A stretch of DNA of 40,187 nucleotides from Candidatus Thorarchaeota archaeon (GCA_003345545.1 PRDH01000070.1:1-40187), one strand, 5' to 3'. Shown: positions 1-40,187, counted from the first letter of the stretch. Notes: generated by a model from the letters alone, not told the origin. A program made the numbers and translations.

Positions 1-255
1 ACTTTGGGTCATAGAATCCCATCTCCGAATCAGCTTTATCGGACATTGAGATTCCACGACCTAGCTCATTGAGTATGTCAGATAGGCAAGACGAATGTTG
101 AGCTCTCGTACAACACCTCAGTAAGTGCCAAGTAATAAGTTTTAAAAGCGAAGAGCTAGCACAGTTTTGTTAGCAGTACATGCCGAAGCGCTTGTACAGT
201 TTTAATATATGAATCATGAGCTATTTCGAAATAGGTCTTGAAATGGTGATAAAAA

Positions 256-1932
256 ATGGCACAGTTGTCTGGAACACCCGTCCTCATTCTTAGGGAGGGT
301 ACATCAAGAACGCGTGGCAAGTCCGCGCAGCAAAACAATATCATGGCCGGTATTGTCATCTCTGACGCTGTGAAGTCCACTCTGGGTCCCCGTGGCATGG
401 ACAAGATGCTCGTCGACAGTCTCGGGGATGTAACGATCACGAACGATGGGGCTTCAATTCTAAAAGAGATAGACGTGCAGCATCCAGCGGCCAAGATGCT
501 TGTAGAGGTAGCAAAGAGTCAGGATCAGGAGACTGGAGACGGTACAACAACATCAGTTGTCCTAGCTGGCGAGCTTCTCAAGAGAGCACAGGATTTGTTG
601 GACAAGAAGATTCATCCCACGGTAATGGTTGCAGGGTATCAGAAGGCCTCAGAGAAGGCGACCGCAATACTCAATGAAATCTCTGTCACCATGGAAGGCA
701 TGGACAGGAAGATCCTCACCAATATCGCAGCTACGGCAATGAACAGCAAGTCGATTGTGGGAGCAAGAGACCACTTCGCCAAGATTGCGGTGGACGCCAT
801 TCTTCAGATTATGGAAAAGACTGATGGCAAGACCAAGGCCGATATGGATATGATAGAGGTCATCAAGAAGCAAGGCAAGAGCCTCACGGAAACTGAACTC
901 GTTACGGGTATGGTTGTAGACAAGGAGATAGTACATGCAGCAATGCCTAAGAGAGTTGAAGGCGCGAGGATCGCATTGGTCAATGCTGCCATAGAGGTTG
1001 AGAAGACCGAGTTTGACGCGGAGATCAAGATTGACAGACCTGACCAGATTCAAGCGTTCCTCAATGAGGAGGAGCGCATGCTGAAGAGCATGGTCAACAA
1101 GGTCATTGAGTCAGGCGCCAATGTACTGATCTGTCAGAAAGGCATCGACGACGTTGCCCAACACTATCTAGCCAAGGCAGGAATCGTCGCTGTCCGAAGA
1201 GCAAAGAAGAGTACATTGGAGAAGCTTGCCAAAGCCACCGGTGCCCAGATTGCATCTAGCCTCGAAGAGCTAGATAAGAGCTACATTGGAGAAGCAGGCG
1301 TCGTCGAGGAAGTAAGGATCGGCGAGGATAAGCTTGTCTATGTTAAAGAATGCAAGCACCCCAAGGCAGTATCAATTGTCATCCGTGGCGGTACTGAGCA
1401 CGTCATTGATGAAGCAGAGAGAGCTCTGCACGATGCTCTCAGCGTGGTCAGAAACGTCGTAGAGGATGGCACCTACGTCGCAGGCGGTGGCGCAGCTGAA
1501 ACCGAAATAGCAAGGCGACTTGAGACCTATGCCAACAGTGTTGGCGGTCGTGAGCAGTTAGCCATTGAAGCCTTTGCAGAGTCACTTCGCGTTGTTCCTA
1601 AGACCCTTGCAGAAAATGGAGGCCATGATCCTATCGATATTATGGCTGACCTCAACAAGGAGCATGCAAAGGAAAGCGGTATCTGGTTCGGTGTCAATGT
1701 GTTCGAGGGCAAAGCTGCAGACATGATGAAGGGCGGCATTATCGAACCAACACGTGTCAAGAGTCAGGCAATCCGCGCAGCGGCTGAAGCAGCCCAGATG
1801 ATACTCAGGATTGATGATGTGATTGCTGCCAAGGCATCATCTGGTCCTCCGGCTGGCGCTGGTGGTCCTGGTGGTCCTGGTGGCGGCATGGGTGGAATGG
1901 GCGGTATGGGCGGCATGCCCGGAATGATGTGA
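256..1932 (+). CDS. ths: Thermosome subunit (group II chaperonin)
   Basis: Motifs [35 protein letters not shown] and ILRIDDVI; C-terminal GGM repeats; GGTGA SD-like site upstream of the ATG. Confidence 0.98.
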
Positions 1933-1950
1933 GAAACATATAGAAAAGTC

Positions 1951-1986
1951 GGAGCCGCAAGGCTCCTTTCTCTTTCTTCTTTTTTC
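1951..1986 (+). terminator. Hairpin plus pyrimidine/T tract after the thermosome gene
   Basis: GGAGCC-GCAA-GGCTCC (6-bp stem, GNRA loop) followed by TTTCTCTTTCTTCTTTTTTC. Confidence 0.7.
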
Positions 1987-1999
1987 GAGGTCACTGGCG

Positions 2000-2848
2000 G
2001 TGTCAAGAGTCCTGATAATCGGTGCAAACAGCTTTGACTCAGGGAAGACACAACTTGCCATTAATGTTGGACTGGCACTCATCGAATCAGGCCTTTCAGT
2101 TGGTTACTTCAAGCCAATCAGTGGTCATAATTACTGGCACCATTATGAGCACACAAAATGGTGCATGGAAAAGGGCCAGCTTGTTTCTAAGGATGCAACT
2201 GCTGTCAAAAACGCCCTTGGCATCAAATCTGATTTACTTCTAATGAACCCGATTCACAGCATGTTCGTTCCTGCAAGAATCAGAAGACCATTACAGAATC
2301 TACCAAACAGCTTGGCGCTATCGGGCGCCACCTCTGTCCTCGTGATGCAGAGATTCAGTGAACCAACAAAAAGGGGAGTAGATACAACCATGCTGATAGC
2401 TGATGAGCTCGTGGATAGCCAGCAGCTAATAATAGGGCCGGATGAGATAGGAAGGCTGTCACATGGCGCGGCTATTCTGAAGGCAAATAGCCTCGAAGCC
2501 TTTCAGGAATATGAGCGCCTCCACTACGAAACATCAGTCACTGGGTCTTTCGGAAGCATTGAGAAGGAAACGGACCTGGTCATTATCGAGTCATTCAACG
2601 ACTCAGCATGGCCGTGGGAAAGATTGGAGTCTGTTGACAATGTCTTGGTGGTCAGCCCGGGGCATATATTCGGGTATGACCATGAACGATTCAGGAGAGC
2701 TGCCTTTCTCATGAAGAGAGGAAACCTCCCTATCAGAGAGGTCACCTTTGGAAGAATGTCAGACCTTCTAAAACCGACAGCCGCAATCATCATGGAGCCA
2801 AATACTAATTTTACATCTGACCAATTGAAGGAACTTGGCATCGGGTGA
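2000..2848 (+). CDS. Predicted P-loop NTPase (archaeal, BioD/CobQ-like fold, COG4028-like)
   Basis: N-terminal LIIG..DSGKT, FKPISGHNYW and a Walker B-like VIIESFND; GTG start. Confidence 0.7.
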   Translation: MSRVLIIGANSFDSGKTQLAINVGLALIESGLSVGYFKPISGHNYWHHYEHTKWCMEKGQLVSKDATAVKNALGIKSDLLLMNPIHSMFVPARIRRPLQNLPNSLALSGATSVLVMQRFSEPTKRGVDTTMLIADELVDSQQLIIGPDEIGRLSHGAAILKANSLEAFQEYERLHYETSVTGSFGSIEKETDLVIIESFNDSAWPWERLESVDNVLVVSPGHIFGYDHERFRRAAFLMKRGNLPIREVTFGRMSDLLKPTAAIIMEPNTNFTSDQLKELGIG

Positions 2849-2925
2849 CGCGCGGGAAAAGATGATTAGGCGCGTTGATGTCGAAATTGTAGCACAATAG
2901 GGACCGACATAGCGGAGACAATAGA

Positions 2926-3879
2926 TTGACCGAGGACTTGGACTGGGAGCTGATAATCATAGGAGGCGGACCAGCAGGGATGACTGCAGCGATCTACGGG
3001 GCACGCTACGGATTGAAGGCGCTCCTCCTCGAGTCCAAGGTTCTAGGAGGAGCCCAAGCTACAAGTCCCGGTATTGAAAACTATCCGGGGTATACCTTCA
3101 TTGTTGGCATAGAGCTCGCAACCAAAATGAAGGAGCAAGTAAGAAAGTCAGGAGCAGCGATTAGAGAGATCACTGATGTGCGAAGCATTGTCAGAGAGAG
3201 TGACGATGGCGATTTCCTCCTCGACACGCGACGTGGCGTCTATCGGGCAAAAGCCATAGTTGTCGCCACAGGTGGAGAGCACAATCAACTGGGTGTGCCT
3301 GGGGAGGAGAGGCTTACAGGGCGTGGTGTTTCTTTCTGTGCAACCTGTGATGGGCCATTGTTCAGAGACAAGATAGTAGCCGTTATTGGGGGCGGGGATA
3401 CTGCGGTGACAGAAGCGCTCTATCTCGCAGAGATCACCAAGAAGGTCTACTTGGTCCACCGCCGAGATGAACTGCGAGCAGAGAAGGCAGTTCAGGACTA
3501 CCTGTTCAAGTCCAATGTGGAAATACTCTGGAGTTCTGTGGTGAAGGAGATCAAGGGAGACGATCTTGTAAACGAAGTCATTCTGGAGAACGCAAAGACC
3601 GGAGAAACTAGCTCCTTGATGGTTGATGCTGTGTTCGTTGCTCTAGGTTCAAGGCCAGAGAGTGGACTAGCAAAAAGCATCGGGGTAGAAACCAATGACC
3701 GTGGCGAGATACTTGTGAATGCCAAACAGGCAACAAACATAGCAGGAGTCTTTGCTGCAGGCGATGTTGTAGAGTCCATGAAACAGATAGCAGTTGCAGT
3801 GGGGCACGGGGCAATAGCGGCCGATTCTGCATATGCCTATATTAGAAGGACCCAGAGGGGACCAATAGGCTATGCGTAG
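2926..3879 (+). CDS. trxB: Thioredoxin-disulfide reductase
   Basis: GGGPAG FAD motif, ENYPG, GVSFCATCDG redox CxxC, GGGDTA, HRRDELRA NADPH motif, GVFAAGD; TTG start. Confidence 0.95.
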   Translation: MTEDLDWELIIIGGGPAGMTAAIYGARYGLKALLLESKVLGGAQATSPGIENYPGYTFIVGIELATKMKEQVRKSGAAIREITDVRSIVRESDDGDFLLDTRRGVYRAKAIVVATGGEHNQLGVPGEERLTGRGVSFCATCDGPLFRDKIVAVIGGGDTAVTEALYLAEITKKVYLVHRRDELRAEKAVQDYLFKSNVEILWSSVVKEIKGDDLVNEVILENAKTGETSSLMVDAVFVALGSRPESGLAKSIGVETNDRGEILVNAKQATNIAGVFAAGDVVESMKQIAVAVGHGAIAADSAYAYIRRTQRGPIGYA

Positions 3880-4055
3880 CTCTGCGCCTCTGAAATCCAG
3901 CTAGATGACTAGTATGATATCCTTGTGAGACTTGATGATTGAGCTCCATAGTACGACTCTTGAGGATGGAAATGTTAATAACACCGCCGTGAGGCCGATT
4001 GGCAACACGCTGAGCCAACCTTCTCGGCGTCAAGAACGCAGACCGGGATGTCTCT

Positions 4056-5258
4056 ATGAAAAAGGTAAAGGTAATCACCATTACATTTGCGCTTCTACTG
4101 GTGCTGATAGCAGCCTCTGCACAGCCTGTTGCTGCCGCAAGTAGATATGACACTCTAAACTCCTATATTAGCGGGAGATACGATGCTGAAAAAGGCGGCT
4201 ACAGCCCTCCAAGTGATGGTGTTGTTCGTGTTGATGCTACCTATGGTGCAATCTTGGCACTAGATGAACTAGGGAGCTTGGACAGTCGACCGCCGCCCGT
4301 CAACCTGACGAAGGCTCTCGACTCTCTAATAGATCGCCAATGGACATCAAACAGAGCAGATAGTGAACTGGATCGTGAGAGATACGGTGGATTCAGTGAA
4401 TACCTTCTTGGCCCGGTGACTGTGGAGATGACATACATGGGCATGATACTTCATCAGAAACTGAAGGCTCAATCAGACTACCCGGGTATCAATGCAATTG
4501 ACATCAATACTACTTCGCTTCTCATCTATGTCAACAGAACTCAGTCAGCCAATGGCGGCTTCTCCAGCAAACCAAACATAACTACCGATATCGTTTCAAC
4601 TTATCAGGCACTGGCTATACTCGACTTGCTAGATGAATACAACTCATCATTGAATGCATGGGATTGGTTGGTTAATGAAACAGCAACCATTGCATGGATT
4701 GATGAGTGTCGTCAGGGCGATGCCTTCAAGCTCAGCCCTGAATCGTATACATCTAGCTTGACCGCAACTGCAGCCGGAATCATGGCACTTAACTACTTTC
4801 AAAATGTCCTATCAATCCCTGGCCTTCAGGCAGCAAATAGCTGGATTCTAGAACGGCAGATGCTGGAAGCAGATAGTCCTGATTTCACTGGCGGCTTCGA
4901 AGAGGGAAATGGTACTGCAGATGCCAACCTCGTAAGCACCTACTATGCTCTCAAAGCATTGGAGCTGACAGGTGCCTTCGCATCAGTGAACGAATCTGCA
5001 GTATCGGACTTTATCCTCAACTGCCAAGCAGTCGACGGTTCGTGGGGTTACGTCCCAGGCGAAGAAGTAGGTTCATTGGTGTATGCGGGACAGGCATGCG
5101 AACTCCTGAACATAGTTGGCGATGCGGATAATATTCTTGCGTCATCACAAGATCCAAACGTTCCAAGTGGTTTCATTCTGGACTGGAGGTTCTTTGTCGT
5201 TGGAGGCATTATTGTGGTGGCGCTGGTGCTTGCTGTTGTGAGTCTCAGGTGGGACTGA
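4056..5258 (+). CDS. Secreted, C-terminally membrane-anchored prenyltransferase/squalene-oxidase-repeat (alpha/alpha barrel) protein
   Basis: Signal peptide MKKVKVITITFALLLVLIAASAQPVAA; repeated Q..xGGF/GSW motifs followed by TYxA helices; C-terminal TM helix. Confidence 0.75.
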   Translation: MKKVKVITITFALLLVLIAASAQPVAAASRYDTLNSYISGRYDAEKGGYSPPSDGVVRVDATYGAILALDELGSLDSRPPPVNLTKALDSLIDRQWTSNRADSELDRERYGGFSEYLLGPVTVEMTYMGMILHQKLKAQSDYPGINAIDINTTSLLIYVNRTQSANGGFSSKPNITTDIVSTYQALAILDLLDEYNSSLNAWDWLVNETATIAWIDECRQGDAFKLSPESYTSSLTATAAGIMALNYFQNVLSIPGLQAANSWILERQMLEADSPDFTGGFEEGNGTADANLVSTYYALKALELTGAFASVNESAVSDFILNCQAVDGSWGYVPGEEVGSLVYAGQACELLNIVGDADNILASSQDPNVPSGFILDWRFFVVGGIIVVALVLAVVSLRWD

Positions 5259-5335
5259 GAGAGACAAATCTTTATCTCTCCTCCATGGCAATCGAGTTTC
5301 AGAGCCATCATAGGCCCATATACTTGGTGTAATCT

Positions 5336-6916
5336 ATGGCACATTCCGAACCTTATGAGGAGTCAATTCCAAGATACAAACGTGGGTATGAGTGGTTCTC
5401 CCACCTTGCCAACAGTAGTTTGTTAAAGAAGAGTTGGAGACGTCTTGGCCTCTTCTCCTTCTACGATGAACCATATGCAGAGAGCAGTCTCCTTTACCTC
5501 TCGCCCAAGCAAGTCATGCTCACTATGGCAAGAATAGCCAAGAAGAAGGAGTCAGGTCTGCTTTTTGTTGTTGACGCCATGGAGAAGGCGGAGATGGGCC
5601 TGAGTACGAAACAGGGTTTCGATCAGTTCATGGAGCTCTTTCAAGGCCTATTCCCAGAGTCTCGAAAGTATTACTTCGGTCCCAAGGAATCAGATAGAGA
5701 ATGGCTGCATGTCTACACACCTCTGAAAATACCCCTGCAATGGCTGATTAAGCGACCCAATGCCTTCGCAGAAGTCCTGTCGGATGCATCTCTTGTGGGA
5801 GAAGAAGTGGCACCAGCTGACGCAGCATTCGAGGATTTCGCAGGAATGATTGAAGTCCTAGAAGAGAAACTGGGACCACCCTCCCTCACTGATGAGGTCA
5901 TGGGAAAGATACGTGACGCGGAGGCCAGTAGCTATGCCGGAGAGGCGGTTGGCCTCATGACCGTCTTTGTAAGTCCAACAACTGCTGTCACACGTGGCGT
6001 GAAGTATCTTGGAAAGTTCATGTCTCTTGTTAAGGACAGAAGAAAACAAGAGATGAGGGATGTTTATCAAGAATGGACTGAGCGGGTAAAAAGAGGTTAT
6101 TCTGAGGAGAAACTCAGGAAGTTCTTTGATGACTCTCCAGACTATAGCTCCGGAGTCATTGAAGCGATTGCCTCTTTCGAGCCAGTCCTCCTGATACTTG
6201 AAACGAGGGGCACTCTCTATGATTTGTTCCTACCGTTGGTTCTGAAGCAGCTCGTTGAAGAGATTGGGTATGTTCCCCCTCAGAGGCGCCCTAAGAAAAA
6301 AGACGAGAAGAAGAAGGACAAATCAAAAAGCGATGATGTCAGTAACGGCCAGCTCATATATGAATCGGTGGATGGAATAGCAGCGGAAGACCTTCCTCCA
6401 GTGACTGACCAGCTCGTCCAGACTGTAATTGATCACGAAGAAGAGCTTGCTCGAGTCAACATTGAGATGTCTGACGTTGAATTCGAGGGCAAACCTGAAA
6501 CCATCCTCTTCTTGGACGCAGCCACGCACCTATCGAAGTTTAGCAGGTCCTTCAAGTTCGCACTGAACATTCCAGAAAAGTATCCAAATATGTCAGTCGC
6601 CGCATCCTTCTTCACTGACAGAGAAAAGATCAGCTCCACGCTTCAAGATGGTGTCATGGACTACATGAAAGAGAGAGCTCTGATTTTCGACCTTCATCCA
6701 GCACTCTTTGATCTAGCCACCGCAAGAATGCCCGTATCAAGAAAGGCATGGCTGAACGGCAAGCTCCAGGAGATGGAGAGGATTAGGTCAGAAGGCGAGG
6801 TGGCGTTTCTGGAGTATGTCGGCGATGCGAAGACTAAGTGGAACTTGCGAGTCGTAGAAAAACCAGAGAGAGAAGCCCTAGCACGAATTCGTAGGTGGTT
6901 CGGTGGAGCACGATAG
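5336..6916 (+). CDS. Hypothetical protein, possibly a degenerate P-loop ATPase (HerA/VirB4-like C-terminus)
   Basis: 526-aa ORF in gene-dense orientation; Walker B-like TILFLDAATHL; no Walker A seen. Confidence 0.7.
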   Translation: MAHSEPYEESIPRYKRGYEWFSHLANSSLLKKSWRRLGLFSFYDEPYAESSLLYLSPKQVMLTMARIAKKKESGLLFVVDAMEKAEMGLSTKQGFDQFMELFQGLFPESRKYYFGPKESDREWLHVYTPLKIPLQWLIKRPNAFAEVLSDASLVGEEVAPADAAFEDFAGMIEVLEEKLGPPSLTDEVMGKIRDAEASSYAGEAVGLMTVFVSPTTAVTRGVKYLGKFMSLVKDRRKQEMRDVYQEWTERVKRGYSEEKLRKFFDDSPDYSSGVIEAIASFEPVLLILETRGTLYDLFLPLVLKQLVEEIGYVPPQRRPKKKDEKKKDKSKSDDVSNGQLIYESVDGIAAEDLPPVTDQLVQTVIDHEEELARVNIEMSDVEFEGKPETILFLDAATHLSKFSRSFKFALNIPEKYPNMSVAASFFTDREKISSTLQDGVMDYMKERALIFDLHPALFDLATARMPVSRKAWLNGKLQEMERIRSEGEVAFLEYVGDAKTKWNLRVVEKPEREALARIRRWFGGAR

Positions 6917-6965
6917 ATTACGGCTTCTCCCACAAGAGATATAATCAGTATAGCAGCATGACTTC

Positions 6966-7406
6966 ATGACTGTCCGGAGGCAGATGCATTTGAGTAAGGG
7001 TGATATGACTCAGGCAAGAGTTCTGAAAATCGTGAAGGGTAATACAATCACACTTCCTGCAGAATTCGTGGAGAGAATAGGACAATCATATGGCTTGACC
7101 ATTCTTGTTTTAAAAGATGGCAATGTAAAAATGTATCCAGTCGATAGTGACAAGGTAATGTATCTCAGGCTAGTAATCGATAAGTTGAGCAAGAGCTTCC
7201 TTGAAGAACTCACGATGGTATTCATGGAGGTAGGACTCGAGGATATTCTCTTCACAAGCGGAATCTGCCAAGCCGCTGACCAGTGCTTCTATGAATGCTA
7301 TTTCACACCCAAACAACTGAATGTGGAAATAAGTGTGCTTGATAAACGTCTAAAGACGATTACTGGCGTCAAGCAGGTTGAACTGGAGAAAGTTGCAACA
7401 AGCTAA
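6966..7406 (+). CDS. Hypothetical regulator: AbrB-like N-terminus plus ACT-like C-terminus
   Basis: KIVKGNTITLPAEFVERIG resembles an AbrB swapped hairpin; C-terminal LKTITGVKQVEL resembles an ACT domain. Confidence 0.55.
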   Translation: MTVRRQMHLSKGDMTQARVLKIVKGNTITLPAEFVERIGQSYGLTILVLKDGNVKMYPVDSDKVMYLRLVIDKLSKSFLEELTMVFMEVGLEDILFTSGICQAADQCFYECYFTPKQLNVEISVLDKRLKTITGVKQVELEKVATS

Positions 7407-7477
7407 GGCCGCTTGGTCTGCTCACACAGTTCGGGATATCTCATGCCTCATGAATAATGAGAGGACTATTGGTCTAT

Positions 7478-8959
7478 ATGTCAGGTATTGCGGGCATCGT
7501 CCTAATTGAGCCGCTCAGTGATGCTGAATCTGCCATCTGTCGCATGTCAAAAGCACTCCAACATCGAGGGAATGAGTTACTTCATCGGACCCTTTATGGG
7601 AAGAACTCATCTAGCAGGGCACTCATCTCAGTGCGAGCATATGAGCAGAATGCAGCATTGATTGACTCAACGCAAGATCATCTGCTAGTTGTTGACTCAT
7701 TTCCTCTCTTTGATGAGCGAGAGGGCAGAGACCCTTTTCAAAACCCCGATGTCTTCAATACTATCTCATTACGTATTGATGCAAGCGGACTTCGGATACG
7801 CAGGTCACTTGATGGGACTCGTGGGCTCTACTATGTTCGCCTGGACCATGGTATTGCTTTTGCTTCTGAAAAGAAATGCATCTGGGCAATAGCTCAAGAA
7901 AAGAGCGGAATATTGGACCCTGGGGATGTATTGTCGTTTACATGGGAAGGAAGACTCGACATCACGCATTTGAGAGGACTTCAGATGCCAGCGATCGACA
8001 GAGCCGTCGAGCGATTCACAGCAATTGAAGAGTTGCAGAAGACACTCAATGCATCCTTCAGGAATCTGAAGAGAGCAAACAAGTGCGCAGTACTCTTCTC
8101 GGGGGGAGTTGACAGTGCACTTGCAGCCTTACTGACAAAGATGAATTGCAGAGATACACTTCTTGTAACGGCAGCATGCAAAGGCTCTCACGACGAAGAA
8201 GCAGCGGTCAAATCAGCTGAATTGATGGCGACCAAGAGCATAGTAGTTGAAGTCGATGCAGCCTCCTTGTGGGAAGCACTCCCCGAGGTTATTCATTCAA
8301 TAGAAACAAGCAATCGGATGCAAGTGGAAATCGCCTTGCCACTCTTCTTTGCAGCACGAGAAGCAAAGAGGAGAGGATACAACATGATGGTTTCCGGCCA
8401 GGGACCCGACGAGCTCTTCGCAGGATATGAGCGACATGAAATCCTAATGAAAAAAGAGGGCGACAGCGCTGTCGAAAGGACGCTCTGGAATGAGGTCTCA
8501 ATAACCCATGAAACAAACATACAGAGGGATGCCCGTGCAATTGCAGCAGCCGGAGTTGATGTCTTCTTTCCGTATTTGTATCCTCCCTTTGTCAGAACTG
8601 CCATGTCATTACCTGCTTCGCTCAAGGTGAATCCCTTAGTTACTCCTTCGCGAAAGATAATCTTCAGGGAACTAGCAGAGAACCTGGGGCTTCCACATGA
8701 CATTGCTGTGAAACGAAAACGAGCAGCGCAATTCAGTTCTGGAGCCGCGAAGCTTCTCTCGACATCGATCATTCAGCGGCTCGAAGCATCGGTGAAACTC
8801 AACAAAAGGGAAGCTTCGAATGTGGTCCAGAGAGTGCTTGACACAATCGCAATGCGTCTTGGAATACCTAATGTCACCAATAAGAGCGATTTAGAAGTAG
8901 ACCTAGAGCCGACACGACGCCTGCAACAGCGGCTGGGAATATCAACCGCCCCCGATTAG
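7478..8959 (+). CDS. Asparagine synthetase B-like protein (Ntn domain plus PP-loop synthetase)
   Basis: MSGIAG N-terminus (start placed at ATG 7478 rather than 7457), QHRG, DGTRGLYY, FASEKK, LFSGGVDS, SGQGPDELFAGY. Confidence 0.85.
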   Translation: MSGIAGIVLIEPLSDAESAICRMSKALQHRGNELLHRTLYGKNSSSRALISVRAYEQNAALIDSTQDHLLVVDSFPLFDEREGRDPFQNPDVFNTISLRIDASGLRIRRSLDGTRGLYYVRLDHGIAFASEKKCIWAIAQEKSGILDPGDVLSFTWEGRLDITHLRGLQMPAIDRAVERFTAIEELQKTLNASFRNLKRANKCAVLFSGGVDSALAALLTKMNCRDTLLVTAACKGSHDEEAAVKSAELMATKSIVVEVDAASLWEALPEVIHSIETSNRMQVEIALPLFFAAREAKRRGYNMMVSGQGPDELFAGYERHEILMKKEGDSAVERTLWNEVSITHETNIQRDARAIAAAGVDVFFPYLYPPFVRTAMSLPASLKVNPLVTPSRKIIFRELAENLGLPHDIAVKRKRAAQFSSGAAKLLSTSIIQRLEASVKLNKREASNVVQRVLDTIAMRLGIPNVTNKSDLEVDLEPTRRLQQRLGISTAPD

Positions 8960-9140
8960 CGGGAGAATTGCACATTGTCATTCTCCCGAAGCTCAAATGT
9001 AAGCGGAACACCTTTTCCATCTATGAGGACAACGTGATTGGTAGAGAAACCGAGTGCCAAAAGCAATCCTGCCACTGCTTTTGATGCAGTGACTGTAATC
9101 CTGCAGATGCTCTTCTCATTTTAGAATTTCCGACATTCAT
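8942..9140 (-). pseudogene. Frameshifted ThiS/MoaD/SAMP-type ubiquitin-like small protein
   Basis: Minus strand reads EKSICRITVTASKAVAGLLLALGFSTNHVVLIDGKGVPLTFELRENDNV, then after a 1-nt shift ILPLIGGG-stop (TGA at 8944-8942). The ATG at 9140 is out of frame with this core; total length about 66 codons. Confidence 0.75.
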
Positions 9141-9434
9141 GACACCAAGAATTGCCAGACTCTTGTCGCTATAGGCTTACTTCATACAGCATTCATCGAC
9201 GCTTTTCGAACTCCGTATCTGCAACAGTCGTTGTTCATTCGTTAGTGATATATAGGAGGAACTTGAATTGATGTGTCGGCAACGTCCGAAAGTCACAAAA
9301 GATAATCGGTGATAGCCGTTTCCTTAGTGTGCGTAATAACACAACGTTCATAAGAACGCGGCAAACCGACCGTTAAATCAGCTACGCAACGCAATTCGAC
9401 GTTCACCGATTTGTTATGCATGGAGAGAATTGCA

Positions 9435-10478
9435 ATGGTTGGCATTGTTGGTTATGGAGTCTATGTCCCACGGTACCGCATAAAGACCTCAGATATTGCT
9501 GAAGTGTGGGGTGAGGACGGGTCAAAGATTGGTCAGAATCTAGGAGTGTTTGAGAAATCGCTTCCCGGTCCTGATGAGGATGTGGCTACCATTTCAGTGG
9601 AGGCTGCGCGCAATGCAATCAAGATGGCAGGAATCAATCCGGTCGATATAGGGGCAGTCTACATAGGTTCTGAGTCTCACCCGTATGCAGTGAAGCCTAC
9701 AGGCACAATTGTTTCTGAAGCCATTGGTTGTTCGCATAATATAACGTGTGCAGATTTCGAGTTTGCCTGCAAGGCAGGAACTGCTGCATTGCAGGCTGCC
9801 ATGGGACTTGTTTCTTCTAAGATGATCAAGATAGGGCTTGCCATTGGAGCGGATACTGCGCAGGGAAGGCCGGGTGATGCACTCGAATATTCTGCCGCAG
9901 CGGGTGGCGCAGCCTATCTGATTGGTTCCAAGAAGCCTCTTGCCACAATAGAGGACACAGTTTCTTTCACAAGTGACACCCCCGACTTCTGGAGACGTGA
10001 AGGTGAGGACTATCCGAGCCATGGTGCAAGATTCACTGGTGAACCAGCCTATTTCCGGCACGTTGGTGAAGGTGCAGCGTTGTTGTTCAAGAAGACAAAG
10101 ACAACTGTCGATGATTATGACTACTTCGTATTTCATATGCCCAACGGCAAGTTCCCAATAGCTATGGGCAAGCAAATTGGTGTCCCCAAGGAAAAGCTGG
10201 AGGACAGCCTTGTTGTCCGACAAATTGGAAATACATACTCAGGCTCGGCAATGATCGGGCTGGCAAGAGTATTGGATATCGCGAAACCAGGTTCCAAGAT
10301 ATTCATGGTGGCATACGGCTCAGGAGCAGGAAGTGATGCCTTTTCCATCACGGTGGAAGATGCTATTGAGGAATGCCGCGGAGAAGTTCCCACGGTTGAT
10401 GACTACATCAAACGAAAGACGTACGTAGACTACGCAACTTATGCAAAGTATAGACGAAAAATTAAGGCACTTGCGTGA
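9435..10478 (+). CDS. mvaS: Hydroxymethylglutaryl-CoA synthase (archaeal type)
   Basis: MVGIVGYG start, [17 protein letters not shown], catalytic [32 protein letters not shown]. Confidence 0.95.
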
Positions 10479-10490
10479 GGAGGTTTCACA

Positions 10491-11651
10491 ATGAACAATA
10501 GAGTTGCGATAATAGGTGTCGGAATTAACAAGTTTGGCGAACTGTGGGATAAGAATCTCATGGACATTGCCTATGAAGCGGGAATGTACGCCATATGGGA
10601 TGCGGGAATCTCGGGTGCAGATATAGATGGCATGGTTATTGGAAATATGAGCGCGGGCCGGTTCACAGGACAGGAGCATCTTGGTGCGCTTGCAGTTGAC
10701 ATGGCAGGACTTGGCGACATTCCAGCATATAGTGTCGAGGCAGCATGCGCCAGTGGCGGCGCAGCAGTAAGACAAGCGTACATGGCAATTAAGTCAGGTG
10801 AACATGATCTCATGGTCGTACTAGGATGCGAAAAGATGAGTGATGTGAGCCAGAGTGAGGCCATGAACACCATCTCTGTGGCAAGCGACTGGGAATGGGA
10901 GGGAACGTTCGGAGGCACTTTCCCTGCACTCTATGCATTCATGGCTCGAAGGCATATGCATGATTATGGCACGACTGAAGAGCATCTTGCTTTGCCCGTT
11001 GTGAAGAACCATGCAAATGCAGCACATAATCCATTTGCACAGTTTCAGAGCCCTGTTCCACTAGATGTCGTGATGAGCTCTGCCATGCTGGCAGAACCGC
11101 TCAGGGTCCTCCATTCATCCCCTGTGACTGACGGAGCCGCGGGTCTTGTGGTGTGTAGAGAGGACCTTGCAAAGAAATACACCGACACACCTGTAATCAT
11201 CGAGGCATCAGATCAGAGGAGTGATACATTAGCCCTGCATGATAGAAAGTCAATAACTACCATGAGTTCAGTGGTCACTTCAACCAGATGCGCACTCAAG
11301 CAGGCGAATCTTGAACTCAAGGATATTGATGTTCTTGAACTCCATGATAGCTTCTCGATTGGAGAGATAATACTTACTGAAGATGTCGGAATTGCAAAGA
11401 AGGGAGAGGGCGGCAAAGCTCTAGAAGAAGGCATTACCGAGATCGGTGGAAAGTTCCCTGTCAATACCTCAGGCGGACTCAAAGCCCGAGGTCACCCAGT
11501 GGGGGCAACAGGTGTGGCACAGATTGTGGAGCTAGTATTACAGCTTCGAGGTGATGCAGACAAGCGTCAAGTTGATGGAGCAGAGAAGGCACTCGCTGTC
11601 AACATAGGTGGTACAGGAGCCACATCAATAGTTCATGTTCTTGGGAGATGA
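10491..11651 (+). CDS. Acetoacetyl-CoA thiolase (archaeal)
   Basis: EAACASGG, KNHANA, ELHDSF, NTSGGLKARGHPVGATG; strong GAGGAGGT SD. Confidence 0.95.
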   Translation: MNNRVAIIGVGINKFGELWDKNLMDIAYEAGMYAIWDAGISGADIDGMVIGNMSAGRFTGQEHLGALAVDMAGLGDIPAYSVEAACASGGAAVRQAYMAIKSGEHDLMVVLGCEKMSDVSQSEAMNTISVASDWEWEGTFGGTFPALYAFMARRHMHDYGTTEEHLALPVVKNHANAAHNPFAQFQSPVPLDVVMSSAMLAEPLRVLHSSPVTDGAAGLVVCREDLAKKYTDTPVIIEASDQRSDTLALHDRKSITTMSSVVTSTRCALKQANLELKDIDVLELHDSFSIGEIILTEDVGIAKKGEGGKALEEGITEIGGKFPVNTSGGLKARGHPVGATGVAQIVELVLQLRGDADKRQVDGAEKALAVNIGGTGATSIVHVLGR

Positions 11652-12100
11652 TCGAAATGGCAGAGAGAGGTGTAGCGCAAGTTTGGCGACGGATCAAGTC
11701 AATCTATACACTTCAGGGAAATAAGTGTGAAACATGTGGAACCCATTATTTTCCGCCGCGCCTCGTGTGCCCACAATGTCGAAGAAAAGGGAAACTCGAG
11801 CCCTTCACATTCAAAGGGCTGGGCACCATATACACATTTGCTGTGGTGCATCAAGCTCCTGAGGACTTCAAGCGGCAGATGCCCTATGTAATCGCACAAG
11901 TTGACCTCGATGAGGGTGCTCGACTCACAGCACAGATTGTGAACGTGGACAAAGAGGATGTGAAGATTGGTATGAGGGTCCGTGTCTGCTTCCGCAGGAT
12001 CAAGGAGTTCGGTCCAGGTGGAATCATTGTCTATGGATACAAGTTCGAACCGACAATGAGAGTCACCGGACATGAAGAGAAAGCAGCTACCACAAATTGA
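11648..12100 (+). CDS. DUF35 Zn-ribbon/OB-fold scaffold protein of the thiolase-HMGCS complex
   Basis: CETC...FPPRLVCPQC, GTIYTFAVVH, PYVIAQVDLDEG, YGYKF; ATGA overlap with the thiolase stop. Confidence 0.93.
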   Translation: MIEMAERGVAQVWRRIKSIYTLQGNKCETCGTHYFPPRLVCPQCRRKGKLEPFTFKGLGTIYTFAVVHQAPEDFKRQMPYVIAQVDLDEGARLTAQIVNVDKEDVKIGMRVRVCFRRIKEFGPGGIIVYGYKFEPTMRVTGHEEKAATTN

Positions 12101-12800
12101 GTTCCGTGATACCATGAACGGCAGGCAGGGCAACATTGTGGACAAGTGTGGTTCCTATCATAGCTTTATGCTTTGTCGAAGTGTGAACATGTCCGTGAAT
12201 CACGAGGTCCGGACAGTGGCGCAAGATGACTTTGTAGAACTTCCTGCTTCCAAGCCAAGAGAAATCTCTCGGGTCATCACCCTCACAGGTCTCTAGACAG
12301 GGGCTATAATGCAGCAGCAGGATGCGTTTGTCCGTCTTGCCATCGAGCTTCTTCAGCAACGATGCCGCACGCTTAGCGCGCCTCTCGAACACGCCCTTTA
12401 TGCTCGGAATGTTCCGTTTCTGCCACCTTGTTGCTTTGTCTAGGGAACCTTGTGTACCAACAATCCCGATTCGGAGACCATTTGACTCAATAATGGTCGA
12501 TTTCTCATCAAGAAGAATCAATCTGCTGCCAGTCGCAGATATTATCTCTTTTCGAACTTCATTGTATTCTTCATTTCCAAAGCATCCAACCACTGGAAAC
12601 CCTGAGCCCATATGTTGTTCAATCGCATCCAGTATCGTATTGTATTCATCGGACTTGCCGCGACTGACCATATCACCAGCAAAGAGAAACAGGTCAGGTG
12701 GCTGGAGAGTGCTCAGAGATTGCTTGAACTCGCTCAAGAATCTCGGACTGTGAACATCTGCGACAGCCTGAATCTTCACGATGTGAACGTCCCCTGACAT
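12087..12800 (-). CDS. Calcineurin-like metallophosphoesterase
   Basis: ADVH, AGD, FGNEE, LLHY and HGHVH motifs. Confidence 0.9.
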   Translation of the reverse strand: MSGDVHIVKIQAVADVHSPRFLSEFKQSLSTLQPPDLFLFAGDMVSRGKSDEYNTILDAIEQHMGSGFPVVGCFGNEEYNEVRKEIISATGSRLILLDEKSTIIESNGLRIGIVGTQGSLDKATRWQKRNIPSIKGVFERRAKRAASLLKKLDGKTDKRILLLHYSPCLETCEGDDPRDFSWLGSRKFYKVILRHCPDLVIHGHVHTSTKHKAMIGTTLVHNVALPAVHGITELNLW

Positions 12801-12862
12801 GTGAATTGAGAATAAAACAAGATATTAAGTGTTTCAAATATGATGGAAATGGCGAGAAACCA

Positions 12863-13849
12863 ATGGTGACCTTTGCGCTGAACCTCTTTGACCGCCTGCA
12901 TCTTGGACACGAGGTGATGATAGATAGGCTTGTTGAGATGCCGGAGCCTATCGCAGGAGTCACCGGCGGTGAACTCATGGGCAAAGGGCTCCAATTGGAG
13001 AGCCTCATTCAGCCTCTGGAAACCAGAGTTGCCAGGCTAAAGGAATACCTCGTGAGGAGTAAGCTCGATGACATCGTTGAAGTCAAGGCTCTGGCAAAGA
13101 GAAGGGATCTACTCGAATACAAGGAGAAAGTCACGTTCATGATGTACGAAGGTCCCTGCTGCACAGAGATACAATCAGGCGCACTAAGCAAGAGGAAACA
13201 GATTCTCGGGCTTGAAGACGTCCAGGAGTTCCTGAAACCAGTCCGCGCGGATGACGGAGACAAGATCACATCAGCGAGGATTCGTCTCGGACAGATCGAC
13301 AGGAGAGGAAGGCGTCTCAGGGTCATTGACGAGCCTCCACGGCTTCTTCAATTAGATGGGAGGGAGGGCTTGAAATCTCCGAAGGGAGATGTCTTCAAAG
13401 TTAAAGATGGTGCACCAGAGAAGCGAGTTGTGGAGAGAATTAGGGTTGAATCGCCCTCTAGGGTCATAACGGTGGGAGACGTAACGACCGCCACCATACT
13501 TGGCGAAGGATACACTCCACATATCATGATTGTTGATGGAACAACGAAGAGGGGAGTCTATGACAAGGAATTTTCAGCGAGCACCGAGTTCCTCATTTAC
13601 AATCCTGCTGCAACCATTTATCCGGAGGCATGGTCCACAATTGCCACAGCAATTCACCAGGATCAGCCTACGTTAGTCTCAGTGGATGGCGAAGAGGATC
13701 TTTTGGGTTTTCCAGCTGTGCTCCTAGCTCCCCAAGGCTCTGTGGTTCTCTATGGTCAGCCAGATGTTGGAATCGTCTGGATACCTGTCAATATAGCGAA
13801 CAAGAAACTGGCACGAAAACTGCTTGACAAGATGCCAGTGATTCAGTAG
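12863..13849 (+). CDS. Fused phosphopantetheine adenylyltransferase (CoaD/PPAT) and GTP-dependent dephospho-CoA kinase (DUF359)
   Basis: N-terminal half has FDRLHLGH and DGDKITSARIRLGQIDRRG; C-terminal half has LKSPKG, TVGDVTT, IVDGTTKR, NPAATI, VDGEEDL and YGQPDVG. Start placed at ATG 12863. Confidence 0.88.
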   Translation: MVTFALNLFDRLHLGHEVMIDRLVEMPEPIAGVTGGELMGKGLQLESLIQPLETRVARLKEYLVRSKLDDIVEVKALAKRRDLLEYKEKVTFMMYEGPCCTEIQSGALSKRKQILGLEDVQEFLKPVRADDGDKITSARIRLGQIDRRGRRLRVIDEPPRLLQLDGREGLKSPKGDVFKVKDGAPEKRVVERIRVESPSRVITVGDVTTATILGEGYTPHIMIVDGTTKRGVYDKEFSASTEFLIYNPAATIYPEAWSTIATAIHQDQPTLVSVDGEEDLLGFPAVLLAPQGSVVLYGQPDVGIVWIPVNIANKKLARKLLDKMPVIQ

Positions 13850-13864
13850 CGTGGATGACTTGTC

Positions 13865-15382
13865 CTATAATGTAGCAAAGACATGAGGTATCCGTTCGAT
13901 ACAGTCTGTTGCAACTATGTGATCGCCGAGATCCCCCGCAGCCATCTCTCCGGCAAGACCAGACACAAAGGCGCTGGCTGCTGCTGCTCTGAATGCTCCG
14001 CCATTTCGAGATAGGAGGGAAGCAACGATGCCCGTCAGAACGTCTCCAGTGCCCCCAACTGTCATTGCAGGAACGCCAGTTCGATTCCACTTGATGCGGC
14101 CAGTAGGATGCGTAATCACATCTATTGGCCCTTTCAGTAATATCACAGCATCGTAGAGCTTTGCCGCCTTGACAGCTTGTTCTGTTCGATTCTGCAAGTT
14201 CCCAGCCTTACCCAATTTGCTCTCCATGATGACTGAGAGCTCCCCCCAGTGCGGAGTGAATACGGTAATATCCGGGTTGAATCTCATTCCTGATGATGCT
14301 ATCGCTTTCAATCCGTCAGCGTCAAGGACGAGCGGTATCCCACGATCTATGAACTGCTGAATGAGACACACAGCAGCCTCTTTTGTTTTGGAGTCAAGTC
14401 CAAGTCCGGGTCCGAATGCAACAACATCATTACTCTCTGAAACCTTGAGAACCGCATCAACGACTTCAGGGACCAGAATTTGAGCACCCAGATTCTTGAC
14501 CATCAGATTAGGGCTATATTCCCTAATTGCTGGGACAACAGGATCAGGTGCAAGAACAGTGACTAAATCCGAACCGGAACGTAGGGCAGCCATCCCTGCA
14601 AGCGCAGGAGCGCCTGAGAAGACATCACTTCCGCCAATGACCAATATCCTGCCAAAGTCACCCTTCTTTGCGGAGGATTCTCGGGGCCGGTTGTAGTACG
14701 ATAAGTCACCGGGTCCACAGATGTCTGCAGCCTCTCGCGGTATTCCAATTGTGACAACATGTGTCTTTCCTACATATGCGGGAGCCTTCAGAGTTCCAAT
14801 CTTGGATGCATGGAGCGCGATGGTATGGTCTGCCTTGACCGCATCTCCGTGAACTGCTCCCGTATCAGAATCTATGCCGCTCGGTACGTCGATTGAATAC
14901 TTGATTGCTTTGGACCTGTTTATCATTCTTACCGCAGTGAGTAGAGGTTCCCTGAGTTCAGAGTGAAGACCGAATCCCATCAGTCCATCAATGAGGATAT
15001 CAGCACGACCGATGGCTCTGCATGATCTGACCGCAGATTCTGTTTGGAGAGAGGATGTAAAGATTCGCAGGAGGTTTTTGAGAGTGTTCCAGTTCGTCAT
15101 TGTATCCGGATTCGAGATGGTCTTCTCATGTCCCAGTAGGTATACCTCAACTCTCGCACCGGCTTCATCTAGGTATCTTGCAGCTACAATGCCATCTCCG
15201 CCATTCCCGCCAAGACCACACAGGATAACAACAGATTTTCCACCCACACTCTCATTGTCAATGATGACGCGAGCAACCTCTCTGCCGGCAATTTGCATGA
15301 GAACACTGTGTGAAACACCGAGATACTTTGCATTCATCTCAAGAGCGCGCATCTCATCCGTTGTTATGGAATTCCCGTCCAT
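13865..15382 (-). CDS. nnr: Bifunctional NAD(P)HX epimerase/dehydratase
   Basis: YjeF_N motifs GGNGGDG and DVPSG; YjeF_C motifs KGDFG, GPGLG, DADGL, TPHWGE and GGTGDVL. Confidence 0.95.
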   Translation of the reverse strand: MDGNSITTDEMRALEMNAKYLGVSHSVLMQIAGREVARVIIDNESVGGKSVVILCGLGGNGGDGIVAARYLDEAGARVEVYLLGHEKTISNPDTMTNWNTLKNLLRIFTSSLQTESAVRSCRAIGRADILIDGLMGFGLHSELREPLLTAVRMINRSKAIKYSIDVPSGIDSDTGAVHGDAVKADHTIALHASKIGTLKAPAYVGKTHVVTIGIPREAADICGPGDLSYYNRPRESSAKKGDFGRILVIGGSDVFSGAPALAGMAALRSGSDLVTVLAPDPVVPAIREYSPNLMVKNLGAQILVPEVVDAVLKVSESNDVVAFGPGLGLDSKTKEAAVCLIQQFIDRGIPLVLDADGLKAIASSGMRFNPDITVFTPHWGELSVIMESKLGKAGNLQNRTEQAVKAAKLYDAVILLKGPIDVITHPTGRIKWNRTGVPAMTVGGTGDVLTGIVASLLSRNGGAFRAAAASAFVSGLAGEMAAGDLGDHIVATDCIERIPHVFATL

Positions 15383-15581
15383 CTGTAATCACACTCACTG
15401 GACTCCAGCCAATGCATAATCCGACTCACTATATCAATCATTTCTTAAAGAGCAAGATTCTCTCCGAGTACACTCTGAATGGTTTCGCCGGACTCGCATC
15501 AGCTTTGTCGTACTGCAATTCCTGTGAAACAACCATCCATTGCATCCCCAGCGTGATTGAACCGTAGCGCGTTCGGCAATC

Positions 15582-17021
15582 TCACTCGGCCGCCTTTTTC
15601 GTAAGATAGGCATGAATGCCTCTTGCGGCACATTTGCCCTGGCCCATCGCGTTGATGACTGTGGCAGCTCCTGTCACAATATCACCACCAGCAAAGACAC
15701 CACGGAGCGAAGTCATACCTGTCTCTTCATTGATGATGATAGTGCCCCATTTAGAGACCTCGAGTCCTTGTGTTGAGTTGGGAATGATCGGATTGGGCGA
15801 ATTGCCAATCGCAACAATGACAGTATCAAGATCCATAACGAACTCGGAATTCTTGATGGCCACAGGTCGCTTTCTACCGGATTCATCCGGCTCTCCGAGC
15901 TCCATGCGGATACATTGCATCCCGATGACGTTCCCAGACTCATCACCGAGGACTTCAGTGGGATTCACGAGGAATTGAAAACGAATGCCCTCCTCCTCTG
16001 CGTGATGTACCTCCTCTGCTCTGGCGGGCAGTTCTTCGCGTGATCTTCTGTAGACAACTGTCACTTCACTAGCACCCAGCCTCAGAGAAGTCCTTGCTGA
16101 ATCCATTGCTACATTTCCTCCACCAATGACTGCAACCCTCTTCCCTATCTTCACGGGCGTATCATACTCAGGGAACTTGTATGCTTTCATGAGATTAACG
16201 CGGGTAAGGAATTCGTTCGCTGAGAAGACTGTGGTCAAGTTCATCCCTTTGATCGGCATAAAGCTGGGCGCTCCTGCGCCGCTTCCGATGAAGACTGCTT
16301 CATAGCCATCCTCTGTCATTAGCTCGTTGACAGTTCTTATTTTGCCGATCACGTGATTATACTTGATTTCAACCCCGAGTCTCTCAAGAAAATCAACCTC
16401 GGCTGTGACGATTTCTTTTGGCAATCTGAATTCAGGAATCCCATAGATGAGGACTCCACCAGGCTTGTGGAAAGCCTCAAAGATTGTGACATCATAACCT
16501 AATTTTATGAGATCGCCAGCACAGGTCAGCCCTGCTGGTCCTGAGCCGATGACTGCAACCCTCTTTCCGAGCTTTGATGGCAACTTGGGGAGGTCCTCAC
16601 CCCTAGCACGAGCATAGTCAGCAACAAACCTCTCTAAGCGCCCAATTGCAATAGGTTCGTTTCGGACACCGTAGATACAGGTAGCCTCACATTGCGTCTC
16701 CTGGGGACAGACACGACCACAGATTGCTGGAAGACTGTTTGTCTCCTTGATCCTAGCCGCTGCCTCTATGAACTTCTTCTCACGAACCAGATTGATGAAG
16801 TCTCGAATGGGAACTTCAACTGGGCAACCACTCATACACTTAGGATTTCTACACTGCATGCACTTCTCAGCCTCTGCTAGTGCTTGCTCCATCGTGTAAC
16901 CAAGAGCGACCTCGTCAAAATTCCGCCTCCGCTTCGCTGGAGACTGCTCAGGCATCATGACTTTCTTGGTCGGTGGTTTTCGCTCTCTCATTGCACCTTT
17001 TGGCTCGTTCTTCTCGCTCAC
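15582..17021 (-). CDS. sudA: NADPH-dependent GltD-like subunit (NfnB/SudA)
   Basis: CMQCRNPKCMSGCP, ICGRVCPQETQCE, GSGPAG, YGIPEFRLP, GGGNVAMD, AGGDIVTG. Likely GTG start overlapping the upstream stop at 17021, with GGAGG SD. Confidence 0.93.
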   Translation of the reverse strand: MSEKNEPKGAMRERKPPTKKVMMPEQSPAKRRRNFDEVALGYTMEQALAEAEKCMQCRNPKCMSGCPVEVPIRDFINLVREKKFIEAAARIKETNSLPAICGRVCPQETQCEATCIYGVRNEPIAIGRLERFVADYARARGEDLPKLPSKLGKRVAVIGSGPAGLTCAGDLIKLGYDVTIFEAFHKPGGVLIYGIPEFRLPKEIVTAEVDFLERLGVEIKYNHVIGKIRTVNELMTEDGYEAVFIGSGAGAPSFMPIKGMNLTTVFSANEFLTRVNLMKAYKFPEYDTPVKIGKRVAVIGGGNVAMDSARTSLRLGASEVTVVYRRSREELPARAEEVHHAEEEGIRFQFLVNPTEVLGDESGNVIGMQCIRMELGEPDESGRKRPVAIKNSEFVMDLDTVIVAIGNSPNPIIPNSTQGLEVSKWGTIIINEETGMTSLRGVFAGGDIVTGAATVINAMGQGKCAARGIHAYLTKKAAE

Positions 17022-17863
17022 TAAGTTTCGCCTCCTTGCTGATTTATCCATCTCTTGTCAGCCTCGGCTTCGTATGTGCGGTAGGCATTGAGTCGACCCA
17101 TGAGTTCCTGAAAGTCCACCTGGTGCCCGTCAAACTCGGGGCCGTCGACGCATGCGAACTTCATCTGCCCACCCACGCTCACGCGACATGCGCCGCACAT
17201 CCCGGTACCGTCGACCATAATACTGTTCAGACTCACGAGAGTAGGTATCTGCTTGGCCTCGGTCGTCTTGCTCACGAACTTCATCATCGGGACAGGCCCA
17301 ACAGCAAACACAAGGTCGATCTTTCGATCATTCTGAATGAGGTCTCCAAGAACATTCGTAACAAATCCGTGCACTCCACAGGAGCCATCATCTGTGGTCA
17401 CGTAGAACTCATCGCTTATTTCGCGCATCTGTTTCCTATAGAGAAGCAGTTCCATGGTCCGCGCACCATTGATCGTAATCAGGTAGTTGCCAGCTTCTTT
17501 GAATGCTCGGGCAACTGGATATACAATGGCGCTTCCACATCCGCCTCCGATTGCCACAACAGTGCCATACTTCTTGTCAGTGGGCGAGGGCTTCCCTAGG
17601 GGCCCGACAAGGTCCTGAACATACTCTCCTCTCTTGAAACTTCCAAGAAGCTTTGTGCTCTTGCCTACTTCCTGGAATACAATCGTGATTAAACCTCTCT
17701 CACGATTGAAGTCTGCGATCGTCAGCGGAATGCGTTCACCCGTCTCGTTCGCCCGAACAATCACAAACTGGCCCGGCTTACACACCTTGGCAATCTCAGG
17801 AGCGCGAACAACTAGCATCTTTGTGACGGAATTAAGAACCTTCTTGGATACGATCTTGTACAT
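17021..17863 (-). CDS. sudB: Ferredoxin-NADP reductase subunit (NfnA/SudB)
   Basis: KPGQFVIVR, ERIPLTIAD, GPLG, and the [2Fe-2S] motif SLNSIMVDGTGMCGACRV...FACVDGPEFD. Confidence 0.93.
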   Translation of the reverse strand: MYKIVSKKVLNSVTKMLVVRAPEIAKVCKPGQFVIVRANETGERIPLTIADFNRERGLITIVFQEVGKSTKLLGSFKRGEYVQDLVGPLGKPSPTDKKYGTVVAIGGGCGSAIVYPVARAFKEAGNYLITINGARTMELLLYRKQMREISDEFYVTTDDGSCGVHGFVTNVLGDLIQNDRKIDLVFAVGPVPMMKFVSKTTEAKQIPTLVSLNSIMVDGTGMCGACRVSVGGQMKFACVDGPEFDGHQVDFQELMGRLNAYRTYEAEADKRWINQQGGET

Positions 17864-17962
17864 GGTCGGATAGCCTCGAGGAGCCCCTGCAACAATGGAG
17901 AAGGCGAGTAGTCAGCGCTCCTGAGTGTATGATAAAAGTTTGGGTAGTACGATTCGATGAAA

Positions 17963-19699
17963 CTACTCGTGATACACTTTGCGTACCTCTTTGACAACAA
18001 GCCCGGGTAGCTCTTTCACAGACCTGATAGGATAGACTGAAGCCCCAGCTTTCTCAAGGGCCTGATGAGTCTTAGAGGCGCGGGAGCTAGTTCCAGTGCC
18101 TATGTGGAAGAGAAACAACTTGTGACCCCTCTTGGTAAGTGATTCAACAGCTCCTACCGTCTGTTTCCAGTTTGACACCTCAGCATCGGTTATGAGCAGA
18201 ACAATGGATTCTTTCTCGGCACTTCCGCACACTTCGCTTATCTTGCTCACAGGTGCAACGGTGCCTCCGCCTTGGTATGCCAATAGGACCCTCTCGACGG
18301 GGACTCTCTCTCTTGTCCAATCACAAACTTGCACACCATCAGAGAAGTTGATTGCAGCTACTCTGCAGCCTCGCCGAAATGCAAAGTCCATCGCAGCAAA
18401 TGCCGAAACAAGCGCAGTATGGTAGTCACCAGAAATCGTGGTGGGACGCATTTCCCAGGTCATTGAAGCTGATGAGTCTATGACAATCAACATGTCAGGA
18501 GTGGTCCTGGAAACTTTGGAGTCAGTTGTTACATAGTGTTGCCACTTTCTTGTTGAACGATTCGGAATGAGTACGGGAAAGGCCTGAAGAGACTGAACAA
18601 TATCGAGCTCTTCCAGAGGGTCACCCAGCCTCCAGACTTCGGGCACTAATGGAACTGCCCCAGTCAATCTAGAAGAGTCTACTTCAAATCGAATCGCTCC
18701 GTATGCTTTTGCGCGATACCAAAAACGAGTCCAGGCAGCCCTCTCCGATCCGATGCCAGCTGTTAGGAAGACGCCCTGCAAGTCCTCAATGTTACCGTCC
18801 AGTTGTTCAATATCAATAGCAAGCCGTTCCATCTCCTCTTCAAGGTCTGTTGAATTGGCTCCTTCCAAGCACTTTCTTGCTAAGTCGCCATTTCTGACCT
18901 CGACAGGACTTCCCATTATCCCATCTACATCCAATGGGACAGCAATGACTCTCCGCGAGCCATCCACTCCCTCTTGTTGAACTTCATTTGATGCTCCCGA
19001 ATAGGCACCAAGCAAGCTCTCGTCATCGGGCATCCACTTACGTAGTATCTCTGCAATCTTTTCGCAAGAAGAAGGCCACCGATGCTCGAGTTCGATTGAC
19101 GCGCGTGCAATGCGCGCTATCTCATTGGCCACCGCGAAAGTGCGCTGCTCTATATCGACCGTAGGCGGAATTGGAAATCCCCACATTACTCTATAGGAGG
19201 AAACAATCAGTTTCCAGAGATCACTGTGGTCCTGAGTCCTCATCGCGGAATCATGGATAGAGGAAATGATCCGACTATGGGTGAGAGACAGAAATCTTCT
19301 CAACAGACTCGAGTCCACGACAAAATCCGCAAAGAGATTACAGACGAACATTGCTGCGGCATCATTGACATGCTTCCGTGCAGCTGCGAACATTCTTCCA
19401 TTCATCACGCTATCATATGGACACAGAAGATAGTGCTGAATCTCGTGCTGGCAGATGGACCTAAGAAAAGAGTTGACCTCTTCGATACTCATGTGCAGAG
19501 GGACTCCAGCTAGATTGAGATGCACAGTCCAGTTGCCAGAGTCGATGTAGAAGAAGCTGCTAACTCCAGGAATGTACTCAATCTCAGGGTCTGGAAGTGG
19601 AGGATGATAGAAGTCAGTAACAGCTAGAGCCCATGCACTGGCTGCTGCGGAGCCGTACCCATTCTCGTCAGAAGGCTTGCTAGCAGTCACATCCATCAT
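17963..19699 (-). CDS. HExxH metallopeptidase-like domain plus C-terminal VWA domain protein
   Basis: QHEIQHY followed by NLFADFVVD; MIDAS elements VIDSSASM, GGT and ITDAE. Confidence 0.85.
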   Translation of the reverse strand: MMDVTASKPSDENGYGSAAASAWALAVTDFYHPPLPDPEIEYIPGVSSFFYIDSGNWTVHLNLAGVPLHMSIEEVNSFLRSICQHEIQHYLLCPYDSVMNGRMFAAARKHVNDAAAMFVCNLFADFVVDSSLLRRFLSLTHSRIISSIHDSAMRTQDHSDLWKLIVSSYRVMWGFPIPPTVDIEQRTFAVANEIARIARASIELEHRWPSSCEKIAEILRKWMPDDESLLGAYSGASNEVQQEGVDGSRRVIAVPLDVDGIMGSPVEVRNGDLARKCLEGANSTDLEEEMERLAIDIEQLDGNIEDLQGVFLTAGIGSERAAWTRFWYRAKAYGAIRFEVDSSRLTGAVPLVPEVWRLGDPLEELDIVQSLQAFPVLIPNRSTRKWQHYVTTDSKVSRTTPDMLIVIDSSASMTWEMRPTTISGDYHTALVSAFAAMDFAFRRGCRVAAINFSDGVQVCDWTRERVPVERVLLAYQGGGTVAPVSKISEVCGSAEKESIVLLITDAEVSNWKQTVGAVESLTKRGHKLFLFHIGTGTSSRASKTHQALEKAGASVYPIRSVKELPGLVVKEVRKVYHE

Positions 19700-19708
19700 T
19701 ATAGCATC

Positions 19709-21418
19709 CTATGATTCGATATGTTTCTGAAGTTCATCTTTGAGTCGGACTGCCTCGGTCCCGCCAGAAATCTCCAAGAAGACAGCAGACTCTGGAGAGT
19801 CGCCTGTGACGTAGACCACTAGAGTCAGACCATCTATTCTGAGAGCTCTTCTCTTCGGCGGAGTCAGCGTTTCTTTGAGCATTGGAGTGAGTTTTGGATA
19901 TCTCAGTCCGATAGTTGTCCAGAGCTCTTGCCACTGCTCGAACGTCAACTCAAACTGGGTGAGTGTCAACCTGTGGAGCGCATCAGAAACTTGCTTCAAG
20001 AGCACACTTCTGTTTGGAAAGTCAGTATTGTACATGAGTTCATCATGTGTCTTCGTAAGTTGTTCAATATCCCGATCCTTAATCCCGCGTTCTATTTTCT
20101 GCACTGTGGTCACATATCGGGGTTTCTTGAGCTCTCTGGCGAACTCTGAGTAATCGAGTTGCACAAGTAGATCGCTCTTGGCCATCTCCTTCAGCTGTTC
20201 AAATGACTCCTTTGACTCGTTCCCATGCTTCAATTGCTCTATGATTTCAATGGCAGGAGCCCTCTGAGCATAACGAGAAGTCGCCAGCTCTACAAGATGT
20301 TGAGTGAAGGCATAGAGGTCACCATAGTAGGGAGTCCGCTCGGACTCTTCCCTCACAAACTTGGTCCTATGCCAGAAGACAAGCGGAGCCAAGGACTTGA
20401 CAATCTCTATGCTCACTTCATGAGACCCGACAAGCCAAGCAGTGGCCTTTGAATATCGATTCAGATCCTTTGCTGCCCGTACGCTGAGAGGCACAATCAC
20501 CTTGTTACAGACACTCTTTGCAGTATTGAAATGACATCCGTCGCAGAGGCCAGTATCGACAGTCAAGCCCGATGACTGACTCTTGTCTACTCTGATACAT
20601 GCTCCGAACTCCCGTACGAGAGACCGCATGTACTCGGACGCCTCTGGCGACACAGGTATCTTGTCGGCGAGATTCCAGATTGTGAGGAGGTTCTCTTCTG
20701 TCAAGATCGCAGGCACTTGCCAGAGTTCATCAAAACCGAATAGACGTTCATCACGAGAGGAAAGTATTAGTTCCAAGTCACTCACTGTTGGCATGGTGAT
20801 TGGAACTGCCAAGCCAAATCTATCAAGAAATGGAGGACCAATATCGAAGGTTCCAGAATCAGCAGGATTGAGCGTGGCATACAGGCTGTACTCATCGCAT
20901 CTCTTGACTTCATCATAATACTTGACCTCACCTTCAGCGAGAAGAGAGAGCAGTATGTTCTGAGAGTGAGGAGTCAGACGATTCACTTCATCTATGATTT
21001 TCCAGAAACCCGTGATAAAAGAGCGCCATACAACAACCTCTAGTCCCTCTTTCATGAGGGGACCAGGACGTAGCGTGGCCACCATCTTTTCTTCAGTAAG
21101 TTGAGGGTGACCTCTGAGAATACCATCCTCAATCTCCTCAAGGCTCTTTCCGGTCATCATGCGACCTAGTATCTTGACCAATGTCGTCTTTCCGCCACCG
21201 TGGCCACCAATGAGCAGCATTGCAGAACGGGGTACTAGTGCATTGAGGACGCAAGAACCTACTATCAGGGGAATTCGTGTGGTCTGTGTCTTGTCCTTCG
21301 TTCCAGTAGTGGTGTACTTGATTTCCAAATCCGTAGAGTGCACAAAGAGACCTCTGCTCTCTACCGTGGTAATGACGCTTCTAACCAGTTCTTGAAGTTT
21401 CGATGTCGGAGAACTCAT
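19709..21418 (-). CDS. MoxR-like AAA+ ATPase
   Basis: Walker A GGHGGGKTT, Walker B IIDEVNR, QNILLSLLAEG, sensor-1 ATLNP, FLDRF, sensor-2-like SVRA; 9 bp upstream of the VWA gene. Confidence 0.88.
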   Translation of the reverse strand: MSSPTSKLQELVRSVITTVESRGLFVHSTDLEIKYTTTGTKDKTQTTRIPLIVGSCVLNALVPRSAMLLIGGHGGGKTTLVKILGRMMTGKSLEEIEDGILRGHPQLTEEKMVATLRPGPLMKEGLEVVVWRSFITGFWKIIDEVNRLTPHSQNILLSLLAEGEVKYYDEVKRCDEYSLYATLNPADSGTFDIGPPFLDRFGLAVPITMPTVSDLELILSSRDERLFGFDELWQVPAILTEENLLTIWNLADKIPVSPEASEYMRSLVREFGACIRVDKSQSSGLTVDTGLCDGCHFNTAKSVCNKVIVPLSVRAAKDLNRYSKATAWLVGSHEVSIEIVKSLAPLVFWHRTKFVREESERTPYYGDLYAFTQHLVELATSRYAQRAPAIEIIEQLKHGNESKESFEQLKEMAKSDLLVQLDYSEFARELKKPRYVTTVQKIERGIKDRDIEQLTKTHDELMYNTDFPNRSVLLKQVSDALHRLTLTQFELTFEQWQELWTTIGLRYPKLTPMLKETLTPPKRRALRIDGLTLVVYVTGDSPESAVFLEISGGTEAVRLKDELQKHIES

Positions 21419-21682
21419 GGCATCACAGGCTAGGGTACACTGAGTCTATAATGCTTATGAACATCCCCAACGGGGCGCGAATTGAAGAGCTGCAGTAGCA
21501 CCGTTATCTCAGTTGCATCATTGCCTCAGGGAATTAAGAATCCATTCACAATTCTAGAAATTATTCTGCCAGACAAAGCCCCCGGAGAGCAATGAGGTTC
21601 TGGATTTCGAAACGGTCATTATTTGTGAAAGGCGCCGAAATGTACCTCCTCCGAAGATGTAATATGTGTTCATGAGAAAACC

Positions 21683-22780
21683 ATGGGACCAAAAAAGCGG
21701 GGTTGCAGATTGGGCGAAGAGAAAACCTATGCTGAAGCAATCACTCTGATAGAACCAGAGAAACAGCCTACAGAACGGTTGAGCCAATACTCAGTGGTAA
21801 CAAGAGCGATGGAACATCACGCGTTGATGAATCGCTATGGTAGTCTGAAGAAGAAGCTCATTGATGCAGGACTGCAATTTGGCGGCCGAGTTCTTCTGAT
21901 CGGATCCCCGGGGACAGATTTCGAGGCATTTGTCCAATACCTGAGTCAGGAAGTACCCCTCAAACTGGTGCGATTCAGGATGGACATTCTGCTGAACGAA
22001 GTCAAGAGAGGAGCCGAGATACTGAGAGTCGGATTCGAGTTCGCGAGGAGGAATTCTCCGGCTGCCATGTATGTAGAAAAATTGGAGTCTGTTTCGCCCG
22101 CCAGCAGTGAACGCTCTGCAGTCCTTCAAGATGAACTGGCGCGAACAGGATGGGATGGGGAAGAAGTCTTGGTCATCGCATCCACAACAAGACCCCAGGA
22201 TGTCGATACTGATGTCCTCTCAACATTCGATAGAGTCTATGTCATAGAGGGAACAACGCTTGAAGACCGAGTGCGGCTGTTTGAACAGACATTGAAAGGC
22301 CACGAGAATATAGATCCAACAGCGGTAGCAGAGTTGACTGATGGCTGGGGCTACTCCAGCACGAAACAGCTTGCTGTGAGTCTTTTCATGACCGAGACCG
22401 AAGAAGGCGGTCAGATCCCCAGAGATAAGATTGAGGAGATGATAGAGAAAAGTTGCGTCATGCCGCTCAACAACCCCAGATACCTAGAGTCAGTCATCGG
22501 GCGCACTGGAGGAACAACGAAACACAAGATAGAAACTCTGCGTACTGAGTATCCTGATGACTTTCTAGACCAGCTCTATCTCATGGCGGCGGGAGAAGAC
22601 TATTCAGCAACTCAGAGAGCCATAGAGGTCTTGAATGACGGAATGCCGCTATCCAACGAAGACCGCGAGGTACTCTCCAGATATCCGTTCCTTCTGAACG
22701 GAACGCCGGAAGACAGACTGACGAGGCTTCTGAGAGCAAAGAAAAGCAATGACAGACTTCAGAGGATTATGGGACGTTAA
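21683..22780 (+). CDS. Degenerate (probably inactive) classic-clade AAA+ protein
   Basis: RVLLIGSPGTDFE (Walker A lacking GK[ST]), FARRNSPAAMYVEKLE (degenerate Walker B), VIASTTRPQDVDTDVLSTFDR (SRH-like), LTDGWGYS lid. True start may be TTG 21710. Confidence 0.8.
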   Translation: MGPKKRGCRLGEEKTYAEAITLIEPEKQPTERLSQYSVVTRAMEHHALMNRYGSLKKKLIDAGLQFGGRVLLIGSPGTDFEAFVQYLSQEVPLKLVRFRMDILLNEVKRGAEILRVGFEFARRNSPAAMYVEKLESVSPASSERSAVLQDELARTGWDGEEVLVIASTTRPQDVDTDVLSTFDRVYVIEGTTLEDRVRLFEQTLKGHENIDPTAVAELTDGWGYSSTKQLAVSLFMTETEEGGQIPRDKIEEMIEKSCVMPLNNPRYLESVIGRTGGTTKHKIETLRTEYPDDFLDQLYLMAAGEDYSATQRAIEVLNDGMPLSNEDREVLSRYPFLLNGTPEDRLTRLLRAKKSNDRLQRIMGR

Positions 22781-22795
22781 CCAGGGGAACTGAAT

Positions 22796-25700
22796 TTGGG
22801 CAATATCAGAGCTTACGTTGAATCGGCAAAGTTGGACAACTTCCTCTCATTCTACTCGGGAAAAGTCGTCTTCGACAGAGGACTGACTGTCCTAGCTGGG
22901 CCTAATGGTTCAGGCAAGACATCCGTCTTTCATGCTCTGAAGTTCGCACTGGGCTCAAATCAGCGAGAGAATCGATACGGTAAATGGAGCGATTTCATTA
23001 GACACGGAGCAAGTACTGCACAAGTCGAAGTTATAGTCAAGGTCAACGGTCAAGACAGGAAGTTCCAACGGAAGATTGACCATGATGGTATCCCTAGAGC
23101 ATATGTAGACGGTCGACGAGTCAAAGCTGCTGAACTCAGACAGATAGTTCAGTCATTCGGGCTGGATACGGACAATCCTCTAGTCTTTATCCCTCAGGAG
23201 AGAATCAACGCAGTACGAGACATGGATCCGTACGAAGTGAGAAAGCTCGTTGAAGAGGGAACTGGTCTTGATGTCCTTCGAGACAGAATAATACTCCAAG
23301 AAACCGAGGTTGTTCAGAGTCGACAGCGACTGACAGCAGCTCTTGCAGAATCGAAGTCAGTAGAGAGAGAGCTTGAACTGCTTCAGCATGACCTCAGCCG
23401 TCTTGAAAAGAAAAGAGCCCTCCAAGAACAGGAGAAGCTACTTGAAAAAGACCTGCTATGGGCATCTCTTGATGACTTGACTGGAAAAATCGATTCTGTC
23501 AAGACCGAGATTGACGGGAAGGAGGCAGGTCTCGTATCGATACTTGACGAACAGACACGTGTTCAATCGGAGATCGCTAGTAATGAACAAGAAACTGAGA
23601 GCGTTGAAATAAGGCTCTCGAATCTGCAGATTGAACTCGGCCGCATCGATGCTAAGATTGAAGAAGAGGAACATAATCTGGCTCGTATCGAGGGGGATTC
23701 ACAGAAACAAGTAAGTGAATTCAAGCAGCTTGAGAAGGAAATCAAGACAGAAACGAGAAACAAGGAAAAACTCCAGGAAGATATCGAACGAATTACATCT
23801 ACTAAAGAAGACACCATGGAGAAGCAGCGTGAACTTCGTTTGTCACTTCAGACTATAGAAGACGAACGAAACCACCTCAGAGATGAATTGGAAGCTTTTG
23901 CTGACTGGAACACCAAGAGAGCAGAATCCCATGGGAGATACAAAGCGCTTCAAGCGGAGATTGAAGGGAAAGACCTGCTCTTGCGAAGTGTGAAAGAGAG
24001 AATGCAAGTAGAAGAAGCAGAACTTCAGTCGATAGAGAGCAAGTGGTCACATGTATGGTCTGCAATGGAGAAATCCGATGAGAAAGAGCTGGCAAAGAAG
24101 AAAGGCCAGCTAGAGAGGGAGATTGCTTCTCTGAATGAAGAACGATTCCGGCAGAGCAGTATAGTATCCCAACTCCAGAAGGATATTGATGAGCTCAATG
24201 TGCGACTCTCTGAAACATCCAAACGTATTCCCGAAGCGGTCAAGCAACTGAAGGATGCAATTGCAGAGCACAAATTGGAGAGTGTCACAGGTCCGCTTAT
24301 CGAGCTCTTCACCGCGGATGATTCCATAGCCTGTGCAGTTGAGGCAGTGCTGCCCGACAATATGATACTAGCCTTCATAGTCACAGATGAATCAGACTTC
24401 CAGATACTCCAGAAGCTCAGGGATAATGCTGAGGCGCCATCTCCACTGATTCTGCTGAAGCCTTCAGGAGATCAAGGTGAACGCCCAGCACTGAAGACCG
24501 AGGCCGGTGTGGAAGGATGGCTCTGGGATAGGCTCAACATCGACGATGAGACCAAGGGACTCTTACGAAGAGCTGTCGGAGACTTTGTTCTCACAAAGAA
24601 CATTCGATCTGCAACGCGTCTTGCAGCAAAGGAGGGACTCAGGGGGGTCTCCGTGGACGGGCATGTCATTATTCCAGACCCTGACAAGATTGTAAGCAAT
24701 CCAAAGATTCTGCCATCAGGAATGGTTTCAACTGCGCCCCTCCAGTCGCGTCTCTCCAGCGCAGACAAAGAACTGACTCTGGCCAAGAAGCGAGTCACCG
24801 ACACCATGATGGCTCTGGACGAACTGACAGGTCAGAGAGAAGAAGTACTGGATCTGCTGAGTCAGATGACTCGGTGGAGCGGGAGCTGGGAGCGACGAAG
24901 GAGTCTACTTGAAACTATCCCTGTACAGGAAGAGAGAATCGCTGCGCTCGATGAAGAACTAAAGGGGCTTCAAGCAGAGCTCGGTAAATCAGAGAGGGAA
25001 CTTAGAAAACTGGACAACACCCAGCCTCCTGAACGAAGCAGATTGATTGGACAAGACTCAGCTCTCCGCATCAAGCACCGACAGCTCCAGGCAGACCTTA
25101 CCAAAGTGGACGCGCGAGCAAATGCAGCTGAACGCGATGAAGAGATCAAGCGTCAGGAGCTGAAGAGGGTTGTTGAGAATGTCACCATGCTGACAAACAG
25201 CCTCGACGAGTTGCGTGCGGAAATCCTGGAATCAAAGAGCGCTGCCTCTAGAATCCTTAGGAAGATAGAAGTTCTCAGGGCAAGCCAGGAAGGGGCCCGG
25301 AACCAGAAAAGTGAGCTTGCTGAGGAAATGGGACGACTTAGGGAAACAAATCGTTCTCTAGGCGGGAGGATTGTGGAACTCAACCTCGTCATCAAGGAAC
25401 AAAAGATACAGGTCCTTCAGGCCAAGCGACAATTGACGAACATGGAGTATGATCTCGAGAACCTCGAACGGGACCTTGATGAACAAGAAAGACCAGATGC
25501 AGTGAAACCCCTAGAACAGGTAAGGAATGAACTTGTGAAGCTTCGCCACATCCTGGATGACTATCAAGATGTATCCGAGAGCGTGGCGCACACCGAAATA
25601 CAACTGAAGGGGCGGTTGACTACTCTCGTTGAGAGAGTGACGGAGCTGCAAGAGGAATTAGGAGAAGCAGAGTCTACTGTCAAGGATATACGAGAGCAGT

Positions 25701-26167
25701 ATCACAACGGAATGAATGAAACCTTGCGCAATGTTGAGAAGAATGTGAATGAAGTTCTAGGAAGTGTTCAATTCCCTGGAAGTGTTCGTTTCGAACTTGC
25801 GCTCAGAGAGGGAGACTATGGTGTAGAGTTCAAATCGAGAATCAAAGCGGAAGGCTTTGGCGAAATCCGTGCAGGGTCCGGCGGCGAGAAATCTCTCATC
25901 GCCATCTCGTTGATTCTAGCCCTTCAAAGATATAATCCTGCTCCGGTCTATGTATTAGATGAAGTCGATACATTTCTCGATGCCACGAACACCGAACTTG
26001 TGAGTAGACTCTTCCATGACGCATCCCGCAGAAGTCAATTCATCCTTCTTACGCCCGCAAAGAGCACTCACCTTCTGAAACACGCAGACAGGATATTGGG
26101 AATCGTTTCACCCAATGGCGTCGAACCGTCAGTAATAATCGAGAGTCCGAAGTTCAAGGGGCAGTAG
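22796..26167 (+). CDS. smc: SMC-family ATPase, SMC5/6-like
   Basis: GPNGSGKTS, DNPLVFIPQERI Q-loop, long coiled coils, central hinge (VTGPLIEL...VEAVL...AFIV), SGGEKS signature, LDEVDTFLD, SQFILLTP; TTG start. Confidence 0.95.
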   Translation: MGNIRAYVESAKLDNFLSFYSGKVVFDRGLTVLAGPNGSGKTSVFHALKFALGSNQRENRYGKWSDFIRHGASTAQVEVIVKVNGQDRKFQRKIDHDGIPRAYVDGRRVKAAELRQIVQSFGLDTDNPLVFIPQERINAVRDMDPYEVRKLVEEGTGLDVLRDRIILQETEVVQSRQRLTAALAESKSVERELELLQHDLSRLEKKRALQEQEKLLEKDLLWASLDDLTGKIDSVKTEIDGKEAGLVSILDEQTRVQSEIASNEQETESVEIRLSNLQIELGRIDAKIEEEEHNLARIEGDSQKQVSEFKQLEKEIKTETRNKEKLQEDIERITSTKEDTMEKQRELRLSLQTIEDERNHLRDELEAFADWNTKRAESHGRYKALQAEIEGKDLLLRSVKERMQVEEAELQSIESKWSHVWSAMEKSDEKELAKKKGQLEREIASLNEERFRQSSIVSQLQKDIDELNVRLSETSKRIPEAVKQLKDAIAEHKLESVTGPLIELFTADDSIACAVEAVLPDNMILAFIVTDESDFQILQKLRDNAEAPSPLILLKPSGDQGERPALKTEAGVEGWLWDRLNIDDETKGLLRRAVGDFVLTKNIRSATRLAAKEGLRGVSVDGHVIIPDPDKIVSNPKILPSGMVSTAPLQSRLSSADKELTLAKKRVTDTMMALDELTGQREEVLDLLSQMTRWSGSWERRRSLLETIPVQEERIAALDEELKGLQAELGKSERELRKLDNTQPPERSRLIGQDSALRIKHRQLQADLTKVDARANAAERDEEIKRQELKRVVENVTMLTNSLDELRAEILESKSAASRILRKIEVLRASQEGARNQKSELAEEMGRLRETNRSLGGRIVELNLVIKEQKIQVLQAKRQLTNMEYDLENLERDLDEQERPDAVKPLEQVRNELVKLRHILDDYQDVSESVAHTEIQLKGRLTTLVERVTELQEELGEAESTVKDIREQYHNGMNETLRNVEKNVNEVLGSVQFPGSVRFELALREGDYGVEFKSRIKAEGFGEIRAGSGGEKSLIAISLILALQRYNPAPVYVLDEVDTFLDATNTELVSRLFHDASRRSQFILLTPAKSTHLLKHADRILGIVSPNGVEPSVIIESPKFKGQ

Positions 26168-26177
26168 GGGTGGGAGA

Positions 26178-26828
26178 GTGGAAGAGAAGAGTCTAGCAGC
26201 CAGAGTCTACGAGATAGTACAGGCAGCTCGCTCCGGAGAGATTGATCCACTTGAACTGCGATTGACAGACTCATACAGAGAACTGAAGGAGCTAGTGGCA
26301 AGAATCGACAGTAGGATTGACATCGATGAGATGTTGAATGAGGTTCTGGGGGCGAAGGTGAATCGTGTTCAGGAGTTGGCAAGAGTTCTTGCTTCTCCAG
26401 AGGTCTATGTTGCTCGTTTGAAGGAGAAATCAATGAGGGATATTGCCAGACTCTTGGTCCAGAGACAGCCAGTTGTCATAGGCCATCTTGAGCGACTCTC
26501 ACTGAACGAGTCCCTTGACAGAATCGTTCAGTTCATAGATGCAATGACTCGTGAGGCACCTCAAGACAAAGTGCCAAAGATGAGCGGACTTCCAAATGGT
26601 TTCGCTCTGGAAACTGAAGATACTGTCTTCATGGAAGACCTTGAGAAGTTCCTTGCAAGAATTCCTCAAGATGGAAAGGCCATCTTTGACGATATCATTG
26701 AGAGTGCTGAGTTTGACATCTTTCTCAGGCATTTCCTCTATGTCATACTCCTTGTATCCCAAGGACGTCTATTGTATAATCCGGCCACACGACAACTACG
26801 GAGACCACTTGTTCCCGAGGCAACATAA
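26178..26828 (+). CDS. Kleisin subunit (ScpA/Nse4-like)
   Basis: 10 bp after the smc stop; N-terminal GEIDPLELRL resembles ScpA ELDPWDIDI; C-terminal winged helix FLYVILLVSQGRL; GTG start. Confidence 0.75.
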   Translation: MEEKSLAARVYEIVQAARSGEIDPLELRLTDSYRELKELVARIDSRIDIDEMLNEVLGAKVNRVQELARVLASPEVYVARLKEKSMRDIARLLVQRQPVVIGHLERLSLNESLDRIVQFIDAMTREAPQDKVPKMSGLPNGFALETEDTVFMEDLEKFLARIPQDGKAIFDDIIESAEFDIFLRHFLYVILLVSQGRLLYNPATRQLRRPLVPEAT

Positions 26829-26909
26829 GAACAGTGGCAATCAGTAGCTAAGGCGAACGGAGTGCTCATTCTTGGAGAGGGCCGGTGCAACGTCGGCGTC
26901 TCTCGACAT

Positions 26910-28271
26910 TCACACAGAGACCTCAAGAGGAAGCTCGGTGGTTGATTCAACGGATTGGTTGTCTTTCTTTGCGAGTCGGGAGTGCAACTCTAATTTGGCA
27001 ATAGCTGCAAAGCCCAGAAGGGAAACGAATACTAAGACAACAGACGCGCCGATGAAGGGAGGACCTGTCGAGCCAACTGCTTCGGCCCATACTCCGCCAA
27101 TTCCCATTCCAATAACCTGTACAGCTGTGAATACGACATTTAGAAGGGAAAAGACACGACCACGGAACCTATCTTCTACGAGCGCCTGCATCAATACACT
27201 GAGAGGTATGTTCAGAATCACATCAACAGCACCAATCATTGCCCAAGCAAGCAGCACGCTCAAGAAATCATACGCTATGACCAGTGCGAAGACACCAACA
27301 CCTGCCAGAAGACCAGCAAACGCAATGAGATACAATGGTTTCTCGATTTTGCTTTTACGACTTAGATAGACAGCCGCTGCAGCCCCTGTGGCAGCACCAG
27401 CACTGAGTATCAATCCAATCTGGGCAGGTCCAAACCCCAATGCTCCTTCGAAATATGGCATCAGGAGTGCATTGAGTATCCCAGAAGACCCTGCGAGTAG
27501 CACTGCAAACACGAACAGGAATGAGAGAACGGCATTTCCTATGACATAGCGGCCGCCTTGGACTATCTGTTCTCGTAGTGATTCGTACTCCACATACATA
27601 CTCCGTGGTCTGAGATCAGTCGATATTCCACGGAGAACAATGGCTGATAGAATGAAGGTCATCGATGTGATGGCAAAGGCAAGGAAATAGTTGGGAGCAA
27701 GGAGCGCAATCAAAACACCTCCGAGAGGAGGAACAACTAACTGAACAACCTGGAAAGTCATCTGAGATAGAGAGTTCGCTGCGACTAGTTCGTCGCCTCC
27801 CACAAGATTGGGAATAGATGCGCTCCTTGCTGGAAAGAACCATGCATTTGCAGTTGCATGGATAAACGTCAAGAGATACACCCAGTAAATCGGGGGGGTG
27901 AACGATGGAAAATACACAGTCAAAGGTATCAGTATAATTGCAGCAGCTCGAACGATATCTGATGCAATCATGATTCTCTTGCGATTCCAACGATCAACAT
28001 ATACACCAATGAAGCCTGCAAAAACGACAACAGGTAGCACTTCAAACATGGCAAGTACTGCCATTGCCATGGCAGAACCTGTCAGGTCATAGGCGTAGAA
28101 CAGGAGGGCAAGGGCAGATACAGCAGTGCCAATATTCGATACAAGTTGCCCGAACCAGAGGCGTGAGTAATCAGGATGACGAAGAGCGGCCCTAAAGCCA
28201 CTCTGTTGTTGTTCATCTGCAGCACCCTCAGGTTGTTGCTGAACAATCAACGATTCTACCATCCAAAGCAC
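26910..28271 (-). CDS. MFS transporter (DHA3/macrolide-efflux-like)
   Basis: LWFGQLVSNIG, motif A GVYVDRWNRKRIMI, FFPARSASIP, RGRVFS; about 12 hydrophobic segments. Confidence 0.93.
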   Translation of the reverse strand: MLWMVESLIVQQQPEGAADEQQQSGFRAALRHPDYSRLWFGQLVSNIGTAVSALALLFYAYDLTGSAMAMAVLAMFEVLPVVVFAGFIGVYVDRWNRKRIMIASDIVRAAAIILIPLTVYFPSFTPPIYWVYLLTFIHATANAWFFPARSASIPNLVGGDELVAANSLSQMTFQVVQLVVPPLGGVLIALLAPNYFLAFAITSMTFILSAIVLRGISTDLRPRSMYVEYESLREQIVQGGRYVIGNAVLSFLFVFAVLLAGSSGILNALLMPYFEGALGFGPAQIGLILSAGAATGAAAAVYLSRKSKIEKPLYLIAFAGLLAGVGVFALVIAYDFLSVLLAWAMIGAVDVILNIPLSVLMQALVEDRFRGRVFSLLNVVFTAVQVIGMGIGGVWAEAVGSTGPPFIGASVVLVFVSLLGFAAIAKLELHSRLAKKDNQSVESTTELPLEVSV

Positions 28272-28880
28272 ACCTCTGTCATTGCCTCTGTCGAAAGCAG
28301 AGGTTTTCGTGGTGCTCGTTCCTGGGGAATTGGTTCGATTCTCTGGCGTGTCATTCTAGCACCCCATCCTCGATACGAACGCCAGAGCCAATGCATCAGC
28401 GATTTGTACATTGATGGACCGATTTCTCTTGGTCAGAAGAATCAATTGAGAATTATCTCGAAGAGCCATGATCATTCACATTCTCCTATTGACTGGTCAG
28501 TGGTATTGTTCGTTCTGAGCTGCAATGACCACATCTGTGACCACTGTGTGACCACAAGCCCATGGGATGGGAATCAGAGGTCGTCATCATGACAATTCGC
28601 TCAGAGGATGTCATGTGCAACTACCTGACAAATGAGAGGTATGCATATGCAATAGCATCAGTACTCTGAACTTGGCGAGCAGCCTTGTTCTTTCGAAAGG
28701 TTGAGTTGTTGATTGTTGGAGTCATAATAGTTCACATGAAATACAGCTCAGAATTGGTATATATAGCGAAGCCACTCTTGAGGGACACAGGATGAAGTCA
28801 CAAGATGTGACTACCTCTAGAGCACGTCGCGTGCCTGACAGGTCATACTTTATACCTGATTGTACTGGAGAATTCGAGAT

Positions 28881-29384
28881 ATGAACGAGTATGCCGTGCT
28901 TGTCAAGCTCCTCACACGAACAGGAACACCCATTGGCGCAAGCATAGATGACATGCTCGATGCACTCGGTCTCCCCGAGGATGTTGGGAGGCATGTTCTA
29001 TTCCAAAAGCTGAGTGACCTTCATGAGAGGGTCAGACCACTAGGTCTTGTTATCAAGCACAATCCAATATCGGGTGTCTTCTATCTTGACACCTCCAGCG
29101 AGGTCAGGCTTCCTCAAGATGGCACCACATTGCCAGACAGGCTTGCGGCAACCCTTCTTATTGTAATGACACTTGCCTACCAAGACGGTGGCTGGGTGAA
29201 TGTCGAAAGAGTCAGAGAGTTCAGGAAGAAGGCGCTGCAGGGTGTGATGGTCGATCTTCGTGAACTGCAGAGTCAGGGCTATGTTGAGCTGGATCAGGAC
29301 AGGAAGCGAGTACGCCTTGGAACGAAAGTGCCGTTCGAGATCGATTACGAGGCTTTCTTCAAGGACCTTGCAGAGAGTCAGTAA
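28881..29384 (+). CDS. Kite-family tandem winged-helix protein (ScpB/Nse1/Nse3/JetB-like)
   Basis: WH-A LSDLHERVRPLGLVIKHN..SGVFYL; WH-B LAATLLIVMTLAYQ...DLRELQSQGYV; near smc and kleisin. Start placed at ATG 28881. Confidence 0.65.
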   Translation: MNEYAVLVKLLTRTGTPIGASIDDMLDALGLPEDVGRHVLFQKLSDLHERVRPLGLVIKHNPISGVFYLDTSSEVRLPQDGTTLPDRLAATLLIVMTLAYQDGGWVNVERVREFRKKALQGVMVDLRELQSQGYVELDQDRKRVRLGTKVPFEIDYEAFFKDLAESQ

Positions 29385-29455
29385 GTATCTCAGAAAGAAG
29401 GTTCCTTCGCTAGTTTTATCAGCAGTCAGATACGACTCAAGACTGGTCAGTAATC

Positions 29456-29815
29456 ATGTCCCACAATCGTTCTCTTCGATTTTCACAGTCTACCTGCCCA
29501 GTCTGTGGAGGCAAGGAAGTTGCCCGAGATGACCTCAAGGGAGACCTTCTGTGCACCAACTGCGGACATATCGTGACCCGTACCGAATCGAGAAGTGTTG
29601 GCAAGTACGATATCGCTCAACACCTCAAGCGAAACGGGAAGATGACCTTCCCGAGCCTGAAGGAAGTCACCGGAGCCTCTGATGACAAGCTCTTCGGTGT
29701 ACTCCAAGGCATGGAGAGCATGGAACTTGTCGAACAGGTAGCAGGACAATATACTCTCACAAAGAAAGGACAGAGATGGTACCGTCAAAGACTGGGACAG
29801 GAGTGGGGATACTAA
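29456..29815 (+). CDS. TFIIB-type Zn ribbon plus winged-helix protein
   Basis: CPVCGGKEVARDDLKGDLLCTNCG (TFB-like ribbon), then IAQHLKRNGKMTFPSLKEVTG...LVEQ..GQYTLTKKG (wHTH). Confidence 0.8.
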   Translation: MSHNRSLRFSQSTCPVCGGKEVARDDLKGDLLCTNCGHIVTRTESRSVGKYDIAQHLKRNGKMTFPSLKEVTGASDDKLFGVLQGMESMELVEQVAGQYTLTKKGQRWYRQRLGQEWGY

Positions 29816-29934
29816 GTCACGAGAGGCATCCCCTGTTCCTTAGTGGATACCATATTCACATCTTTATTGGGGAGAATTATTGTACCAAATTTTACCAGCT
29901 GAAATAGATTTATTAGACCCTAAAACTCTGATTG

Positions 29935-30035
29935 AGTGGGATTCGATCCGATGAATGCCTAATTCTTCAATCTCCCTCCTACCACGCGATTGTGCTGCAG
30001 AACAGCACACTTGGATTGCGGATCGAATCCTCACT
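29935..30035. repeat. Structured element copy 1 (outer inverted repeat, conserved core, inner hairpin)
   Basis: Arms AGTGGGATTCGATCCG (29935-29950) and CGGATCGAATCCTCACT (30019-30035, one bulged T); core CTTCAATCTCCCTCCTACCACGCGA (29965-29989); inner hairpin TGTGCTG-CAGAA-CAGCACA. Confidence 0.7.
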
Positions 30036-30168
30036 TGGACTTCCTGCGGACTAATCGCTCTTCTATGTCGGATACAACCATGATTGAGCGTTCGCTTGGA
30101 GCCAATTATTCTAGAATATGAGTTACTCAGTTGGTTACATTGATTAACTTCACAAGCAATTTCGTATT

Positions 30169-31218
30169 ATGAAAGATAGGAGAAAGTTCCTGCATTTTCT
30201 TGATTCCGAAGAATACAAAGAGCTCGTCCCGGAATCCGATGAACAGAAGAAAGTGCCTCCTCCACTTTTTCAGCAGCCTTTTCCTGAGAATGTTCCTCTT
30301 ATCGATTTAGTTCCTCCTGATGAATTTGCTATTGGCAAAGCTCCTTTTCTTGATCTTGTCAATAGCAGAGAAAGTAGAAGAAAATACACTTCGGACCCTC
30401 TTACTCTAGAGGAATTGTCCTTTCTCCTCTGGAGCACTCAAGGAGTGAAGAAGGTACTAAAATCGGGTCGTGGAGTTAGACGTACTGTTCCTTCTGCTGG
30501 TGCCAAGAGCCCGCTTGAAACGTATCTAGTTATCAATAGAGTGGAAGGGCTTGAACCCGGTCTCTATCGTTATATCTCTTTTAGTCATCAGTTATTGTTT
30601 ATCAAGAGAATAGATAATGCAGAGGAAAGAATGGGTAAGCTGGCTTTTGACCAGAAGTTTGTGGGAACGGCTCCTGTTATTTTCTGTTGGACGGCTGTTC
30701 CATATCGAACCGAATGGCGTTATACTATCCTTTCTCACAAATTCATCGCTGTGGATTTGGGGATTGTATGTCAGAGCCTTTACATGTCTTGTGAGGCAAT
30801 CAATCTAGGAACAGTGGCGATAGGATACTATGAACAAGGCAAGTTGGATGAACTACTCGATCTAGACACAGATGAAGAGTTTGTTGTCTTACTAGCTCCT
30901 GTAGGAAGATATCAAAGAGAAAAGAAACTCACAGAGTTCTTCAAATACGCCAAGAAGAAAGTTGCTCCGAGAAGTCTAAAGAAACTGGAAGGGAAATACA
31001 AACGGAAGAATCTGGTCGAATTCATTGTTAAGAACGGTAATCTCGTAGCTAAGATTGGGGAGTTCGAAGAAATCCTTGACCCTTACAATGAAACAGAATT
31101 CATTGGAGAATTGAGTGCAAGAGCAATGAGGTTTGAGTTTACAGAAGAAGGGAAACCTGGAAAAGTAGTTGTACTAACTGCAGAAGATGAAGAAGTAGAA
31201 TTGGAATACGTGGAATAA
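30169..31218 (+). CDS. SagB/ThcOx-family nitroreductase-like flavoprotein with an extra C-terminal domain
   Basis: RESRRKY, LEELSFLLWSTQG, RTVPSAGA..PLETY, GLYRY, EWRY, GTVAIG. Confidence 0.9.
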   Translation: MKDRRKFLHFLDSEEYKELVPESDEQKKVPPPLFQQPFPENVPLIDLVPPDEFAIGKAPFLDLVNSRESRRKYTSDPLTLEELSFLLWSTQGVKKVLKSGRGVRRTVPSAGAKSPLETYLVINRVEGLEPGLYRYISFSHQLLFIKRIDNAEERMGKLAFDQKFVGTAPVIFCWTAVPYRTEWRYTILSHKFIAVDLGIVCQSLYMSCEAINLGTVAIGYYEQGKLDELLDLDTDEEFVVLLAPVGRYQREKKLTEFFKYAKKKVAPRSLKKLEGKYKRKNLVEFIVKNGNLVAKIGEFEEILDPYNETEFIGELSARAMRFEFTEEGKPGKVVVLTAEDEEVELEYVE

Positions 31219-31418
31219 ACATCACTCTGCAGGATTCCTCTGGAGTTAAAGCCCGCACTAATAGAAACGAGTTCTCGAGTCGAATCTTCTCGGATTCTCT
31301 GAAACAATCAGATTATGTGTGTTCTTTCCGTTTTCTCAATCCAGAATAGCTGCTCAAGTCAATTCTTCCAAATGTACCTAACTAAATGCTTAATATGCAT
31401 TCGATTACGGTACGCATA

Positions 31419-31518
31419 GGGCTTGGAACAGAGAGCTTCAAACTCCCCTCCTAACCACGCGAATATTCCTACGTCAGTAGGAACCTACTTTCCCTAGATT
31501 TTTCTCTGCGCCAGGCCC
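31419..31518. repeat. Structured element copy 2
   Basis: Arms GGGCTTGG-AA-CAGAGAG and TTCTCTG-CG-CCAGGCCC (pairing includes G-U); core CTTCAAACTCCCCTCCTAACCACGCGA (31436-31462); inner hairpin TTCCTAC-GTCA-GTAGGAA. Confidence 0.7.
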
Positions 31519-31534
31519 GTATCATCTTCTCAAT

Positions 31535-32692
31535 TCAAACCGTCTTCTTTATGATAATCAGGTCTTTGCCATCTATCTTCACTGGCATCTCCGGAGGCAG
31601 GTCCAATAACCAATCCTCGAGCTCCTCAGGTGTCTTGAAACGAAGTAGGATGCCAAGTCTGTCAAGGGGCAGTGTCTCATACCGTGTCATGATTTTCTTG
31701 ATCTGAAGCATGCGGAATGCTTCTAGTTCAGCCTGCGCTTCTTCTGCGAGCTCCTTTGTTTTGTCGAACCAAGGACTCTCTCTCTCAAACTCCCAGATCT
31801 CGACAAGTCCTTCCATCGAGCCGGTGATGATGTATCTGCTATCCGGCGTAACAACCATTGAATGGACATTACTCGTATGGGTCAAATCCGCAATGAGTAC
31901 ACCACCGCGAAGGACCCAGACACGCACCGTTCCATCGGATGAACCCGTGATGACATGCTGACCATCGTTCGTGATGTGGATTGTGAGAATAGGGGCATGA
32001 TGGCCTGTCATCGTCTTAAGCAGAGTGCCTGTTTCGAGGTCCCAGAGGTACACCGTACCATGTTGATCGCCTGAGAGAATGTATCGAGAGTCAGCAGTCA
32101 TAGCCAGAGCCGTCACATGGCCCTGATGTCCCTCAAGGAGTCTGAGTTGAACACCAAGTTCAAAGTCCCAAATCCAGACAACACCGACATCTCTCGTGCC
32201 AGGTGTCCGTTTGCTCCCGGAGATCAAATATCGACCATCAGGACTCACAATCAGTGAGTATATCCCACGTCCATGGTCAGAACTACGAAGCATGACTCCT
32301 CGGTCTATGTCCCAGTACCTCGCAACACCGTCATCCCCACCAGTGACGATGAATCGCTGATCTGGGCTGACAGCGATTGCTGTGACATGGACGGAGTTGG
32401 GCGCAAGAGACCGAATCAACTCATGCGTTTCGAGGTCCCATATCTTGACAGCGAGGTCCTTGTCAGCAATCGAAACGAGGCGCTTGCCATCTGGCATTAC
32501 TAAGAGCCTGTAGACAGGCCCATTATGACCGAGGAACTTATGGAGCTCCTTTCCTGATGCAAAGTCCCACAGGCGTATTGTGGCGTCCTGACCACCCGAA
32601 ACAATAATCCGACCATCCGGCGTAATCGCCAAGCTCCAGACAGTGAATTCGTGCCCTTCCATTTGACCACTTGGCGTCATCTCATTGACCAA
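31535..32692 (-). CDS. Seven-bladed WD40-repeat protein with a C-terminal PCI-like winged helix
   Basis: Seven GH...WD-type repeats; tail IMTRYETLPLDRLGILLRF..PEELEDWLL...VKIDG. Start uncertain (TTG 32692 or ATG 32680). Confidence 0.9.
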   Translation of the reverse strand: MVNEMTPSGQMEGHEFTVWSLAITPDGRIIVSGGQDATIRLWDFASGKELHKFLGHNGPVYRLLVMPDGKRLVSIADKDLAVKIWDLETHELIRSLAPNSVHVTAIAVSPDQRFIVTGGDDGVARYWDIDRGVMLRSSDHGRGIYSLIVSPDGRYLISGSKRTPGTRDVGVVWIWDFELGVQLRLLEGHQGHVTALAMTADSRYILSGDQHGTVYLWDLETGTLLKTMTGHHAPILTIHITNDGQHVITGSSDGTVRVWVLRGGVLIADLTHTSNVHSMVVTPDSRYIITGSMEGLVEIWEFERESPWFDKTKELAEEAQAELEAFRMLQIKKIMTRYETLPLDRLGILLRFKTPEELEDWLLDLPPEMPVKIDGKDLIIIKKTV

Positions 32693-32778
32693 ATTCGGAC
32701 ATCTCCCTCTTTTCAACTAGCTAGCAATTCGAACAATGAGATGAATGAAAAAAAAGTTGTCGCTCGGACGGAGGGTGC

Positions 32779-32814
32779 AAGAAAAAGAAAGGGAGGGTGG
32801 CACGAAGTGCCACC
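32779..32814 (-). terminator. Hairpin plus T tract after the pyrophosphatase gene
   Basis: On the minus strand, GGTGGCAC-TTC-GTGCCACC (perfect 8-bp stem) followed by CTCCCTTTCTTTTTCTT. Confidence 0.7.
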
Positions 32815-32834
32815 GCACTAATGTAGTTCTCTGA

Positions 32835-35231
32835 CTAGACAACTTCAGCCTGGACTTTCCTCTCCATGCCGAAATCAGCGGGTCTCATACTCTTGCGTAG
32901 TGCCCATATTGTCATGCCGAACAGGATAATGAGAGCAATGACCCCTGCGAGCATCACAGTCAGATTCGTAGCTGCCTGTGTCTCCAGCATCACCAAGACA
33001 GGTGCAAGAATCAGAGCCAGCAGGTTGACCACCTTGATCATTGGATTGAGCGAGGGACCTGCAGTATCCTTGAGAGGATCACCCACAGTGTCGCCTACGA
33101 CGCTACACTTGTGACGTTCCGAGCCTTTACCTCTATTGTGAGCGGGATCCCGGGGCTCACTCTCTATTGACTTCTTCGCATTGTCCCAAGCACCACCAGT
33201 GTTGGACATGTATACTGCAAGTAGCTGCCCAGATACGATGATTCCTCCGAGGAACCCTCCGAGGGCCGCTATGCCAAAGAGAATGCCTACAATGAGAGGT
33301 ACTGACACTGTCAAGGCCGCAAGAGAAACAAGTTCCTTTTGAGCTGCTGTAGTCGAGATGCCGACAGCCTTTCCGTAATCAGGTTTGACAGTACCCTCAA
33401 GAACGCCGGGTATTCTGAACTGCCTGCGTACCTCCACGACCATCTGCCCAGCTGCACGGCTGACTGCTTTGATGTTCACGGAAGAGAACAGCCATGGCAG
33501 TGCGGCACCAAGAAGAAGCCCAGAGAACACTCGGGGATCATCAAGGAGTAGATGCTCCAATCCTGCCACGACTACAAAGCTATTGAATAGGCTTACTGCA
33601 GCAATGACTGCAGAAGCAATTGCTACGCCCTTCGTGATTGCCTTAGTCGTGTTGCCCACCGCATCGAGCTCAGCCAATACCTTGTCAGACTCATCATCAA
33701 AGTCACCAGGAGATAGCTCAGCGATACCTCCAGCATTATCACTGATTGGACCGTATGAGTCCATGGCGACATTGTTGCCTGTGTGAGATAGCATCCCGAT
33801 ACCAATCAGTGCAATACCATAGAGTGTCCAGAGATTACCCTCTATACCGACAACGAAAGCGGGCGCAAAGAGTGCAGCTACTCCGGGCATGAAGAGAACG
33901 GTAGCGATACCGAATGTAGAAACAATCACCACTAGTGCGGCCACAGTTGATTCATACCCTGAGGCGATACCTGATAGGATTAGGGTTGCTGTGCCCGTGT
34001 CAGTGGACTTGACAATCTCCTTGACAGGTGCCTTCCTGAGAGAAGTGAAGTAGCTTGTAATGGGATTGAAAGAAACTGCTAGCATGACACCGACAGCAAC
34101 TAGAATTCCGAATCTGATATCTCCCACGTAGAGCCATGACAGTATCATGGTCAGAGTAATTGTGAAGGCACTGGAGGCCTCGTAAGAGAGGAACATTGCC
34201 TTCTCTGCATAGACTGCATGCTTCTTCAGCAATCTTGGCCACACAGGGACCATTACAGTACCAATCATTGATGAGATGACGCCAACAGCTCTCACGAACA
34301 ATGGAAATACTACAACCGCGAGAGCTCCACCAGGGAGAAGATTGGCGAAGAATTCGATAGGATCTCCTGGCAGCCCTAGACTGTCAACATACAACACGAT
34401 AGCGAGAATCAATGAGGAAACAATTGTGACTTCGTATGACTCAAATATATCTGCGGCCATACCTGCGCAGTCACCCACGTTGTCTCCAACGAGGTCTGCA
34501 ATAACGGCAGCATTTCTTGGGTCATCTTCAGGTAGGCCCTGCTCAACTTTGCCTACGAGATCTGCACCGACATCAGCTGCTTTGGTGTAGATTCCACCAC
34601 CTACCCTCATGAAGAGTGCTAGAAGTGTGCCACCAAGGCCAAAGCCTAGAAGCGCATCCGGTGACGCGATGCCAAAGATGATGAAAATGATAGTGCCACC
34701 AATCAGACCCAGTCCGTCGGTGAGCATACCCGTAAAAGTACCGCCTCTGTACGCAATCGTCAGAGCGCGATTGTACCTGTTTTCTCCCTCACGTGTAGCC
34801 TGTGCAACCCTAATATTGGACTCAACAGCAATACGCATGCCAAGTTGTCCAACCATCAGCGAGAAGCTTGCACCAAGGACAAAGGCCAATGATCGACCAA
34901 CACCGACGATTATGCGGCCTGCCTCTGAGTCTCCGAATAGGACTTCGGTGCCTCTCTCTGGTGTCGTTATATAGACGGTGAAGAAGAGAAGGAAAGCCAA
35001 CACAAACAGAATCGGAACAATCGTCTTCAACTGCCTGCGCAGATATGATAGGGCACCTTCCCTGACACCGTTCCAAACCGTCTGCATCTGCTCAGTCCCT
35101 TTGTCCTGTACAAGAACACCCCTTCTGAGCCACCAAGCATACACGAGACTCACGATAGCTGCTGCAATGACTGTCAGTATCATAAACTTGGCAATCCAAT
35201 GCATTCCTAGGAATGTCTCGAATAGTTGCAT
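32835..35231 (-). CDS. hppA: Membrane-bound H+-translocating pyrophosphatase (K+-independent type)
   Basis: GGGIYTKAADVGADLVGKVE, EDDPRN, DNVGDCAGMAADIFE, GPISDNAGG, GNTTKA, GGAWDNAKK, GDTVGDPLKD. Start placed at ATG 35231 after a GGTGA SD. Confidence 0.97.
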   Translation of the reverse strand: MQLFETFLGMHWIAKFMILTVIAAAIVSLVYAWWLRRGVLVQDKGTEQMQTVWNGVREGALSYLRRQLKTIVPILFVLAFLLFFTVYITTPERGTEVLFGDSEAGRIIVGVGRSLAFVLGASFSLMVGQLGMRIAVESNIRVAQATREGENRYNRALTIAYRGGTFTGMLTDGLGLIGGTIIFIIFGIASPDALLGFGLGGTLLALFMRVGGGIYTKAADVGADLVGKVEQGLPEDDPRNAAVIADLVGDNVGDCAGMAADIFESYEVTIVSSLILAIVLYVDSLGLPGDPIEFFANLLPGGALAVVVFPLFVRAVGVISSMIGTVMVPVWPRLLKKHAVYAEKAMFLSYEASSAFTITLTMILSWLYVGDIRFGILVAVGVMLAVSFNPITSYFTSLRKAPVKEIVKSTDTGTATLILSGIASGYESTVAALVVIVSTFGIATVLFMPGVAALFAPAFVVGIEGNLWTLYGIALIGIGMLSHTGNNVAMDSYGPISDNAGGIAELSPGDFDDESDKVLAELDAVGNTTKAITKGVAIASAVIAAVSLFNSFVVVAGLEHLLLDDPRVFSGLLLGAALPWLFSSVNIKAVSRAAGQMVVEVRRQFRIPGVLEGTVKPDYGKAVGISTTAAQKELVSLAALTVSVPLIVGILFGIAALGGFLGGIIVSGQLLAVYMSNTGGAWDNAKKSIESEPRDPAHNRGKGSERHKCSVVGDTVGDPLKDTAGPSLNPMIKVVNLLALILAPVLVMLETQAATNLTVMLAGVIALIILFGMTIWALRKSMRPADFGMERKVQAEVV

Positions 35232-35457
35232 TTTATCTTTCACCATTCCGTTTTTCTTCAGTGTACTAGGAGTCCAGAACACTTGACTCGTAGACCTAGA
35301 TTCCGGTGTGATTGAGCAGTTGGGCAAAAAATCGCCCTCTTAAGGATATCTTTGGGGGATGTCCAAAACAAACACGATGCGACTCAGTCGATGATGGCTT
35401 TATCACTGAATAGTCATTATCGAGCATCTGACCGAATCCCAAAAGGACATGAAGACT

Positions 35458-35640
35458 TCAAACGGGTGGCGGTCTTTGTATGTCAGGCTTCGTAACAATA
35501 TCTGGTCTGTGCCCAAGCTCTGCCTGTTGCTCAAGCTCTGCCTTTTTTTCGAGCGTGAGTTTCTGCTTATGGTCTACCCATTCTGCAACTGCTACTAGCA
35601 TCACAGGAAAAACAAGCACTAATAGCCAGAGTAAGAACAA
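35458..35640 (-). CDS. Possible small single-TM membrane protein
   Basis: Hydrophobic N-terminus followed by a charged helical tail; start codon uncertain. Confidence 0.35.
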   Translation of the reverse strand: MFLLWLLVLVFPVMLVAVAEWVDHKQKLTLEKKAELEQQAELGHRPDIVTKPDIQRPPPV

Positions 35641-35922
35641 TTCCTCCTTGCACAGATTATTCGCATTATTCTATTGGATTGAAATCAATTAAACTCTGCG
35701 ACCTGGTTGGGGATGGTTCTGTATTAATTCCAGATTTGATTGACGTTGCAAGACTGCGGAGATTGGATGAATTACACAGAAAAAGCCACAGAACAGAACA
35801 ATCCTGATGAAGAATGGTGGACCGGGCGTGATTTGAACACGCGGCCTCATGGATGCAAACCATGCGATCTGCCGGGCTAATCTACCGGCCCACTGTTGGA
35901 GAGCTGTCCAGTGAAGCGGGTT

Positions 35923-36534
35923 TTAACCCTTACGCTCTGATATATCCTCGCGCAAGGCATCGACCCAGACTGGAGCACCCTTCAATTCGGAAGCCTCTTC
36001 GGGTGTCAGTTCTTTGTACTGAACGAGAGTCATATCATCCGGGAAGATTCCACTGACACCAGCAGGGTCCTCCATCACAAGAGTAAAGGGAAATTGCCCC
36101 TGCATTGCGGCTTTCATCTCTTCGAGAATCTTAGACGCTCTTTCTTTCTCTGCTTTCAACTCAGCAAATCTGCAGGCAGACTCGACGACAGCGCGAACCC
36201 GAAACAAGATTCCTTCAACATTAGAAATGAAGGCGTCGGCTGAAGGACCCGGTTCAACCTCGATTCCCCATTCAGGTAACCGATAGGTGCAGGAGCCAGA
36301 ACGAACGATTCTGACATTCAGGAGAGACTCATCATCTACGCGCAAACTGAAACGAGAAGGCCTTCTCTGCTCAGCAGAAAAGACGTCGTTATGACTGAAA
36401 CCGCACTTGGGGCACCGAACCATGAACATTGCAAGTTCATTGAAGAATGGAACGCTGTAGAGCATAGAGCGGACCTTCAGTCTGCCCGTGCCACAGGCCG
36501 GGCAATTGGATGCTAATTCGTCCTCAGGTGTCAT
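35923..36534 (-). CDS. ZPR1-related zinc-finger protein (archaeal single-module type)
   Basis: CPACG...VPFFNE...CPKCGF, LNVRIVRS, IEVEPGP, FISNVEG, TLVMEDPAGVS. Start placed at ATG 36534. Confidence 0.92.
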   Translation of the reverse strand: MTPEDELASNCPACGTGRLKVRSMLYSVPFFNELAMFMVRCPKCGFSHNDVFSAEQRRPSRFSLRVDDESLLNVRIVRSGSCTYRLPEWGIEVEPGPSADAFISNVEGILFRVRAVVESACRFAELKAEKERASKILEEMKAAMQGQFPFTLVMEDPAGVSGIFPDDMTLVQYKELTPEEASELKGAPVWVDALREDISERKG

Positions 36535-36736
36535 CTCAACCAAGACACCTGTCGTTGCATTTCCTATAAGGCTGACCATATGGCAGTTCGATGATTTCGG
36601 GTACGGTTGAGGATACATCACTGTAATCCTCAAAAGCAAGAGGGTGTTGGTTATCGTAGTGCACGCCAAGCATTATCTGACAATCTAAGAGAGATGCTGC
36701 AATAGAAGATAACAGGTTAGAGAGAGGTCAGACTCC

Positions 36737-37930
36737 ATGGAGATCAACGGTATCTACATCATTAAGCGGGATACTGGGGTGTGTCTTTACTACAAGGACT
36801 TCTCGGGTTCTGCGTTTGACCCGCAACTTCTCTCATCCTTTCTGGTGGCAATGACATCATTCTTTGACGAAGCAACGCGATCGATCAAATCTCAAGCGCG
36901 GGCATTTGAGGGCACTGACTATACTATTCTGGTCGAATTTGGTGAATGGACACTAGGCGCGATATCAACAAAGAGTGACAATGCGAACGTCAGGGCAAAA
37001 CTGAGAAGGGCTATTGCCAAATTCGAGGAACAGTTCGCAGTCCTGAAGTTCATCGAACTGGACCTAGCTGTTCATACCCGTTTCGAACAGACAGTCATGA
37101 GTGAGTTCGTTCGGGAGAACATTGAGCCAGAGACTCTCATGGCTGTAAGACCTGAGTGGGAGTACCTTGCCCACAGACCTGATGTTATTTCGTTCCTGAG
37201 ACTCATACCGGATATATGTTCTGTCGAGGATGCTGCATCGTTCTTGGAGGTCCCTGTCGAGATTGCACTCAATCTTGCAGCGGAGGCGTTATGGGAAGGA
37301 GTGATAGTCATCACGAATCCCGTGCGGCCGGATGACATCTATCAGACAACATCATTGACTCCTTCCAAGGAGGCGTTAGAAGGTCTTTCTTCGGAAGCGG
37401 CCAAGACACTTTCAGAGCTAGATGGGGAGACCCCACTGTCCATTGCAGCTGAGAGGATAAGAACAGAAGACTTGAAACGTTTTCTTGAAGAAGTGGCCTG
37501 GCTCCAGAAGAGAAGCATAGTCGAGCTTGTTTCGCCAACACAGGCCGTAGTAGTCAGATACTCCTCAGCACTGCAAGCATTATTGAAGCGATTGTCAGAG
37601 ATAATTGGTTTTCCGCCTGTCAGGAGAGTCTTCTTTGAGGCCCGCGAGAGATTAGCGAAACTCTATCCATGGCTGGCATTTGTGGGGTTCAAAGACAGTC
37701 TAGATATCGACATGAGGAGCTCGCTTCTATCTGCAACATTGAAGGGATCCATTGCTCCAGAAACAATAGAAGATGGTTTTAGGGCCTTCATTCAGTTCAT
37801 TACTAGAATGGGAATGGACCTCATAGGTAAGAAACCGCTAAACAAGATTATCTTCAACACCAAGGGGGAGATTGAAAAACGATTTCCAAGCACCGTATTT
37901 CAAATAGAGTGGGAAGCGTTTCTTGTCTGA
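36737..37930 (+). CDS. Longin-like N-terminal domain protein with downstream winged-helix-like and helical domains
   Basis: IYIIKRDTGVCLYYKDF...DPQLLSSFLVAMTSFFDE...LRRAIAKFEEQF fits the longin-fold pattern; LSELDGETPLSIAA resembles a wHTH. Confidence 0.7.
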   Translation: MEINGIYIIKRDTGVCLYYKDFSGSAFDPQLLSSFLVAMTSFFDEATRSIKSQARAFEGTDYTILVEFGEWTLGAISTKSDNANVRAKLRRAIAKFEEQFAVLKFIELDLAVHTRFEQTVMSEFVRENIEPETLMAVRPEWEYLAHRPDVISFLRLIPDICSVEDAASFLEVPVEIALNLAAEALWEGVIVITNPVRPDDIYQTTSLTPSKEALEGLSSEAAKTLSELDGETPLSIAAERIRTEDLKRFLEEVAWLQKRSIVELVSPTQAVVVRYSSALQALLKRLSEIIGFPPVRRVFFEARERLAKLYPWLAFVGFKDSLDIDMRSSLLSATLKGSIAPETIEDGFRAFIQFITRMGMDLIGKKPLNKIIFNTKGEIEKRFPSTVFQIEWEAFLV

Positions 37931-38046
37931 GGTTCGTCATAGCGTGATCTGTTTCTTGAACGGCTAATAGCGCACACACAAATCCCTTAAACGTTGGTTC
38001 TTGCATCAGTTGCGCGAGGAGTAGAATAGACGTGCAAAGAGCAAGT

Positions 38047-38811
38047 ATGTCAGGCGCAGTTCCAGTCTTCGCTCTGGGTTTGACCATCCTTGCAGTTTTC
38101 GTTCTTCTCTCAGCGACAGGATACGTTGATGCACTTCTCGTCCTGCTATCAATACTGACCCCCCTAACAGCATTCCTGCTTGGCGCACTGGGACTCCGCC
38201 TCTTTGGCAGAGAATCAGAAATGAGACATGACATGTTTCACAGCGTCAATCTCTGGATAGGTATTGGCCTAATCATGCTCTCCCTCTCAGAGGCTGCAGC
38301 GATTCTGTTGAGTATCACCGCAACCCCCTTGCAGATCGAAGCAACTATAGGGCTGATGCAGCTGCCAGGACTATTGCTCTGGGGATTTGGGGTATTACAG
38401 TACCTTCAGTCAGCGAACTCATCTCTGGAATTTGCAGAGACTGGAAGACTCTGGATGATTCTACTGGTCGTTACGTCACTGGCAACTCTGATACTTATCG
38501 CAGCCATTGCTCTTTACATGCCCGGGACCGGGGTCATTGAGAATGTTGTTCTATCGCCTATCGTGGTGGGCCAAGGCATGCTAGCAACTATCGCACTCGG
38601 ACTTGTCTGGACCTTTAGACATGGGGAAATTGCTAGACCTATATTCCTGATTTTCTGCGGATTCCTGCTATACCTAATTCGCACTGTCCACTGGGCATTC
38701 ACGGTTTCCACGATTGGTACACCGCTCAATGGTGTTATTGCTATTGAAGCATACATTTTCCTCGGTGCGGCGTTGGTGCTAGCACGGAATCTTGGAGTTC
38801 GCGTCAAGTGA
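38047..38811 (+). CDS. Polytopic membrane protein (about 7-8 TM), function unknown
   Basis: Successive hydrophobic helices and no soluble domain. Confidence 0.7.
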   Translation: MSGAVPVFALGLTILAVFVLLSATGYVDALLVLLSILTPLTAFLLGALGLRLFGRESEMRHDMFHSVNLWIGIGLIMLSLSEAAAILLSITATPLQIEATIGLMQLPGLLLWGFGVLQYLQSANSSLEFAETGRLWMILLVVTSLATLILIAAIALYMPGTGVIENVVLSPIVVGQGMLATIALGLVWTFRHGEIARPIFLIFCGFLLYLIRTVHWAFTVSTIGTPLNGVIAIEAYIFLGAALVLARNLGVRVK

Positions 38812-38825
38812 CTCTGATTTCGACC

Positions 38826-40187
38826 TCACTTTGCAGCGCCTGATTCTGAACCCTCAGATTTCACTCCACCTTGCTGCGCTACAACCGTCCTTGCCACTTC
38901 CAGTCTTTCTTCGGTTATCTCCTCGATTCCTTGGTGAGCATAGTAGGTTTCATAGACGGCCTTAAACGCGCCGTTCTTGGCGAGCAGCTCCTCGATGGTA
39001 CCTTGCTCGACCAATACACCATGATCAAAGACAAGCACACGAGAAGCATTTGCGATTGTTGTGAGACGATGAGCAATCACAACCGTGGTACGGTCATGGA
39101 AGAGCAGCTCCTGTGCATCCTGTACCAGAGATTCACTATATGCATCGAGACGACTCGTAGCCTCATCAAGAATCAGAATCTTGGGATTAGCAAGCATAGT
39201 ACGAGCTATTGTAATCATCTGGCGCTGGCCTGCACTCAGATTCTTACCACTCTGAATGACACGGGTACTATATCCATTTGCAAGCACCTCGATAAACTCG
39301 TCTGCGCCAATCATGGTGCACAACTCCATTATCTCTTCATCAGTAGCATCAGGTTTTCCGTATCTGATGTTCTCCATGACTGTATCATCAAACAAGTAGG
39401 GCTCCTGAGGAATGAGTGACATGGCATGATGAAGTGAGTGCAGCTGGACATCGCGAATATTCTGATCTCCTATGAAAATGGCTCCTTCCTTGGGATCATA
39501 GAATCGGTTCACAAGCGCCGCAATAGTCGTTTTTCCAGCTCCAGTATGTCCAACAATGGCTACAGTTTCGCCAGGATTGATAGAGAAGGTGACATTCTTG
39601 AGAACAGGAGTGTCCTTGAGATACTCGAATACGACATTCTTGAAATAGATACCATCATTCTCCGGACGCAGGGCGACTGCATTCGGAGCATCAGTAATTG
39701 CCGGTTTTGATTCTAGGACATCTGTTACTCGGTCCATCGCGGCCAGTGATGATTGGACCTGTGTGGCCATCATACTTAGCCCAAGGAGTGGGAACATGAT
39801 ACCACGTACCAATGAGATACCAAGGAATATGTCGCCAAAGGAGAGTAATGGAAGCACGCCGACTGCCAGAGATCCTGCAACAAACAGCATGGCAGCAATG
39901 GCAAATTGACCAATGGCCGCCATCAATGGCTGCATTGAGGTCATCAGTATCATGAACCTGAAGCCATATCGATACGCCTTCTGGTTCAATGACATCAAAT
40001 GCTCCGCGAGTTCATCTTCACGATTGAACGCCTTTGCGACCTGAATTCCGCTGAGATTCTCAGCGATCTGGCCAGACACTTCTCCGGAAGCTCGTTGTGA
40101 GGCGAGCATGATCCGCTGTCCTACTGTGCCGAAGAGCACTGCAATGAATATTATTCCTGGCACGACAACGAGAGAAGTCAGAGCAAG
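38826..40187 (-). CDS. ABC exporter, fused TMD-NBD (5' end outside the window)
   Basis: GHTGAGKTT, PQEPYLF, LSAGQRQ, ILDEATS and IAHRL motifs with upstream TM helices; the frame stays open to the window edge. Confidence 0.95.
   Translation of the reverse strand, partial: LALTSLVVVPGIIFIAVLFGTVGQRIMLASQRASGEVSGQIAENLSGIQVAKAFNREDELAEHLMSLNQKAYRYGFRFMILMTSMQPLMAAIGQFAIAAMLFVAGSLAVGVLPLLSFGDIFLGISLVRGIMFPLLGLSMMATQVQSSLAAMDRVTDVLESKPAITDAPNAVALRPENDGIYFKNVVFEYLKDTPVLKNVTFSINPGETVAIVGHTGAGKTTIAALVNRFYDPKEGAIFIGDQNIRDVQLHSLHHAMSLIPQEPYLFDDTVMENIRYGKPDATDEEIMELCTMIGADEFIEVLANGYSTRVIQSGKNLSAGQRQMITIARTMLANPKILILDEATSRLDAYSESLVQDAQELLFHDRTTVVIAHRLTTIANASRVLVFDHGVLVEQGTIEELLAKNGAFKAVYETYYAHQGIEEITEERLEVARTVVAQQGGVKSEGSESGAAK

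Follow-up and report, generated by a model that had tools for sequence, protein, structure and literature searches.

Operons that join an SMC5/6-related SMC to a kleisin and a kite protein have been published for TACK and Asgard archaea (Yoshinaga & Inagaki 2021, PMC8665677; van Hooff, Raas, Tromer, Eme, bioRxiv 10.1101/2024.01.07.573240), and published work also places such an operon in the cultured Promethearchaeum syntrophicum. Table S3 of van Hooff et al. scores a Thorarchaeaceae genome as having SMC5/6-related SMCs and an Nse1/3-related kite, and records in Jordarchaeum an adjacent SMC5/6-related SMC, Nse4-related kleisin, and kite. The locus described here lies in a stretch of 40,187 nucleotides from a Candidatus Thorarchaeota archaeon (GCA_003345545.1, PRDH01000070.1:1-40187; hereafter the window). 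As in the published operons, the SMC it encodes is a paralogue additional to the canonical one, and genes for a short kleisin and a kite that is not ScpB come next.

The SMC-kleisin-kite core is thus already in the literature, and only the accessories are new: a degenerate AAA protein, here called X, and a MoxR-type ATPase paired with an HExxH-VWA protein. Neither the upstream dead AAA nor the MoxR/HExxH-VWA pair is mentioned in the main text or supplements of the two papers cited above, where no relevant use of "AAA" occurs. A literature search found no paper on this accessory set, in agreement with the preliminary description of the locus, which had not recognized it from any described SMC system.

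The locus and its SMC core

The genes of the locus are listed in Table 1. The head-to-head arrangement claimed for the MoxR/VWA pair and the X-SMC-kleisin run, across about 260 bp, was confirmed, as was the tight spacing of the plus-strand run, with gaps of 15 bp between X and SMC and 10 bp between SMC and kleisin. The MoxR gene is followed after 9 bp by the VWA gene, and the two are always paired. Housekeeping genes flank the locus, and its base composition is even. A MAFFT alignment of 15 intergenic regions shows a conserved block, GGCGC-N13-CCGAAGAnGTAATAT, that is common to the Thor genera, ends about 20 nt before the ATG of X, and may represent a BRE/TATA element.

Table 1. Features of the locus, numbered from the first nucleotide of the window
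Feature	Position	Strand	Description
HExxH-VWA gene	17963-19699	-	Zincin-like HExxH N-terminal domain and C-terminal VWA/MIDAS domain
MoxR-type AAA+ gene	19709-21418	-	569 aa; AAA_5 and AAA_lid_2
Divergent intergenic region	21419-21682		264 bp; conserved promoter-like block upstream of X
X, degenerate AAA gene	21683-22780	+	Pfam AAA; first gene of the SMC operon
SMC gene	22796-26167	+	1123 aa; SMC_N and SMC_hinge
Kleisin gene	26178-26828	+	216 aa; hhalign versus ScpA
MFS gene	26910-28271	-	Between kleisin and kite; insertion
Kite gene	28881-29384	+	About 167 aa; longest ORF begins at 28860; hhalign versus ScpB
Zn-ribbon/wHTH gene	29456-29815	+	Zn-ribbon and wHTH

Two genes that had been counted with the run proved to be outsiders. 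The MFS gene, on the minus strand and confined to the genus of the window, is an unrelated, genus-specific insertion with no part in the module; most relatives have the kite gene immediately after the kleisin gene. The Zn-ribbon/wHTH gene is a neighbor and not part of the module, because a Thor genus, g5, keeps it after losing the other six genes.

The window SMC has the ABC head, long coiled coil, and hinge of an SMC protein, with matches to SMC_N (residues 8-1105, E = 8.8e-39) and SMC_hinge (residues 495-610, E = 4.5e-10). Its ATPase motifs are intact, the Walker A (G35/K41), Q-loop (Q134), signature (S1028/G1030), and Walker B (D1055/E1056) residues being invariant across 22 orthologues. 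It is not the canonical archaeal Smc, scoring 288.5 bits against TIGR02169, below the cutoff of 729 bits. The canonical SMC of the same genome, on contig C6, scores 855 bits and has partners that match ScpA and ScpB in Pfam, and the window-type and canonical SMCs form separate clades with 100/100 support. As a single sequence, the window SMC reaches 83 bits against SMC2 and 47 bits against SMC6; the canonical SMC reaches 270 bits against SMC2, with SMC5/6 outside its top 60 matches. The profile of the SMC paralogue likewise favors SMC2/3, at about 250 bits, over SMC5/6, at about 170 bits, and the "SMC5/6-type" label of the window SMC rests on the published phylogenies (van Hooff et al., Table S3).

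The 216-residue protein belongs to the kleisin superfamily. It aligns by hhalign with Asgard ScpA over its full length (97.8% probability, E = 7e-13, 213 columns), and its profile matches in the PDB the C-terminal winged helix (4i99_C, 5xns_C, 5xg3_C) and the N-terminus (6ivh_A) of ScpA at the right positions, with no Nse4 chain among the matches. None of the 23 kleisin members has a Pfam match at E up to 1, whether to the Nse4 models, ScpA, or any other family. The kite has tandem winged helices, a kleisin-adjacent gene, and homology to ScpB (hhalign, 88% probability, E = 3e-6, 172 columns, full length). Its 23 members give wHTH matches and no Nse1, MAGE, or ScpB match in Pfam; DUF4194 is touched weakly in two of them. 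The locus resembles Smc-ScpA-ScpB in architecture and in the detectable homology of its kleisin and kite, and differs from it in the low TIGR02169 score of its SMC, the lack of ScpA/ScpB Pfam matches, and the presence of the canonical set elsewhere in the genome. The second complex would comprise an SMC homodimer, a short kleisin, and a kite dimer and would work beside canonical Smc-ScpA-ScpB, presumably, to judge from its family, as an ATP-driven ring that entraps DNA or forms loops.

The accessory proteins

X matches Pfam AAA (E = 6e-7), and its AF2 model (pLDDT 90.7) is closest in fold to PAN, FtsH, VCP (each at E about 1e-11), and Vps4. It has the fold of the classical AAA+ clade (Cdc48/PAN/FtsH/Vps4) but not the catalytic motifs: the Walker A position reads GSPGTDFE and Walker B MYVEKLE, a further motif reads STFDR, and the Arg-finger positions are degenerate too. 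The orthologue of family f19 alone retains a Walker A motif, GRSGTGKT, with DN at the Walker B position. Because the fold matches AAA but the motifs are degenerate, X is, as judged from its sequence, a pseudo-ATPase, a classical-clade AAA+ protein stripped of its catalytic residues. The proposed SMC-kleisin-kite set headed by a pseudo-AAA is thereby upheld, with a catalytically dead AAA preceding the SMC and hhalign supporting both partners.

X ends in a conserved three-helix domain (about residues 292-363) that matched no Pfam family. A search of 1.84 billion representative proteins found this domain in 109 clusters, and all the named ones are from Asgard archaea. X lies directly 5' of SMC in the loci examined (40, including a contig of family f20 that carries neither gene) and heads the operon in all Asgard families that carry one. 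We interpret X as a non-catalytic subunit or adaptor devoted to the second SMC complex. Eukaryotic Smc5/6-Nse1/3/4, with Nse5/6 and Nse2, likewise combines an SMC-kleisin-kite core with extra non-catalytic regulatory subunits, the role that X may play here. Unlike that complex, the locus has a single SMC, presumably a homodimer, and one kite, its accessory is a dead AAA+ rather than an alpha-solenoid pair, it has no RING or SUMO-ligase domain, and its SMC profile favors SMC2/3 as described above.

The MoxR protein is an AAA+ ATPase with a VWA partner. It matches AAA_5 (E = 4.5e-12) and AAA_lid_2, its Walker A (GGHGGGKT) and Walker B (IIDE) motifs are intact, and the best PDB matches of its profile are MoxR (2r44, E = 6e-17), midasin (6e-10), and BchI. 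It also carries an invariant four-Cys cluster (C274, C292, C295, C304) and a C-terminal extension of about 200 residues. The HExxH-VWA protein carries an HExxH motif, HEIQH, at residue 85 and a MIDAS motif, DSSAS, at residue 408, both of which are kept in the orthologues of the operon-carrying families f1, f7, f8, f9, and f24. VWA_2 matches 18 of the 21 members, and residues 394-578 of the AF2 model (pLDDT 78.6) align to VWA domains, NorD and Rea1-MIDAS included (Z = 18). No sequence in Pfam or the PDB matched the N-terminal domain. In the model, the HExxH motif lies on a helix (residues 72-91) that follows three short strands, and it matched no peptidase family or fold in a fold search that was filled by the VWA domain.

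In CbbQ-CbbO, NorQ-NorD, and midasin, the VWA/MIDAS adaptor docks on the target and the AAA+ ring pulls. The window pair resembles these systems and RavA-ViaA in joining a MoxR AAA+ with intact motifs to an adjoining protein of about 570 residues with a C-terminal VWA/MIDAS domain. It differs in the conserved HExxH of the adaptor's N-terminal domain, in the four-Cys cluster and long C-terminal extension of the ATPase, and in its genomic partner, an SMC complex instead of a metabolic enzyme or the ribosome. In the likeliest mechanism, the pair would work on the SMC complex, perhaps with X as intermediary, and would assemble it, release it, or take it apart, a proteolytic step being possible. 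A more specific version, in which a midasin-like MoxR motor and a MIDAS adaptor bearing a zinc-protease motif dock via X and open, unload, or cleave the SMC5/6-related complex, we regard as quite unlikely.

Distribution across Asgard archaea

The preliminary description held that the AAA and MoxR/VWA genes belong with this SMC, and was to be given up if they were neither linked to it nor co-distributed with it in related genomes and no interfaces emerged. Comparison of neighborhoods and co-occurrence showed that, across Asgard families, they are linked to this SMC and share its distribution, so this ground for abandoning the proposal fell away. X-SMC-kleisin-kite was found in all 40 fetched loci from eight families (f1, f2, f7, f8, f9, f19, f20, f24), the f20 locus being a 4.3-kb contig limited to kleisin, kite, MoxR, and an incomplete VWA gene; in Jordarchaeales, stops and starts within the operon overlap. 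MoxR and VWA are divergent from the operon in 47 of the 48 Thorarchaeia loci with enough upstream DNA, an order shared by the sister family f2. They lie upstream and co-directional (MoxR-VWA-X-SMC) in f7 (Jordarchaeales) and f8; a single f20 contig has them downstream of its kite.

In a sample of 201 genomes of Asgard archaea, f1, f2, f7, f8, f9, f20, and f24 have both the kite and MoxR of the SMC-linked clade; in the 89 genomes sampled from the other 18 families neither was found, save for one weak MoxR match in f23 (E = 3e-21). Family f19 has the operon, but MoxR was found in none of six genomes. In f17, and for the most part in f20, the MoxR copies belong to a separate paralogue clade whose VWA partner has no HExxH. 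Trees of the SMC paralogue and of MoxR give the same three groups, (f7,f8), (f1,f2), and (f9,f24), which include Lokiarchaeia-type genomes with unlinked genes. Adjacency of the pair and the operon is not universal, because these Lokiarchaeia-type families, f9 and f24, have MoxR-VWA surrounded by housekeeping genes on a contig other than that of the X-SMC operon. In the f9 genus g39 (four of four genomes) and in one f24 genome, MoxR-VWA adjoins canonical SMC-ScpB, which either widens or blurs the link to SMC. Unrelated NfnAB-like genes are also syntenic in Thorarchaeia, and part of the adjacency there could be inherited order.

The three genomes of g5, up to 96% complete, lack X, kite, and MoxR and retain canonical ScpA. 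At the syntenic site, the NfnAB-like genes abut the Zn-ribbon/wHTH gene and the six-gene block is cleanly absent. Such an absence could reflect one deletion of contiguous DNA, whatever the roles of the genes.

We consider that HExxH-VWA, MoxR, X, SMC, kleisin, and kite probably form one functional module, in which the pair most likely acts on the SMC complex. The genes are associated in the genomes as described; that the pair works on the SMC is what we infer from this. It is unlikely, in our estimation, that MoxR and HExxH-VWA are instead an independent chaperone with another client, kept near the operon by inherited order, so that only X-SMC-kleisin-kite would be a functional unit. The unlinked pairs of Lokiarchaeia-type genomes, which sit among GatC, HAD, and other housekeeping genes, would suit an independent chaperone, as would the synteny of the NfnAB-like genes, the f19 operon without MoxR, and the metabolic enzymes served by characterized MoxR-VWA pairs. 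Inherited order accounts less well for three distinct adjacent gene orders in separate families, for phyletic patterns that match at the family level down to the joint absence from g5, and for the agreement of family-level tree topologies. Moreover, in one genome (G076), X stays beside MoxR-VWA although no SMC gene follows it, and the only other recurring neighbor of the pair is the canonical SMC gene.

The loss in g5 and the patchy distribution, with many Asgard families in which the module was not found, also bear on a defense or anti-episome system of the Wadjet, Lamassu, or Smc5/6-restriction type, in which the SMC would sense foreign DNA and the MoxR/VWA-peptidase would be the effector. 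Dispensability of this kind would fit such a role, as would generic PADLOC matches of the SMC to mad3, LmuB, and JetC, the reported restriction of extrachromosomal DNA by eukaryotic SMC5/6 (PMC9458440), and the MoxR-vWA modules reported in conflict systems (PMC7159879). Wadjet (JetABCD) and MksBEFG likewise add an accessory protein to SMC-kleisin-kite, but the locus has no JetD/Toprim nuclease, lies outside a defense island, and shows only marginal JetC likeness (E = 1.4e-6) and the weak DUF4194 contact of two kites in 23. PADLOC, run on the eight proteins of the locus, found no JetD, LmuA, or other nuclease and only generic SMC-head matches, bearing out the statement that no JetD-type nuclease is present; X, MoxR, VWA, kleisin, and kite have no specific match, and no known effector was found. 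The module also keeps a stable chromosomal position among housekeeping genes with even GC content, its trees group by genome family, it occurs once per genome in the examined loci, unlike mobile defense islands, and its MoxR is strongly conserved (45-97% identity). The defense role raised in the preliminary description finds no support in these data and is unlikely, given the housekeeping flanks and the lack of any protein that specifically matches a PADLOC defense model.

A possible role in the handling of SMC rings

The loading, release, and turnover of SMC rings is a central question in chromosome biology. Prokaryotes are not known to possess an ATP-driven remodeller or a protease that is devoted to an SMC complex, and a literature search turned up none. 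That the pair and X occur, are lost, and evolve with the operon across Asgard archaea points to helpers that handle SMC rings. The module joins an SMC5/6-related complex to relatives of proteins that are hallmarks of eukaryotes, a midasin-like AAA+ with its MIDAS partner and a Cdc48/PAN-like AAA. Its hosts are the archaea most closely related to eukaryotes, and the complex concerned is thought to be ancestral to SMC5/6. If the pair does open, unload, or cleave the ring, it would be a prokaryotic functional counterpart of Wapl- or separase-type release or cleavage that predates eukaryotes.

Gene layout of the module and its neighbors

Reading both strands of the window recovered the gene set of the preliminary description, which had proposed an SMC5/6-type system with a pseudo-AAA protein and MoxR/VWA accessories. 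We refer to the degenerate AAA protein as X, and to the HExxH-VWA, MoxR, X, SMC, kleisin, and kite genes together as the module. Gaps of 15 bp (X to SMC) and 10 bp (SMC to kleisin) separate the first genes of the operon, while 264 bp lie between the MoxR gene and X. The remaining genes of the window are housekeeping in character, encoding a thermosome subunit, mevalonate-pathway enzymes, an NAD(P)HX repair protein, NfnAB-like oxidoreductase subunits, an H+-pyrophosphatase, and a WD40 protein. The window has an even GC content throughout, and homologs of its SMC carry Thorarchaeota names.

Module genes and the two genes left out of it, with coordinates in the window
Product	Position	Strand	Remarks
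VWA protein, 578 aa	17963-19699	-	VWA domain C-terminal
MoxR-type AAA+, 569 aa	19709-21418	-	AAA_5 (E 4.5e-12), AAA_lid_2
X, AAA protein, 365 aa	21683-22780	+	
SMC, 1123 aa	22796-26167	+	SMC_N and hinge
Kleisin, 216 aa	26178-26828	+	no Pfam match
MFS transporter	26910-28271	-	
Kite, 174-aa ORF	28860-29384	+	orthologs align from ATG at 28881
Zn-ribbon and wHTH protein, 119 aa	29456-29815	+	

Two neighboring genes do not belong to the module. The MFS gene lies between the kleisin and kite genes, on the opposite strand, in loci from the genus of the window, and it recurs in a single further thorarchaeal locus (L046); in the other Thorarchaeia genera examined, the kite gene adjoins the kleisin gene directly. 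The Zn-ribbon/wHTH gene, also listed in the preliminary description, is kept at 74-77% identity in a thorarchaeal genus that has lost the module (g5). Its product, with a TFIIB-type Zn ribbon, is confined to Thorarchaeia, where it occurs in 42 of 43 genomes of the window's family (f1) and in the one genome of the sister family (f2).

Upstream of X, in the stretch 21600-21682, a block of the form GGCGC-N13-CCGAAGAnGTAATAT is kept in many thorarchaeal genera. A BRE/TATA element together with an upstream factor site is its probable identity, and the distance of about 20 nt to the start of X points to an operon transcript that is leaderless or has a short leader. One wetland metatranscriptome yielded six short contigs, all on the SMC gene; as contigs they cannot prove transcription, and they are silent on the rest of the module. 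Sampled words of the module were next to absent from three further runs.

A conserved operon with a degenerate AAA protein first

X, SMC, kleisin, and kite form a conserved four-gene operon with the pseudo-AAA gene in first place. Asgard families carry the labels f1 to f27 in this text. Full-length orthologs of X were found in the window's family and, with weaker matches, in its sister family; other families initially matched over the last ~80 residues alone, at positions about 4.4 kb upstream of their kite matches. The order X-SMC-kleisin-kite was present in all 40 fetched loci, from eight families, as far as the contigs reach, with X ranging in length from 271 to 481 aa. In the window, X has GSPGTDFE in place of Walker A and MYVEKLE in place of Walker B. 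Across the alignment, the P-loop is kept only in the protein of family f19 (GRSGTGKT), whose Walker B reads DN, and all others are degenerate. Pfam recognized a full AAA domain in f19, an AAA lid alone in Jordarchaeales (f7) and f8, and nothing in the Lokiarchaeia-type families f9 and f24.

The AlphaFold2 model of X (pLDDT 90.7) has a classical AAA fold, with PAN, FtsH, VCP, and Vps4 as top matches, followed by a three-helix C-terminal domain. X proteins share a C-terminal motif, QLY..A...Y...L..G..L...D..L..YPF.L...P......L..AKK, and Pfam returned no family and nothing consistent for this domain in all 29 members. Among 1.84 billion representative proteins, the domain forms 109 clusters at 50% identity, sits nearly always at the C-terminus of full-length proteins, and has its named members in Promethearchaeota and Sigynarchaeota, both Asgard. 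A Protein Atlas query with the domain retrieved its own thorarchaeal cluster only, besides sub-threshold helical matches, and hhalign found no homology of X to the kleisin or the VWA protein.

Irregular versions of the operon were also seen. An f19 variant (L068, 7694-12701) encodes an SMC of just 835 aa on a very long branch. In a Jordarchaeia-like MAG (L092, 8030-12292, the same region as L149), the genes still run MoxR-VWA-X, but X is broken into two ORFs with no SMC gene after it, and the kite gene sits at the end of a different contig. In one Thorarchaeota MAG (L045, 7533-10899, the same region as L116), the SMC paralog is split into ORFs of 797, 239, and 70 aa; either the gene is a pseudogene or the assembly is in error.

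The SMC of the window is distinct from the canonical SMC of the same genome. It scores 288 bits against TIGR02169, for which the cutoff is 729, while the canonical SMC, on another contig, scores 855 bits and is followed by genes for ScpA- and ScpB-matching proteins (Pfam). In a maximum-likelihood tree, the paralogous SMCs form a clade apart from the canonical Asgard SMCs with 100/100 support. Profile comparison identifies the 216-aa protein as a kleisin, aligning it over its full length with Asgard ScpA (hhalign, 97.8%, E 7e-13) and, in the PDB, matching the ScpA N-terminus and C-terminal winged helix at the corresponding positions. The 174-aa protein is likewise assigned as a kite by its full-length alignment with ScpB (hhalign, 88%, E 3e-6); Pfam gave no ScpB, Nse1, or MAGE match for the kite family, and Nse4, Nse1, and MAGE models matched neither the kleisin nor the kite family.

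This core is a previously published second SMC complex and is not new. Second SMC operons of TACK and Asgard archaea have been described and named SMC5/6-related (Yoshinaga & Inagaki 2021; van Hooff et al., bioRxiv 10.1101/2024.01.07.573240). In Table S3 of van Hooff et al., a Thorarchaeaceae genome is listed as having SMC5/6-related SMCs together with an Nse1/3-related kite, and Jordarchaeum as having adjoining genes for an SMC5/6-related SMC, an Nse4-related kleisin, and a kite. In our comparisons, the paralogous SMC came nearer to SMC5/6, in relative terms, than the canonical SMC did; its absolute scores were higher against SMC2/3. A 42-aa query from the H-loop region, the site of an SMC5/6 signature, matched prokaryotic SMC heads alone (QFILLTPAKS versus QFIVITHNK or QFIVITLR) and no SMC5/6 chain, and so does not bear on the SMC5/6 label.

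The MoxR and HExxH-VWA pair

The MoxR protein retains intact motifs (GGHGGGKT and IIDE), and the best solved relatives of its profile are the MoxR ATPase 2r44 (6e-17), midasin, and the Mg-chelatase subunit BchI. It is extended at the C-terminus by about 200 aa and has four invariant cysteines in the lid region (C274, C292, C295, and C304), which may form a zinc site; such a site is not known to be usual for MoxR ATPases. A survey of 185,579 species genomes gave 204 relatives, of which the best 80 all belong to Asgard archaea. Its partner carries HEIQH (residue 85) and the MIDAS motif DSSAS (residue 408), and its VWA domain aligns structurally (Z 18) with VWA domains, among them the Rea1 MIDAS domain and that of NorD as part of the NorQ-NorD complex. 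In the modeled HExxH domain, the HExxH helix and a helical bundle come after three short strands, an arrangement compatible with a zincin; the domain matched no sequence family, and the structure search with the 578-aa model (VIA) was filled by the VWA domain. Defense models gave no specific match for X, MoxR, VWA, kleisin, or kite.

The pair repeatedly adjoins the operon, and it occurs, goes missing, and groups in trees with it. Gene order, distribution, joint absence, and trees agree on the association of the AAA/VWA genes with this SMC across Asgard archaea; its absence in related genomes was a refuting condition of the preliminary description. Thorarchaeia have the pair divergent from X, in 47 of the 48 loci with enough upstream DNA, and so does the sister family. 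Jordarchaeales and f8 encode all six genes on one strand in the order MoxR-VWA-X-SMC-kleisin-kite, with stops and starts that overlap, and one f20 contig has the order kleisin-kite-MoxR-VWA. Among 201 sampled Asgard genomes, kite and MoxR orthologs occur in f1, f2, f7, f8, f9, f20, and f24; neither turned up in the 89 sampled genomes of the other 18 families, except that f23 gave a single weak match to MoxR (E 3e-21).

All three genomes of the thorarchaeal genus g5, with completeness of up to 96%, are without X, kite, and MoxR. At the syntenic site, the Zn-ribbon/wHTH gene comes directly next to NfnAB-like genes, and in one genome (G046) the WD40 gene is next; precisely the six-gene block that runs from VWA to kite is gone, and the canonical ScpA remains. 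A quick MoxR tree, built without bootstrap, and the SMC-paralog tree have the groups (f7,f8), (f1,f2), and (f9,f24) in common.

The linkage has limits. In Lokiarchaeia-type genomes (f9 and f24), the pair is on a separate contig from the operon, amid housekeeping genes. In all four genomes of the f9 genus g39 and in one f24 genome, it is convergent to canonical SMC-ScpB genes (L087, 7948-15643; L176-L178; L091, 1843-9781). At these loci, ScpB directly follows the canonical SMC, with no ScpA gene between. Family f19 has the operon, and MoxR was found in none of six f19 genomes. Within Thorarchaeia, the unrelated NfnAB-like genes are also kept nearby by inherited gene order.

MoxR copies of f17 and most of those of f20 form a separate paralogous clade, and their VWA partner has no HExxH, while HExxH and MIDAS are both kept in f1, f7, f8, f9, and f24. 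The paralogous pair is not near any SMC gene at the f17/f20 loci L079-L082, L084, and L085. Where upstream DNA suffices (L079-L082), a conserved ORF of 440-483 aa with no significant Pfam match precedes it.

Novelty and possible mechanism

The core operon is known, and what is new is the accessory set, which was not found in the literature searched. We consider it reasonably probable that the six genes act as one module, and any single specific mechanistic step, drawn by analogy, as much less so. If CbbQO, NorQD, and midasin are taken as models, X would serve as a subunit or adaptor without catalytic activity, and the MIDAS adaptor would dock on the SMC complex, perhaps through X. The MoxR ring may then remodel the SMC complex, possibly with proteolysis by the HExxH site.
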